Virus record (IMG/VR): IMGVR_UViG_3300006169_000028
Location: 1 to 36,321 of that record
Length of the DNA stretch: 36,321 nt
DNA from: a virus
Lineage: Duplodnaviria; Caudoviricetes
Strand: one strand, 5' to 3'
The notes under the pieces are model-generated. The model did not search any database, had not been told where the DNA came from, and was given only the letters and a program-made list of their open reading frames with translations. Below, in pieces: positions 1 to 36,321 of this stretch; within the stretch, counting starts at the first letter, position 1, and each line of letters starts with the position of its first letter. The position numbers were made by a program, and so were the translations under genes.

Positions 1-87
1 GGCGACGTGATCGGAAACCGCATTTTGACCGTGCCGCAAAAGTCCGGTAACGGCCGTCATAGAAGAAAATCCCCAGTCTATACCGCC
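1..87. repeat. Terminal direct repeat, copy 1 (circular assembly overlap)
   Basis: Bases 1-87 are identical to 36235-36321 and the large terminase frame runs uninterrupted through the join. Confidence 0.97.
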
Positions 88-1074
88 GATAACCTCCATT
101 CCGACCTCGTACGCGTACGGGTTATCGTATCGATCGTCAAAAATAGCCGCGTCGATCTTTTCCGGATCAAGAACGAGTCCGATCGTCGACGGCCGCGATC
201 CCATATATTCGACGAGGAAGTAATCAAGCGTCGGTTTATTTCGCCAAGCGTTGATAATGTTTTCGATTCGTACCCAACCTTCCGGATCACCGTTTCGGCC
301 GGCCGTGAGTTCTTTTAACTTTTGAAGATCGCCGATCTGCTCGTTAAGCTCCGGATCGTCAAAGATCGATCGGTCGAAAGTCTGAACAACGTCGATAATA
401 TCCCATTTAAAACGAAACCAGCCTCGTTCGGTCGCGTTATCCCATATATCTTGATACAACCCGAAAGCCTTGTGAAAAGTCGACGTCATAACCCGAAGCG
501 GCGACGGCGACGTGTCGACCATAGGAAGGGCCGAAAGCAAAAGACCGTCGTCGGTTTCGCACGCCTCGTCTGCGAATAGTCCGTCCGGGTGAGGGCCGCG
601 AGCTTGTTTCGGCGAGGCGGTGATCGCTTTAAAGTATTTTCCCTTGTCGGATTTCGTCTCCGACATTTTAGGCTCCGAGGCCAGCGCGTCCGTAATCGCC
701 GGATCCGAGTAACAAGAATCGCGGAAATAGTTATATACGATCTGCGCTTGCGCTTCCGATCCGGCCATATCGACGATCGATTTACCTTGAAATAGCCATT
801 TCGAGAATCCGACTTTACCGAGGATCATTGATTTACCACCTCCACGCGGCCCGGCGACAATGATATTCGGGTGCGTCTCGTACCAAATAAGCGCGTAAAG
901 TTGTCGGATCTTCGACGGGAAAAGAACGTCCGGTTCGTATACGTTATGAAAAAAGATCGGCTTCTCGCCGTAGGTACTACGAAGCGCTGTAAGATTGCTC
1001 GCGGAAAGGTTCTTGAAGCGATCCACGGCGTCGAAGTAACTCCGCTCGTTGAAGTGCGTTTGCGATTGTGTCAT
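1..1074 (-). CDS. terL: Terminase large subunit, 5' part (continues at 36234 down to 35764; about 514 aa in total)
   Basis: Missing from the ORF track. Manual translation from ATG 1074 is open to base 1: Walker A IIVAGPRGGGKS, Walker B GLFADEA, motif III-like VMTST, nuclease motif GGIDWGFS. In frame with ORF 35764..36294. Confidence 0.93.
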   Translation of the reverse strand, partial: MTQSQTHFNERSYFDAVDRFKNLSASNLTALRSTYGEKPIFFHNVYEPDVLFPSKIRQLYALIWYETHPNIIVAGPRGGGKSMILGKVGFSKWLFQGKSIVDMAGSEAQAQIVYNYFRDSCYSDPAITDALASEPKMSETKSDKGKYFKAITASPKQARGPHPDGLFADEACETDDGLLLSALPMVDTSPSPLRVMTSTFHKAFGLYQDIWDNATERGWFRFKWDIIDVVQTFDRSIFDDPELNEQIGDLQKLKELTAGRNGDPEGWVRIENIINAWRNKPTLDYFLVEYMGSRPSTIGLVLDPEKIDAAIFDDRYDNPYAYEVGMEVIGGIDWGFSSMTAVTGLLRHGQNAVSDHVA

Positions 1075-1633
1075 AGAAAAGTTTTTGTTCTTCGGCCGGT
1101 AATACGGATATTATCGCGCGAATATCGTCGTTTGCGAATCGTTCTTTGTACTCGACGACCTGCTTCGGCGTCCAACCTTCGACGTAGGCAAGCCAAAGCG
1201 AAACGTCGCCGGCCATACCGTAACGGGCGATCCGGTTAAAGAGCGCGGCCAAGACGTCGGACGTTTTATCTTTACCCCATTCCATACGCTCGTATTCGAC
1301 CCGGTGCGGAAAGTCGAAGCGCTTCTTCCAGTTCGTGAGCGTGTTTATATGAACCCCGTATTTATTCGCGAAGTCTGTTTGATATGGCGGCCGCTTGTAA
1401 TAGGGCGATTGCGGATCTTTAAGCTGTTTTTCGGTAACTCCGAGCATTTCCCACTTTTCGTATGTAGGTAATGCGTACCACTTCACAAAGTCGTTATAGA
1501 TCTCCTCGTAATCCGGCGGACGAACGACAAGTTCCATTCCCGGAGTAACGCCGATATTCTCGGGTTTTTTAACTTCCCCTTGATCCTCGTTTTCCGGGGC
1601 CGGATTCACATTTTGATTTTGATCTTCGTTCAT
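977..1633 (-). CDS. terS: Terminase small subunit-like HTH protein
   Basis: HTH QTDFANKYGVHINTLTNWKK; directly upstream of terL and overlapping it by 98 nt. Confidence 0.75.
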   Translation of the reverse strand: MNEDQNQNVNPAPENEDQGEVKKPENIGVTPGMELVVRPPDYEEIYNDFVKWYALPTYEKWEMLGVTEKQLKDPQSPYYKRPPYQTDFANKYGVHINTLTNWKKRFDFPHRVEYERMEWGKDKTSDVLAALFNRIARYGMAGDVSLWLAYVEGWTPKQVVEYKERFANDDIRAIISVLPAEEQKLFYDTIANALQRAELLRRRGSLQEPFREQSYSAS

Positions 1634-1664
1634 AAAAATATCGCTTCGCTACTTGCTTATTTCC

Positions 1665-1673
1665 ATTCTAACA
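1665..1673 (-). promoter_or_regulatory. Extended -10 promoter upstream of terS
   Basis: TGtTAGAAT on the minus strand, 31 nt before the ATG and downstream of a terminator. Confidence 0.55.
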
Positions 1674-1728
1674 AAAAGATTCGCGGTTTGTGATTCCTAT
1701 TGTGAAATAAAGCGGATCATACGTGCAT

Positions 1729-1763
1729 AAGAGAAAGGCCGCCCAAGACGTGCTAGAGCGGCC
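1729..1763 (-). terminator. Intrinsic terminator after the HNH gene
   Basis: GGCCGCTC-11 nt-GGGCGGCC stem (one G.U) followed by TTTCTCTT. Confidence 0.65.
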
Positions 1764-1784
1764 CCGTACCCGTTCCCCTCGCTT

Positions 1785-2054
1785 TTATGCGGCCCGAGAC
1801 ACGAACCGCTCCAAGTGATCGGGATACCAGTTCGCCGGCATTTTGTCGGCCGGGATCTCTTGTTCGATCGCCTCGTGGCAATCCCAACAAAAGAGAACGG
1901 TTACGTCCCGGAACTCGAATCCGGAATCCCTGTAATGGCGACGAGGCCATACGTGGTGCGCGGTGAGGCGACGGATCTTCTGACACTTCGTACAACGGCC
2001 GATCGAGCCGGATTCGTGTCCGAGGCGTTCCGTAGCCAAGATCTCGAATAGCAT
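1785..2054 (-). CDS. HNH-like zinc-binding endonuclease
   Basis: CTKC...AHHVWP...CWDCH pattern; next to terS as for packaging-associated HNH genes; GAGGTGA Shine-Dalgarno 3 nt before the ATG. Confidence 0.7.
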   Translation of the reverse strand: MLFEILATERLGHESGSIGRCTKCQKIRRLTAHHVWPRRHYRDSGFEFRDVTVLFCWDCHEAIEQEIPADKMPANWYPDHLERFVSRAA

Positions 2055-2057
2055 TGT

Positions 2058-2246
2058 TCACCTCTTGCGGTTACGGGAACGAGCGCGAAGCCACGGGCGA
2101 CGGATAGGGCGAACGTGAAGCGAGGCGGAAGTACCGCACGCGGTACTAACGCAATCGCGACACGAGCGTCCAGGCCGAAGCACGCATTGACGAGGGCGAC
2201 GCGGAAGAAGGATCGCGGCGAGCAAGGCGGCGAGTGAGTTTCGCAT
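2058..2246 (-). CDS. Small Arg/Cys-rich hypothetical protein (62 aa from ATG 2246)
   Basis: MRNSLAALLAAILLPRRPRQC...CRDC...C; the longer TTG start at 2351 runs through a terminator hairpin, so I prefer the ATG. Confidence 0.45.
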   Translation of the reverse strand: MRNSLAALLAAILLPRRPRQCVLRPGRSCRDCVSTACGTSASLHVRPIRRPWLRARSRNRKR

Positions 2247-2279
2247 AGCGAGGATTAGGGCTAGAAGGAACAAGAACGC

Positions 2280-2303
2280 AAAACGCCCCCCGTTAGGAGA
2301 GCG
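2280..2303 (-). terminator. Intrinsic terminator
   Basis: CGCTCTCC-TAAC-GGGGGGCG-TTTT; the two G.U pairs form only on the minus strand. Confidence 0.7.
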
Positions 2304-2366
2304 TATATACGTTACGTGGCGGTAGCGATCGAGCGTCGTTTTACTGAACAATCGATCAACATACCT
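2280..2366 (-). ncRNA. Candidate antisense small RNA (or attenuator leader)
   Basis: TATAAT at 2373-2378; 5' hairpin (GGTA/TACC, GATCGA/TCGATC, TTGTT/AACGA); unpaired GCCACGTAACGTA complementary to three gene leaders; terminator at 2280-2303. Confidence 0.55.
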
Positions 2367-2418
2367 TTGCTTATTATAGCCGTTATCTAGGCCAATAAAA
2401 GCGAAAGAATGTTTATAT

Positions 2419-2919
2419 CTACTTGTCTTTCATTATCCCGGTCGCCGGATCGAACTTCAACGATTTGTACTTTTCAATATCTTTTCGAAGCATATCTTCA
2501 ACGTCGTTTTCCTCTACCCATTCGATCAATCCCTTGACCCGGGCGATCCCTTCGAGAACAACGGTTATTTCTTCAATGCGAGACGATAGAAGTTCTTCTT
2601 TCGTCTTTTTGCGTGGATACATTTTCCCGGTGTTCGGATTAAGCTCGTTTACCTGAATAAGTTCGCCGTCTTTATGGCGACGGGCGAGTTCATATGTCGG
2701 AATAAGCGAGGCGAGGCGATCGTATAGAGCGTCAAGCTGTACGTTAAAAGACGCAATGATCCGTTCGGTAAGCTCCCCTTGTGCTTCCGGATCCGGAGAC
2801 GGGCCGTCTGATTCTTCCGGAATAACCGGATCTTCGACGGGTTCCGGAACTGATTCCGGTGCTTCTTCTTCCGGGGTTACAGGATTTTCTAAATCGGTTT
2901 CGCTTGCTTTTGTAGGCAT
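2419..2919 (-). CDS. Hypothetical protein with acidic Pro/Glu-rich N-terminus
   Basis: 166-aa ORF collinear with neighbours; leader carries TAACCGAACCGAA. Confidence 0.8.
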   Translation of the reverse strand: MPTKASETDLENPVTPEEEAPESVPEPVEDPVIPEESDGPSPDPEAQGELTERIIASFNVQLDALYDRLASLIPTYELARRHKDGELIQVNELNPNTGKMYPRKKTKEELLSSRIEEITVVLEGIARVKGLIEWVEENDVEDMLRKDIEKYKSLKFDPATGIMKDK

Positions 2920-2946
2920 ATTTCGGTTCGGTTATTTAGTATTTCT

Positions 2947-3468
2947 TTATAATATCATTAAAACTTTTACGCTTGATTCGCCGGTTTTTGAGTATTCAAA
3001 GTCGAACGATCCGACGAGCCATTTATCTTGCTTGAAAAGTGCGTCGGCGAACGTACCGAAGACGTTTTCCGGATCTCCGTTATTCTTCTTCGCCCACGAA
3101 ATAAAGATATGCATTTCGGCCTTCGTGTAGTCCTGAACGATAACCGGTGCTTTTGACTCGTACCGGGCCGCCTCGAACTCGTTTTTGCATACCCGGACAC
3201 GTTCGAAGCCGTTTAAATCATTGCGAAACTCGATCGCTTCATAGAACGCCTTTTGAATCTTCTTTTTGAACTCGACGTACTTTTGCGCTTCGGGCGTCCA
3301 GTGCATACGGCCCGTCTTTTTGATCTTCCCGATCGGGTTTATTCGTTCGTCGTGATAGAGACGCTTTGCTTTGCGGTCGAAGCCTACGGATCCTCTGACG
3401 TCGAACTCGATAAATAAGCGGTTATTGTCTTTATGCTTTCGGAGATATTCTTCGGTTACGGCGAGCAT
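2947..3468 (-). CDS. RusA-like Holliday junction resolvase
   Basis: C-terminal GDPENVFGTFADALFKQD resembles RusA DxDNxxKxxxDAL...DD; typical position at the end of the early region; conserved Lys apparently absent. Confidence 0.65.
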   Translation of the reverse strand: MLAVTEEYLRKHKDNNRLFIEFDVRGSVGFDRKAKRLYHDERINPIGKIKKTGRMHWTPEAQKYVEFKKKIQKAFYEAIEFRNDLNGFERVRVCKNEFEAARYESKAPVIVQDYTKAEMHIFISWAKKNNGDPENVFGTFADALFKQDKWLVGSFDFEYSKTGESSVKVLMIL

Positions 3469-3477
3469 TAACGCCCA

Positions 3478-3690
3478 TTATAGGCTATTCAAGAACTCTT
3501 GATTTGCCGAACTGTCGCGTTCTTCTGAAAGTCCGGTTCGTTTCGATCCCTTTCGAATGATCTCGACGAGCTTTTGTTCGCTGATAGTAAAACGACAATC
3601 CCGATTATTGCATTTATGTCTGTCGCCGTACTGTTCGAGCGGCCAAGAGCATTTAGGGCATAAGTAATCCCGGAGATTTGACCACTTCAT
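3478..3690 (-). CDS. Small zinc-ribbon protein
   Basis: CPKC...CNNRDC; 70 aa. Confidence 0.75.
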   Translation of the reverse strand: MKWSNLRDYLCPKCSWPLEQYGDRHKCNNRDCRFTISEQKLVEIIRKGSKRTGLSEERDSSANQEFLNSL

Positions 3691-3694
3691 AGAT

Positions 3695-3817
3695 TTATAT
3701 CGCCCCGGCGTCGGAAGTCGCGAACGCCCACAGTACGAAAAGGATAAAGAGCCATATCGGGCTAGTGAATAAGATCGCGGTTAATATCACTTTGTTTTTA
3801 TCTGATAGTTTTTTCAT
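3695..3817 (-). CDS. Small single-pass membrane protein (40 aa)
   Basis: Not in the ORF track. MKKLSDKNKVILTAILFTSPIWLFILFVLWAFATSDAGAI; fills the gap between neighbours with 4-nt spacers. Confidence 0.75.
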   Translation of the reverse strand: MKKLSDKNKVILTAILFTSPIWLFILFVLWAFATSDAGAI

Positions 3818-3821
3818 AGAT

Positions 3822-4178
3822 TTATTTTAGCGCGTCTGATAACTCGTAAACTTTAACTTCTTCCGGAGTCCGGACGAGAAGATCGACGGATCGGGAACTA
3901 TATTTCACGTAATCGAACTCGTCTTTTGTAAGCTGTACAACGGGCGCGAAGCGGTGTCGGAGCCGCCGAAGTGCTTCAAGTCGGTGATTTCCGTCGGTAA
4001 TAACGAACTTCTTTCCGTTAAAATACGCCGGCATAACTCGCCCTTTCCCTTGATCCCAACCTTCCGCGACGATCTGATCGACGACTTCTTCGTTTAGCCG
4101 ATCATTCGTAGGCTCGATTAAGCGGAGATCCACGAGTTCAATATCGACGATTCTTTGTTTAGGCGTGAACGTTTTCAT
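3822..4178 (-). CDS. ParB/sulfiredoxin N-terminal domain protein
   Basis: FVITDGNHRLEALRRL is the ParB/Srx DGxHR signature; stand-alone, 118 aa. Confidence 0.8.
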   Translation of the reverse strand: MKTFTPKQRIVDIELVDLRLIEPTNDRLNEEVVDQIVAEGWDQGKGRVMPAYFNGKKFVITDGNHRLEALRRLRHRFAPVVQLTKDEFDYVKYSSRSVDLLVRTPEEVKVYELSDALK

Positions 4179-4180
4179 AG

Positions 4181-4705
4181 TTAGATAACCGGATTTAGAA
4201 CGAGTAAATACTTATCGAATCGCATTTTTTGACGGTTGAACGCTTCGATCACGTCGTCCGGAGCGATAATCAAAAGAAGCGTTCCGCCGTCTTTATATTT
4301 GATTTCCTCGACTCGAGCCGTGAACTCGATCGTCTCACATTCCTTTTGAAGCTCGTCGAGTTGCGCGCGCATTTCGGCCACCTTTTTATTTGTTTCCCGA
4401 ACTTGACCGGGATCGCTCGCGAATAGCGAATCATTAAGCTGATTTTCGACTTCTTCGATCCGTTCGATATAAGGCGCGGTATCTAGCTCGAAACGCATTT
4501 TGTAACGGTGATATGCGCGCGGAAGAATATCTTTTACGTTTAGTTTGATAAACCACGAAAGATCTTTAAGTTTGATCTCGCGTAAATCTAGCTTTGACTT
4601 GATCGACAAGACTTCTTCGTCGTCCATATCGAGCAGTTCGGCCGAGTCGTCGACAATGTGATCTTTGACGGCCTCGGATAATGTTTTCTTCGGTTCGGTT
4701 GCCAT
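4181..4705 (-). CDS. Hypothetical protein with central coiled coil
   Basis: 174-aa ORF tightly packed in the operon. Confidence 0.8.
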   Translation of the reverse strand: MATEPKKTLSEAVKDHIVDDSAELLDMDDEEVLSIKSKLDLREIKLKDLSWFIKLNVKDILPRAYHRYKMRFELDTAPYIERIEEVENQLNDSLFASDPGQVRETNKKVAEMRAQLDELQKECETIEFTARVEEIKYKDGGTLLLIIAPDDVIEAFNRQKMRFDKYLLVLNPVI

Positions 4706-4722
4706 AGTTTTTTATTAGAGGT

Positions 4723-4983
4723 TTATAGTTCGTTTTTAAGTTGTGCGCGTTTTATATCTTTCAAGAGATTGAATACGCCGCGCTTGTACTTGCTCCCTTT
4801 TCTGTCTTTATATTTCCCGGTTCCGGGCCAAAAGTCGAAGCGATCAAAAACGGTTAAATGTGCTTCTGTATGAACCGTTATCGGGAAGCCGTGTTCTTCG
4901 AGTAATGCGCGAGAACTTTTTCGATTTTGCGCGCGTCGTTTTTGTGAGTCTATTTTGCGCGCTTGCCAGTTTTGAGTAGTCAT
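4723..4983 (-). CDS. Small basic hypothetical protein
   Basis: 86 aa containing FDFWPGTGKY...RGVFNL; tightly packed. Confidence 0.75.
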   Translation of the reverse strand: MTTQNWQARKIDSQKRRAQNRKSSRALLEEHGFPITVHTEAHLTVFDRFDFWPGTGKYKDRKGSKYKRGVFNLLKDIKRAQLKNEL

Positions 4984-4986
4984 AAG

Positions 4987-5778
4987 CTATCTTCGGTTAT
5001 TAGCGAACTCTTTCGGTTTTTCCGGCGTGAACTTGATCCCGAGAATATCGGCTAGAGATTTGACGCCGTACATAGTTTCCCTTTGGTCGATCGGACGTTC
5101 TTCTTCGATCGGGCGATTCGGCCGGTATTGAAAGGCATAATGTTCGAGATCCTTCCAAAAGTCGGCGCGATTCTTCATATCATTCATAAGACCGTTTATC
5201 ACGGTAGAAGATAGGAAGACGCGAATCGAGGGCGAGAGCGTTTTATAACGTGGCGCGGCGAGGAAATAAATCATTAGTTGCTCGAATACGTTTTGCGATA
5301 CGTTGAGCTTATTTAATGCTTTCCCGAGCATTGATTTATCGGCGGCGGTGATCTGAACCGGTACGCCACGGAGACGTTTTCCGTTCTCGATAAAATATTC
5401 GATTAACTCGTTGAACATATTCGCATTCGGACTCGCTTTTTTCTTCGGATTTTTCGGCGGCTTGATTTCTTCCGGAACCTTCAAAAGCGTGTAAACGTGC
5501 GGCCGGCCCGGACGCTCCTCGATCGTAAGCAATCCGAGATCTTCGAGTTCTCGCTTAGCTTTGAAAGCGGTCGTTCGGCCGAGCGGTAGTTTTTCCGACA
5601 ACGCGGCGAGCGAGGGCCGGGCCTTTTGCGTGTGATTATTTGCGTACGTTGAGATCGCCATATATAGGCGAAACGCCGCATTCGAAACGTGCTTCGAAAA
5701 GATCACGCTCTTTTCTGTCCACGCCCATTTTTCCTCGCGGAGATCTCGGATCTCGATTTCTTGATTGTATTCACTCAT
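4987..5778 (-). CDS. Putative replication initiator with N-terminal winged HTH
   Basis: SNAAFRLYMAISTYAN...ARPSLAALSEKLPLGRTTAFKAKRELEDLGLL...HVYTL is typical of phage replisome-organiser N-termini, followed by a Lys/Pro linker and a helical domain. Confidence 0.75.
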   Translation of the reverse strand: MSEYNQEIEIRDLREEKWAWTEKSVIFSKHVSNAAFRLYMAISTYANNHTQKARPSLAALSEKLPLGRTTAFKAKRELEDLGLLTIEERPGRPHVYTLLKVPEEIKPPKNPKKKASPNANMFNELIEYFIENGKRLRGVPVQITAADKSMLGKALNKLNVSQNVFEQLMIYFLAAPRYKTLSPSIRVFLSSTVINGLMNDMKNRADFWKDLEHYAFQYRPNRPIEEERPIDQRETMYGVKSLADILGIKFTPEKPKEFANNRR

Positions 5779-5802
5779 TTTTAGCCACGTAATAAGCTAG
5801 TA

Positions 5803-5819
5803 ATCTTTTACTATGTTAT
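5803..5819. promoter_or_regulatory. Phased direct-repeat operator, copy 1
   Basis: ATCTTTT-act-ATGTTAT, matching copies at 9243, 10752 and 12953. Confidence 0.5.
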
Positions 5820-5830
5820 CGCGACGGGCG

Positions 5831-6514
5831 TCAAAAGTCCGTGTTGATAAGCTGTTGATATTGAACGAAGTCGGCCGACGAATAAGTATCGGTTATCGTG
5901 CGATAGTCTTCGTTCGGAGCTTTCCCCTTCGAGATCTTTCGACGGATTTCGTCTCCGTAATGATTAAACGCCTTTTCAAGTGTCGTCGTCTCATTTTCGG
6001 CTCGTTCGTAGATCTGTCCGCGATAGATAACGACGTGCTCTTGAACCGGCAATCCTCGAAGCGCCTCGAATCCTCGCTTTGTGATAACCCACGTCCCGGC
6101 GACGTGTCGACCGCTCGCGTTTTTTAACTTTGCGACGAGGCCGTGATACCGGGCAATCGTCGTTCGGGATTTGACCGCGTACGTCGTATCGAGATCGTGG
6201 ATCTTGATTTGATTCGCGAACGTGAAGTCGTTATAACGCTCCATTCGCTTTTGAAGTTCTTCGAACATTTTCATTAGAAGAACCCCGTCTAAATACGTAA
6301 CGTGATAAACGGTCGCCATTATCGACGCGTCGCATACGGCGCACGTCCCGTCTTTTTTCGCTTGTTCAAGCTCCGGGATCTCGTGATACATATACGATCG
6401 GAAGACTTCGAACGATTCCCGGGCCGCCTCGTTTTTTTGAAGTAGCGTATGCGCGAATCGCATTAGGGCGCCGAGTCGTGTCGGCTGCTCGCGTTGTGTT
6501 TTAGTTTTCGTCAT
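5831..6514 (-). CDS. Hypothetical protein, possible winged-helix DNA-binding domain
   Basis: 227 aa; CAVC motif and wing-like GTWVITKRGFEAL. Confidence 0.75.
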   Translation of the reverse strand: MTKTKTQREQPTRLGALMRFAHTLLQKNEAARESFEVFRSYMYHEIPELEQAKKDGTCAVCDASIMATVYHVTYLDGVLLMKMFEELQKRMERYNDFTFANQIKIHDLDTTYAVKSRTTIARYHGLVAKLKNASGRHVAGTWVITKRGFEALRGLPVQEHVVIYRGQIYERAENETTTLEKAFNHYGDEIRRKISKGKAPNEDYRTITDTYSSADFVQYQQLINTDF

Positions 6515-6872
6515 ATTCGGATCCGAAATATTCCTCGTACGGGCTAGAGATTTCGCCGTTATCCCGTAGATTCATAAAACGCATTATTGTCGGGCCGTCC
6601 GGCCACCAGTTGCGAAGAATCGACCGCGACGCGCGCCCTTCTTGTCGATCGGTATCATATCGAAAGAAGACTTGTCGGATCCGGCCGGTATCGAACCGGT
6701 CGACGCTGATAATGACTCCGTTACGCTTATACTTTCCGAGCTTTTCCGTGAAAGTATCGCCGCTTGACGCGCCCCAATCGCGCCATTCTTCAAGTGCTCG
6801 CGAGAACTTCCGGAATACGCCGACGGCATATACGATAATCACCGCGAGAATAACGAGAGTAAGTATTGTCAT
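6501..6872 (-). CDS. Hypothetical protein with N-terminal transmembrane helix
   Basis: Hydrophobic N-terminus MTILTLVILAVIIVYAVGVF. Confidence 0.75.
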   Translation of the reverse strand: MTILTLVILAVIIVYAVGVFRKFSRALEEWRDWGASSGDTFTEKLGKYKRNGVIISVDRFDTGRIRQVFFRYDTDRQEGRASRSILRNWWPDGPTIMRFMNLRDNGEISSPYEEYFGSEYDEN

Positions 6873-6873
6873 A

Positions 6874-7281
6874 CTATTTTCCGTCGACGAATCGCTCGAT
6901 CGCGCGGAAGAACCGTCGGCCGACTGTGTGCTTGTGGACGCCGATTTCTTCCCCGATTTGACGATATGATTCGTTATTAACTAACTTGCCGTAGAGGATC
7001 CTGTAATCGATCGGATCGAACATTCTTTTGAACTCCGGTAAAAGACGTTCTAGTTCGGCGTTATATTGTCCGATAAGTGCGTGCTGTTCGGAACCTGAAT
7101 CCGAATGTAGAAAGCGGCGTAATATCCCTTGAAGTTGTCCGAGCCGATAACGACGGATTTCCTTTTGTCGTTCGAGCTTTCGATCCGGCGAAGATACTTC
7201 CGGAGTCGGAACGTGCGAATCGGACTTTAGGCCGATATACATTAAAGCGATAACGACGAGAGCTATTAAGACGTAGATCAT
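6874..7281 (-). CDS. Membrane-anchored protein with sigma-70 region-4-like HTH
   Basis: N-terminal TM helix; C-terminal ESYRQIGEEIGVHKHTVGRRFFRAIERF. Confidence 0.7.
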   Translation of the reverse strand: MIYVLIALVVIALMYIGLKSDSHVPTPEVSSPDRKLERQKEIRRYRLGQLQGILRRFLHSDSGSEQHALIGQYNAELERLLPEFKRMFDPIDYRILYGKLVNNESYRQIGEEIGVHKHTVGRRFFRAIERFVDGK

Positions 7282-7282
7282 A

Positions 7283-9226
7283 TTATTTGTTTATGTTAAA
7301 GAACCCTTGTAATCGTTTAAGTTCTCGATCGCGCGGATCCATATACAGACAATCGCCGCGCCCCCGTAGTTTTTCCGCCCCGGCCTGATCGAGAATGACC
7401 CGGGAATCCGTGGTCGAGGCGGTTGCGAACGCAATCCGGGCCGGAAGGTTCGCTTTGATTAAGCCAGTAACAACGTCAACGCTCGGGCGTTGTGTAGCGA
7501 TAATCGCGTGAATACCGACCGCCCGGGCTTTCTGAACAATCCGCACAATAAGCGACTCGAACGATCCGACTTCGAGATCCATTCCGTAGTCGGTAAGCAT
7601 AAGATCGGCGAACTCGTCGATCACAAGAACGATCCGGTGAAGCGGTTTATTCTCGATATTGTATTCGTCGATATTGCGCGCTCCCACTTTTTCGAGTTTG
7701 TTATACCGCGCTTCCATTTCTAGCGTTAGCCAGTGAACCGCCTTCGTTGCCGGAAGTGTCTCGTATATCGGTTTTTCCAGTAAGAAGGCGCTGTCGCGGT
7801 ACTGTGAAAGCTCGACGCGCTTCGGATCGATCATTACGAATCGGAGCGATTCGGGCGTATTTTGCGAGATAAGAGACTCGATTGCGGTTGATAAAAAGAC
7901 CGATTTACCTTGACCGGTCGCCCCGGCGACGAGTAAGTGCGGCATATCCGCGAGCGATCGAACGACGGTTTTACCGTATACGTCCCGACCGATCGGAATA
8001 TTAAGCGACTCGGAAACGTAAAAGTCCTTTCGATCCGCGAAGATCGGTTTCGATTCTTCCTTTGTCGGAACCTCGAATCCGACCGTAGATGTACCCGGGA
8101 TCGGCGCTAGAACGCGAATAGAGTCGCTTTCGAGGGCGTAGGCTATATCGTTAGCGTGCTTCTCGAAATCGCTCATTTTGCGGCCTCGTGAGGGCTTCGC
8201 GGTGTATAGCGTGATATTTGGCCCCCGGTGTGTATCGCGCATTTCAACGGCTAGTCCGAACTCTTGAAGTTTGAGACGGATCTTTTCTTCGGCGGTTATA
8301 TGCTCGTTTTGCATTTGATCGACCGGAGATTGAACGAAGCGCTTTTCGGCGAACTGAACGTCGCGCGTCTTCTTTTCGGAAAGAATCACGTCGTCGGTTC
8401 CGAGTAGGTTTTGCGAGTAGATTATGAAGGAATCTTTCGCGCTCATTCGATCCGATAGGTTCGGAAGGTAGATTCGATCACGTCGGGCCATTTCGTAGGT
8501 ACAGTGATTATATAGATTCGCAAAGAAGGTAAAGTACGACGGATTATCGCCGAATACGATCTCGATCGGTCGCCATTGCGGAGAGCCGTCCCGGTTCTCG
8601 CTTGTCTTGATCTCGTCGAAGACGATCGAATGCGGTTCTTCGTTTAAGTGATTCTTGACGGCGTGATAGTAGAACATTCCTTGCAAGATCTGATTCGGCT
8701 CGTCGAGATCGTCGTCGGAAAACGAGGAAACGAACTTCGTATCTCGAATGACAATCCGTCCGTCTTCGTCTCGAATAACAAGATCCGGATACGCTTTAAT
8801 CGGGATCGCCGCCTTTGCAATCGAGCCGTCCGGATTCGGAAGTTCGATTTCGGTTAAGATCTTTTCTTCGGAAAGCTCGACGTGATCGAATCGCGGAACT
8901 TCTTCGAAGTAGAAGTTTAGTCCGGCGGTTAAAGTCTTCAATGCTTTTTCAAGCGACCCCGTTTTACCGAAGTCGATCGCGCCTTGCATATTTGTTAAAT
9001 GCTGAACGCCGACTTCAATCGCCCCCGGAATATCGTCTTGCGAATATTCGTAGAAGTGCGCGAGTGCTTTGTGTCCGGCTTGCCCGACGGCCCCGGCGAC
9101 GCTGAACGTATCTTCGTAAACCCCCTCGACGTATCTTTTCTTCCACCGGATCGGATCGGAGAGGAACGTCCGCATAGACGAATAGCTCCAATGATCGATA
9201 GGATAGGTTATATCTTGTTTAGTCAT
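7283..9226 (-). CDS. PD-(D/E)XK nuclease fused to an FtsK/SpoIIIE DNA translocase motor
   Basis: N-terminus HWSYSSM...GQAGHKAL...PDLV...DTK; C-terminus PHLLVAGATGQGKS, MIDPKRVEL, VIDEFADL, ATQRPS, GAEKLRGRGD. ATG 9226 preferred over GTG 9232. Confidence 0.92.
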   Translation of the reverse strand: MTKQDITYPIDHWSYSSMRTFLSDPIRWKKRYVEGVYEDTFSVAGAVGQAGHKALAHFYEYSQDDIPGAIEVGVQHLTNMQGAIDFGKTGSLEKALKTLTAGLNFYFEEVPRFDHVELSEEKILTEIELPNPDGSIAKAAIPIKAYPDLVIRDEDGRIVIRDTKFVSSFSDDDLDEPNQILQGMFYYHAVKNHLNEEPHSIVFDEIKTSENRDGSPQWRPIEIVFGDNPSYFTFFANLYNHCTYEMARRDRIYLPNLSDRMSAKDSFIIYSQNLLGTDDVILSEKKTRDVQFAEKRFVQSPVDQMQNEHITAEEKIRLKLQEFGLAVEMRDTHRGPNITLYTAKPSRGRKMSDFEKHANDIAYALESDSIRVLAPIPGTSTVGFEVPTKEESKPIFADRKDFYVSESLNIPIGRDVYGKTVVRSLADMPHLLVAGATGQGKSVFLSTAIESLISQNTPESLRFVMIDPKRVELSQYRDSAFLLEKPIYETLPATKAVHWLTLEMEARYNKLEKVGARNIDEYNIENKPLHRIVLVIDEFADLMLTDYGMDLEVGSFESLIVRIVQKARAVGIHAIIATQRPSVDVVTGLIKANLPARIAFATASTTDSRVILDQAGAEKLRGRGDCLYMDPRDRELKRLQGFFNINK

Positions 9227-9242
9227 TTCCACGTAACGTAAT

Positions 9243-9265
9243 ATCTTTTAATATGTTTTATTATG
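9243..9265. promoter_or_regulatory. Phased direct-repeat operator, copy 2, overlapping a CATAAT -10-like hexamer
   Basis: ATCTTTT-aat-ATGTTTT-att-ATG; TATGTTTTATTATG (9252-9265) is identical to 12952-12965. Confidence 0.6.
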
Positions 9266-9298
9266 CACGATTGAAGGAGATTTGTCGCGTGCTTTTTG

Positions 9299-9307
9299 TG
9301 TGTATAA
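9299..9307 (-). promoter_or_regulatory. DnaA-box consensus match
   Basis: TTATACACA fits TTWTNCACA; intergenic, upstream of the putative promoter. Confidence 0.4.
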
Positions 9308-10468
9308 CTAAAGCGTTACACCGTGATCGTTGAATAACTTTTGAATCGCCGCAACGATTTCGTTTGAAGTCTGCTCCCCGATTCCCGGAAGATCACTATA
9401 AATCCCGATCGCCGCGCCTTCGTTGTGCTTCATAGCCTCGCCAACGGTTGCGAGTCCGTATTCTCGCATAACTTTACACGCGCCCGGTTTGATACCCGGA
9501 ACGAGATCGATACTCATTTTTTTGATCTTCTCGATCATTTCTTCCTCGGAAGGATCCCGGAGAGCGTCGGAGAGCGATCCGTGTCCGTCGGCTTCTTCTT
9601 CACCTTCAAAAAGTGAGTCCGACTCCGGTTCAACGTTTGTCGCTTCGTCGTGAATGATCGTATCCGGCGTTACACCTCGAAGCTCGTTTTTCTTTTTTCC
9701 TAGTACGGCTTGAGATTGATCGTTTGAAATCTCGCCGGATTTAACTTCATATTCGACCGTTTCAAGATCGCCGCCGACAACGAGGCCGGAAAGTGCTTCG
9801 GGAACGATAAAGGCGGCAATATCGCCGATTGCTTTATAGCGAAGCATTCGTTCGGGCCATTTCTTCCACGCGCTCCGTTCGGTTATAAGACCTTTTTCCC
9901 GAGCCTGATCGATCGTAAACTTGCCCGTCATAGACGCGCCATTATCGCGGCGAGTAATCTTCACTTCGGCGGCCTTCTTGTCGTTCTGAATCCATTCAAT
10001 ATCGGCGTAACGAAGTATTCGTTGAATAACGATCGATCCATAAAGCGAGAGTTTACCGTTTACGAAATAGAACGAGTTCAACGATTGAATCGGAGTCAAC
10101 CCCATTTCATACCCGGCTTGAAGGGCCATAACCACCTTCGGCGTGTTATCCATAGTTGCCGGAAGTGCGTTCGATTTAGAGAAAGTTTCGGCGGCGATAT
10201 TGATCGCTTGCCACAGCTTCGGATTTAAGAAGTTAAGCGACCGAGCTTCGGCGTTTTGAATGTATTGATCGCTAGGCGCGGCCAGTTCTTGACCGAGTGC
10301 GGTTTTAGTTTGAGTCGCTTTTGCGACGGCGCTTGTAACAGTTGATTCGATCGTCCGAATAACTTCCGGCGATACTGTTCCGGCCGGATCTTCGGTTTTA
10401 GTTTGATCGGCTCCGGTGTCCGGATTGTCGACCTTCTTGTCTTCGGTTGTGTTGATGTTTTCGCTCAT
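9308..10468 (-). CDS. RecT/Red-beta-like single-strand annealing protein with C-terminal helix-hairpin-helix domain
   Basis: ALQAGYEMGLTPIQSLNSFYFVNGK...AWKKWPERMLRYKA...PEALSG matches the RecT-family pattern; C-terminal VPGIKP and LPGIGEQTS HhH motifs. Confidence 0.82.
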   Translation of the reverse strand: MSENINTTEDKKVDNPDTGADQTKTEDPAGTVSPEVIRTIESTVTSAVAKATQTKTALGQELAAPSDQYIQNAEARSLNFLNPKLWQAINIAAETFSKSNALPATMDNTPKVVMALQAGYEMGLTPIQSLNSFYFVNGKLSLYGSIVIQRILRYADIEWIQNDKKAAEVKITRRDNGASMTGKFTIDQAREKGLITERSAWKKWPERMLRYKAIGDIAAFIVPEALSGLVVGGDLETVEYEVKSGEISNDQSQAVLGKKKNELRGVTPDTIIHDEATNVEPESDSLFEGEEEADGHGSLSDALRDPSEEEMIEKIKKMSIDLVPGIKPGACKVMREYGLATVGEAMKHNEGAAIGIYSDLPGIGEQTSNEIVAAIQKLFNDHGVTL

Positions 10469-10493
10469 AGTCCACGTAATAGGTTAATGATTT

Positions 10494-10733
10494 TTAAAGT
10501 GCGTACGTCCCGGCTTCGAATCGTTGCCGCAATCGTAGGGCGTTAGCGCCCTTTATGAAAATCCGGGTTCCCTTGCCTTCACCGCTTATATTTGCGGCGA
10601 GTAAGTTCTCGGATTCCCGATCGCGATCGACGATCGAACGGTACGTTGTGTATGAACTCGCCCACGGCCACGCATTAAGTTCGAGTAGCGCGCGGAGCGA
10701 GTACATAGTGTTCGGTTCGATTTGCTTTTTCAT
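10494..10733 (-). CDS. Small putative DNA-binding protein (Xis/MerR-like architecture)
   Basis: 79 aa from ATG 10733; MYSLRALLE helix, SYTTYRSIV helix and GEGKGTRIFI hairpin; has its own promoter. Confidence 0.55.
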   Translation of the reverse strand: MKKQIEPNTMYSLRALLELNAWPWASSYTTYRSIVDRDRESENLLAANISGEGKGTRIFIKGANALRLRQRFEAGTYAL

Positions 10734-10743
10734 ACGCAATCCT

Positions 10744-10772
10744 AGTATACAATGTTTTATAATCTTTTGCTA
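10744..10772 (-). promoter_or_regulatory. Sigma-70-type promoter with operator copy 3 in its spacer
   Basis: TAGCAA-17 bp-TATACT; ATGTTTT-ata-ATCTTTT at 10752-10768. Confidence 0.65.
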
Positions 10773-10775
10773 TGT

Positions 10776-11474
10776 CTATATGTTGACAAGTACGGCGACC
10801 TTCACTTCGTTGACGGTTTTCATTATGTTTTCTGTCCAGTTCGGACAAGGGCCACCGCCGGCGGCTTCATTTACGCAATAGCTACCGTTCATTTGTGCGA
10901 TCGACTTTCCTTTGAAGTGCGGCTTGTTTAAGAGATAGGAAATATCTTCGAGCGCGTCATATGGACTCGCGTAATATTTGAACTCGCCCCCTCGCGCTGT
11001 TGACCGGATCGCGCCGCAGTTGTTACGGCTAGACCCGACTCCTCGCGTACAGAACGTCGTCTCGTGGCCCGCGATAGCGAGCACGTCGGCCCAACGATCC
11101 AGTTCGAGGATCTGTTCGGCATACGGTACAAGCGCGTCGTTTTTCTTCGCTAGGTAGCCCGAGAGGGCTTTAACTTTTTTTGTTTTTACGTTGAAAGATA
11201 CGGTTTGATTAAGTTCTTCGAGGTTTTGAGTCGCTTCGTCGAGCTGTTCTTTATAGTAACGACGCTCGACTTCTTCCCACGCTTCGGCTTGAAACTCCGG
11301 CGAGTTATAGATCTCGTTCATTCGTTCTTTCTTCGCGGCTTCTTGAAGTTCGATTTCTTCTTCGGCCGTTAGTTCTTTTTCGTTGTTAAAGATCGAGGGT
11401 AGATTATTTCGGTTTGCGTAACTGATCGCGGCTAGTCCGATAATAATCAAAGCAAAAATAAAAATGCGTTTCAT
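10776..11474 (-). CDS. Exported or membrane-anchored lysozyme-fold (glucosaminidase-like) protein
   Basis: Signal/TM MKRIFIFALIIIGLAAISYA, coiled-coil stalk, then LAIAGHETTF...NNCGAI...FKYYAS...YC...W resembling GH73-like domains; 4 Cys. Confidence 0.65.
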   Translation of the reverse strand: MKRIFIFALIIIGLAAISYANRNNLPSIFNNEKELTAEEEIELQEAAKKERMNEIYNSPEFQAEAWEEVERRYYKEQLDEATQNLEELNQTVSFNVKTKKVKALSGYLAKKNDALVPYAEQILELDRWADVLAIAGHETTFCTRGVGSSRNNCGAIRSTARGGEFKYYASPYDALEDISYLLNKPHFKGKSIAQMNGSYCVNEAAGGGPCPNWTENIMKTVNEVKVAVLVNI

Positions 11475-11504
11475 ACATTGCGTTATCGTGTAATACCGTA
11501 TCCG

Positions 11505-11798
11505 TTAGATTTCCCGGATATACGGCTTCGACCGATCGACGTCGCTTCGTTCGTGATAGCATTCAACGTCCGGTCGATTGCAAAGCTCGATCATTCGATC
11601 GATTGCTTCAAGCTCGCGTTCGGAACGATCTTCCATAATCGCCATTAAGATTACGGCGAGCGAGAAGATCATAACGATTACGAGTGCATTTATTATATAT
11701 TTCATAAGTTTGTTTTTGCGGCGGTTGACCGGTTTCCACGATCTCGGGTGATTTGCGCGTCCGCGAACGGTTTCCGTACCGATTCCGATATTTTTCAT
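11505..11798 (-). CDS. Small membrane protein (alternative start ATG 11705)
   Basis: TM segment YIINALVIVMIFSLAVILMAI; two Cys near the C-terminus. Confidence 0.7.
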   Translation of the reverse strand: MKNIGIGTETVRGRANHPRSWKPVNRRKNKLMKYIINALVIVMIFSLAVILMAIMEDRSERELEAIDRMIELCNRPDVECYHERSDVDRSKPYIREI

Positions 11799-11802
11799 AT
11801 AT

Positions 11803-12069
11803 CTAGTTCGGCCAACCTTGCGACCGACGGAGATCCTGATCTCTTTTCATATCTTCGTCTTGCTGAACCCGATAATCTTCCGGATTGAGTTCGCTCCAGT
11901 GCGGCCCCGGATTGCCGAACTCTATTGTAACGTCGTTATTCTCGTTCGTTTTGACTTGCCCGATCTCGTAGACTTCCGAATCGTTGAGATCGATATAAAC
12001 CTTCGAATCTCCGTTATTATTGCGAGAACGAATATCCTTTAGTTCGTGGATAAGTTCGTCGAGTGTCAT
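11803..12069 (-). CDS. Hypothetical early protein
   Basis: MTLDELIHELK...GDSKVYI, a common small phage-protein pattern. Confidence 0.8.
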   Translation of the reverse strand: MTLDELIHELKDIRSRNNNGDSKVYIDLNDSEVYEIGQVKTNENNDVTIEFGNPGPHWSELNPEDYRVQQDEDMKRDQDLRRSQGWPN

Positions 12070-12071
12070 AA

Positions 12072-12317
12072 CTAGGCTTTTATATTAAAGTTGATAATCG
12101 TTTCCAATCGGCCGGGACTGACGTACCGAGTCGGTTTGCGTTCGACTTTGATACGCTCGGTCGGAATCGTTGAATGTGTCGTAAGTAAGAATAAACGACA
12201 CGCTTCAAGAAATACCTCGTCTTCTTTCCCGGGACTATGCGCGAAGTGAAAAAAGTAAGACTTTACATATTCGCGGTTAGGATCGTATACAGTGTAATCT
12301 TGTCCGGTTAGTTCCAT
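12072..12317 (-). CDS. Hypothetical early protein
   Basis: 81-aa ORF, tightly packed. Confidence 0.75.
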   Translation of the reverse strand: MELTGQDYTVYDPNREYVKSYFFHFAHSPGKEDEVFLEACRLFLLTTHSTIPTERIKVERKPTRYVSPGRLETIINFNIKA

Positions 12318-12321
12318 ATGA

Positions 12322-12627
12322 TTATTTTTCTTTAGAGTCTTTTAATGATTGAACGATTCCGTCTTGATACCTTTGTTCTTCGCCTTCGCCATATTCCAAG
12401 TTGTGAAGATCGGTTTTGCCGCCTTCCGGTAGCGAATAGTATTCGGTATCGCTCGCGCCGTCCGCGAGATCTTCGTCGACTACCGATCGATCGAGGTTGT
12501 TTTCAATAAAGAACCGAACGGCACGATTGACGAGAAGGTTTGCATACCGCTCGCGAAGACCTTGCGGAATCTCCGGATAGTTAAGTTCGAGAGCGGCTTG
12601 CATTGTAGTTTTAGGATTTGTTTTCAC
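12322..12627 (-). CDS. Hypothetical early protein
   Basis: 101-aa ORF from GTG; ATG 12603 is an alternative start. Confidence 0.75.
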   Translation of the reverse strand: MKTNPKTTMQAALELNYPEIPQGLRERYANLLVNRAVRFFIENNLDRSVVDEDLADGASDTEYYSLPEGGKTDLHNLEYGEGEEQRYQDGIVQSLKDSKEK

Positions 12628-12660
12628 TTTAAAGCGTTTTAACCAATAAAAGCCGAACGG

Positions 12661-12894
12661 CTAGTCCATTCGGCAATAGGTATGGAACCGAAGTTTGAAA
12701 AGAGATTCAAGCTCGCGGATTATTGCGTACATTGTCATTTCTTCGAGACGTGCGCGGTTTTCTTCAATGTAGGCGGCAGCCTTCTTGAACGGGCGAGAAA
12801 GCTCGTTGTATCCGGCCGGCATATTGTAATGATCCGTTTGATCGGCTAGATAAATAGTTTTATCGTTTTCGCGGATTGAGATTGCTGTTTTCAT
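12661..12894 (-). CDS. Hypothetical protein, first gene of the early operon
   Basis: 77 aa, directly behind the best promoter; leader contains TAACCGAACCGAA. Confidence 0.8.
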   Translation of the reverse strand: MKTAISIRENDKTIYLADQTDHYNMPAGYNELSRPFKKAAAYIEENRARLEEMTMYAIIRELESLFKLRFHTYCRMD

Positions 12895-12944
12895 TTTCGG
12901 TTCGGTTATTTTTAATCGATAGCTTCGCTTTGCTATCTATCTTT

Positions 12945-12973
12945 ATATTAGTATGTTTTATTATGTTTTGCAA
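12945..12973 (-). promoter_or_regulatory. Main early promoter with operator copy 4
   Basis: TTGCAA-17 bp-TAATAT; ATGTTTT-att-ATGTTTT-gca-ATGTTAG overlaps the spacer and -35. Confidence 0.75.
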
Positions 12974-12981
12974 TGTTAGAA

Positions 12982-12990
12982 TGTGGATAA
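12982..12990 (-). promoter_or_regulatory. Perfect DnaA box
   Basis: TTATCCACA, 8 bp upstream of the -35 of the early promoter. Confidence 0.55.
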
Positions 12991-13014
12991 CGAAAATACG
13001 GCCATAAATAACAC

Positions 13015-13138
13015 AAAAGCCGCCTTCGTGAACAGAAGCCGGCGCGCGTGTGGATACTATGAGCGAAGCAAAGTAACCGAACCGAAGAAGGGCGCGCCGG
13101 ATCCTGCTCGCGAGAGCGGCTAGGATCGCGTATACGGC
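13015..13138 (-). ncRNA. Candidate cloverleaf antisense RNA in the 3' UTR of the lysis operon
   Basis: Four-way junction GCCGT/GCGGC, GATCCT/AGGATC, CCGGCGCGC/GCGCGCCGG with a 44-nt loop, CTTC/GAAG with a 7-nt loop, then TTTT; loop complementary to many gene starts. Confidence 0.65.
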
Positions 13139-13141
13139 GTT

Positions 13142-13522
13142 TTATTGAACGAGTGTACTATCGGGACTATTCGAGGGCGAAACGGCCGCTACGGGCGCAA
13201 TAACGACGTCCGCCGGGTTCTTTACGCGGTTATAGAAGTCGTGGATAAAGTTCGATCCGCGTCCGACGAGTGATCCGGTAATAATCGGGCCTACTAGCGG
13301 AATCGCGGTCGTAAGTCCGAGGATCGCGAGAAGATCGGCGTCGTAGGCGATCGCGAGAGCGATTCCGACGAGCATTGATACATATTTAACGCTTTCCATT
13401 GTCGAACCGTCCGGGCGCTTGAAAAATGGCGCTACGTAATACTCGACAAGAGCTTCCGCGACGGTTGCAAGAAGTAGGATTCCTCCGAACGTTGCGACTA
13501 GGCTTGAAAGTGTCGTTTCCAT
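13142..13522 (-). CDS. Putative holin
   Basis: Three hydrophobic segments and GSLVGRGSNFIHD; follows the endolysin. Confidence 0.75.
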   Translation of the reverse strand: METTLSSLVATFGGILLLATVAEALVEYYVAPFFKRPDGSTMESVKYVSMLVGIALAIAYDADLLAILGLTTAIPLVGPIITGSLVGRGSNFIHDFYNRVKNPADVVIAPVAAVSPSNSPDSTLVQ

Positions 13523-13526
13523 AGTT

Positions 13527-14960
13527 TTATTTGTTTATTTTAATAACCTTGTAAAGACGTTCCCCGGCGTGATTCGTGATATAGAAGTCGACCGGTTCCG
13601 GAGTCGGTTCGGGCGTAGGTTCCGGAGTAGGCTCCGGCTCCGGTTCGATTTCCGGTTGCTTATATTCTACACCGTAGATCTCGCATACTCCCCGGGCAAT
13701 ACCTTCGGCCGCTTTCTGATAGCCACCGGGCGCCGTGAGCTTCGACATATCTTCGGGATTCGTAATAAAGCAGACTTCGACAAGCGACGCCCACATTGTC
13801 GTTTTACGGATCCACCCGAGCGAGCCGACGGCGGTTTGCGTATCCGGTTTAGCTCCGCGATCCGGAATCCCAAGCGCGGCGGCGATATGTTTTGATAGCG
13901 CGGCGGCGACTTGCTTTGAAGTTTCGCTTGTTCCGTAATACGCCTCCGCACCCCGGGCCGCCGGGTTAGAGTTTGCGTTTAAGTGAATATCGATCGCGAG
14001 TGCGTCGTTTAGATTCGGCGCGCGGCGGTTTGCTTCGGCGATCGACTGTGAAAGATCCAAGTTATCGGCGATTTCTATCACGTCGAAACCGTTTGCGGAA
14101 AGAAGCGGCGTAAGCTCGTCTCGAATCTTCCGAACTTCTTCGCCTTCGGTATGACCACCGCCGCCGGCCCCGGGATCTAGGTTGTGATGTCCGGCGTTTA
14201 CGATAATCGTCTTTTTAACGTTTGGAAGCACAATCCCGGTATTTGACGGAAGATCGGTTTCCCCTTCTTTCACTTCCGGAGTCGGAATATTCGTATTCGT
14301 TCCGGGCGCTTGTGCATAGTTGAAGTTAAGACGATCCGCTACCGGCCGCGCAAGCCGAAACAGTTCGTCGAGTCCGTCTTTGTGGAAGTAGTGTACGTCG
14401 TGAGTTTTATCCCAACCTCCAATCGATACGTTCGAGGGTTTTAAATGAATCGCGAGGTGATCCCAAAAAGTATGTCCGGGAAAAACTTCGTGCGCGAGAC
14501 GACCAAAAAACGAATCGACTTTTTTGTTTTTTGAGTACGCATAATCACCGTCAAAGTCTCCGGTAAATCCGGCCTCCATAACTCCGAGGAATGTATCGAT
14601 CGATTGACCGGCGAGATCCTGTTCAAAGCGGTTGTAATCCTTCCACCATTGATCGTGATCCCAATAAACGACGACGAGCTTCTTCCCGGCTAGATACGCC
14701 GGAACCGTGTATCGGAGCCGAAAGGCGGCTTTATTGAAATAGTGGTAAATAAGATCCTTTCCGCTTTTTTCGGACTTCTTGATCGTTTCCTTCGGATCGA
14801 ATGGCGGCGATAAAAGCGGATTCGCTTTTACATACTCCCAATCGATTTGAAAGTTTAGTTTTTCCTGTAAAAGCGCATTGTATTTTTTAAGCTGATCGAG
14901 AATAAACTCTTTTGAGTGCGACGAGTTATCGACGAATCGGCCGGGAATGACTCTAGCCAT
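13527..14960 (-). CDS. Endolysin: N-acetylmuramoyl-L-alanine amidase (Amidase_3) with an extra N-terminal domain
   Basis: IIVNAGHH...DPGA...E, IDIHLNA, GAEAY, LVEVCFITN motifs; N-terminal AHEVFPGH; PE/PT linker near the C-terminus. Confidence 0.9.
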   Translation of the reverse strand: MARVIPGRFVDNSSHSKEFILDQLKKYNALLQEKLNFQIDWEYVKANPLLSPPFDPKETIKKSEKSGKDLIYHYFNKAAFRLRYTVPAYLAGKKLVVVYWDHDQWWKDYNRFEQDLAGQSIDTFLGVMEAGFTGDFDGDYAYSKNKKVDSFFGRLAHEVFPGHTFWDHLAIHLKPSNVSIGGWDKTHDVHYFHKDGLDELFRLARPVADRLNFNYAQAPGTNTNIPTPEVKEGETDLPSNTGIVLPNVKKTIIVNAGHHNLDPGAGGGGHTEGEEVRKIRDELTPLLSANGFDVIEIADNLDLSQSIAEANRRAPNLNDALAIDIHLNANSNPAARGAEAYYGTSETSKQVAAALSKHIAAALGIPDRGAKPDTQTAVGSLGWIRKTTMWASLVEVCFITNPEDMSKLTAPGGYQKAAEGIARGVCEIYGVEYKQPEIEPEPEPTPEPTPEPTPEPVDFYITNHAGERLYKVIKINK

Positions 14961-14992
14961 AAGATACGGTTCGGTTATCTTTTAATGTTTTT

Positions 14993-15001
14993 ATTGTAAC
15001 A
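14993..15001 (-). promoter_or_regulatory. Extended -10 promoter for endolysin-holin
   Basis: TGtTACAAT overlapping the U-tract of the upstream terminator. Confidence 0.6.
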
Positions 15002-15022
15002 AAAACCGGCGCGAAAGCGCCG
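15001..15022 (-). terminator. Intrinsic terminator at the end of the tail operon
   Basis: CGGCGC-TTTC-GCGCCG-GTTTTT. Confidence 0.65.
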
Positions 15023-15067
15023 AAGTATCAATGTCTAGTTAAAAGGATAGTTATTAGTATAGTTCGG

Positions 15068-15160
15068 GTTCAATATCTGAACTACCCCCGTTCAATATCT
15101 GAACTACCCCCGTTCGGATTCTGAACGGGTAAGCCACCCGTTCAATATCTGAATGGGTAG
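15068..15160. repeat. Iteron-like repeat array, putative replication origin
   Basis: GTTCAATATCTGAACTACCCCC twice in tandem (22 bp), then GTTCGGATTCTGAAC at 15112 and GTTCAATATCTGAAT at 15140; palindromic cores; AT-rich flank at 15026-15064. Confidence 0.75.
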
Positions 15161-15181
15161 ACAAGTTTACAAGTTTACGCG

Positions 15182-15796
15182 TTATATATCCGTCGGCGGT
15201 AGTTCTTCGGACGTCGGAGCTTCGACGGTTTCTTTTATTTCAATCGTACGATTCGCGGCTTGCGCTTCTCGAACGATCTCATATGAAGCAAAGAATGATT
15301 CCGGATAACGGCGCGTTGAACCGTCGGGCATTATGAAGTCGTACGTAATGATCCAACCGCAATCGCTATATTCCGAAAGTAGCGAATCAAGTTCCGGCGA
15401 TATTTCGAGTGTCCAGTTAGCCGTAGTATTTTCGGTTCCGTCTCCGTTTATCTTTTTTTCGATCGGAACGTTAGCGTCGACGTATTGAAATCGCTTCGGA
15501 AGATCAATAAACGCGCCATTGTCTCGGTAGCAACCCGGCTCGTGGATCACGTTTGCGTCCATTGACTGCGTTACCTTTCGTGTTGTAACTCCAAACTGAA
15601 CAAGCGACCCGATTTCGTAGTTTTCGATCTCGACGTTTTCGATCTCGATAAAGTCGGTAAGTGGCGCGTGATATATGCGATTTGATTTATAGTCGAAATA
15701 AAGCTCTGTAAACTGATTATATGCGAACGCGACGATTGCAAGTGTGAGGATCCAAGATACGAGCCTATTCTCGAAGAATCTAACAAGACGTTTCAT
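15182..15796 (-). CDS. Membrane-anchored hypothetical protein, possible lysis accessory
   Basis: N-terminal TM LVSWILTLAIVAFAY; beta-rich acidic domain with two Cys. Confidence 0.75.
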   Translation of the reverse strand: MKRLVRFFENRLVSWILTLAIVAFAYNQFTELYFDYKSNRIYHAPLTDFIEIENVEIENYEIGSLVQFGVTTRKVTQSMDANVIHEPGCYRDNGAFIDLPKRFQYVDANVPIEKKINGDGTENTTANWTLEISPELDSLLSEYSDCGWIITYDFIMPDGSTRRYPESFFASYEIVREAQAANRTIEIKETVEAPTSEELPPTDI

Positions 15797-15811
15797 AGCT
15801 TCATTATACCG

Positions 15812-16135
15812 CTACTTTTTAGACTTCCCCACGGCCTCGATAGACTTCGCGATAAGCGTCCCCGTGTCAATACCGAAAAGCATTAGGGCCGACGCTACGA
15901 AAAAAATAACGATTTGCGGATCGACGGTTATTCCGAGAATGACCGAAATCGGAAGCATAAAGATTCCGATCGTTGCGGTTAGGTTGTGCAGAAAATCTTT
16001 ATACGAAATCTTTCGCTCATTAAAAAAGTTCGATCCGGCGACGCCGATCGTTACTCCCGAAGCGAAAATCAATAGGGCATACACGAGGGCGACCCGGACG
16101 GTTAGTTCGATCAAGTTCCCGTCGAGTATTTCCAT
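15812..16135 (-). CDS. Three-TM membrane protein, holin-like
   Basis: 107 aa, three hydrophobic segments, basic C-terminus. Confidence 0.7.
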   Translation of the reverse strand: MEILDGNLIELTVRVALVYALLIFASGVTIGVAGSNFFNERKISYKDFLHNLTATIGIFMLPISVILGITVDPQIVIFFVASALMLFGIDTGTLIAKSIEAVGKSKK

Positions 16136-16156
16136 AACGGAAATATTATAACCTGT

Positions 16157-17137
16157 TTAGACCAGTTGCCCGGCGTGTATTTCGAATGAAACTCCAGTGT
16201 TCCCGTTTGATCCGGCCGACGCCCCGGTTCCACCGGCCGCGCCTCCCGTTCCACCGGCAAGATTGAAAGATCCTGTCCACGTTTTAACGTCGTAAACTAC
16301 GATCGCGTTTCCGCCGTTACCACCGGCCCCACCACCGCCGTCGCCGTTTGAACCTGTACCACCAGCGCCACCGTTGCCACCGTTTGATTTAATCGTAAAA
16401 GTACCCGTCCATTTTTTTGCGGCGATAAGTACGAGGCCGCCGGTCGCACCAGAACCACCGCCGCCGCCAAGCGTTGAAGTCGATCCGCCGTTTCCGGTTC
16501 GTTCCCCTCCCGAAGATCCATTCGGGCGAAGCGGTTGTAGTACACCGGTTGAATCAAAATAACCGCCTAGAAGGGCCATAGTACCGAGCGTCGTAACAAG
16601 GGCGCCTAGATTGTTTGCGGCAGCGCCGGCTACGGCTCCGGTTCCTGCTTCACCGGTTCCACCGGTCGCACCGGCCGGGCCAAGTGATCCGGAAACCGGC
16701 GTTGTAGGATTGCCGTCGTCGTTTCCTCCTATCGCTCCGGCTGTATTTTTTAGAAAGCCCGATCCGGATTGAGCGCCGGCCGAACCTCCGTTAATGTTTA
16801 CACCGCCACCCCCTCCGTTATTCGGAGTTCCCCAATCAATCGTTCCGGTTCCTGAAATCTGATTCGCTACATAAATGCGATACCCGTTCGTCGTGAGTGT
16901 CGAGTTTACAACGAGATTGTTGTAATACATATCCCGGGTTAGAGTCGTCGGCGAAGAAATAGTTACGTCCCCGTCGGCCCCGTTTCCAAAGATTCGACGG
17001 ATAAAATGCGGCGATAGTTTACCGTCTGATTCGGTTCGAACTCCCTTCCCGGCGTTTTGCGCGTGATCTGTAAGATCTGCGAGTGCTTCGTTTAGAAAGT
17101 CGTTAGCGTCTGCGTCTTGTCCGTTCGTTAAAGCCAT
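16157..17137 (-). CDS. Glycine-rich tail fibre / receptor-binding protein
   Basis: Repeated GGxGG runs (GGGGGSGATGG, GGNGGAGG) typical of polyglycine-II domains; last gene of the tail cluster. Confidence 0.75.
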   Translation of the reverse strand: MALTNGQDADANDFLNEALADLTDHAQNAGKGVRTESDGKLSPHFIRRIFGNGADGDVTISSPTTLTRDMYYNNLVVNSTLTTNGYRIYVANQISGTGTIDWGTPNNGGGGGVNINGGSAGAQSGSGFLKNTAGAIGGNDDGNPTTPVSGSLGPAGATGGTGEAGTGAVAGAAANNLGALVTTLGTMALLGGYFDSTGVLQPLRPNGSSGGERTGNGGSTSTLGGGGGSGATGGLVLIAAKKWTGTFTIKSNGGNGGAGGTGSNGDGGGGAGGNGGNAIVVYDVKTWTGSFNLAGGTGGAAGGTGASAGSNGNTGVSFEIHAGQLV

Positions 17138-17138
17138 A

Positions 17139-17681
17139 TTACGAGTTTATTATAGTGTATTGAACCGAAACGGCCATTCCTTCGTTTGAAGTTTTAGGCC
17201 AGCCACCCGTTAAGATACGCGAGAAAAGAAGACCGGAGTCGGCCGAAGCTGTTCCGTCGACAAACGTCCCGATTTCCTCATACGTTCCGTTCGTATTCGC
17301 TTTCGTGAAATACCAATCAAGATTCACAACGTTATTCGTGTGAGAGTAGATGTTTTTTGTCTTTCGGTAAACCTCGTTTCCGAGCGCTGTGTCATTTTCT
17401 GAAACGGCCGTGTTGTCGTCGCCAAGCGCGAGATAGTTAATCGTTCCGGAATAAGTTGTATCGTCTCCAGCGATCCGGCCGGCGATCATTGACCGAGCGC
17501 CAATCGTTACAATGTTTTTTATAACCTTTTCGCGAATCGTCGCCGCCTTTATGAGTCGTTCGAATCGCTCCCGATCTTGCTTTTCAATGGCGCGATTTAT
17601 TTCGTGTTCTAGTTGATCGTCGAGCGTGATCGCTCGTAGCGTGTAGATTCCTTCAATCGTTAGCGGTTCGAGAGTTTGCAT
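17139..17681 (-). CDS. Tail-tip protein resembling a tail-fibre N-terminal (collar) domain
   Basis: NIVT...YLALGDD...DTALGNE...EIG...LFSR; paralogous to 29021..29590. Confidence 0.7.
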   Translation of the reverse strand: MQTLEPLTIEGIYTLRAITLDDQLEHEINRAIEKQDRERFERLIKAATIREKVIKNIVTIGARSMIAGRIAGDDTTYSGTINYLALGDDNTAVSENDTALGNEVYRKTKNIYSHTNNVVNLDWYFTKANTNGTYEEIGTFVDGTASADSGLLFSRILTGGWPKTSNEGMAVSVQYTIINS

Positions 17682-17697
17682 ATAGAATATTTTAACA

Positions 17698-19173
17698 TTA
17701 CGTACCCCATTCGGCTTTACCCCACGTAAACGATCCCCATTGAAACGGCGGCGTCGAGTTCGTGCGCGAGGCGCTTTCCTGAATCCCGATCGCTTCGCCG
17801 ACTCCGAATATTTTATTAAAGTCTTCCGTTTCGCCGGGTACGGACTCGTTTTCGTACAACGCTTCTATAAACTCTTTGACTCCGATCAAACGACCGCCAA
17901 AGCGAAGGCTATATTCATATTCGACGTCCGGGGTTTCGTCCGGTTTAGGAAGAATCCGGATAATGACTTCGCGAAGCGGATACGTAGTATCGGTTGAGAT
18001 ACCCCACGTCGGGAAGTTGATCGTTATTAGTTGGCCCTGTCGGAAGATATTTTCCGGATCCGAGAGCAATCCGGAGCGTGTATTTATTTCGCCGATAATA
18101 AGCGGATTCCCGAAATCTTCTACTTCCTGAATCGCGCGATCGAGAGCTTCTTCGCGAGTGGTGATCGTGTCGTCTTCGATAAAATAATCGTGCTCGCCGT
18201 CCCCTCCTTCTAGCGCCGCCATTGCCGCGATTGAAACTTCGCCGCGATATTTAATCAAAATCGGCGTTTCCTCGTAATACTGAACGTTTAGAGTTTCGGC
18301 CGAAGATAGCACGCCCCGGGCCGACGAGTTCCGGACGGATCCGGCCGAAAAGTTCACGATCCAATCGACCGATTCTTCGTCGACTAGGTTCTCGTATCCG
18401 TACGTCGCCGGTGATCCATTGACTGTAAACGAAGCGATTTCTTTCGGCCTCGACTCCATAAAATAGGTTCCCGTACTATCGTCGCCGGTTACTTCATATT
18501 CGACCGTCCCGGCCGATTGTGTCATACCGCCTTCGACCGTGATAACGTTTCGAACCTGTGTCGTATCGCGGTCGATCCTGACTTCGGAAAGGTTTGTCGA
18601 GTTGTCGCTGAATGATTCCGGAGCCGGGTTATTTTCGGTTAGGAAAAAGTGAACGTCTTTATAATAGTCGATATACCACGAATACCCGGTAATCTTCGAG
18701 AGCTTTTTAAAACATTCTTTAAGCGGAATATGACCGAATGAAACGGAAGTAATCGTCGGCCCGGAAGCGACGACGTTCATATACGTTACTCCGTACGAAG
18801 AATCGACGTATCGATCGATAAGATCCCGAACAATATCGCCGAGCGTTTCGTTTTCGTAGGTTATTTGAGCGTTTTTATTATTAAGAATATACGTATAGTC
18901 CGAGACTTCGACTTCGTGAAGAATGTAATCGCCCTTGTTCGTTTCCTCGGGTTCGACTCGCGTTATGTACCCGGCGAAGATTCGCGGTGATCCGGTAATA
19001 TCGGGATCAACGATAATCACCTCCGAAGATTCGTTCGGTTTCGATTGACCGGGCTTTTGCTGAATATTAAAACGCGCGACATTTGCTTCGTCGTTTAGGC
19101 GTTCTGTTATTTCGATCGGGTTTTGTTTTAGTTGCGGAAGAAAGTCATTTCCGCCGATCGTTAGCGTAATCAT
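17698..19173 (-). CDS. Tail tip / baseplate hub protein
   Basis: 491 aa, immediately after the tape measure gene; RIFAGYI, WYIDYYKDVHFF and VRNVITVEGG are hub-like. Confidence 0.75.
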   Translation of the reverse strand: MITLTIGGNDFLPQLKQNPIEITERLNDEANVARFNIQQKPGQSKPNESSEVIIVDPDITGSPRIFAGYITRVEPEETNKGDYILHEVEVSDYTYILNNKNAQITYENETLGDIVRDLIDRYVDSSYGVTYMNVVASGPTITSVSFGHIPLKECFKKLSKITGYSWYIDYYKDVHFFLTENNPAPESFSDNSTNLSEVRIDRDTTQVRNVITVEGGMTQSAGTVEYEVTGDDSTGTYFMESRPKEIASFTVNGSPATYGYENLVDEESVDWIVNFSAGSVRNSSARGVLSSAETLNVQYYEETPILIKYRGEVSIAAMAALEGGDGEHDYFIEDDTITTREEALDRAIQEVEDFGNPLIIGEINTRSGLLSDPENIFRQGQLITINFPTWGISTDTTYPLREVIIRILPKPDETPDVEYEYSLRFGGRLIGVKEFIEALYENESVPGETEDFNKIFGVGEAIGIQESASRTNSTPPFQWGSFTWGKAEWGT

Positions 19174-21101
19174 TATCGAGAGTATTTATTGTTGATCGTA
19201 AGACCTCGGAACTTGCGTTCGATTATCTTGTTGATCCGGCGAATATCCTCGTCGTTGCGGACTTGAACGTTTTCCATAATGAACGTATAGGTATTTCCGC
19301 CCATTCCTGCGGCTCGACCGGCCGGCATAACGTACTCGCCACCGTGCGCGATAATCGGAACTTCGGTTCCCCGGGCGCCGGGAACGAGGCCGCCGAACTC
19401 GAATCGCGGAAGCTGTATTTCTGACACGAGCGGAAGATTTATTCCGAACGACTTTCCACCGATTCCGGGAACCCATTTCGGGATTGAAACTTGAATCTTA
19501 TTAAGCGCGCCGATAATCGTGTTTACGGCCTTGATCCACATATTCGCCACAGTTTCGGCGATACTGATAACAAAGTTTCCCATTGCCGAAAAACCGCTTT
19601 TAAGTGAGTTAAAGGCCGTTGTTCCGGCGATTGCGATATTGTTCCATATCCCGGCGACAAACGTCCCGACGGACGTAAAGATCCCCGTAATGAAGCCGAA
19701 TAGAGCGTTAAGTGCGGCGTTGATCCCGGCGGCGGCCATATCAACCGCCCATTTAATATTGTCCCAGTGCATTTGCCAGTTTCCGACGATATACATTAAC
19801 GAACCGATTATCGCCGTAAGAGCAAGTCCCACGATTCCGATCGTACCGGCAAGCGCGCCGACGGTTACGCCAAGCGCGGCGGCGGTTGTTCCGAGTGATC
19901 CCATTAAAAACAGAACCGGCCCGATTGCCGCGAGTACGCCCAAAAATGCGACGCCAAGATTCAAGATAAACGGATCCGCCTTCCCGATCTCGCGCACGAC
20001 GGCGGTTAGTAGTTTTACGAAGTTTGTAAATGCGTCCAAAAGACCCGATTCGGCAATGGCGAGCGCGAGTTCTTCAAGCGCGCCTTTAAGTTCTTCCATA
20101 GCTCCGGCCAAGCCTTGCATTCTTGCGTCGGCCATATCTTGCGCGGATACGTTCGCGATTGCGGCCGCGAGTTCGTTAAAGCGCTCCGATCCACCTTCGG
20201 CGAGTCCGATCGCCGTACGCATTGCGTCGGTTCCGAAGATCGTCGATAGTGAGTTCGCCTTCTGCGCTTCCGACATACCTTCAAAAGCGTTTTGTAGCTC
20301 TTGCGAAATATCGGCCATTGATTTCATATTCCCTTCGGCGTCGAAAAACTCTAGTCCGAGAGCTTTAATCTCGTCGGCGGCTTTTTCCGAAACCGGGTTT
20401 AAGCGCTGTAAAAATACTTTAAACGACGTACCGGCGTCGGATCCGGACGCGAACAAGTGAGACGTTGAGGCGATTGCCGCGTTAAAATCTTCGAACTCGA
20501 CGCCTAGTCCACCGGCGACGCCTCCGGCTTGTGCAAGTGCGAGACGATAGTCGTCAATATCGAACTTCGAAGCGGCGGTAACTCCGGCGATCCCGTCCAC
20601 AAGTCCGGCGAGATCCTTCGCCTCTTTGTTAAAAGAGAGCATAACGTCGGTCGCAATATCGGCGGCGTTTGAAAGATCGGTTCCCGTCGCGGCGGCCAAA
20701 GCAAGGGAAGAATCGACGGCGCCGTCGAGGATCTGCGTTACAGAAAGACCGTTTTTCGCAAGAACCTCGATCGCGTTTGCGGCTTCCTGCGCGCTGAACA
20801 CTGTCGTCGCTCCGAGTTCTCGGGCGCGATCTTGTAATGCTTGAAACTCGTCGGCCGTAGGCTGTACAAGGGCTTTAATCGCGTTCATTGAAGACTCGAA
20901 GTCCGAAGCAGTTTTCAAAACGGCGGCGCCGGCGGCTACGATCGGAAGCGTAACAAACGTTGACATTGATTGACCGACTTTCTTCATTGAAGCGGCCGAT
21001 CCGAGCATATTACGCTCCACTTGCTGAAATACCGCCGACGCGTCGTCTCGCGCCGTAACCAAGATTTGAAGACTCGAATCGTTATTTGAGAAAAGCGCCA
21101 T
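19173..21101 (-). CDS. Tail tape measure protein (TP901-type core)
   Basis: Ala-rich helical 642 aa; ARELGATTVFSAQEAA, GSDAGTSFK, IFGTDA motifs. Confidence 0.93.
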   Translation of the reverse strand: MALFSNNDSSLQILVTARDDASAVFQQVERNMLGSAASMKKVGQSMSTFVTLPIVAAGAAVLKTASDFESSMNAIKALVQPTADEFQALQDRARELGATTVFSAQEAANAIEVLAKNGLSVTQILDGAVDSSLALAAATGTDLSNAADIATDVMLSFNKEAKDLAGLVDGIAGVTAASKFDIDDYRLALAQAGGVAGGLGVEFEDFNAAIASTSHLFASGSDAGTSFKVFLQRLNPVSEKAADEIKALGLEFFDAEGNMKSMADISQELQNAFEGMSEAQKANSLSTIFGTDAMRTAIGLAEGGSERFNELAAAIANVSAQDMADARMQGLAGAMEELKGALEELALAIAESGLLDAFTNFVKLLTAVVREIGKADPFILNLGVAFLGVLAAIGPVLFLMGSLGTTAAALGVTVGALAGTIGIVGLALTAIIGSLMYIVGNWQMHWDNIKWAVDMAAAGINAALNALFGFITGIFTSVGTFVAGIWNNIAIAGTTAFNSLKSGFSAMGNFVISIAETVANMWIKAVNTIIGALNKIQVSIPKWVPGIGGKSFGINLPLVSEIQLPRFEFGGLVPGARGTEVPIIAHGGEYVMPAGRAAGMGGNTYTFIMENVQVRNDEDIRRINKIIERKFRGLTINNKYSR

Positions 21102-21113
21102 AGTGCTATTGTA

Positions 21114-21358
21114 CTATGTTCGCCGCGAAGTTTGACGACCCCGGGCGCGTGGAATGTGAGTATGTGCGGCCGGTTGAGACGGTTCCGGTTTCTTTTTTGC
21201 GTCGATTTTACGCTTCTCGATTAAGAGATCGATAAACCATTCCGGTTGATCCATAAGCTCCGTATACGTGCATTTTAGATCTTCACACAAAGCGACGATC
21301 ACAAGATCGCCGCGTAGTTTACCGTCTGTCGCATATTTTATTAGTTCGTCTCTTCCTC
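21114..21358 (-). CDS. Tail assembly chaperone, -1 frameshift extension (gpGT-like)
   Basis: The -1 frame is open from the A9 run through RGRDELIKYATDGKLRGDL into ORF 21114..21302. Confidence 0.8.
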
Positions 21359-21679
21359 TTTTTTTTTCGGATTTGTAACGCCTTCGATTTCCTTTACTAC
21401 CACGTCGTAATCCCGGGAATCGAGATCGAGAACCGCATTTACAAGATCGGAAGTCTTATCGTCGACGCGAACGACCAGCGTTTCGATCGCCTTGTCGAGC
21501 GATTTTGTCGTAAGCGCTCCGGATAGTCCGGTGATTTCCTGTTCTTCGCCCTTCATTGAGACGTTCATTTCGTCCAAGTAGACGGATTGAATAGCGCGCT
21601 TTTCGCGACCAGTCATTGACGTTTTAAGCTCGACTTCCTGATTTGACACGGGAAGCGTGAAAGTTTTTGTTTCGCTCAT
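21341..21679 (-). CDS. Tail assembly chaperone (gpG-like)
   Basis: Between the tail tube and tape measure genes; slippery run near the 3' end. Confidence 0.85.
   Translation of the reverse strand: MSETKTFTLPVSNQEVELKTSMTGREKRAIQSVYLDEMNVSMKGEEQEITGLSGALTTKSLDKAIETLVVRVDDKTSDLVNAVLDLDSRDYDVVVKEIEGVTNPKKKEEETN
21359..21368 (-). promoter_or_regulatory. Programmed -1 ribosomal frameshift site
   Basis: CCG AAA AAA AAA GAG contains the X XXY YYZ heptamer A AAA AAA. Confidence 0.8.
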
Positions 21680-21699
21680 AGTTTTATTCGGTTAAGTTA

Positions 21700-22689
21700 T
21701 TAAGAAGCGTAATCGGATCCGTCGTTTTCATTTGTTACGATCGCGGAAATATCTCCGTCGGTCGCGGTAAGCTCGACGCCGAATCCTTGATTCAAGATCA
21801 CTACGCCGTCAATATCGTTTTCGATCGGCGCTTCTTCGAGAACAAGGGCGCCAAGTTCGACGCGGATTTCTTCGTCTTCGGCGACTCCGATTGCGGCTCC
21901 GACAAGTGAAAGGATCGCCGCGTTCTTCGTGTTGTTCTGATATTTCGCGGTTTCGGTTGTATTCTCGAAATGTAGAGAATAAGAACCGGTAATCTCACGG
22001 TTGCCGGCGATCCACGTTTGCGGTTCGTTTGATCCGAACAAGAACGCTTCGTCTTCCTGAACGTTGTTGTTGATCGAAAGCTCGAATGACTTTAGCGGTG
22101 TCGCGCTCTGTCCGTCGGCGTTTGAAATGCTCGTTCCGAACTTCACGCTTGCGTCTTTGTATGCGAACTCGGTTTCTTCGGTATATGACGGGGTTAAAGT
22201 TGTCGTATCCGGGAAGTCGCCCAAGAACTCGGCCGTGAATGTTGCGTAGTCGTCGGAGATTGAGATCGTAAGCGAGTTAAGAACACAGTTTGCGAAACGC
22301 TCCGTTACCACGCCGCCGCGCTTTAGGATAAGAGTTGCGGTTAAAAGCTCCGCGTTATCGTCGAGTGGATCGAACGTATGTTCGTAAACCACAGTTTCGC
22401 CCGAAGCGGTTGCGGTTGTCGGCGCTTTACCCATTACAAGTTGCAAGAGATACGCCGCGACTTCAACGTCAAGAACTCCTTCGAGTGATCCCGAAGAATA
22501 CTTGCGTCGAATATACGAGTCGGAAAAACTTTGTCGTGATCCACGAGCAACGTTTAGTTTTGATTTTTCCGATATAGGTTGAAAAGTTAGAGAAGTCCAC
22601 CGTGGAAAGATAGTAGCGACGACCGGGGTTCCCGGAGTTGCCTCGATTCCGATTCCTACTTGTACTTGACGTCCGATTTGTTTAGCCAT
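21700..22689 (-). CDS. Major tail tube protein
   Basis: 329 aa; VGIGIEATPGT start, YEHTF, FELSINNN, GNREITGS; upstream of the chaperone. Confidence 0.85.
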   Translation of the reverse strand: MAKQIGRQVQVGIGIEATPGTPVVATIFPRWTSLTFQPISEKSKLNVARGSRQSFSDSYIRRKYSSGSLEGVLDVEVAAYLLQLVMGKAPTTATASGETVVYEHTFDPLDDNAELLTATLILKRGGVVTERFANCVLNSLTISISDDYATFTAEFLGDFPDTTTLTPSYTEETEFAYKDASVKFGTSISNADGQSATPLKSFELSINNNVQEDEAFLFGSNEPQTWIAGNREITGSYSLHFENTTETAKYQNNTKNAAILSLVGAAIGVAEDEEIRVELGALVLEEAPIENDIDGVVILNQGFGVELTATDGDISAIVTNENDGSDYAS

Positions 22690-22711
22690 ACGTAGAGTTT
22701 ATTATAAACGA

Positions 22712-22918
22712 TTATTCTTCGTCGTTTGCGGACTTGTTATCCCCACTGTCCGAACCGACCTGTCCGGACTTTCCGGATCCTTTCGCCTCCGTAATATACG
22801 GCCGGGAAAGAATCTCTTTTTGAGCCTCCTTATCTGTCGGAAGCTCTTTTGTCTCGCCGGCGTTGATACCCCATTTAAGAGTAGGGAAGACGACGGTTTT
22901 TGAAGAAGTTACTTTCAT
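22712..22918 (-). CDS. Small hypothetical virion-region protein
   Basis: 68-aa ORF between the tail completion and tube genes. Confidence 0.7.
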   Translation of the reverse strand: MKVTSSKTVVFPTLKWGINAGETKELPTDKEAQKEILSRPYITEAKGSGKSGQVGSDSGDNKSANDEE

Positions 22919-22920
22919 AT

Positions 22921-23421
22921 TTACGCGTTATGTTGCTGTATAAAATGTGCGACGAATCGGACTGTCGCTTCCACGGCGAGCGAGTTTTCGGCCCGACGGT
23001 CGATCGAGATCCCGTAATCCGCACGCGTTACCGTGGCGACGTCGGTTGTGAGATTGTGCTCGTTATCGACGTCGTAGTAGCGCCGGAGAATATCGAGGAT
23101 CGCGGTCGTTTTTAGTCGGAGCGTCTCGTCTTCGCGCCCCTCTATAATATCATAAAGCTGATTAACGCCTTGAAGGTTGAAGTTCTCGATCTTCGCCCGG
23201 TCGCGTATATCCGTAACCACCGTTAAAACGAACTCGATCGCGTGCTCGTCGCGCTGATTGTCGTATTTTCTGACTTCCGTCGCGTCCTTTGAAATAATCA
23301 CGGCCGGCAAGTTTGATTCGGGAATAAGCTCCGGATCGCCGACGTAGAACCCTTTTAGTTCCTTCGGCCCGTGCTGTCGGATCAAGTCGAGATACTTTTT
23401 AATAATCGGATCTTCGTACAT
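22921..23421 (-). CDS. Tail terminator / completion protein
   Basis: Position plus LPAVIIS motif. Confidence 0.7.
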   Translation of the reverse strand: MYEDPIIKKYLDLIRQHGPKELKGFYVGDPELIPESNLPAVIISKDATEVRKYDNQRDEHAIEFVLTVVTDIRDRAKIENFNLQGVNQLYDIIEGREDETLRLKTTAILDILRRYYDVDNEHNLTTDVATVTRADYGISIDRRAENSLAVEATVRFVAHFIQQHNA

Positions 23422-23430
23422 ACGTTTATT

Positions 23431-23886
23431 TTACCTTAGTCCGAGATCGTTTCGAATATAGGTTAAAAGATCTTTTACGATAAGTTCTCGTTGAAGCGGC
23501 CCGAGCTTTAACATTTGTCGGCGCGGTATCTTTAGGCGCGGTTTATTCGACTGATGATACTTGAAATATTCGGCCGTATTGTAGATCACGAATGCGTTCC
23601 GATCGACCTCGGACGTAAAACTGTCTTTCATTAAACCGGTTCGTATAAGCGGCCCTTTATTGCCGTAGCCCTTTCGATCTTTATCGGCGAGTGTATAGGG
23701 TGAGAGCGGCGCCCACTTTTCGCCGACCGCTCCGCCCTTTGTGCTGAATACGTCGTTTTGAAATGTATTTAAAAGTTTTCGAGCTGATCGACCGAACGGA
23801 ACGGAAAAGTCGTCGAGCTTTGCCGTAATACCTCGCAATCGCCTCGAAAGCTGTTGTTCGCCTTCAATGCTGAACGAAAGGTACAT
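23431..23886 (-). CDS. Virion morphogenesis / neck protein (Mu gpG-like)
   Basis: KWAPLSPYT...LIRTGLM...YFKYHQ...IPRRQML; true start probably ATG 23886, 1 nt after the upstream stop. Confidence 0.8.
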   Translation of the reverse strand: MYLSFSIEGEQQLSRRLRGITAKLDDFSVPFGRSARKLLNTFQNDVFSTKGGAVGEKWAPLSPYTLADKDRKGYGNKGPLIRTGLMKDSFTSEVDRNAFVIYNTAEYFKYHQSNKPRLKIPRRQMLKLGPLQRELIVKDLLTYIRNDLGLR

Positions 23887-23887
23887 A

Positions 23888-24784
23888 CTAGAATCGCATA
23901 TCTTTAGTAAAGACTCGCGTGTCGTCGTCGGTTCGACCGTACTTCGGCGCTTCACTTGCACGAGCGACTTGTGTTAGTTCCACGCCGTCGAGATCGTAGA
24001 GTTCCACGTCCCCGGTTCGAATCTTTTTAAGCATTGATCGGGCCTCGCCAAGCATTTTTTCGCCGGCGTCCGAATCCGGGTATTGCTTATAAAGCATTTT
24101 CCCGGCCGCAAGAAGTTCGGTTATGTCGCGTACGTAGTCCGGAATATATGAAAGCGGAAGCGAGTATTTTTTCGCGAGAACGGTTCGAACCTCGGCTTCG
24201 GCGGCGGTTCTATGCTTCTCGATATACGAATCGGTTATATTCGAGTTTTCCGCAAAGCCGGCGGTAACTCGAATATCCCATAACGACACGTATCGGCTCG
24301 ATTCGTCGACTTGTGCGGCTTCGGCTTCCGAAAGGAGCGTCGTTTGACCGGTTACGCTGTTGTAGTAAATCGCTTTGAAATAACTATAATCGTTCCCCGT
24401 ATATTCGAGAACGGATCCGCGAGGATCGTCGACCTGAATATCCTTCGGAGATCCGTCGTCGGTAAGTTCGGTATACGTTCCGTCGAGCGCGTCCGATCCG
24501 TAAAACTTTCGTTTATTGAAACGGAAAAGCTGAACCGGGGTTCCGGCCGGGTGATCGTATTTGAGCGTCGCAACGGTTACGCCTTGATTCCCGGAAATAG
24601 AATCGATTTCGCAAAGTTCGGTCGTTTCCTGTCCTTCATAGCCGACCCGGATAAATAAATCCGCCGAAAATCCGTCGTTATTTTCAAGCGTAAGCGCAAC
24701 GCCTGATCCGGCCGACGCGTCGGAGTCGAGGCGTGATTGTTCGCCGCGAATGTAGTCTTCTGTTGGTGCGATTAAGAGTTTCAT
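23888..24784 (-). CDS. Head-tail adaptor (Mu gp36-like C-terminal domain) with a long N-terminal extension
   Basis: C-terminal YVSLWDIR...AEAEVRTVLAKKYSLPL...ARSMLKKIRTG; about 160-aa beta-rich N-terminal addition. Confidence 0.72.
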   Translation of the reverse strand: MKLLIAPTEDYIRGEQSRLDSDASAGSGVALTLENNDGFSADLFIRVGYEGQETTELCEIDSISGNQGVTVATLKYDHPAGTPVQLFRFNKRKFYGSDALDGTYTELTDDGSPKDIQVDDPRGSVLEYTGNDYSYFKAIYYNSVTGQTTLLSEAEAAQVDESSRYVSLWDIRVTAGFAENSNITDSYIEKHRTAAEAEVRTVLAKKYSLPLSYIPDYVRDITELLAAGKMLYKQYPDSDAGEKMLGEARSMLKKIRTGDVELYDLDGVELTQVARASEAPKYGRTDDDTRVFTKDMRF

Positions 24785-27700
24785 AATATCCCGGGTTCGG
24801 CGTCGTCGTTAGTTTTTAATGTAGCACTATCACTACTAGATTTTAACACGGTTCCGTCGTTATTCTTCGATCGCAATACACCGGAATCGGACTTTGATCG
24901 TGTAAAAATCTTTCCGGCGGCCGTTTTTAAGAAGGCCGCTCCCTTGCGGAAACCAGTTAATAGATTCTTCGAAACGCTATCCGAGAGCGTTATTGACTCC
25001 CGAATCAAGCGCGTGAATATGTTATCTGTCGACACCGTATCGGAGAGCGACACGGCTTCGAGAATCCTTCGAGTAAAGGTTTTAACGGGCGCCACAACGT
25101 CGTTTAACGTGAGCGAATCAAGTACCCGAAGATAGCGCATAAATGACGTATTGTCGTCGAGTGAAAGGGAATCAATCACGGATCGGACGCGCGTAATGGC
25201 CTTCGAAGCGGTATCGGAAAGGGAAAGGGAATCGACGATATGCTTTGTTCGAGCAAGAAATACGTCGTCCGAGAGCGTAAGTGTATCTATGATCCGGCGG
25301 TAATAGCCGCGTAGTACAGAATCCGAAAGCGTGATCGAATCGACGATCGATCGGACGTACCCCCGGGCGACCGCGAACGTATCGGAAAGAACGATTGAGT
25401 CGGTTACGGATCGAATGAGTGATTGTATTTTCGTAACCGAGTCTTCCAGCGTTAAGCTATCTCGGACTATTTTCCCGAATCCTTTACGTACGGAATCCAC
25501 AAGAACGATCGAATCCGTAACGACGGTTTGATATAGCCGAGAAGCGACGGCCGTGTCTTGAAGCGTGATTGAGTCAATAATCGACCGGAAGTATGAAGTG
25601 GCCTTTGAAACCGTGTCTTGAAGCGCCACAGTGTCCAAAATCGAGCGAATAAACGTCTTTATGGTAGAAACCGCGTCCGAGAGCACAATCGCGTCTAAAA
25701 CGGCCCGTACGTACGTTTTAACGCTAGTTACGGAGTCTTCGAGCGTAATCGAGTCGAGAATAGTGCGGTAACGTTGCCGACTTGTCGACACGTTATCCAC
25801 AAGAGCGAAAGAATCGAGAACGGATCGAACCCGGGTTTTTACAGTTGTAACTAGATCCGAGAGCGTAAGCGTGTCGGCGATTGACTTTACAAACGTCTTT
25901 ATGGTCGCCACGGAATCCGTGAGTGTGAGCGTGTCCGATATTGACCGGACTCGTGAAAGGAGCTTTGTCGCGCTGTCTTGAAGCGCAAGACTGTCGAGAG
26001 CCGACCGGATTCGAGTCGTGGCGCGAGTAACCGTATCGGCAAGAGTAAGCGAGTCGAGAATCGATCGAATGTACGATTGATCGGCGTCTACTACGTCGGC
26101 CAAAGTAAGCGAGTCCGCGACTTCTTCCGTATACGCGGTTCCGCCCGAGCCGCCGACTTCCGGAAGTTTTACAAGCGTGAGGCTCGCCGGTGAATAGTCG
26201 TCGACTAGTCCGGAAGTAAGTCCGAGCCTTGTATTGACCTTCAATACAACCGGAGCGGAATCGATCTCTAGTACGCCCATAATAATATCGGATCCTTCGT
26301 TTGTGTTATTCGTATTTCGAATATAACAACATACCGAACGTAAACCGGTTTCGAGAACGTCGTCAATGTGTATCTGTATCTCCGGCCCCGTTCGTTGCGC
26401 TGTCGGGCCAGTGAAGGGCGCGTTAAAAGATAGCAAGTACGAACCGGCCTCGTCTATTGTTACTTGATTCGGATTCGTGCCGGTAGAGTGAGTATATGAA
26501 TCCGTATCGATCTCGTCGTCGGTTGACCACAAAACATCATAGTCTCCGGTTGTCTGATTCCAGTTATCCGACGGCCCTTCGACTTGCGTTCCTCGCGCCG
26601 AATATACGTTATACGTGGACGGGATTTTAATAATAATAATCGTCGCGGAAAGAGATCCGACCGTAACCGTTCCAGTATTGCCTTCTTCAATAGTAACCAC
26701 GTCGAGCACTTGAGCCGATCCGCCTGTCGTTAAATATCGGGCAAGGTGAAGGGAAGACCGGGAAATATTTTCCGCCGCTCGGATATATCCTTGCGACGCA
26801 AACGCGCCGGATTGTAGTGTGCCGTCAAGCCGAAGACCGGTTCGAACGTTTGTTCGCGCGGTCGCACTTGAAAGCGGTATATTTACAAATATGAGATACG
26901 AGGTATTCGCTTCGAGTGTGATTTGTTCCGGGTTCGTAACGGTTGAGTGAGTAAACCCGGCGTCTTTGCGGACTTCTGTCGCCCACTTGATCGGATACGC
27001 CGTCGTTTGATTAAGATTCGTTGAGTTTGTCGTTTCCGTTCCTTTTCCAATAAATACCGTTTCGTCTTCGATATACCACGCCGAAAGTCGGTTCCCCGTT
27101 GCGGTTATGGTGTTAGCAATACCGCCGCCGTCGTGCGTTATTTTAATCTCGATATAGTCGTCAACCGCAAGCCCGGTAAGTGCAAAAGAAAGGTGAAGCG
27201 AGGATTGATTCGCGCCGTTATTTCGAATATAACAACAAGCGGATTCGCCGACGTCCTGTTCAACGCCGTTTTTAAATACTCGAATATAAAGCCAGTTTCG
27301 CGACGTGCTCGCCACGCCGTCGGACTGAAATGTGCCGTTAAACTCGAATAGGTAATCTCCGGCCGTTTTAATCACTAGACGCGACGGGTTCCCGGAAGCC
27401 CAATCGAAATACGTCGAGTTCATAACTTGAACGTCGTCAAAATCAAGAAGTGAACTAGAAGCTGAAACGAAGTTTGTCGATCCGCCACCGTAGGTATTTC
27501 CGATCAAAATCGCTCGCGCGGCTTCCGAAGCCGTCGGGACGCCGTACTGAATACCCTCGATATAGATTGAAGGATCCCAATCTTCAAGAACCGGCGTCGG
27601 ATCAAGACCGCTCGTGTCGTGAGCGGCGCCGTCTGTCGTACCCGTTGTCGCGTAGGCAATCGAGGCCGTGCCGGTTCCGTTATAAAAGCCACGGGCGCCG

Positions 27701-28647
27701 ATCCAGTATGTTCCGGCGGCGAGATTCGGAGTCGTCGCAAATGTAAACTCCTCGAATGTGTTCGTTGTATTTGCCGGGCCACGATCGGCCGTATGGTGAA
27801 GCGGCCCGGAAGCGTAATCCGGAGATCCGGAGCCGTTATCGGCGAATATTGCCACGTCAACAAGAACGTTCGCCCCGGAAGACTCGGATATTGCCGCCCA
27901 TACGCTCGTTATGTCGGTTTCATAGTCGAGAACGAACTTTCGAAGTAAATACTTATCTTCGCCACCACCGGCGAGAGAATAAGAGCTTGATTCGACGTCC
28001 TGATTTCCGATCGTTACATTAGTTCCCGGATCAACGGCCGAAGTTGGCGCGTCGTCGGTTCCCGTTCCTACGCCAAGAGCGAGAATCTTATACGTGTTCG
28101 TTGTGTTTCCTACACAACCGACCGTTATATTCGCGCCCGTTGTGATCGAAGAATCGGTAACTTCAAAGTTCCACGTACCCGGCTCGGATACGCCGTCCGC
28201 CCATACTTTCGCTTTGAGTGCGGTTCCTCGGATCTGAATCCGGACGTGAATAATATCGTTATCGGTGATTGTAAAAGCGTCCGGGCCGTCAAGCGTCGTC
28301 TCGGTTCCCGAAACCGCCTTTCGAAGATCGATAACGTTTGTATCGTTTCGCACAAGAAGAACGTACCCGGTACGAGTTGCTTCTGATCCAAAACCCGAAG
28401 CCCGAACGCCAAAAAACGGGATTCCTACCGATCCCACGTTTAACTTTACATAAAGTTCTTGATCGTCGTCGGCTAGATCATTTACTTGATCCCAATAAAA
28501 CGCGCAACGTACGAACGCGCCGGCTTCGGTTACTTGAAGACCGTCGGCGACGACTGAATAAGACGCGCCGGTATTCCACCCTTCCGTCCAATCTGACGGC
28601 GGCGATCCGACACTATATTCCGAAAAATCTGTGAATAGTTGAGCCAT
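24781..28647 (-). CDS. Large neck/head fibre protein: lectin-like domain, three C1q/TNF-like domains, 20 beta-strand repeats
   Basis: 1288 aa; internal repeats visible in the translation; lies between the capsid and adaptor genes. Confidence 0.75.
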   Translation of the reverse strand: MAQLFTDFSEYSVGSPPSDWTEGWNTGASYSVVADGLQVTEAGAFVRCAFYWDQVNDLADDDQELYVKLNVGSVGIPFFGVRASGFGSEATRTGYVLLVRNDTNVIDLRKAVSGTETTLDGPDAFTITDNDIIHVRIQIRGTALKAKVWADGVSEPGTWNFEVTDSSITTGANITVGCVGNTTNTYKILALGVGTGTDDAPTSAVDPGTNVTIGNQDVESSSYSLAGGGEDKYLLRKFVLDYETDITSVWAAISESSGANVLVDVAIFADNGSGSPDYASGPLHHTADRGPANTTNTFEEFTFATTPNLAAGTYWIGARGFYNGTGTASIAYATTGTTDGAAHDTSGLDPTPVLEDWDPSIYIEGIQYGVPTASEAARAILIGNTYGGGSTNFVSASSSLLDFDDVQVMNSTYFDWASGNPSRLVIKTAGDYLFEFNGTFQSDGVASTSRNWLYIRVFKNGVEQDVGESACCYIRNNGANQSSLHLSFALTGLAVDDYIEIKITHDGGGIANTITATGNRLSAWYIEDETVFIGKGTETTNSTNLNQTTAYPIKWATEVRKDAGFTHSTVTNPEQITLEANTSYLIFVNIPLSSATARTNVRTGLRLDGTLQSGAFASQGYIRAAENISRSSLHLARYLTTGGSAQVLDVVTIEEGNTGTVTVGSLSATIIIIKIPSTYNVYSARGTQVEGPSDNWNQTTGDYDVLWSTDDEIDTDSYTHSTGTNPNQVTIDEAGSYLLSFNAPFTGPTAQRTGPEIQIHIDDVLETGLRSVCCYIRNTNNTNEGSDIIMGVLEIDSAPVVLKVNTRLGLTSGLVDDYSPASLTLVKLPEVGGSGGTAYTEEVADSLTLADVVDADQSYIRSILDSLTLADTVTRATTRIRSALDSLALQDSATKLLSRVRSISDTLTLTDSVATIKTFVKSIADTLTLSDLVTTVKTRVRSVLDSFALVDNVSTSRQRYRTILDSITLEDSVTSVKTYVRAVLDAIVLSDAVSTIKTFIRSILDTVALQDTVSKATSYFRSIIDSITLQDTAVASRLYQTVVTDSIVLVDSVRKGFGKIVRDSLTLEDSVTKIQSLIRSVTDSIVLSDTFAVARGYVRSIVDSITLSDSVLRGYYRRIIDTLTLSDDVFLARTKHIVDSLSLSDTASKAITRVRSVIDSLSLDDNTSFMRYLRVLDSLTLNDVVAPVKTFTRRILEAVSLSDTVSTDNIFTRLIRESITLSDSVSKNLLTGFRKGAAFLKTAAGKIFTRSKSDSGVLRSKNNDGTVLKSSSDSATLKTNDDAEPGIL
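24970..26121 (-). repeat. 20 tandem 18-20-aa protein repeats, consensus (I/V)xD(S/T)(I/L)xLxDxV
   Basis: Counted from VADSLTLAD to IRESITLSD. Confidence 0.9.
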
Positions 28648-28648
28648 A

Positions 28649-28960
28649 TTAAAAGATTATTTCGCCCACAAGCGAGCGACGCCCGTAATGGCGCGATTCT
28701 TCTTCGCTTGACCGCGCAAGATCGGCGTTCGTACTGTTTAGATCTGCGATTTTATTTGCCATTCGGGAAATGATATATCCGTCGCTTGATCCGCGCGGAA
28801 CGTCGAGTCGCGTATCGTATGAAATCGTCCCTTCTGATCTCGGACTCCGGCCCGTCATTCGTACAATCACCGCTTCACTTTCCGCGCCCGTGTCGTCGTC
28901 GATTACGTCGAATCGATCTATTATTTCGGCTTCGTATCGAAAATCGTCGGGATTTATCAT
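28649..28960 (-). CDS. Hypothetical protein
   Basis: 103 aa; first gene after a terminator-promoter junction; coupled to the fibre gene. Confidence 0.75.
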   Translation of the reverse strand: MINPDDFRYEAEIIDRFDVIDDDTGAESEAVIVRMTGRSPRSEGTISYDTRLDVPRGSSDGYIISRMANKIADLNSTNADLARSSEEESRHYGRRSLVGEIIF

Positions 28961-28977
28961 TGCTTCTATGATAACGC

Positions 28978-28998
28978 AAAAACCGCCCGTAGGCGGTT
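28978..28998 (-). terminator. Intrinsic terminator
   Basis: AACCGCC-TACG-GGCGGTT-TTT with a C(UACG)G tetraloop. Confidence 0.8.
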
Positions 28999-29020
28999 CC
29001 CGAAAGTGTTTAGAAGTCCT

Positions 29021-29590
29021 TTAGTCGACGTCGACGTCGTAGGTAGCTTGAAGACTGTCTCCGTTATCTACCGAGAAGGAAGACAAAACGGATCGAGCGA
29101 GCATTGTTCCGCCCGAAGAAGCATTGAATACTCCGATTTCTTGAATCGTAAGCGTTCCCGAAAAGCTCCACGTATGGACAAGACGAGCGGTGTCGTTCGT
29201 TACGTCTGTCGTTACGCGTGAAGCTGTCGCCTGTGCGCGAGCGCCCCCGTTCGTGGTGATTTCGCCAAGAAGCGCGGTTTGCGTCAAAGCGGCGGCGGTT
29301 CCGTCCGTTCCGATCGCAAGATAGTCGAACACGTTCGTCGCGGAAGCTCCGTTGATAAGAGCGGCGACGGCGGCTTTACCGGCGTTCGTTACAAGGTTCG
29401 ATACATTTAGCTTTTCGTGCCAAAAACCGAACAAGATATTCTTCCGTACCTCTAGGCCAAGAGCGGCGAGGAAGCGGCCGAATCCGTGAAGTCCGAAAAG
29501 CGGCTTTACGTTGCCGTTTTTATCGAACAGTTGAAGCCCGATATTTTCGCCTATGCGGAATCGCGCTTTTGTGCTTTTAAAGTTCTTCAT
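29021..29590 (-). CDS. Putative fibre subunit resembling a tail-fibre N-terminal (collar) domain
   Basis: 189 aa from ATG 29590; NLVTNAGK...YLAIGTD...QTALLGE...EIGVFN...MLAR. Confidence 0.75.
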   Translation of the reverse strand: MKNFKSTKARFRIGENIGLQLFDKNGNVKPLFGLHGFGRFLAALGLEVRKNILFGFWHEKLNVSNLVTNAGKAAVAALINGASATNVFDYLAIGTDGTAAALTQTALLGEITTNGGARAQATASRVTTDVTNDTARLVHTWSFSGTLTIQEIGVFNASSGGTMLARSVLSSFSVDNGDSLQATYDVDVD

Positions 29591-29591
29591 T

Positions 29592-29930
29592 TTAACTTTC
29601 GTTATTTGCGGATAAGATTTCGCCTTCGAGAGATCCGGCAAGATCGCGAACGTTCTGTTCTTCGGCTTCTCGTTGATCGAAACGTTCTTTCGCTTCGAGT
29701 TTAGATTGAAAAACTCGCGCTTCCTCTTGTAGAACCTCCACAAGTTCGTCGCGAGTAATATCCCGAGAGTATTCTTGAACCCGAGATCCTAGAACCTCGA
29801 TATTGTATTCGCCTTCCTCGCCGCCTTCGACGGGCGTTCTGGTAATGAAATCAAACGACACTTGAAGCACGTCGCGATTTTCCGCAACGAGTCTCATTGA
29901 TTTAACGCCTTTTACTTTGACTTCTACCAT
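29592..29930 (-). CDS. Hypothetical protein
   Basis: ATG 29930 lies 7 nt behind TATAAT; ATG 29939 overlaps that hexamer. Confidence 0.75.
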   Translation of the reverse strand: MVEVKVKGVKSMRLVAENRDVLQVSFDFITRTPVEGGEEGEYNIEVLGSRVQEYSRDITRDELVEVLQEEARVFQSKLEAKERFDQREAEEQNVRDLAGSLEGEILSANNES

Positions 29931-29981
29931 ACGCCCCATTATAGCCTATCTTGATTCGAGATTGTTCAAGCGATATTCACA

Positions 29982-30317
29982 TTAAAGCGAATCGCCGGAA
30001 GGAAGATCGGAATCACCGTTTGAACCTTCGTCTTCGCCAGTTTCCGGAGCGCTTTCGCCACTATTCGGAGCCGGTTCGTTGAGTTCGGTTTGCGAAACCT
30101 GTCCTTTGTCTTCTACATTTCCGGACGGAGCCGCATTCGAAACGTTCGTCTCGCGTGGCCCTTCGTTGCCAGTTAGAGAAGCGCTTCGATCCTCGCCTCC
30201 AATAAGACCGCTCTTTCGGAATGACGCCGCTTGCGTCTCGTCAAGATCGATCATTTCACCGGCTCGATACTGTCGGCCGTTGTGTCGTACGCCCCCGTTA
30301 AGTTTGAACTGTGCCAT
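29982..30317 (-). CDS. Small capsid-adjacent protein (Mu gp35-like N-terminus, acidic disordered tail)
   Basis: VRHNGRQYRAGEMIDL motif; follows the major capsid gene. Confidence 0.7.
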   Translation of the reverse strand: MAQFKLNGGVRHNGRQYRAGEMIDLDETQAASFRKSGLIGGEDRSASLTGNEGPRETNVSNAAPSGNVEDKGQVSQTELNEPAPNSGESAPETGEDEGSNGDSDLPSGDSL

Positions 30318-30353
30318 ATGATAAATATTCGGTTACTTGTTAATAACGTTTTT

Positions 30354-30362
30354 ATTATAACA
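30354..30362 (-). promoter_or_regulatory. Extended -10 promoter
   Basis: Perfect TGtTATAAT just after the capsid terminator. Confidence 0.7.
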
Positions 30363-30367
30363 CCGGG

Positions 30368-30397
30368 AAAAACAAAAGAACCGCCCTGCGGCGGCTC
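30368..30397 (-). terminator. Intrinsic terminator after the major capsid gene
   Basis: GAGCCGCC-GCAG-GGCGGTTC-TTTTGTTTTT. Confidence 0.85.
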
Positions 30398-30422
30398 TTT
30401 AAGATCGTTAATCTTCGATCGA

Positions 30423-31340
30423 TTAAGCGTTTGTATCCTTGATAAGATACGCGGCGTCCATAGATACGAAGACCTGATCGTAGTACCAAGAATCGCGAAC
30501 GTAAGTTCCCTTTCGATCCTTGTCGTACCACTTGTCGACTGCGTGATCGCCATACTGCATATGGAATCCGAGAGCGACTTCCTTCAAACGAGGAGTCTCC
30601 GGAACGTATGCAAGAAGCGCGTTATCGCCCCAAATGTTAGACATTGACGGGGTTTGACCTTCGGAAGCGGTGTTGTATACCGCACGGCCTACGACAACCC
30701 TTCGTACGCCGAACAAAGCGGCGAGAAGATCTTCGGTAACAATATCTCGACCGGTGTACTTGATACGATCAATGATTTGAGCGTTGACCTTCAAAGCGTT
30801 GAACGCGTCTCGTCCGAGCGCGAGCGTATTCGGAACGAGGCCGGTTGCGGCTTCGATTGTATCTTTACCGGTTTCAATATCTCCGATCGGATCGGAGTCG
30901 TCGGGATCGCTCCACTGACTCGTTCCCGATAGTGTCGTGTTCTGCGTTACGACTGACGTGCTTGTAAGCTGATCCGCGAGAGCTTTCTCGGCGGCTGTCA
31001 TAAGACGCTCGACGACGTTTTCGGTTGCGTCTGACATAGGATCAAACGCGCCTTCTGCCTGATCGACTTCTTCGTCTTCCACGAGTTGCTTTAGGGCGTG
31101 ATCTTCGGCGTAGAAGTTAGCACGAGTCCACGCTTTCGGATCGATCTCGTTAGTAGGCGAACCGGCCGCACGAGCGGAATCGGTAAGCTGAAGGTGAGCG
31201 CGGTCGTACTCGTAGTAAATACCGCTCTGCTTCTTCACTTTGAACACCGGAAGAAGGGCCGTCGCAAGATAGTTTTGCGGCTTGTATCCCTTCGCGACGT
31301 TCGTTAGAAGCGGATCGAATACTCTGTCTTTAGGATTCAT
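30423..31340 (-). CDS. Major capsid protein (lambda gpE-like, HK97 fold)
   Basis: DPLLTNVAKGY, QWSD...SDPIGDI, PNTLALG; follows the protease and cement genes and precedes a strong terminator. Confidence 0.88.
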   Translation of the reverse strand: MNPKDRVFDPLLTNVAKGYKPQNYLATALLPVFKVKKQSGIYYEYDRAHLQLTDSARAAGSPTNEIDPKAWTRANFYAEDHALKQLVEDEEVDQAEGAFDPMSDATENVVERLMTAAEKALADQLTSTSVVTQNTTLSGTSQWSDPDDSDPIGDIETGKDTIEAATGLVPNTLALGRDAFNALKVNAQIIDRIKYTGRDIVTEDLLAALFGVRRVVVGRAVYNTASEGQTPSMSNIWGDNALLAYVPETPRLKEVALGFHMQYGDHAVDKWYDKDRKGTYVRDSWYYDQVFVSMDAAYLIKDTNA

Positions 31341-31354
31341 ATTCCGATTTTAGA

Positions 31355-31726
31355 TTAAGCGGAAACCGCCGAACTGATAAATAGTTGGACTTCGATAACG
31401 TCCCCGGCCGCTCCTGCGGCTTCGAGCGCTCGACCCACGATTGTGCCGCCCGTGTTTGCTGTGATTACGCGTCCCGACGCGTCCGGTACAACAACCGCTC
31501 CTTTTGTGATAGCGGCTCCGGCCTCGACTTTAGCAGTACCGAGGAACTGTACGCGAACGGACTGTCCAGCGTCTGCGTCGCGTCGTGCTACTCCGACAAC
31601 GCCGTCGCCTTCCGCGTCGACCATATCGACGCTATTGTCGCCCGAGCCGACCTTCACAAGTCTGTATTGTGTGATCGCCTCGTTTGCAAGGAAAGTTCGT
31701 TCGAATGCTTCAATGAACTGACTCAT
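31355..31726 (-). CDS. Capsid cement / decoration protein (DUF2190-like)
   Basis: VEAGAAITKG...GRALEAAGAAGDVIEV. Confidence 0.85.
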   Translation of the reverse strand: MSQFIEAFERTFLANEAITQYRLVKVGSGDNSVDMVDAEGDGVVGVARRDADAGQSVRVQFLGTAKVEAGAAITKGAVVVPDASGRVITANTGGTIVGRALEAAGAAGDVIEVQLFISSAVSA

Positions 31727-31748
31727 ATATGCGTTCTAGTTTAAGTTA

Positions 31749-33068
31749 TTAAGAGTTAGCGGCGTTCGGATCGGTTTCCTCTAGGTATTTAGCCTCTAGG
31801 CCCGGATTCTCGCGGAATGCGCGCTTTGTAGCTTCGGCGACGGAAAGATTCTCGTCGTCCTTCATATAGCTTGCTACGAGCTTTTCAACCTTTCCGGTAG
31901 CGGTAGTTTCGTCGAACATAGCCGTATCGGATCCGGTTTCACTGAATGCGTTTTTAACGCTAGGAACGGACTTCATAAGTTCGGTAAACGCTTTAAGCTG
32001 TGAGCCTGAAAGTGATTCCGCGAACTTCATTAAAGCCTCCTTTGACTTCGGAAGGAAAACTCCGGAACGGTTCACGTTTGAGAATACAAGCGGTGAAACC
32101 TTTTCCGAAAGCTCCCTTTTGCGAAGATCAAGATCACGAGCTTGAAGACGTGCCAGTTCGGAAGCCGAAATCTTCGTCATTCCCTTTTCGGAAGCATTTA
32201 CGCCACCTTCGGGATTGTCGCCGCCTTCGCCTTCTGTTACTTCTTCGCCTTCCTCGGAAGCGCCTTCGTCGCCTTCGCCTTCGTCGCCGGTTTCGGTTCC
32301 GTCTTCCTCGCTTCCTTCTCCTTCGCCTTCGCCGTCTCCGGCCTCGTCGTCGGTAGTAGTTTCGCTAGAAGGGGTTCCGTCTTCGGTTTCGAGAACGTCC
32401 GCATACTCGGCCTTCTGGTCGTCGGTGAGTTCCTCGCGGTGCTCTTTCAAGTACGCGATTTCTTCCGCCGTAAGCTCGTCTTTAGCTTTCGCTAGGATTG
32501 CTTCGAGTGTAAGCATATCGTTTTCTTCGTCTAGCTTGATAATGATATTTTGCCGAACTCCGTCTTTCCCTTCGCTGAACATAACGGGATTCCGTTCGTT
32601 CATTGATTTGAAATACGGTTTATTCGTCAACGCGCCGCCCACGAGAACGTTCTTGTGGATTTCGCGAGTTTCCGGATCGTCGTATTCAAAATGGAACTCC
32701 GGCGAGAAGTATTTATACTTGCCCGACTCGACGAGATCTTTCCCGTCTTCCGTCCATTCTACGTCTGCGAATAATCCGACACCTTCTTCAACGTCAACCT
32801 CCGTAAACCAAGCTACGGCCGGCTTTTCGTCTCCAAATGGTGATTCGTGGCCTTCGGTGATCGGGATCTTTAACCGTAGTCCCTTATCGAAGTTCTCTTT
32901 GAACTCGTGTAAATCGCTATCGGTTATGACCATAGGGCCGTAGCCCGGGTGATCCCATTCGCCGACCGGTAGAACTTGAATCCTTTCGGGCGCCGTACCC
33001 CTCGATACCTCCGAGAATGTACGAACTACAAGTTGTTTCCGTTTCGAGTTGAACCCCTTTTTAGCCAT
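31749..33068 (-). CDS. Mu gpI-like prohead protease fused to scaffold
   Basis: IQVLPVG, ITEGH, AVAW, VEWT, YKYFSPEF, GGALTNKPYF; acidic linker and helical tail. Start probably ATG 33068 because ATG 33104 overlaps TATAAT (33103-33108). Confidence 0.88.
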   Translation of the reverse strand: MAKKGFNSKRKQLVVRTFSEVSRGTAPERIQVLPVGEWDHPGYGPMVITDSDLHEFKENFDKGLRLKIPITEGHESPFGDEKPAVAWFTEVDVEEGVGLFADVEWTEDGKDLVESGKYKYFSPEFHFEYDDPETREIHKNVLVGGALTNKPYFKSMNERNPVMFSEGKDGVRQNIIIKLDEENDMLTLEAILAKAKDELTAEEIAYLKEHREELTDDQKAEYADVLETEDGTPSSETTTDDEAGDGEGEGEGSEEDGTETGDEGEGDEGASEEGEEVTEGEGGDNPEGGVNASEKGMTKISASELARLQARDLDLRKRELSEKVSPLVFSNVNRSGVFLPKSKEALMKFAESLSGSQLKAFTELMKSVPSVKNAFSETGSDTAMFDETTATGKVEKLVASYMKDDENLSVAEATKRAFRENPGLEAKYLEETDPNAANS

Positions 33069-33120
33069 ATTGAAAGTATACATTAGTTTTTTAACAAGTT
33101 TCATTATAGCGCGCGTGGAT

Positions 33121-33147
33121 AAAAAAAGATCCGGGCGTCCCCGGATC
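33121..33147 (-). terminator. Intrinsic terminator
   Basis: GATCCGGG-GACG-CCCGGATC-TTTTTTT. Confidence 0.85.
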
Positions 33148-33330
33148 GATCGATCGTAAATATTTCGCGCGTTGACGGTTTGACCTTGCCCGAGCCTCGC
33201 CGTTCCCGTGTTATGTGAATGAATGCGCGTTGACTTTAAGATTCATAATAGGCCGCGACCCCGGACGCGCCGGCGGCGAGTTATGAGCACGCCGCTCGAA
33301 TCGTTCTCGATCGCCGATACTTGATCCGTG
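33121..33330 (-). ncRNA. Candidate structured ncRNA of about 210 nt
   Basis: TGcTAGAAT at 33336-33344, strong terminator at 33121, only very short ORFs (18 and 11 aa) seen on this strand, several complementary segments. Confidence 0.45.
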
Positions 33331-33333
33331 CCG

Positions 33334-33462
33334 TCATTCTAGCACGCGGTCGATTGACGCCGGAGCTTCGACTCTGTTTATATCCGGGCCATACACGATC
33401 AAAGCAAGTAGTGAGTAAAGAAGGATTGCGACGAGAGTGTAGAGAAGAATCTTTTTAAGCAT
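33334..33462 (-). CDS. Small membrane protein (42 aa)
   Basis: Not in the ORF track. MLKKILLYTLVAILLYSLLALIVYGPDINRVEAPASIDRVLE; starts 1 nt after the upstream stop. Confidence 0.7.
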   Translation of the reverse strand: MLKKILLYTLVAILLYSLLALIVYGPDINRVEAPASIDRVLE

Positions 33463-33463
33463 A

Positions 33464-34468
33464 TTATCGAGTTCGTCGCCTCCGGACATACTGTCGGGAA
33501 AGCGAGTTCTTTTTAGTTATCGGCGTCTTCGGTTGAATGAGATCGTTTACCGCTCCGCCGAAACGAGCGCGAAGTGAATCCGGGATCCCGTCGATTTCGG
33601 GCTTTTGTTCCTCGTCGTTTAGAATCTCGACCCAAATACCACGACAACCGGTATGGAATATATCATTTCGCGCGAACGGATCGTCTTTATCCACGATTCG
33701 ACCGTCGATTGAAAGACAATAGTTACAAGTCCGACGATCTAAAACCTCGGAGCGTTGAAGGGCGTATATATCGCCGGAGTATGCGCGCATTGTGCGGCGG
33801 CGCCCGATATTCATAAACCCGGACATTACGATCCCCCCGGTTTGACGTACAAACGAGTCGATCCATTTATCCATTGCGAGATCAACGCCGGCGACTGCGG
33901 CGGCTACTGTATTTTCGCGAAGAAGGGAAGACGTAAGTTCGATTTTCGCTTTATTCTCGATCGCTCCGGCCTGTTCCCAAGCGATCGCGTCGGCGTGTAC
34001 GTCGATTAAACGACGGGTATCGTTCGGACGTGAAGGCGGCTTCTTTTTCATTTCCTGCGAAACCATTTCTTTGCCTAGTTCGTAGGCTTCGACCGCGTTT
34101 TCACGAACAAGATCCCGAATGCTCGTAACGGCGGCGTATCGGATCGACTTTAACCGATCGAAGTCGTTCTTTGCGGCGGCGTCCATTATTGAAGACCGGA
34201 AGTTATTCTTTTCCGCAATAAAGATCGCACGGGCGTCGGCCTCGAACTTTTCTTCCATTCGATCAAGTTCGCGTTCGGCTTTACCGAAATCGACCTTTTG
34301 TTCCGCAAAAGTTAGTTTCCTCGAACGAGGGCCGTAATAGTTTTTCGAGTCGGCTTCACCTTCGGCGAAAGAGTGCGAGCAATGGCGGCCGCACAAATGA
34401 ACCGGAACGGTTTCGTACCGATCCAGTTCGGAAGCTCTTATTCGTTCTCGTTTATAAATCGTCGACAT
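33464..34468 (-). CDS. Minor head / head morphogenesis protein (SPP1 gp7, Mu gpF-like)
   Basis: VLDRRTCNYCLSIDG...FHTGCR; follows the portal gene. Confidence 0.88.
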   Translation of the reverse strand: MSTIYKRERIRASELDRYETVPVHLCGRHCSHSFAEGEADSKNYYGPRSRKLTFAEQKVDFGKAERELDRMEEKFEADARAIFIAEKNNFRSSIMDAAAKNDFDRLKSIRYAAVTSIRDLVRENAVEAYELGKEMVSQEMKKKPPSRPNDTRRLIDVHADAIAWEQAGAIENKAKIELTSSLLRENTVAAAVAGVDLAMDKWIDSFVRQTGGIVMSGFMNIGRRRTMRAYSGDIYALQRSEVLDRRTCNYCLSIDGRIVDKDDPFARNDIFHTGCRGIWVEILNDEEQKPEIDGIPDSLRARFGGAVNDLIQPKTPITKKNSLSRQYVRRRRTR

Positions 34469-35738
34469 CTTCTTCGGTTACGTCTTTAACTGATTTCGTT
34501 ACGACAATGTCTTCGTCGTCGTCGGTTCGCTCCGGAAGTCCTAGATTCTCGCGGAAGAACTGTTCGTCGGCCTCGATCACGCCAACCGCCCCGGTATCCG
34601 TTAGCGTCTTGTATGCGTCGGCGAGTCCCTTTACGTCGACCGTCGTAATGCCGGTATAGTCAAGCTGTGGATAAGCGGTTACGTTGTCGTAGTTCATATC
34701 GACAATCTGCTTTATGACGTACTTATTGAATGCGTCGACAAAGTTATTCGCAACCGCCTCGACCGATTGAAGGAATAGATCGGATTGATCGGCCGAAAGC
34801 GCATACGAGCCGGTTTCGTTAGCGCCAAGTTCTAGGAACTGCGCGAGGGCCGCTTTTAGAATCTCGCGGTTATGATTTGCGATCGCTTTTTCCGGAGACG
34901 CAATCGACCCGGATTTCATATCCATAAACTTGAAGTCCACCTTGCCGTTCCCGACTATGTACGCTTGTTCGTCCGCGTAAAGATTTTCAAGAACCTGTTC
35001 GGCCTTGCGCTTTGATTCGTCGTCCCATTCCGTACCTTCCCTCGGATCGGCCATAGGAATACCGAGGCCGTGGCGTTCGTATGCGAGCGCCTCGATCTTG
35101 TAGAAGTTATTTTTGAAAAACCAATGCTTATATGGCGCGCGAAGAATCGAAGTTCCCCACCAGTTATCTCCCTCCTTTTCATTTACGATAATCAAAAGTT
35201 TTTCGATCGGGATTGAAACCGTACGGGCGTCCGTACTATTTGCGAGTTGCTGAACGATTCCGTCTTCACCGTCGATCGTTTGCCACCGTTCGATCGTCGT
35301 CGGAAGGCGCGGCGCCAGTTTACGAAGAACGACCATATCCCGGCCGTTGACCGTTCGAATATCGAACACCTTCTCGAACACGGATACGCCAAAATCAAGA
35401 CAAAGAAGCGCCTGTCGTATCACGTCGTCCCACGTCATAGACATTTCTTCAAAAAGGTTTTGCGAGATACGATCGGCGATTTCAATATCGCGCTCCTCTT
35501 GCGAGGCCGGCTTTATGTACCAGTTAGCACGGCGGATCGGTAGTTTTAAAACGCGAAGAAGTGCGGAGATCGTACCGTCTGACTTCCGCATTTCGTCATA
35601 GATCGTCATTGCCCGAACGCCGTCTAGCTCGGGATTATAATCGTGCGAGATAATACCTTTCCAGTTACTCGTCCCGGTTTGACCGTACTCCGGCCCGCGT
35701 ACTTTTACGTTTGAGTCTTGAGAGTCGACGTTCGCCAT
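34452..35738 (-). CDS. Portal protein (Mu gp29 / DUF935-like)
   Basis: YDEMRKSDGTI, GVSVFEKV, WGTSILRAPY, ERHGLGIP, GSYALS; directly after terL. Confidence 0.9.
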   Translation of the reverse strand: MANVDSQDSNVKVRGPEYGQTGTSNWKGIISHDYNPELDGVRAMTIYDEMRKSDGTISALLRVLKLPIRRANWYIKPASQEERDIEIADRISQNLFEEMSMTWDDVIRQALLCLDFGVSVFEKVFDIRTVNGRDMVVLRKLAPRLPTTIERWQTIDGEDGIVQQLANSTDARTVSIPIEKLLIIVNEKEGDNWWGTSILRAPYKHWFFKNNFYKIEALAYERHGLGIPMADPREGTEWDDESKRKAEQVLENLYADEQAYIVGNGKVDFKFMDMKSGSIASPEKAIANHNREILKAALAQFLELGANETGSYALSADQSDLFLQSVEAVANNFVDAFNKYVIKQIVDMNYDNVTAYPQLDYTGITTVDVKGLADAYKTLTDTGAVGVIEADEQFFRENLGLPERTDDDEDIVVTKSVKDVTEEDVDDL

Positions 35739-35763
35739 TGCGTTTATTATACGTTATTTCTTA

Positions 35764-36321
35764 TTAAAACTTCTTCCTACGTAATCCACTATTCACGCGC
35801 TCGACCTTTTGTTCAACGTTAGCGTTCGGGATCGATAGATCCGGCTCGATAAGTTGGAAGCGTTGAAGCGCACACATAGTCGCGTCCGGAATGTGGTCGT
35901 CTTTCTTGATCGTCATATCCGAGCCTTCGCGATACCGGAGCCGCTTATGTTGCCATATGGCCGTTTTTTGCGACGCCGGGATTTTGAACCGCTCGTTTTC
36001 GAACCAAGCGCGATAGTTTCCGATCATTCGCGGCTTTTCCTTCGAAAAGACGACTTCGTGAACAACCGGGGATAACCTCGCTTCCCGGATCCGAGGATCA
36101 CTCGCGAACGTTTTCCGAAGAAGATCGTTTTCGAACTTTCCGGCGCTGTCACAATACCAGTGTTGAACACGTCGGGCGATTGTGTATTTAACAATCGCTT
36201 CGATAATAATATCAAGCGAAACTTGCGAATACGTGGCGACGTGATCGGAAACCGCATTTTGACCGTGCCGCAAAAGTCCGGTAACGGCCGTCATAGAAGA
36301 AAATCCCCAGTCTATACCGCC
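35764..36321 (-). CDS. terL: Terminase large subunit, 3' (nuclease) part
   Basis: GGIDWGFS, YCDSAG, KKDDHIPDA; continuation of 1..1074 across the join. Confidence 0.93.
   Translation of the reverse strand, partial: GGIDWGFSSMTAVTGLLRHGQNAVSDHVATYSQVSLDIIIEAIVKYTIARRVQHWYCDSAGKFENDLLRKTFASDPRIREARLSPVVHEVVFSKEKPRMIGNYRAWFENERFKIPASQKTAIWQHKRLRYREGSDMTIKKDDHIPDATMCALQRFQLIEPDLSIPNANVEQKVERVNSGLRRKKF
36235..36321. repeat. Terminal direct repeat, copy 2
   Basis: Identical to 1-87. Confidence 0.97.

Follow-up and report, generated by a model that had tools for sequence, protein, structure and literature searches.

A predicted small phage RNA with an open linker complementary to the leaders of three DNA-metabolism genes

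On the coding strand of the phage genome analysed here, a hairpin, a short open linker and a terminator-like stem follow one another directly, and the linker is complementary to bases just before the start codons of three DNA-metabolism genes. The locus raises the question whether this unit is a small RNA acting on those genes by base pairing, or whether a translated leader, a protein-binding site on the DNA or plain chance accounts better for the match.

Genome setting and layout of the RNA1 unit

The window, by which we mean the whole stretch of DNA analysed, is the entire virus record of 36,321 bases, and its 87-base terminal repeat indicates a circular 36.2-kb genome and hence a complete phage. 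All called genes lie on the minus strand in the order terminase, portal, protease, capsid, tail, amidase and early genes, followed by a RecT-like gene, a nuclease-FtsK fusion, a sigma-region-4-like gene (6874-7281), a replication initiator, a RusA-like resolvase and an HNH-like gene. Pfam and PHROG matches bear out the three target genes that had been named in the original prediction, namely a PD-(D/E)XK nuclease fused to an FtsK-like motor (7283..9226, minus; PF12705, PF17854 and PF01580), a replication initiator-like protein (4987..5778, minus; phrog_270, E 2.9e-9, HTH_36) and a RecT-like single-strand annealing protein (9308..10468, minus; phrog_561, E 1.8e-14). The HNH-like gene (1785..2054, minus), which has weak PHROG HNH matches with E values of 5e-4 to 5e-3, lies 3' of the unit studied here. 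ARAGORN found no tRNA in the window, and the Rfam covariance models gave no match with E<=1 across its full length.

A Shine-Dalgarno-like 4-mer is present in only 4 of the 49 leaders of the window. From these Shine-Dalgarno-poor leaders and the TATAAT-type promoters we infer a Parcubacteria-like bacterium as the host; the anti-Shine-Dalgarno motif is present in only 48% of Parcubacteria according to a published survey (PMC9297842). A -10-like box stands 6-19 nt 5' of the start in 8 of the 50 called genes (starts at 35738, 22689, 21101, 17137, 16135, 15796, 3468 and 33083, minus), which suggests that many messages of this phage may be leaderless or near-leaderless, with promoters set gene by gene. 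Boxes reading TTATCCAC, which we take to be DnaA-box-like, stand 5' of several promoters both in the window (33104-33130, 12980-12990 and 13243-13250, minus) and in relatives, the window holding five copies on the coding strand and two on the other. A further repeat, a 15-base motif present three times together with one variant at about 15065-15155 (minus), occupies the gap before the lysin promoter and is a candidate operator or set of replication-origin iterons.

The unit itself, termed RNA1 in the following, is a predicted small RNA of about 88 nt at 2279..2366 (minus), with its ends inferred from a -10 box and a terminator. The TATAAT -10 box (2373..2378, minus) is of the same kind as those before several structural genes; no -35 box accompanies it, and a sigma-70 -35/-10 scan does not list this promoter. 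The transcript would begin with a 5' hairpin (2321..2365, minus; about -14 kcal/mol) with the start codon of a mini-ORF buried inside it, pass through a linker of 16 nt (2305..2320, minus) that is predicted to be unpaired with a probability of 0.6-0.9 and holds the seed, and end in a terminator-like stem (2279..2304, minus) with 9 pairs at 2304-2283 and then only four U. The positions originally assigned to box, hairpin, linker and terminator are all correct.

Several computations single out this unit. Its fold has a z-score of -3.44, none of 200 shuffles being equally stable, and its terminator is the second-ranked site of the terminator scan; the same terminator would also close the upstream early/middle transcript. 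A search by structure alone returned four promoter-terminator units without a called gene, RNA1 among them, and rejection of one as an artefact inside the terminase gene leaves RNA1 as one of three. In a read-through RNA the seed is predicted to pair with bases 3' of the terminator, so that only the terminated form of RNA1 would be active. The third gene-free unit, at 33127-33341 (minus), precedes the protease-capsid operon and contains a small stem with a CUCAUAA loop, which we take to resemble an initiator-tRNA anticodon arm; it does not fold better than its shuffles (z +0.64), and ARAGORN finds nothing in it.

Coding potential around the unit was considered as well. A 97-codon ORF running through RNA1 (2351-2058) was rejected as a gene, as it has no relatives among 1.84 billion representatives; an exact look-up gave no match either, which is a weak test, as a real HNH-like ORF failed it likewise. 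The same 97-codon frame contains a 62-codon ORF with a hydrophobic start (2058-2246, minus), which ends 3 nt before the HNH ATG.

The 16-codon uORF that had been noted at 2362-2312 does exist (2312..2362, minus), and its stop lies inside the seed, 7 nt 5' of the terminator stem. RNA1 could be a translated leader, in which a ribosome on this near-leaderless ORF stops 7 nt before the terminator and thereby sets how often transcription continues into the HNH cassette. Action in trans by the released RNA may come in addition, and both functions could coexist. The mini-ORF ATG stands 10 nt after the TATAAT, an arrangement shared with 8 of 50 called genes and expected by chance in about 6% of cases, and the scans found no promoter-like box between terminator and HNH gene, which would then be reached by read-through only. 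Pairing in trans is also within reach of attenuator RNAs, as the work on rnTrpL indicates (PMC6614838). The same ATG is, however, the most buried of 51 starts, requiring 12.0 kcal/mol to open compared with 0-10.5 kcal/mol for the 50 called starts, and the 16-codon peptide contains no run of one codon. The original prediction had offered such an attenuator as its alternative; the ORF upstream of a terminator is indeed present, but an antiterminator hairpin is absent, since the region simply stays open and 14-17 kcal/mol are lost when the terminator is forbidden. Attenuators working by ribosome occlusion, for which pyrBI-type attenuation is the model, need no antiterminator hairpin, and the 7-nt distance from stop to stem would let a ribosome cover the 5' arm of the terminator with no alternative hairpin needed. 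A translated leader would also leave the complement at three starts unexplained. We consider this reading unlikely.

The leader tag, its three starts and the role of chance

The octamer TTACGTGG lies close to three ATGs, ending 2 nt before that of nuclease-FtsK, 3 nt before that of RecT and 6 nt before that of the replication initiator, and complementarity of the linker to 12, 9 and 8 nt before nuclease-FtsK, initiator and RecT was confirmed at every site. The first site (9229..9240, minus) is a perfect match of 12 nt before the nuclease-FtsK ATG at 9226, where three further pairs follow beyond a bulge; at -20.0 kcal/mol it is the best site genome-wide. The second, of 9 nt (5784..5792, minus), precedes the initiator ATG at 5778, and the third, of 8 nt (10472..10479, minus), the RecT-like ATG at 10468. 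Since RNA1 and its targets share the minus strand, the match is a true antisense one.

A listing of all octamers, proposed originally as a check, places three of the four coding-strand copies at starts but also returns one that had been missed, inside a tail gene and 41 nt from the next start (17722..17729, minus). On both strands together the octamer occurs five times compared with 0.88 expected, a count reached by none of 100 shuffles, and the RNA1 linker is its only coding-strand complement. Tolerating one mismatch raises the number of coding-strand sites to 18, with no additional one near a start. A 24-codon plus-strand ORF from a GTG inside the octamer was judged to be chance. Three of the 49 leaders carry the tag, which after correction for the full set of 8-mers gives E 0.0023 and ranks it second only to a different tag, TAACCGAA; three of its four coding-strand copies end no more than 10 nt from a start (binomial p 1.4e-5). 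Judged by such sequence statistics, the leader tag itself is real rather than chance. Both tags have exactly one coding-strand complement each, and both complements lie in non-coding structured stretches.

When hybrid and opening energies are summed, nuclease-FtsK, initiator and RecT take ranks 1, 2 and 3 of 50 starts. The net energies after opening costs amount to -15.5, -8.1 and -7.7 kcal/mol, respectively, with the next start at -5.8 kcal/mol; opening the RNA1 seed costs 0.4 kcal/mol, and the three target starts likewise open at little cost (0.7-1.3 kcal/mol). Within the mRNA, the initiator and FtsK tags are predicted to be partly base-paired. The sites for RNA1 span -18 to -3 of the target starts. 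Ranked genome-wide by hybrid energy alone, the initiator site comes about 23rd and the RecT site falls outside the top 25; as only the FtsK site tops this list, specificity for the initiator and RecT rests on position, and the duplexes with these two starts are modest.

The octamer has a palindromic ACGT core, which two leaders extend to TATTACGTGG, as might be expected of a DNA site for a phage protein, for example the small winged-helix protein encoded just before RecT, with the RNA1 copy as an inverted operator. This 79-aa protein (10494-10733) resembles excisionase/MerR-type folds, a lead only, with scores under 0.9, and a -10-like box lies about 25 nt above the nuclease-FtsK site. The three sites are, however, fixed to start codons at 2, 3 and 6 nt and not to promoters, the RecT site lies within a 25-nt gap inside an operon, and the predicted unpaired linker is precisely where the inverted copy sits. 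In addition, a two-part match in the related L121 group, described below, has its mismatches opposite Shine-Dalgarno bases, which suits RNA pairing better than a second operator. An operator function of the tag therefore appears improbable to us.

How far the mirror copy in RNA1 exceeds chance varies from strongly to not at all with the choice of null. Among 200,000 shuffled linkers, 141 had one 8-mer that matched three leaders; for shuffled whole RNAs the figure was 321 of 20,000. For a wider null all 1,855 non-coding bases were shuffled 3,000 times; a bare three-leader 8-mer of either tag family then arose in 805 of the 3,000 shuffles and one extended to 12 nt in 44, most chance matches stemming from the larger TAACCGAA family, while the TTACGTGG tag alone gave 75 and 4 of 3,000, respectively. 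A pooled weighted genome-wide score returned p 0.45 for RNA1 and p 0.005 for RNA2, the second RNA discussed below. A fair genome-wide chance is about 0.015, before counting the placement in the free linker.

A further reading takes the unit for no more than a terminator, preceded by a hairpin and ending the early/middle transcript, with an accidental complement to the leaders. The 805 bare matches and the pooled value for RNA1 speak in its favour, as do the lack of conservation of RNA1 and the fact that it was picked post hoc from a whole genome. The rarity of the 12-nt extension and of placement in a 16-nt linker speaks against it, as does a second independent tag-mirror pair in the same genome, and we assign a low probability to this reading. 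Pairing of an RNA seed with the three starts, as originally proposed, is the best reading of the data: ranks 1-3 of 50 and the free linker support it, while two of the duplexes are modest and the significance depends on the null.

A second RNA and recurrence of the layout in relatives

RNA2 is a second structured RNA at 12995..13140 (minus), located after the holin-like gene and folding into a long stem of 145 nt with a large apical loop (z -4.78). Its seed (13074..13086, minus) is the only coding-strand complement of TAACCGAA, a tag present in 7 of 49 leaders, and statistically it is stronger than RNA1. A second segment (13050..13067, minus) is predicted to pair across the RecT start with -24.8 kcal/mol, rank 1 of 50 starts. 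At this start RNA1 is predicted to cover -11 to -4 and RNA2 about -8 to +10, so the overlap of both RNAs on the RecT leader that had been anticipated is borne out as a prediction. RNA1 is most likely one of two such predicted RNAs in this genome. A likeness of RNA2 over 22 nt to four loci was dropped, as it is the antisense of a coding gene.

Long-stem RNAs after the lysis genes, usually followed by a terminator, were observed in many relatives (G012, G014, G017, G018, G019, G029, G030, G032, G033 and G040) as well as at 12995-13140 (minus) in the window. Several of these post-holin RNAs share a sub-hairpin with a GGUU/GUUG loop, and the phages concerned frequently have leader motifs of the AACC type. 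Rfam gave no match for the post-holin RNAs searched, which are possibly an undescribed RNA family.

Homologues of the target genes place the phage in a group of 35-45 kb phages with 30-50% identity, with 37 matches for nuclease-FtsK and 20 for RecT, self included in both; the closest terminases are at most 63% identical to that of the window. From 168 loci and 35 whole or partial records retrieved, a set of 50 sequences was analysed, comprising the 35 records, 14 loci and the window, with near-duplicate loci excluded. None of these relatives has an RNA1 homologue or the ACGTGG tag before an orthologous gene; blastn and nhmmer over a part of the loci gave nothing significant, and the sole pattern-scan match to RNA1, in a tape-measure gene of an unrelated contig, is chance. 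Searches through single proteins yielded no close relatives, and alignment of RecT in species genomes none either. With Rfam, three related loci gave one weak chance match and eight further loci only a tRNA.

The hairpin-mirror layout is not family-wide. A loose scan of the 50 sequences at k=7 gave 20 matches compared with 18-20 in controls, and at k=8 it gave 11 compared with 4 and 6 in controls and a shuffle mean of 8.35 (max 13). An initial scan that had returned 22 of 34 loci, compared with 2 and 5 in controls, consisted mostly of opposite-strand gene leaders, and the excess vanished once these were excluded. A weighted test was passed at p<=0.05 by 6 of 50 sequences compared with 2.5 expected; three of those that pass (G008, G011 and G039) are doubtful on inspection.

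Two relatives, G004 (p 0.005) and G017 (p 0.05), each have a non-coding structured RNA with a terminator that complements a tag of its own genome, and from their sequences these tag-mirror pairs look convincing. The tag of G004 precedes RecT and nuclease-FtsK, that of G017 precedes RecT. The G017 RNA sits at the same post-holin place as RNA2, and its loop is the only complement of GCAATACC. When shortened by one base, the G017 tag marks a homologue of a TAACCGAA-carrying window gene (tail chaperone, E 4e-9); a second gene pair between G017 and the window is matched by position only (E 0.73). The L121 group fails the weighted test (p 0.39); it shows a two-part match of 8 + 7 bases that flanks Shine-Dalgarno bases, and 19 of 19 near-identical loci carry this seed unaltered, their closeness limiting the weight of the observation. 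Taken at sequence level, the same layout with different tags would thus be present in three distant lineages (G004, G017 and L121), each including RecT, and in a minority of the relatives. Strong tags without a non-coding mirror were found in G030, G018, G010, G014, G038 and L010, three of these six being partial. Structured RNAs lie directly 5' of the RecT promoter in two Shine-Dalgarno-using lineages (L121:9040-9200 and L098:8790-8960), with loops complementary to their shared early-gene leaders.

Proposed action and relation to known systems

Taken together, we regard RNA1 with moderate confidence as a seed-pairing small RNA that likely represses the nuclease-FtsK, RecT and initiator genes. 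It would exist as a distinct RNA, transcribed from the TATAAT promoter of its own or derived from the 3' end of the upstream transcript. Its -10-only promoter is like those in front of structural genes, so production may be late, the original proposal having placed it at the early/late boundary. Its open linker would pair with the tag just before the RecT, nuclease-FtsK and initiator starts, and a duplex of 8-15 bp at -18 to -3 would block ribosome loading on these A-rich, Shine-Dalgarno-less leaders. RNA2 would work in the same manner through the second tag, and with the RecT start within reach of either RNA the two may form the circuit that was originally suggested.

The opposite sign of regulation has to be weighed as well, with pairing that switches translation on by replacing the missing Shine-Dalgarno contact or by opening the leaders. 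The tags occupy the usual Shine-Dalgarno place in a genome where only 4 of 49 leaders carry such a motif, some bases of the initiator and FtsK tags are predicted to pair within the mRNA, and many Parcubacteria are without an anti-Shine-Dalgarno motif (PMC9297842). The target starts are, however, already easily opened at 0.7-1.3 kcal/mol, and the layout also occurs in relatives with ordinary Shine-Dalgarno motifs (G004 and L121). A duplex in the mRNA channel of the ribosome normally blocks loading, and one that ends 2-6 nt before the AUG would sit in that channel. As the boldest of the readings, activation is also the one we consider least probable, and we judge it very unlikely. Carried to its end, it would have phage address tags, with RNA1 and RNA2 as guides, license initiation for two gene sets on host ribosomes without an anti-Shine-Dalgarno tail, a scheme to which we likewise attach only a very small probability.

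For repression by RNA1, the closest parallel in layout is provided by the start-associated sequences (SAS) of Cluster K mycobacteriophages, which Pope et al. 2011 describe as lying 3-7 bp ahead of start codons, four phages having one copy in the opposite orientation; whether an RNA or a protein binds the motif is left open there (PMC3203893). SAS are also described for Cluster EF Microbacterium phages (PMC7302621). Like the window tag, SAS are asymmetric, phage-specific motifs a few bases before the ATG of non-structural genes, in one orientation, with a lone reverse copy in the four Cluster K phages. SAS comprise 13 bp in 11-19 copies with an AGGAG core, whereas the tag of the window has 8-10 nt, three leaders and no such core; the window has, in addition, a second tag with its own mirror RNA, and there is no sequence likeness to SAS. 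The window tag is SAS-like in layout but is not a SAS member. In mycobacteriophage Anaya, of which the right 35.8 kb of 60.8 kb were examined, we found 16 forward SAS copies and one reverse; the latter (L248:34871-34883, corresponding to about 59870 of JF704106.1) occupies the loop of a long hairpin in the gap that separates genes 96 and 97.

Three described RNAs share single features with RNA1. StxS, from the terminated late leader of Shiga-toxin phages, resembles the predicted RNA1 in running only from a promoter to a terminator ahead of late genes and in pairing in trans with mRNAs, one of them a phage mRNA. Described features of StxS include Hfq binding, processing and dependence on Q antitermination, and its targets as given there share no private tag (PMC7547250). 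The rnTrpL RNA of Sinorhizobium meliloti is a terminated leader with a short ORF that represses related genes in trans, but it senses tryptophan via codon runs and alternative hairpins, neither of which is present in RNA1 (PMC6614838). By analogy, rnTrpL could serve as the model if a translated leader and trans repression both hold. The C4 antisense RNA of phage P1 pairs through short segments and has an Rfam family. Like RNA1 as predicted here, C4 is phage-encoded and uses base pairing to repress genes of its own phage; it acts on its own immI operon, whereas the targets of RNA1 lie 3.5-8 kb away (PMC8198154).

Within the literature covered, from which subscription journals are mostly absent, no work links start-associated sequences to a small RNA, and none describes such an RNA in these phages; the opening part of a 2025 review of phage small RNAs names no such case (PMC12197685). 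That two repressing RNAs with private tags represent a recurring phage design, which would also explain start-associated sequences, falls slightly short of an even chance in our estimation. If true, one short RNA and a private tag would control a functional class of genes whose leaders are without Shine-Dalgarno motifs, and what start-associated sequences do, a matter that the 2011 work did not settle, would become testable in cultured phages.

What the first reader, a model, noticed from the sequence alone, without database searches (positions are those of the whole stretch)
7283..10468. PD-(D/E)XK nuclease fused to an FtsK motor beside a RecT-like annealase
Seen in sequence: one ORF of about 647 aa joins a RecB/Cas4-superfamily-type nuclease domain (about aa 1-280) to FtsK alpha and ATPase domains with intact Walker A/B and QRP motifs. 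It lacks the membrane anchor and ends right after the motor, with no KOPS-reading gamma domain. Established: phage recombination modules pair an exonuclease with an annealase (RecE/RecT, Exo/Beta), and FtsK/HerA rings are hexameric dsDNA translocases, as in HerA-NurA resection. Inference: a single-chain motorised end-resection nuclease feeding RecT, or a host-DNA degradation or genome-segregation machine. It is the only ATPase I recognise besides terminase, and no helicase is encoded.
Basis: partly seen in the sequence, partly recalled or inferred. Interest (0 to 1): 0.82.

Follow-up and report, generated by a model that had tools for sequence, protein, structure and literature searches.

The report
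Motor-driven nuclease partner of phage RecT
This uncultured phage and many relatives encode one protein that joins a DNA-cutting domain to an FtsK-type DNA pump next to a DNA-annealing gene, and it likely works as an ATP-powered version of the exonuclease that prepares DNA ends for phage recombination.

Summary
Confirmed. ORF 7283-9226(-), 647 aa, joins a RecB/RecE-type nuclease (AdnA Z 17.1, RecE Z 14.5) to an FtsK alpha-beta motor with intact ATPase and DNA-gripping residues, no anchor and no gamma domain. It is a family: 66 of the best 150 clusters at 50% identity are full fusions. An annealase lies within 2 kb in 138 of 141 fusion loci, from four annealase subfamilies, against 0 of 24 unfused viral FtsK loci. 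Unfused sister nucleases sit beside RecT, Sak4 or Erf in phages lacking FtsK, so the motor is an add-on to an ordinary exonuclease-annealase pair. FtsK pumps DNA out through its alpha face (PMC7321959), where this nuclease is tethered, as NurA sits on HerA's exit. Best reading (0.6): motor-fed end resection for RecT; no activity was tested. Missing helicase is not specific to the fusion. Relatives are prophages of Saccharibacteria; this phage's host is not established. Not found in print in ten searches. The scan reported the same fusion four times before on other genomes.

The parts
7283..9226 (-). Nuclease-FtsK fusion ORF, 647 aa (alternative GTG start at 9232)
8414..9205 (-). RecB/RecE-type PD-(D/E)XK nuclease domain, aa 8-271; H52, E120, D148, D162, K164, Q182 invariant in 29 of 29 aligned
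   Evidence: (pLDDT 92.8)
8309..8413 (-). Linker aa 272-306; low confidence in the monomer model (275-299 pLDDT <50) but under purifying selection in relatives; absent from stand-alone nucleases
8051..8308 (-). FtsK alpha domain (DNA exit face of the ring in P. aeruginosa FtsK)
7298..8011 (-). FtsK beta (RecA-fold ATPase) domain; ends with the protein, no gamma domain
7901..7924 (-). Walker A, G435-S442
7613..7630 (-). Walker B, ending D537-E538
7523..7525 (-). Arginine finger R568 (P. aeruginosa FtsK R620)
7481..7492 (-). QRPS 579-582; R580 is DNA-binding loop II (P. aeruginosa R632)
9308..10468 (-). RecT/Red-beta-superfamily annealase, 386 aa (phrog_561/4171 subfamily), core about aa 60-230
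9560..9574 (-). Short conserved LxxA[LI] motif (aa 299-303) in the annealase's acidic tail; candidate docking helix, partner unknown
   Evidence: 14 of 20 homologous tails, shuffle mean 1.4, maximum 6 of 2000 shuffles
9317..9556 (-). C-terminal helix-hairpin-helix / RNA polymerase alpha-CTD-like domain (aa 305-384), seen only in this annealase among 8 aligned
   Evidence: TM 0.72 between predicted models

Best explanation
The 647-aa protein is the exonuclease partner of the phage's RecT annealase with an FtsK motor fused behind it, and it likely resects double-stranded DNA ends in an ATP-driven way for single-strand-annealing recombination. Shown: architecture, nuclease fold, intact catalytic and motor residues, tight linkage to an annealase, purifying selection on both halves. 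Inferred steps: (1) six chains would form an FtsK alpha-beta ring on DNA, with no gamma domain and so no KOPS steering, and an end would be captured by the nuclease domains or by threading; (2) the ring would move inward beta face first, so DNA leaves at the alpha face, where the N-terminal nuclease is tethered by a linker of about 35 residues; (3) the nuclease would digest one strand, most likely the 5' strand as RecE does, while the motor adds speed and processivity and clears bound proteins; (4) the spared 3' single strand would be loaded by RecT, possibly recruited through its tail, and annealed for circularisation, concatemer formation or break repair during phage replication.
For: Annealase within 2 kb on the same strand in 138 of 141 fusion loci (loci are partly redundant) and in 45 of 46 clusters at 90% identity; the 3 misses have only 92, 92 and 635 bp upstream; 121 of 140 gaps are 100 bp or less; control 0 of 24 unfused viral FtsK loci. 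Linkage survives four annealase subfamilies and an order swap in 3 clusters. Unfused sister nucleases lie beside Bet/RecT (L116, L118), Sak4 (L120, L126) or Erf (L172) genes, so the nuclease family's job is annealase partner. Fold: AdnA nuclease Z 17.1 (rmsd 3.7, 234 aligned), PDB 3l0a Z 16.9 (3.3, 218), RecE Z 14.5 (3.9, 201). Motor: Walker A lysine 101 of 101, Walker B glutamate, arginine finger and Q each 98 of 101 (3 gaps), loop II R 95 and K 96 of 101 fused motors. dN/dS mostly 0.00-0.26 in nuclease, linker and motor in 11 clusters of close relatives. Fused motors form their own old lineage, 2 label changes on a 131-row tree, apart from host FtsK. Direction beta to alpha stated in PMC7321959; HerA's N-terminal domain is the putative exit and drNurA-HerA resects the 5' strand during translocation (PMC9960219). 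Fusion plus RecT aa 228-386: weak support, score 0.43, best of 3 controls 0.00, runs agree in at least 29% of contacts, partner pLDDT at least 57; the mark was reached by 116 of 157 solved and 2 of 215 mismatched pairs, but at 0.60 or under by only 18 solved pairs and both mismatches.
Against: No activity, polarity or oligomer was measured. The motor is dispensable in sister phages: 79 of the best 150 clusters lack it (some are fragments) and 0 of 5 genomes with the unfused nuclease hold any FtsK, so the fusion is an upgrade, not a requirement. The monomer model fixes no nuclease-motor geometry (pTM 0.51, aa 275-299 unresolved), so the halves could act independently. Six nucleases per ring do not match RecE's tetramer (PMC3424549 citation). 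Four annealase subfamilies with unlike tails argue against one conserved interface; the tail motif was found in only 6 of 27 annealases of the other subfamilies. Loop I R661 is basic in 20 of 20 unfused controls but only 56 of 101 fused motors, so grip may differ from FtsK (this copy keeps R609). This copy has alanine at position 56 where most relatives have glutamate. One dN/dS value was 0.95 (linker of L085/L099, few synonymous changes) and two were saturated. The complex score is of the kind the tool calls more often wrong than right unless likely beforehand, and may reflect the solved lambda Exo-Beta complex (6m9k, listed).
Confidence: 0.6

Rival explanations
1. Two jobs on one chain: the nuclease is an ordinary ATP-independent RecE-like partner, and the motor would act at another step of the same pathway (driving branch migration or strand exchange after annealing, stripping proteins, or moving concatemers), the fusion serving only to bring them to the same place.
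For: Sister nucleases work beside annealases without a motor; linker unresolved in the monomer model; no DnaB in 30 fusion phages; loop I relaxed in many fused motors.
Against: Spacing between the nuclease's last motif and Walker A is held at 172-198 residues in the fusion loci where both motifs were found and the linker is under purifying selection, which suggests a set geometry; the nuclease is on the exit face.
Confidence: 0.22
2. A host-chromosome degradation machine that would free nucleotides for phage replication, useful in small-genome hosts.
For: A fast non-specific translocase with a nuclease could shred DNA; this phage has no integrase and only 1 of 17 near-complete relatives has a tyrosine and 0 of 18 records (17 relatives and this one) a serine recombinase; HAD/PNKP phosphatase genes lie downstream in 4 prophages. 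That Patescibacteria lack nucleotide synthesis is recalled, not tested.
Against: Does not explain the annealase linkage; no sign of how phage DNA would be spared; temperate prophages carry it; RecB/RecE-type domains act at ends.
Confidence: 0.09
3. A phage genome segregation or dimer-resolution motor, like cellular FtsK with XerCD.
For: About 40% identity to P. aeruginosa and E. coli FtsK motors; other phages carry FtsK genes (408 records match the motor).
Against: No gamma domain, which reads KOPS and activates Xer (PMC7321959), no membrane anchor; tyrosine recombinase in 1 of 17 relatives; 5 of 5 host genomes keep a separate 740-758 aa FtsK.
Confidence: 0.05
4. An artefact: misassembly or read-through joining two genes.
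For: The window's protein is a singleton at 90% identity and no sequencing run was available to check it.
Against: Full-length fusions in 16 other clusters, 52 viral loci and 66 clusters at 50% identity.
Confidence: 0.01

Closest known systems
Phage two-component recombinases (RecE-RecT, lambda Exo-Beta, YqaJ- or DUF3799-RecT)
   Same: PD-(D/E)XK exonuclease gene next to a RecT/Beta annealase (PMC8093625 passages); RecE-like fold.
   Different: Known partners are ATP-independent (lambda Exo, PMC3424549); here a full FtsK motor is fused to the nuclease.
HerA-NurA end-resection complex
   Same: FtsK/HerA-superfamily dsDNA pump with a nuclease on its N-terminal exit side; translocation-coupled 5' resection (PMC9960219 passages).
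   Different: Two proteins; NurA is a different nuclease fold (recalled: RNase H-like); motor is HerA with a HAS barrel, here FtsK alpha-beta; works with RecA/RadA-type recombination, not an annealase. It works like it but is not a member.
Cellular FtsK/SpoIIIE
   Same: Alpha and beta domains, Walker motifs, arginine finger, loop II.
   Different: No membrane anchor, no gamma domain, separate lineage from host FtsK.
RecB, AddAB, AdnAB, Dna2 and UvrD-Cas4-like helicase-nucleases
   Same: Same nuclease fold covalently tied to a motor (AdnA is the best structural match; UvrD fusions in PMC5704561).
   Different: Those motors are SF1 helicases moving on single strands, with the nuclease C-terminal in RecB/AddAB/AdnAB (recalled); here a hexameric dsDNA translocase follows an N-terminal nuclease.

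Membership tests
Phage exonuclease-annealase (RecET-type) module | PD-(D/E)XK exonuclease with intact catalytic motifs | tested here: met
   D148, D162, K164, H52, Q182 invariant in 29 of 29; RecE Z 14.5, rmsd 3.9, 201 aligned
Phage exonuclease-annealase (RecET-type) module | Adjacent RecT/Beta-superfamily annealase, conserved linkage | tested here: met
   phrog_561 E 1.8e-14; 138 of 141 loci; Pfam RecT below cut-off for this copy
Phage exonuclease-annealase (RecET-type) module | 5'-to-3' resection leaving a 3' tail | not testable with these tools
   needs biochemistry
Phage exonuclease-annealase (RecET-type) module | Nuclease binds the annealase | tested here: inconclusive
   weak support, 0.43 against best control 0.00
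Phage exonuclease-annealase (RecET-type) module | Nuclease is a stand-alone ATP-independent toroid | tested here: not met
   fused to an intact ATPase; oligomeric state not tested
Cellular FtsK/SpoIIIE | Alpha-beta motor with Walker A/B, arginine finger, DNA loops | tested here: met
   loop I K657 position is T605, but it is not conserved in unfused controls either
Cellular FtsK/SpoIIIE | N-terminal membrane domain | tested here: not met
   N-terminus is the nuclease; no hydrophobic segment
Cellular FtsK/SpoIIIE | C-terminal gamma domain | tested here: not met
   chain ends with the motor
HerA-NurA | HerA ATPase with HAS barrel and a separate NurA nuclease | tested here: not met
   motor matches FtsK (E 7.5e-33) far better than HerA (E 1e-6 to 1e-8) by Foldseek; nuclease is RecB/RecE-type
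HerA-NurA | Nuclease on the DNA-exit side of the ring | tested here: inconclusive
   follows from domain order and PMC7321959; no hexamer model was made (too large for the tool)
Cas4 | Four cysteines binding an Fe-S cluster (recalled definition) | tested here: not met
   one cysteine in the first 300 residues

The most novel reading that the evidence does not exclude
A new class of phage recombination machine: a single-chain, self-loading hexameric motor-nuclease in which a repurposed cell-division FtsK pump drives DNA into a crown of RecE-like nucleases at kilobase-per-second speed, clears protein roadblocks, and hands the single strand to an annealase docked by a short tail helix; a convergent, one-gene counterpart of HerA-NurA and RecBCD, and a candidate for long-range recombineering.
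Probability: 0.3. Interest if true: 0.85.

Novelty: new variant of a known kind. Interest (0 to 1): 0.65.

Why it matters
Known phage annealase partners are passive exonucleases. A widespread lineage that powers this step with the fastest known dsDNA translocase would add a third design for motor-driven end resection beside RecBCD/AddAB/AdnAB and HerA-NurA, show FtsK reused outside segregation and conjugation, and give a two-gene system that is simple to purify and test, with natural motor-less sisters as controls. It is common in phages of Saccharibacteria and related small-genome bacteria, whose phage biology is little known and for which genetic tools are scarce.

Tried and rejected
Integrase-free integration: five prophages have the host junction just upstream of recT beside different host genes, which suggested that RecT and the fusion integrate the phage. 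Rejected: 4 of these 5 have a tyrosine integrase about 30 kb away at the far end (the fifth runs off its contig), and G005 has a 48-bp repeat in tRNA-Thr at both ends; no such long repeat was found in G002-G004. Motor as helicase substitute: not specific. Recent capture of host FtsK: host FtsKs group apart (FastTree, midpoint root, no one-clade test). One origin of the fusion: not shown; the nuclease tree (116 of 150 rows; 34 dropped for short coverage or insertions) needs 10 changes between fused and unfused, and some unfused rows may be fragments; a slower tree did not finish. Core chromosomal gene: only 2 of 401 genomes of G001's phylum had a strong match. Cultured phages: none holds the whole fusion (0 of 408 and 0 of 331 matching records cover 80% of the query; nuclease alone no match). 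Single-protein locus search found nothing; alignment A2 was too diverse for the locus search; alignment A4 found no locus. No sequencing run was listed, so no read mapping or expression data. Promoter scan: 5 sites against 9.1 expected, uninformative. Host of this phage: homolog searches gave no organism names. L119, L121 and L128 did not give a whole nuclease under codes 11, 25 or 15; my note 5 wrongly lists L119 as code 25. Iyer et al. 2004 on the FtsK-HerA superfamily was not held.
Full report
Observation. The window is a complete 36,321-bp tailed-phage genome with direct terminal repeats, nearly all genes on the minus strand. ORF 7283-9226 (647 aa) carries PDDEXK_1, FtsK_alpha and FtsK_SpoIIIE matches above Pfam cut-offs. 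It has no membrane segment and stops where the motor stops. ORF 9308-10468 (386 aa), ending 81 bases before the fusion's ATG, is a RecT-like annealase by PHROGs (E 1.8e-14) and just under the Pfam cut-off. Downstream lie a lambda-O-like initiator and a RusA-like resolvase, so the pair sits in the replication-recombination block.

The nuclease half. A model from a 29-sequence alignment is confident (pLDDT 92.8, pTM 0.89) and matches the AdnA nuclease (Z 17.1, rmsd 3.7, 234 aligned), PDB 3l0a (Z 16.9, 3.3, 218), RecE (Z 14.5, 3.9, 201), then ACE1, Dna2, MGME1 and AddB (Foldseek agrees). H52, E120, D148, D162, K164 and Q182 are invariant in 29 of 29. There are no Fe-S cysteines, so it is RecB/RecE-type and not Cas4. 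This copy has A56 where 15 of 16 homologs in alignment A1 have glutamate; the effect is unknown.

The motor half. It is about 40% identical to P. aeruginosa FtsK. Using the residue roles in PMC7321959 (parts 1 and 2 of 5 read), the arginine finger (R568), loop II (R580, S582, V583, G588, K591), loop I R609 and alpha-ring K350 are kept; the K657 position is T605, but that site is not conserved in unfused controls either. Across 101 fused motors (dereplicated at 90%) the ATPase residues are near invariant, while loop I R661 is basic in 56 of 101 against 20 of 20 unfused controls. The same paper states that DNA moves from the beta to the alpha ring and exits there, which places an N-terminal nuclease at the exit.

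The family. Sixteen other clusters share the full architecture at 31-43% identity over the nuclease half. Of 80 viral loci returned, 52 hold the whole fusion (3 more are cut by a contig end), on contigs of up to 45 kb. A profile of the nuclease alone found 186 clusters at 50% identity with E up to 1e-30; of the best 150, 66 are full fusions, 5 have part of a motor and 79 have none, some being fragments. No GenBank phage record holds the whole fusion; database names are only 'DNA translocase FtsK' or 'RecB family exonuclease'. In genomes, 19 loci were found: 8 titled Saccharibacteria or Saccharimonas, 5 unclassified bacteria, 3 Atopobiaceae and 3 others. Five on contigs of 87-370 kb are prophages flanked by host genes, and these hosts keep a separate 740-758 aa FtsK. 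L127 carries the fusion in code 25, the code of Absconditabacteria phages in PMC13059738 (passage). The host of the window's phage is not established; a Patescibacteria host is an inference from relatives.

Synteny and selection. All 32 representative loci scanned had a RecT/Beta-family gene upstream. Over all loci fetched, 138 of 141 fusion loci and 45 of 46 clusters at 90% have an annealase within 2 kb on the same strand; the three misses are at contig edges; 0 of 24 unfused viral FtsK loci do (detection was by BLAST with annealases from fusion loci, which could miss distant types in the controls). The annealase comes from four subfamilies (20, 11, 13 and 1 clusters) and lies downstream in 3 clusters. 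Nuclease, linker and motor are all under purifying selection in 11 clusters of close relatives, with one high and two saturated values.

The motor is an add-on. Unfused sister nucleases lie next to Bet/RecT, Sak4 or Erf genes in 5 loci (of the other unfused loci, one starts at a contig edge, one is cut by an edge, and four are in another or unresolved code). Five genomes with the unfused form hold no FtsK (the same query rang in 5 of 5 genomes). Fused motors form an old lineage of their own (2 changes on 131 rows); the nuclease tree needs 10 changes between fused and unfused, so gains or losses recurred, or some unfused rows are fragments. DnaB is absent from 30 of 30 fusion phages and from 5 of 6 unfused ones, so the motor cannot be shown to replace a helicase.

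Link to RecT. The annealase's acidic tail holds a short LxxA[LI] motif, present in 14 of 20 homologous tails against 1.4 in shuffles (the homologs are related, so this shows conservation, not independent origins) but in only 6 of 27 annealases of other subfamilies. A complex prediction of the fusion with RecT aa 228-386 gave weak support: 0.43 against a best control of 0.00, at least 29% contact agreement, partner pLDDT at least 57; 116 of 157 solved and 2 of 215 mismatched pairs reach the mark, but only 18 solved pairs and both mismatches do so at 0.60 or under. I count it as a slight push only.

Mechanism. Shown: architecture, fold, intact active sites, linkage, selection. Inferred: hexamer formation, loading at ends, motor-fed digestion of one strand, 5' polarity, hand-over to RecT. 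I put this at 0.6; independent jobs of the two halves within recombination at 0.22; host DNA degradation at 0.09; segregation at 0.05.

Comparison and novelty. It belongs with phage exonuclease-annealase modules by nuclease fold and linkage, and differs by the motor. It would work like HerA-NurA (PMC9960219, passages) but fails that family's defining features. Ten literature searches listed no paper on this fusion; most hits were seen as listings only. Term look-ups in main texts found no FtsK in PMC5704561, PMC3424549, PMC8093625, PMC13490951, PMC13059738 or PMC12647753; PMC8190038 (passages) and PMC3853050 (whole text) describe phage FtsK parts without this fusion; PMC7824862 mentions FtsK only as a packaging ATPase. 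No supplements were read and Iyer et al. 2004 was not held, so an earlier mention in a domain table cannot be excluded. Four earlier notes of this scan describe the same fusion on other genomes; they are not independent evidence. Verdict: real, widespread, a new variant of a known kind, interest 0.65.

Noticed in passing
window 9317-9556 (-): The annealase ends in a helix-hairpin-helix / RNA polymerase alpha-CTD-like domain (TM 0.72 to NusA-type HhH models) not seen in 7 aligned relatives.
   Followed up: partly
window 9560-9574 (-): Conserved LxxA[LI] (often SLxxALxxP) motif in the disordered tail of this annealase subfamily, 14 of 20 homologs.
   Followed up: partly
L088, L089, L091, L092, L094, about 0.4-1.2 kb upstream of recT: recT and the fusion are the first genes at one prophage end, with a different host gene beside each (secA, EF-G, Mur ligase, DAGK, ribosomal L1); the integrase is at the far end; an att repeat was found only in G005.
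   Followed up: yes
window 35738-36321 and 1-1074 (-): The 514-aa large-terminase-like ORF runs across the contig junction; terminal repeat 87 bp; only weak Pfam support on the part scanned.
   Followed up: partly
window 10776-11474 (-) and 13527-14960 (-): A glucosaminidase-like protein with a hydrophobic N-terminus in the early region (E 3e-4, under cut-off) and a 477-aa Amidase_3 endolysin.
   Followed up: no
L043:15459-16949: A Cpn60/GroEL-like chaperonin gene in a 39-kb phage carrying the fusion (E 2.7e-33).
   Followed up: no
L125 and L127: Both read best in code 25 (TGA as glycine); L127 has the fusion, L125 the unfused nuclease and a DnaB.
   Followed up: partly
L016:9133-9732: A sliding-clamp (DNA polymerase III beta)-like gene lies between recT and the fusion.
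   Followed up: no
fused motors, loop I: The loop I arginine (P. aeruginosa R661) is lost in many fused motors while loop II is kept, which may mean grip on mainly one strand.
   Followed up: partly
window 24781-28647 (-): A 1288-aa protein between head and tail genes matching only an unknown-function family (phrog_12240, four stretches).
   Followed up: no

Follow-up and report, generated by a model that had tools for sequence, protein, structure and literature searches.

The window (the whole stretch of DNA analysed, 36,321 nt) is a whole 36.3-kb phage genome with direct terminal repeats. All 48 of the 48 called genes are on the minus strand. The late genes include those for the terminase, Mu-like head proteins, tail, endolysin, and a holin-like protein; a rod-shaped RNA element comes next (Table 1), and the early genes downstream of it include RecT, a nuclease-FtsK fusion, a replication initiator, and a RusA-like resolvase. 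The terminase large subunit gene spans the join of the record (1-1074 and 35764-36321, minus strand), and the record ends carry an 87-nt terminal repeat. Shine-Dalgarno (SD)-like motifs were found at only 3 of the 48 starts. Because the starts are SD-less, a host of the Patescibacteria type might be guessed.

Proteins shared with related phages are about 40-55% identical to those of this phage, and the nearest relative found is not close. The annotated phage collection gave only 14 matches, all short and unrelated. Single-protein scans with the holin-like and nuclease-FtsK proteins found no relatives. Genome scans identified tail-tube relatives in three alphaproteobacterial records and one gammaproteobacterial record, and no relative of the early module. 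Profile searches gave no named family match for the holin-like protein; its positional equivalent in the relative G019 matches a PHROG holin. The nuclease-FtsK gene (7283-9226, minus strand) encodes a fusion of a PD-(D/E)XK nuclease with an FtsK motor; it adjoins RecT and is kept across the clade. A 79-aa gene (10494-10733, minus strand) was present in all 11 rod-bearing records then compared and in 7 others. Its Xis/MerR-like winged-helix leads are weak and below the score bar, and it is a candidate transcription regulator. The endolysin promoter region is preceded by a repeat cluster (15068-15161) that consists of two exact 22-nt tandem copies, a degenerate third, and overlapping inverted repeats.

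The candidate early promoter region after the rod contains motifs that we take to be a DnaA box and promoter hexamers, and they occur in the same order in several relatives. In this arrangement, a DnaA-box-like TTATCCAC or TTATCCCC lies 17-37 nt before a TTGACA or TTGCAA hexamer, ahead of the early genes. It was seen in the window (12982-12990, minus strand) and in G009, G010, G013, G014, G017, G021, and G024, with the rod present or not. It is possible that host DnaA controls an early promoter or origin. The gene strand also carries six TGnTAnAAT motifs, most of them just ahead of genes, including the lysin gene and the gene after the major capsid gene (the post-capsid gene). Many late starts have a TATAAT-like hexamer immediately upstream.

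Table 1. Features of the rod locus and start regions matched by its loop (window positions)
Feature	Position	Strand	Description
Holin-like gene	13142-13522	-	126 aa; three hydrophobic segments (hydropathy scan); placed after endolysin
Rod RNA element	13018-13121	-	MFE and ensemble folds; 30-nt inverted repeat, 80% complementary
Rod arms	13121-13092 (5' arm), 13047-13018 (3' arm)	-	flank the 44-nt loop
Apical loop with antisense seeds	13048-13091	-	44 nt; mean unpaired probability 0.56
Seed A	13071-13089	-	complements the TAACCGAA(CCGAA/GAAG) start tag
Seed B	13056-13067	-	contains CAU; covers -3 to +9 of the RecT and tail chaperone starts
U-rich tract after rod	13004-13017	-	from sequence; terminator-like site
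Candidate early promoter region after rod	12945-12990	-	DnaA-box-like TTATCCACA, then TTGCAA and a -10-like hexamer
TGnTAnAAT (extended -10)	12974-12982	+	sole plus-strand copy in the genome; points into the rod
Target: RecT start	10460-10471	-	12 nt, -3 to +9; most conserved target in relatives
Target: tail assembly chaperone start	21671-21694	-	12 nt over AUG and 8 nt upstream
Target: endolysin leader	14967-14977	-	11 nt, -17 to -7
Target: post-capsid gene leader	30328-30338	-	11 nt
Target: first early gene leader	12896-12908	-	13 nt; 16 of 17 extended
Second site in the leader hairpin of the first early gene	12922-12929	-	8 nt
Target: 174-aa early gene, codons 2-7	4686-4700	-	15 nt
Target: 166-aa early gene leader	2922-2934	-	13 nt
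Target: head morphogenesis gene leader	34469-34481	-	11+9 nt
Target: RusA-like resolvase, codons 4-7	3448-3459	-	9-10 nt
Target: 86-aa early gene leader	4990-4999	-	8-9 nt

Fold of the rod element and matches of its loop

The stop of the holin-like gene lies 21 nt ahead of the rod. The two 30-nt arms form 24 Watson-Crick and 3 G.U pairs with 3 mismatches, and the rod was seen throughout 2000 sampled structures. The preliminary description had proposed a four-way junction, or cloverleaf, for this region. That fold was not upheld: the ensemble is a rod, and forcing the proposed closing stem costs 5.4 kcal/mol. The 9-bp GC stem (13039-13047/13092-13100), the 44-nt loop, and the minus-strand U-tract of that description are all present, and the stem and loop are common to both folds. 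A cloverleaf-like state may form briefly during RNA synthesis. The U-rich tract is likely to be the late-operon terminator, judging from its sequence. ARAGORN gave no tRNA call for the element, and Rfam gave no match at E<=1 in the window and none at the gathering score in the loci of four relatives. A cloverleaf, a tRNA mimic, and a DNA-targeting guide were rejected on the basis of the fold, the strand bias, and the position of the matches at starts.

All of the loop matches listed in the preliminary description were confirmed by direct sequence check; the head morphogenesis leader and weaker matches at 1643-1650 and 10711-10719 had been missed. The expected enrichment at start regions was also borne out against shuffled controls. 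Of the 47 start regions (-30 to +21), 8 have a match of 11 nt or more to the loop, compared with 0.49 expected, and none of 2000 dinucleotide shuffles reached the observed start count at any k from 8 to 11. The best other 44-nt segment matched one start at k=11. Nine of the ten exact matches of at least 10 nt on the mRNA strand fall at starts (0.7 expected). After opening costs, pairing energies of -8 kcal/mol or lower were obtained for 9 of the 47 starts versus 0 of 123 background sites; the strongest site, in the 174-aa early gene (4686-4700), has a net energy of -16.4 kcal/mol. The matches are on the mRNA strand, between -21 and +20 of the AUG. The tail assembly chaperone was named by its position between the tail tube and the tape measure, and the post-capsid gene has a weak DUF7210 match under the cut-off.

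The tag TAACCGAA has 13 copies on the mRNA (minus) strand of this genome, 8 of them at starts. Its only plus-strand copy in the genome lies inside the rod loop, in seed A. A loop-pattern search beyond this phage gave no matches. The exact tag appears to be private to this phage, because the 19 matches of a tag-plus-ATG pattern search were single and unrelated; among 119 loci, two have it at a start, in one copy apiece.

Rods and seeds in related phages

The relatives comprise 44 related records or large parts thereof. Their genes were called by a simple script, which reproduced the manual gene list, and some starts may be misplaced. Rods at the late/early junction were found in 11 related records (G013, G040, G014, G015, G017, G019, G021, G024, G038, G044, and G052). 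These rods have 22-30 bp and a 35-70-nt top, and usually lie 5-30 nt after the holin-like stop, ahead of a terminator. G009, G010, G012, G034, G045, G051, G054, and others lack a visible junction rod. Seven rods could be aligned, with 59% column identity. Double-sided changes were found at 14 of the 22 basal pairs in the seven aligned relatives, which exceeds all 500 shuffles of a control that ignores kinship.

In most relatives a terminator hairpin with a U-tract stands directly after the rod as a separate structure, and G045 has a terminator without a rod. Together with the conserved targets of the relatives, which are distant genes, these arrangements argue against a reading in which the element is mainly a terminator, read-through transcripts pair their loop locally, in cis, with the leader of the first early gene, and the other matches are by-products. 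The U-tract directly after the rod in this phage would suit such a role, as would the adjacent leader (12896-12929), which lies 157 nt downstream of the loop and complements 16 of 17 nt. We consider this reading very improbable.

A covariance model (R1) was built from the seven aligned rods, without the element of this phage. The element was the top R1 match in the window, and a weak one (15.1 bits on the minus strand, 16.8 on the plus strand, E 0.03-0.08). Its sequence kinship to the rod family is thus weak, and its place there rests on position, shape, and shared targets. Five R1 matches in 67 kb included the held-out G052 (24 bits, gene strand), G014 (16), and G019 (11). Across 100 sources R1 found the training set and G040 only, and across 43 further records it gave no match; these misses are not proof of absence, because G052 was missed there yet reached E=0.001 with filters off.

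The head-tail adaptor protein is common to these phages (39-67% identity). Tyrosine integrase, HTH_3 repressor, and serine recombinase matches were found in 0 of 10 rod-bearing records; integrase matches were found in 4 of the 6 other records searched. A rod-like hairpin also follows a late gene in G026 (L191:5298-5372), an integrase-bearing provirus; it has neither start matches nor an R1 match, and G026 has no RecT label. Long rods with large tops were seen in the early regions of G009 (L140 near 3230 and 5000-5360), G012 (L145 near 7740 and 10250), and G051. They show no clear match to the conserved targets, and the junction rod is absent from these phages. G010 (L141, L142) carries the tag AGAGCAA at 7-8 starts, including those of Rep, the gene before RecT, and the lysin; it has no junction rod, and the sole antisense copy of its tag is in a hairpin inside an ORF near L141:16090.

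The loops of the relatives differ in sequence, yet they match the RecT, chaperone, lysin, and post-capsid starts of their own genomes. Covariation of loop and target, named earlier as a check on the antisense proposal, was thus found. The G019 loop contains a 22-nt perfect complement over the RecT AUG (-9 to +13), and also matches the tail chaperone (12 nt), the lysin (11 nt), and the post-capsid gene (10 nt). These are the same four genes as in this phage, matched with different sequences. In G021 one loop seed matches five orthologous conserved targets over 7-8 nt each, four of them from position -8; in G014 a 6-9-nt seed matches four target starts. G038 has two seeds, one of which pairs 18 of 19 nt on RecT codons 1-7. 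In 19.8 kb of G052, the complement of its loop is present 8 times; 6 of these copies fall at starts, among them RecT, the gene before RecT, and the chaperone. G052 came to light afterwards and was given a separate test (p 0.045 and 0.014). Matches in G013, G015, G024, and G044 are weak (5-9 nt). The RecT match overlaps the apical loop in 10 of 10 predicted folds, weak matches counted.

Cognate and swapped loops were compared in a matrix of ten phages, with this phage as G000. G026 was excluded, as was G040, a near copy of G013. The RecT matches in relatives had been noticed by eye before the matrix test. The RecT cognate sum was 97 versus 64 swapped (p=5e-6; 0.001 without G000 and G019), and significance was also reached for the chaperone (p 0.0006; 0.027 without the same two), the lysin (0.0008; 0.045), and the gene before RecT (0.0008), although such permutation p-values overstate independence because the relatives share ancestry. 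For the four targets named beforehand from this phage, in uniform 80-nt windows, p was 1e-5 without G000 and 2e-4 without G000 and G019. In within-genome nulls (random and intergenic segments), the observed sum was reached in 0 of 100000 draws. Fifteen pooled control genes gave p=0.48 and 0.63, and a same-sense control gave p=0.56. When 17 non-target genes were taken singly, cement reached p=0.036 and the Xis-like gene 0.05, and the other 15 were not significant. The capsid, portal, tube, tape measure, hub, neck, and adaptor starts gave no cognate signal. Blind scanning of the 11 rod records placed the rod below the top three windows in 6 of them. When 28 related records were scanned blindly for anti-start segments, a method that misses short seeds, no more than 4 starts were matched at k=11, versus 8 in this phage.

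The minus strand had been proposed from a G.U pair said to work on that strand only. This pair does not serve as strand proof, and structure does not discriminate between the strands: their folds are nearly equal in this phage (z -3.7 for plus, -4.5 for minus), and a symmetric wobble count in ten rods is neutral (25 G.U versus 33 A.C positions). The gene (minus) strand is favoured by context, because late transcription enters the rod and the terminator comes after it. The gene strand folds better in 7 of 9 rods, and R1 scores it higher in 3 of 3 held-out relatives. The strand matters for an explanation in which the tags are protein-binding sites or a translation enhancer, and the rod is a plus-strand decoy with sense copies, or a DNA hairpin. 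Such a decoy would fit the near-equal fold of the plus strand, the sole plus-strand extended -10 motif 36 nt before the rod, and G010, which keeps its tag without a rod. However, the tags are wholly different among phages, one phage has two unrelated seeds, and a 22-nt perfect match into codons is more than a protein needs. No protein family was found that is present in all rod records and missing from the others. Given also the strand preference of the rods, we regard a decoy or protein site as quite unlikely.

Proposed function

The element is real and conserved, and is probably functional. On comparative sequence grounds, we think it fairly probable that the rod is the 3'-end RNA of the late operon and that, in late infection, it prevents translation from starting on genes that are mostly non-virion. 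The rod would be transcribed together with the holin gene and end at the U-tract. The RNA might persist as a stable 3' piece, or it might act within the late mRNA. Its open loop would nucleate first on the A/C-rich leaders of this nearly SD-less phage, and the pairing of loop and start would block ribosome loading late in infection.

Repression is suggested because the pairing covers the AUG or the first codons in seven phages (this phage, G019, G038, G017, G024, G044, and G052). This coverage, up to 24 bp in G019, speaks against an RNA that pairs with the starts and activates them, either by replacing the SD contact or by opening the leaders of highly expressed genes. Activation would agree with the scarcity of SD-like motifs, with seeds that end at or beside the AUG in G021 and G014, and with GGAG in the second loop of G021; but GGA is absent from the loop of this phage, and of the explanations weighed here activation seems to us the least probable.

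The conserved targets are RecT, the gene before RecT, the tail chaperone, the lysin, and the post-capsid gene. RecT, the chaperone, and the lysin are non-virion proteins. With most targets non-virion, and with the capsid, portal, tube, tape measure, and neck genes left untouched, the expected effect would be less recombination and less lysin, and more ribosomes available to make particle proteins. Covariation in relatives now supports the multi-target antisense regulator that had been placed at the 3' end of the lysis operon. Early-gene shut-off, its proposed role, is too narrow a term: the first early gene and other early genes are matched, but three of the four conserved targets sit in the late operon. 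Late feedback that damps recombination and lysis during particle building would be the simplest reading, and we hold it to be reasonably probable.

The same antisense RNA could instead be made constitutively and take over the task of a protein repressor, either maintaining a carrier state or conferring immunity to superinfection. It would then keep the first early gene, RecT, and leaky toxic genes silent, both in the resident genome and in incoming ones. This explanation is kept under consideration because the integrase, HTH_3, and recombinase models match none of the ten rod records. The conserved tail chaperone target suits late tuning better, even though the first early gene is a top target in this phage and the lysin and post-capsid genes bear extended -10 motifs of their own. 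Seeds differ among phages, as immunity types would, and a plasmid state might be supported by the ParB-like and FtsK genes; a lysogen, plasmid, or carrier state was not found. The RNA has no evident promoter of its own, and the rods begin 5-30 nt after a late-gene stop. Overall, immunity is judged unlikely.

In a broader scheme, an SD-less, repressor-less lineage would run its developmental switch with one RNA scaffold and a fast-changing guide loop. This scheme is speculative, and we would call it doubtful. If it were true, the starts of recombination, chaperone, and lysis genes would carry a private tag with its mirror image in the rod, and a lysis/assembly timer and phage-specific immunity would be combined in one molecule. 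It would also give start-associated tags a concrete RNA partner, and SD-less hosts a natural programmable silencer.

Comparison with known systems

Among known systems, the C4 antisense RNA of phages P1/P7 and the P4 CI RNA come nearest to the element. The likeness to C4 and CI proposed in the preliminary description holds for function only; the element has no cloverleaf and no Rfam C4 match. According to passages in PMC5320573, C4 is a three-stem-loop RNA of ~77 nt that is cut by RNase P and serves lysogenic immunity, and one of its seeds partly occludes a ribosome site. Like C4 as portrayed there, the rod would be a phage RNA that targets phage mRNAs in trans, using loop seeds that are short and variable (PMC5320573). 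Its predicted loop seeds are likewise complementary to phage translation starts. Unlike C4, it is a long rod at the late-operon end, with 4-10 targets among early and late genes.

In GcvB and S. aureus RNAIII, one RNA blocks many starts, with G/U-rich seeds on C/A-rich leaders. The rod would resemble these in multi-target start blocking. It differs in being phage-encoded with targets among the phage's own genes, and in seeds that co-vary with their targets instead of being conserved in sequence.

The tags resemble the start-associated sequences (SAS) described for mycobacteriophages of Cluster K and Microbacterium phages of Cluster EF, which in passages of PMC3203893 and PMC7302621 are private motifs of one orientation, mainly at the starts of non-structural genes. 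There, SAS include an SD core and are located 3-7 bp ahead of the start (PMC3203893, PMC7302621), and the 2011 paper, in the same passages, left the partner open as RNA or protein (PMC3203893). The tags described here lack an SD core (no AGGAG), float between -21 and +20, and enter codons. They also have an antisense loop that changes with them.

Other phage antisense RNAs, namely sar (P22), OOP and aQ (lambda), and PAK_P4as15, also pair with phage mRNA and control development, as summarized in sections of a 2025 review (PMC12197685). PAK_P4as15 is proposed there as an endolysin repressor that delays lysis (PMC12197685). These RNAs have one target each, mostly on the opposite strand, in the account of those sections (PMC12197685), whereas many distant targets are matched here. 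A multi-target phage case of this sort was not found in the same sections (PMC12197685). Literature searches, mostly of titles and abstract openings, found no description of a RecT-centred rod family. The rod family was also not found in passages and 3 of 6 supplements of PMC10690425, whose other supplements may list these RNAs.

The rod shares the features of trans-acting antisense small RNAs: a separate locus, exposed seeds predicted to complement several ribosome-loading regions, and conserved structure with apparent seed-target covariation. The rods might be placed among the known antisense kinds as a new RNA family, probably functional, that would define a phage-internal regulon in which seeds and targets change together. 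Described phage antisense RNAs are mostly single-target, and start-associated motifs have been without a partner since 2011. A motif, a mirror-image loop, and an orthologous target set that change together provide comparative evidence for an RNA-run phage regulon. Such a regulon would show how translation is timed without SD sites, and its compact scaffold might be useful for antisense tools.
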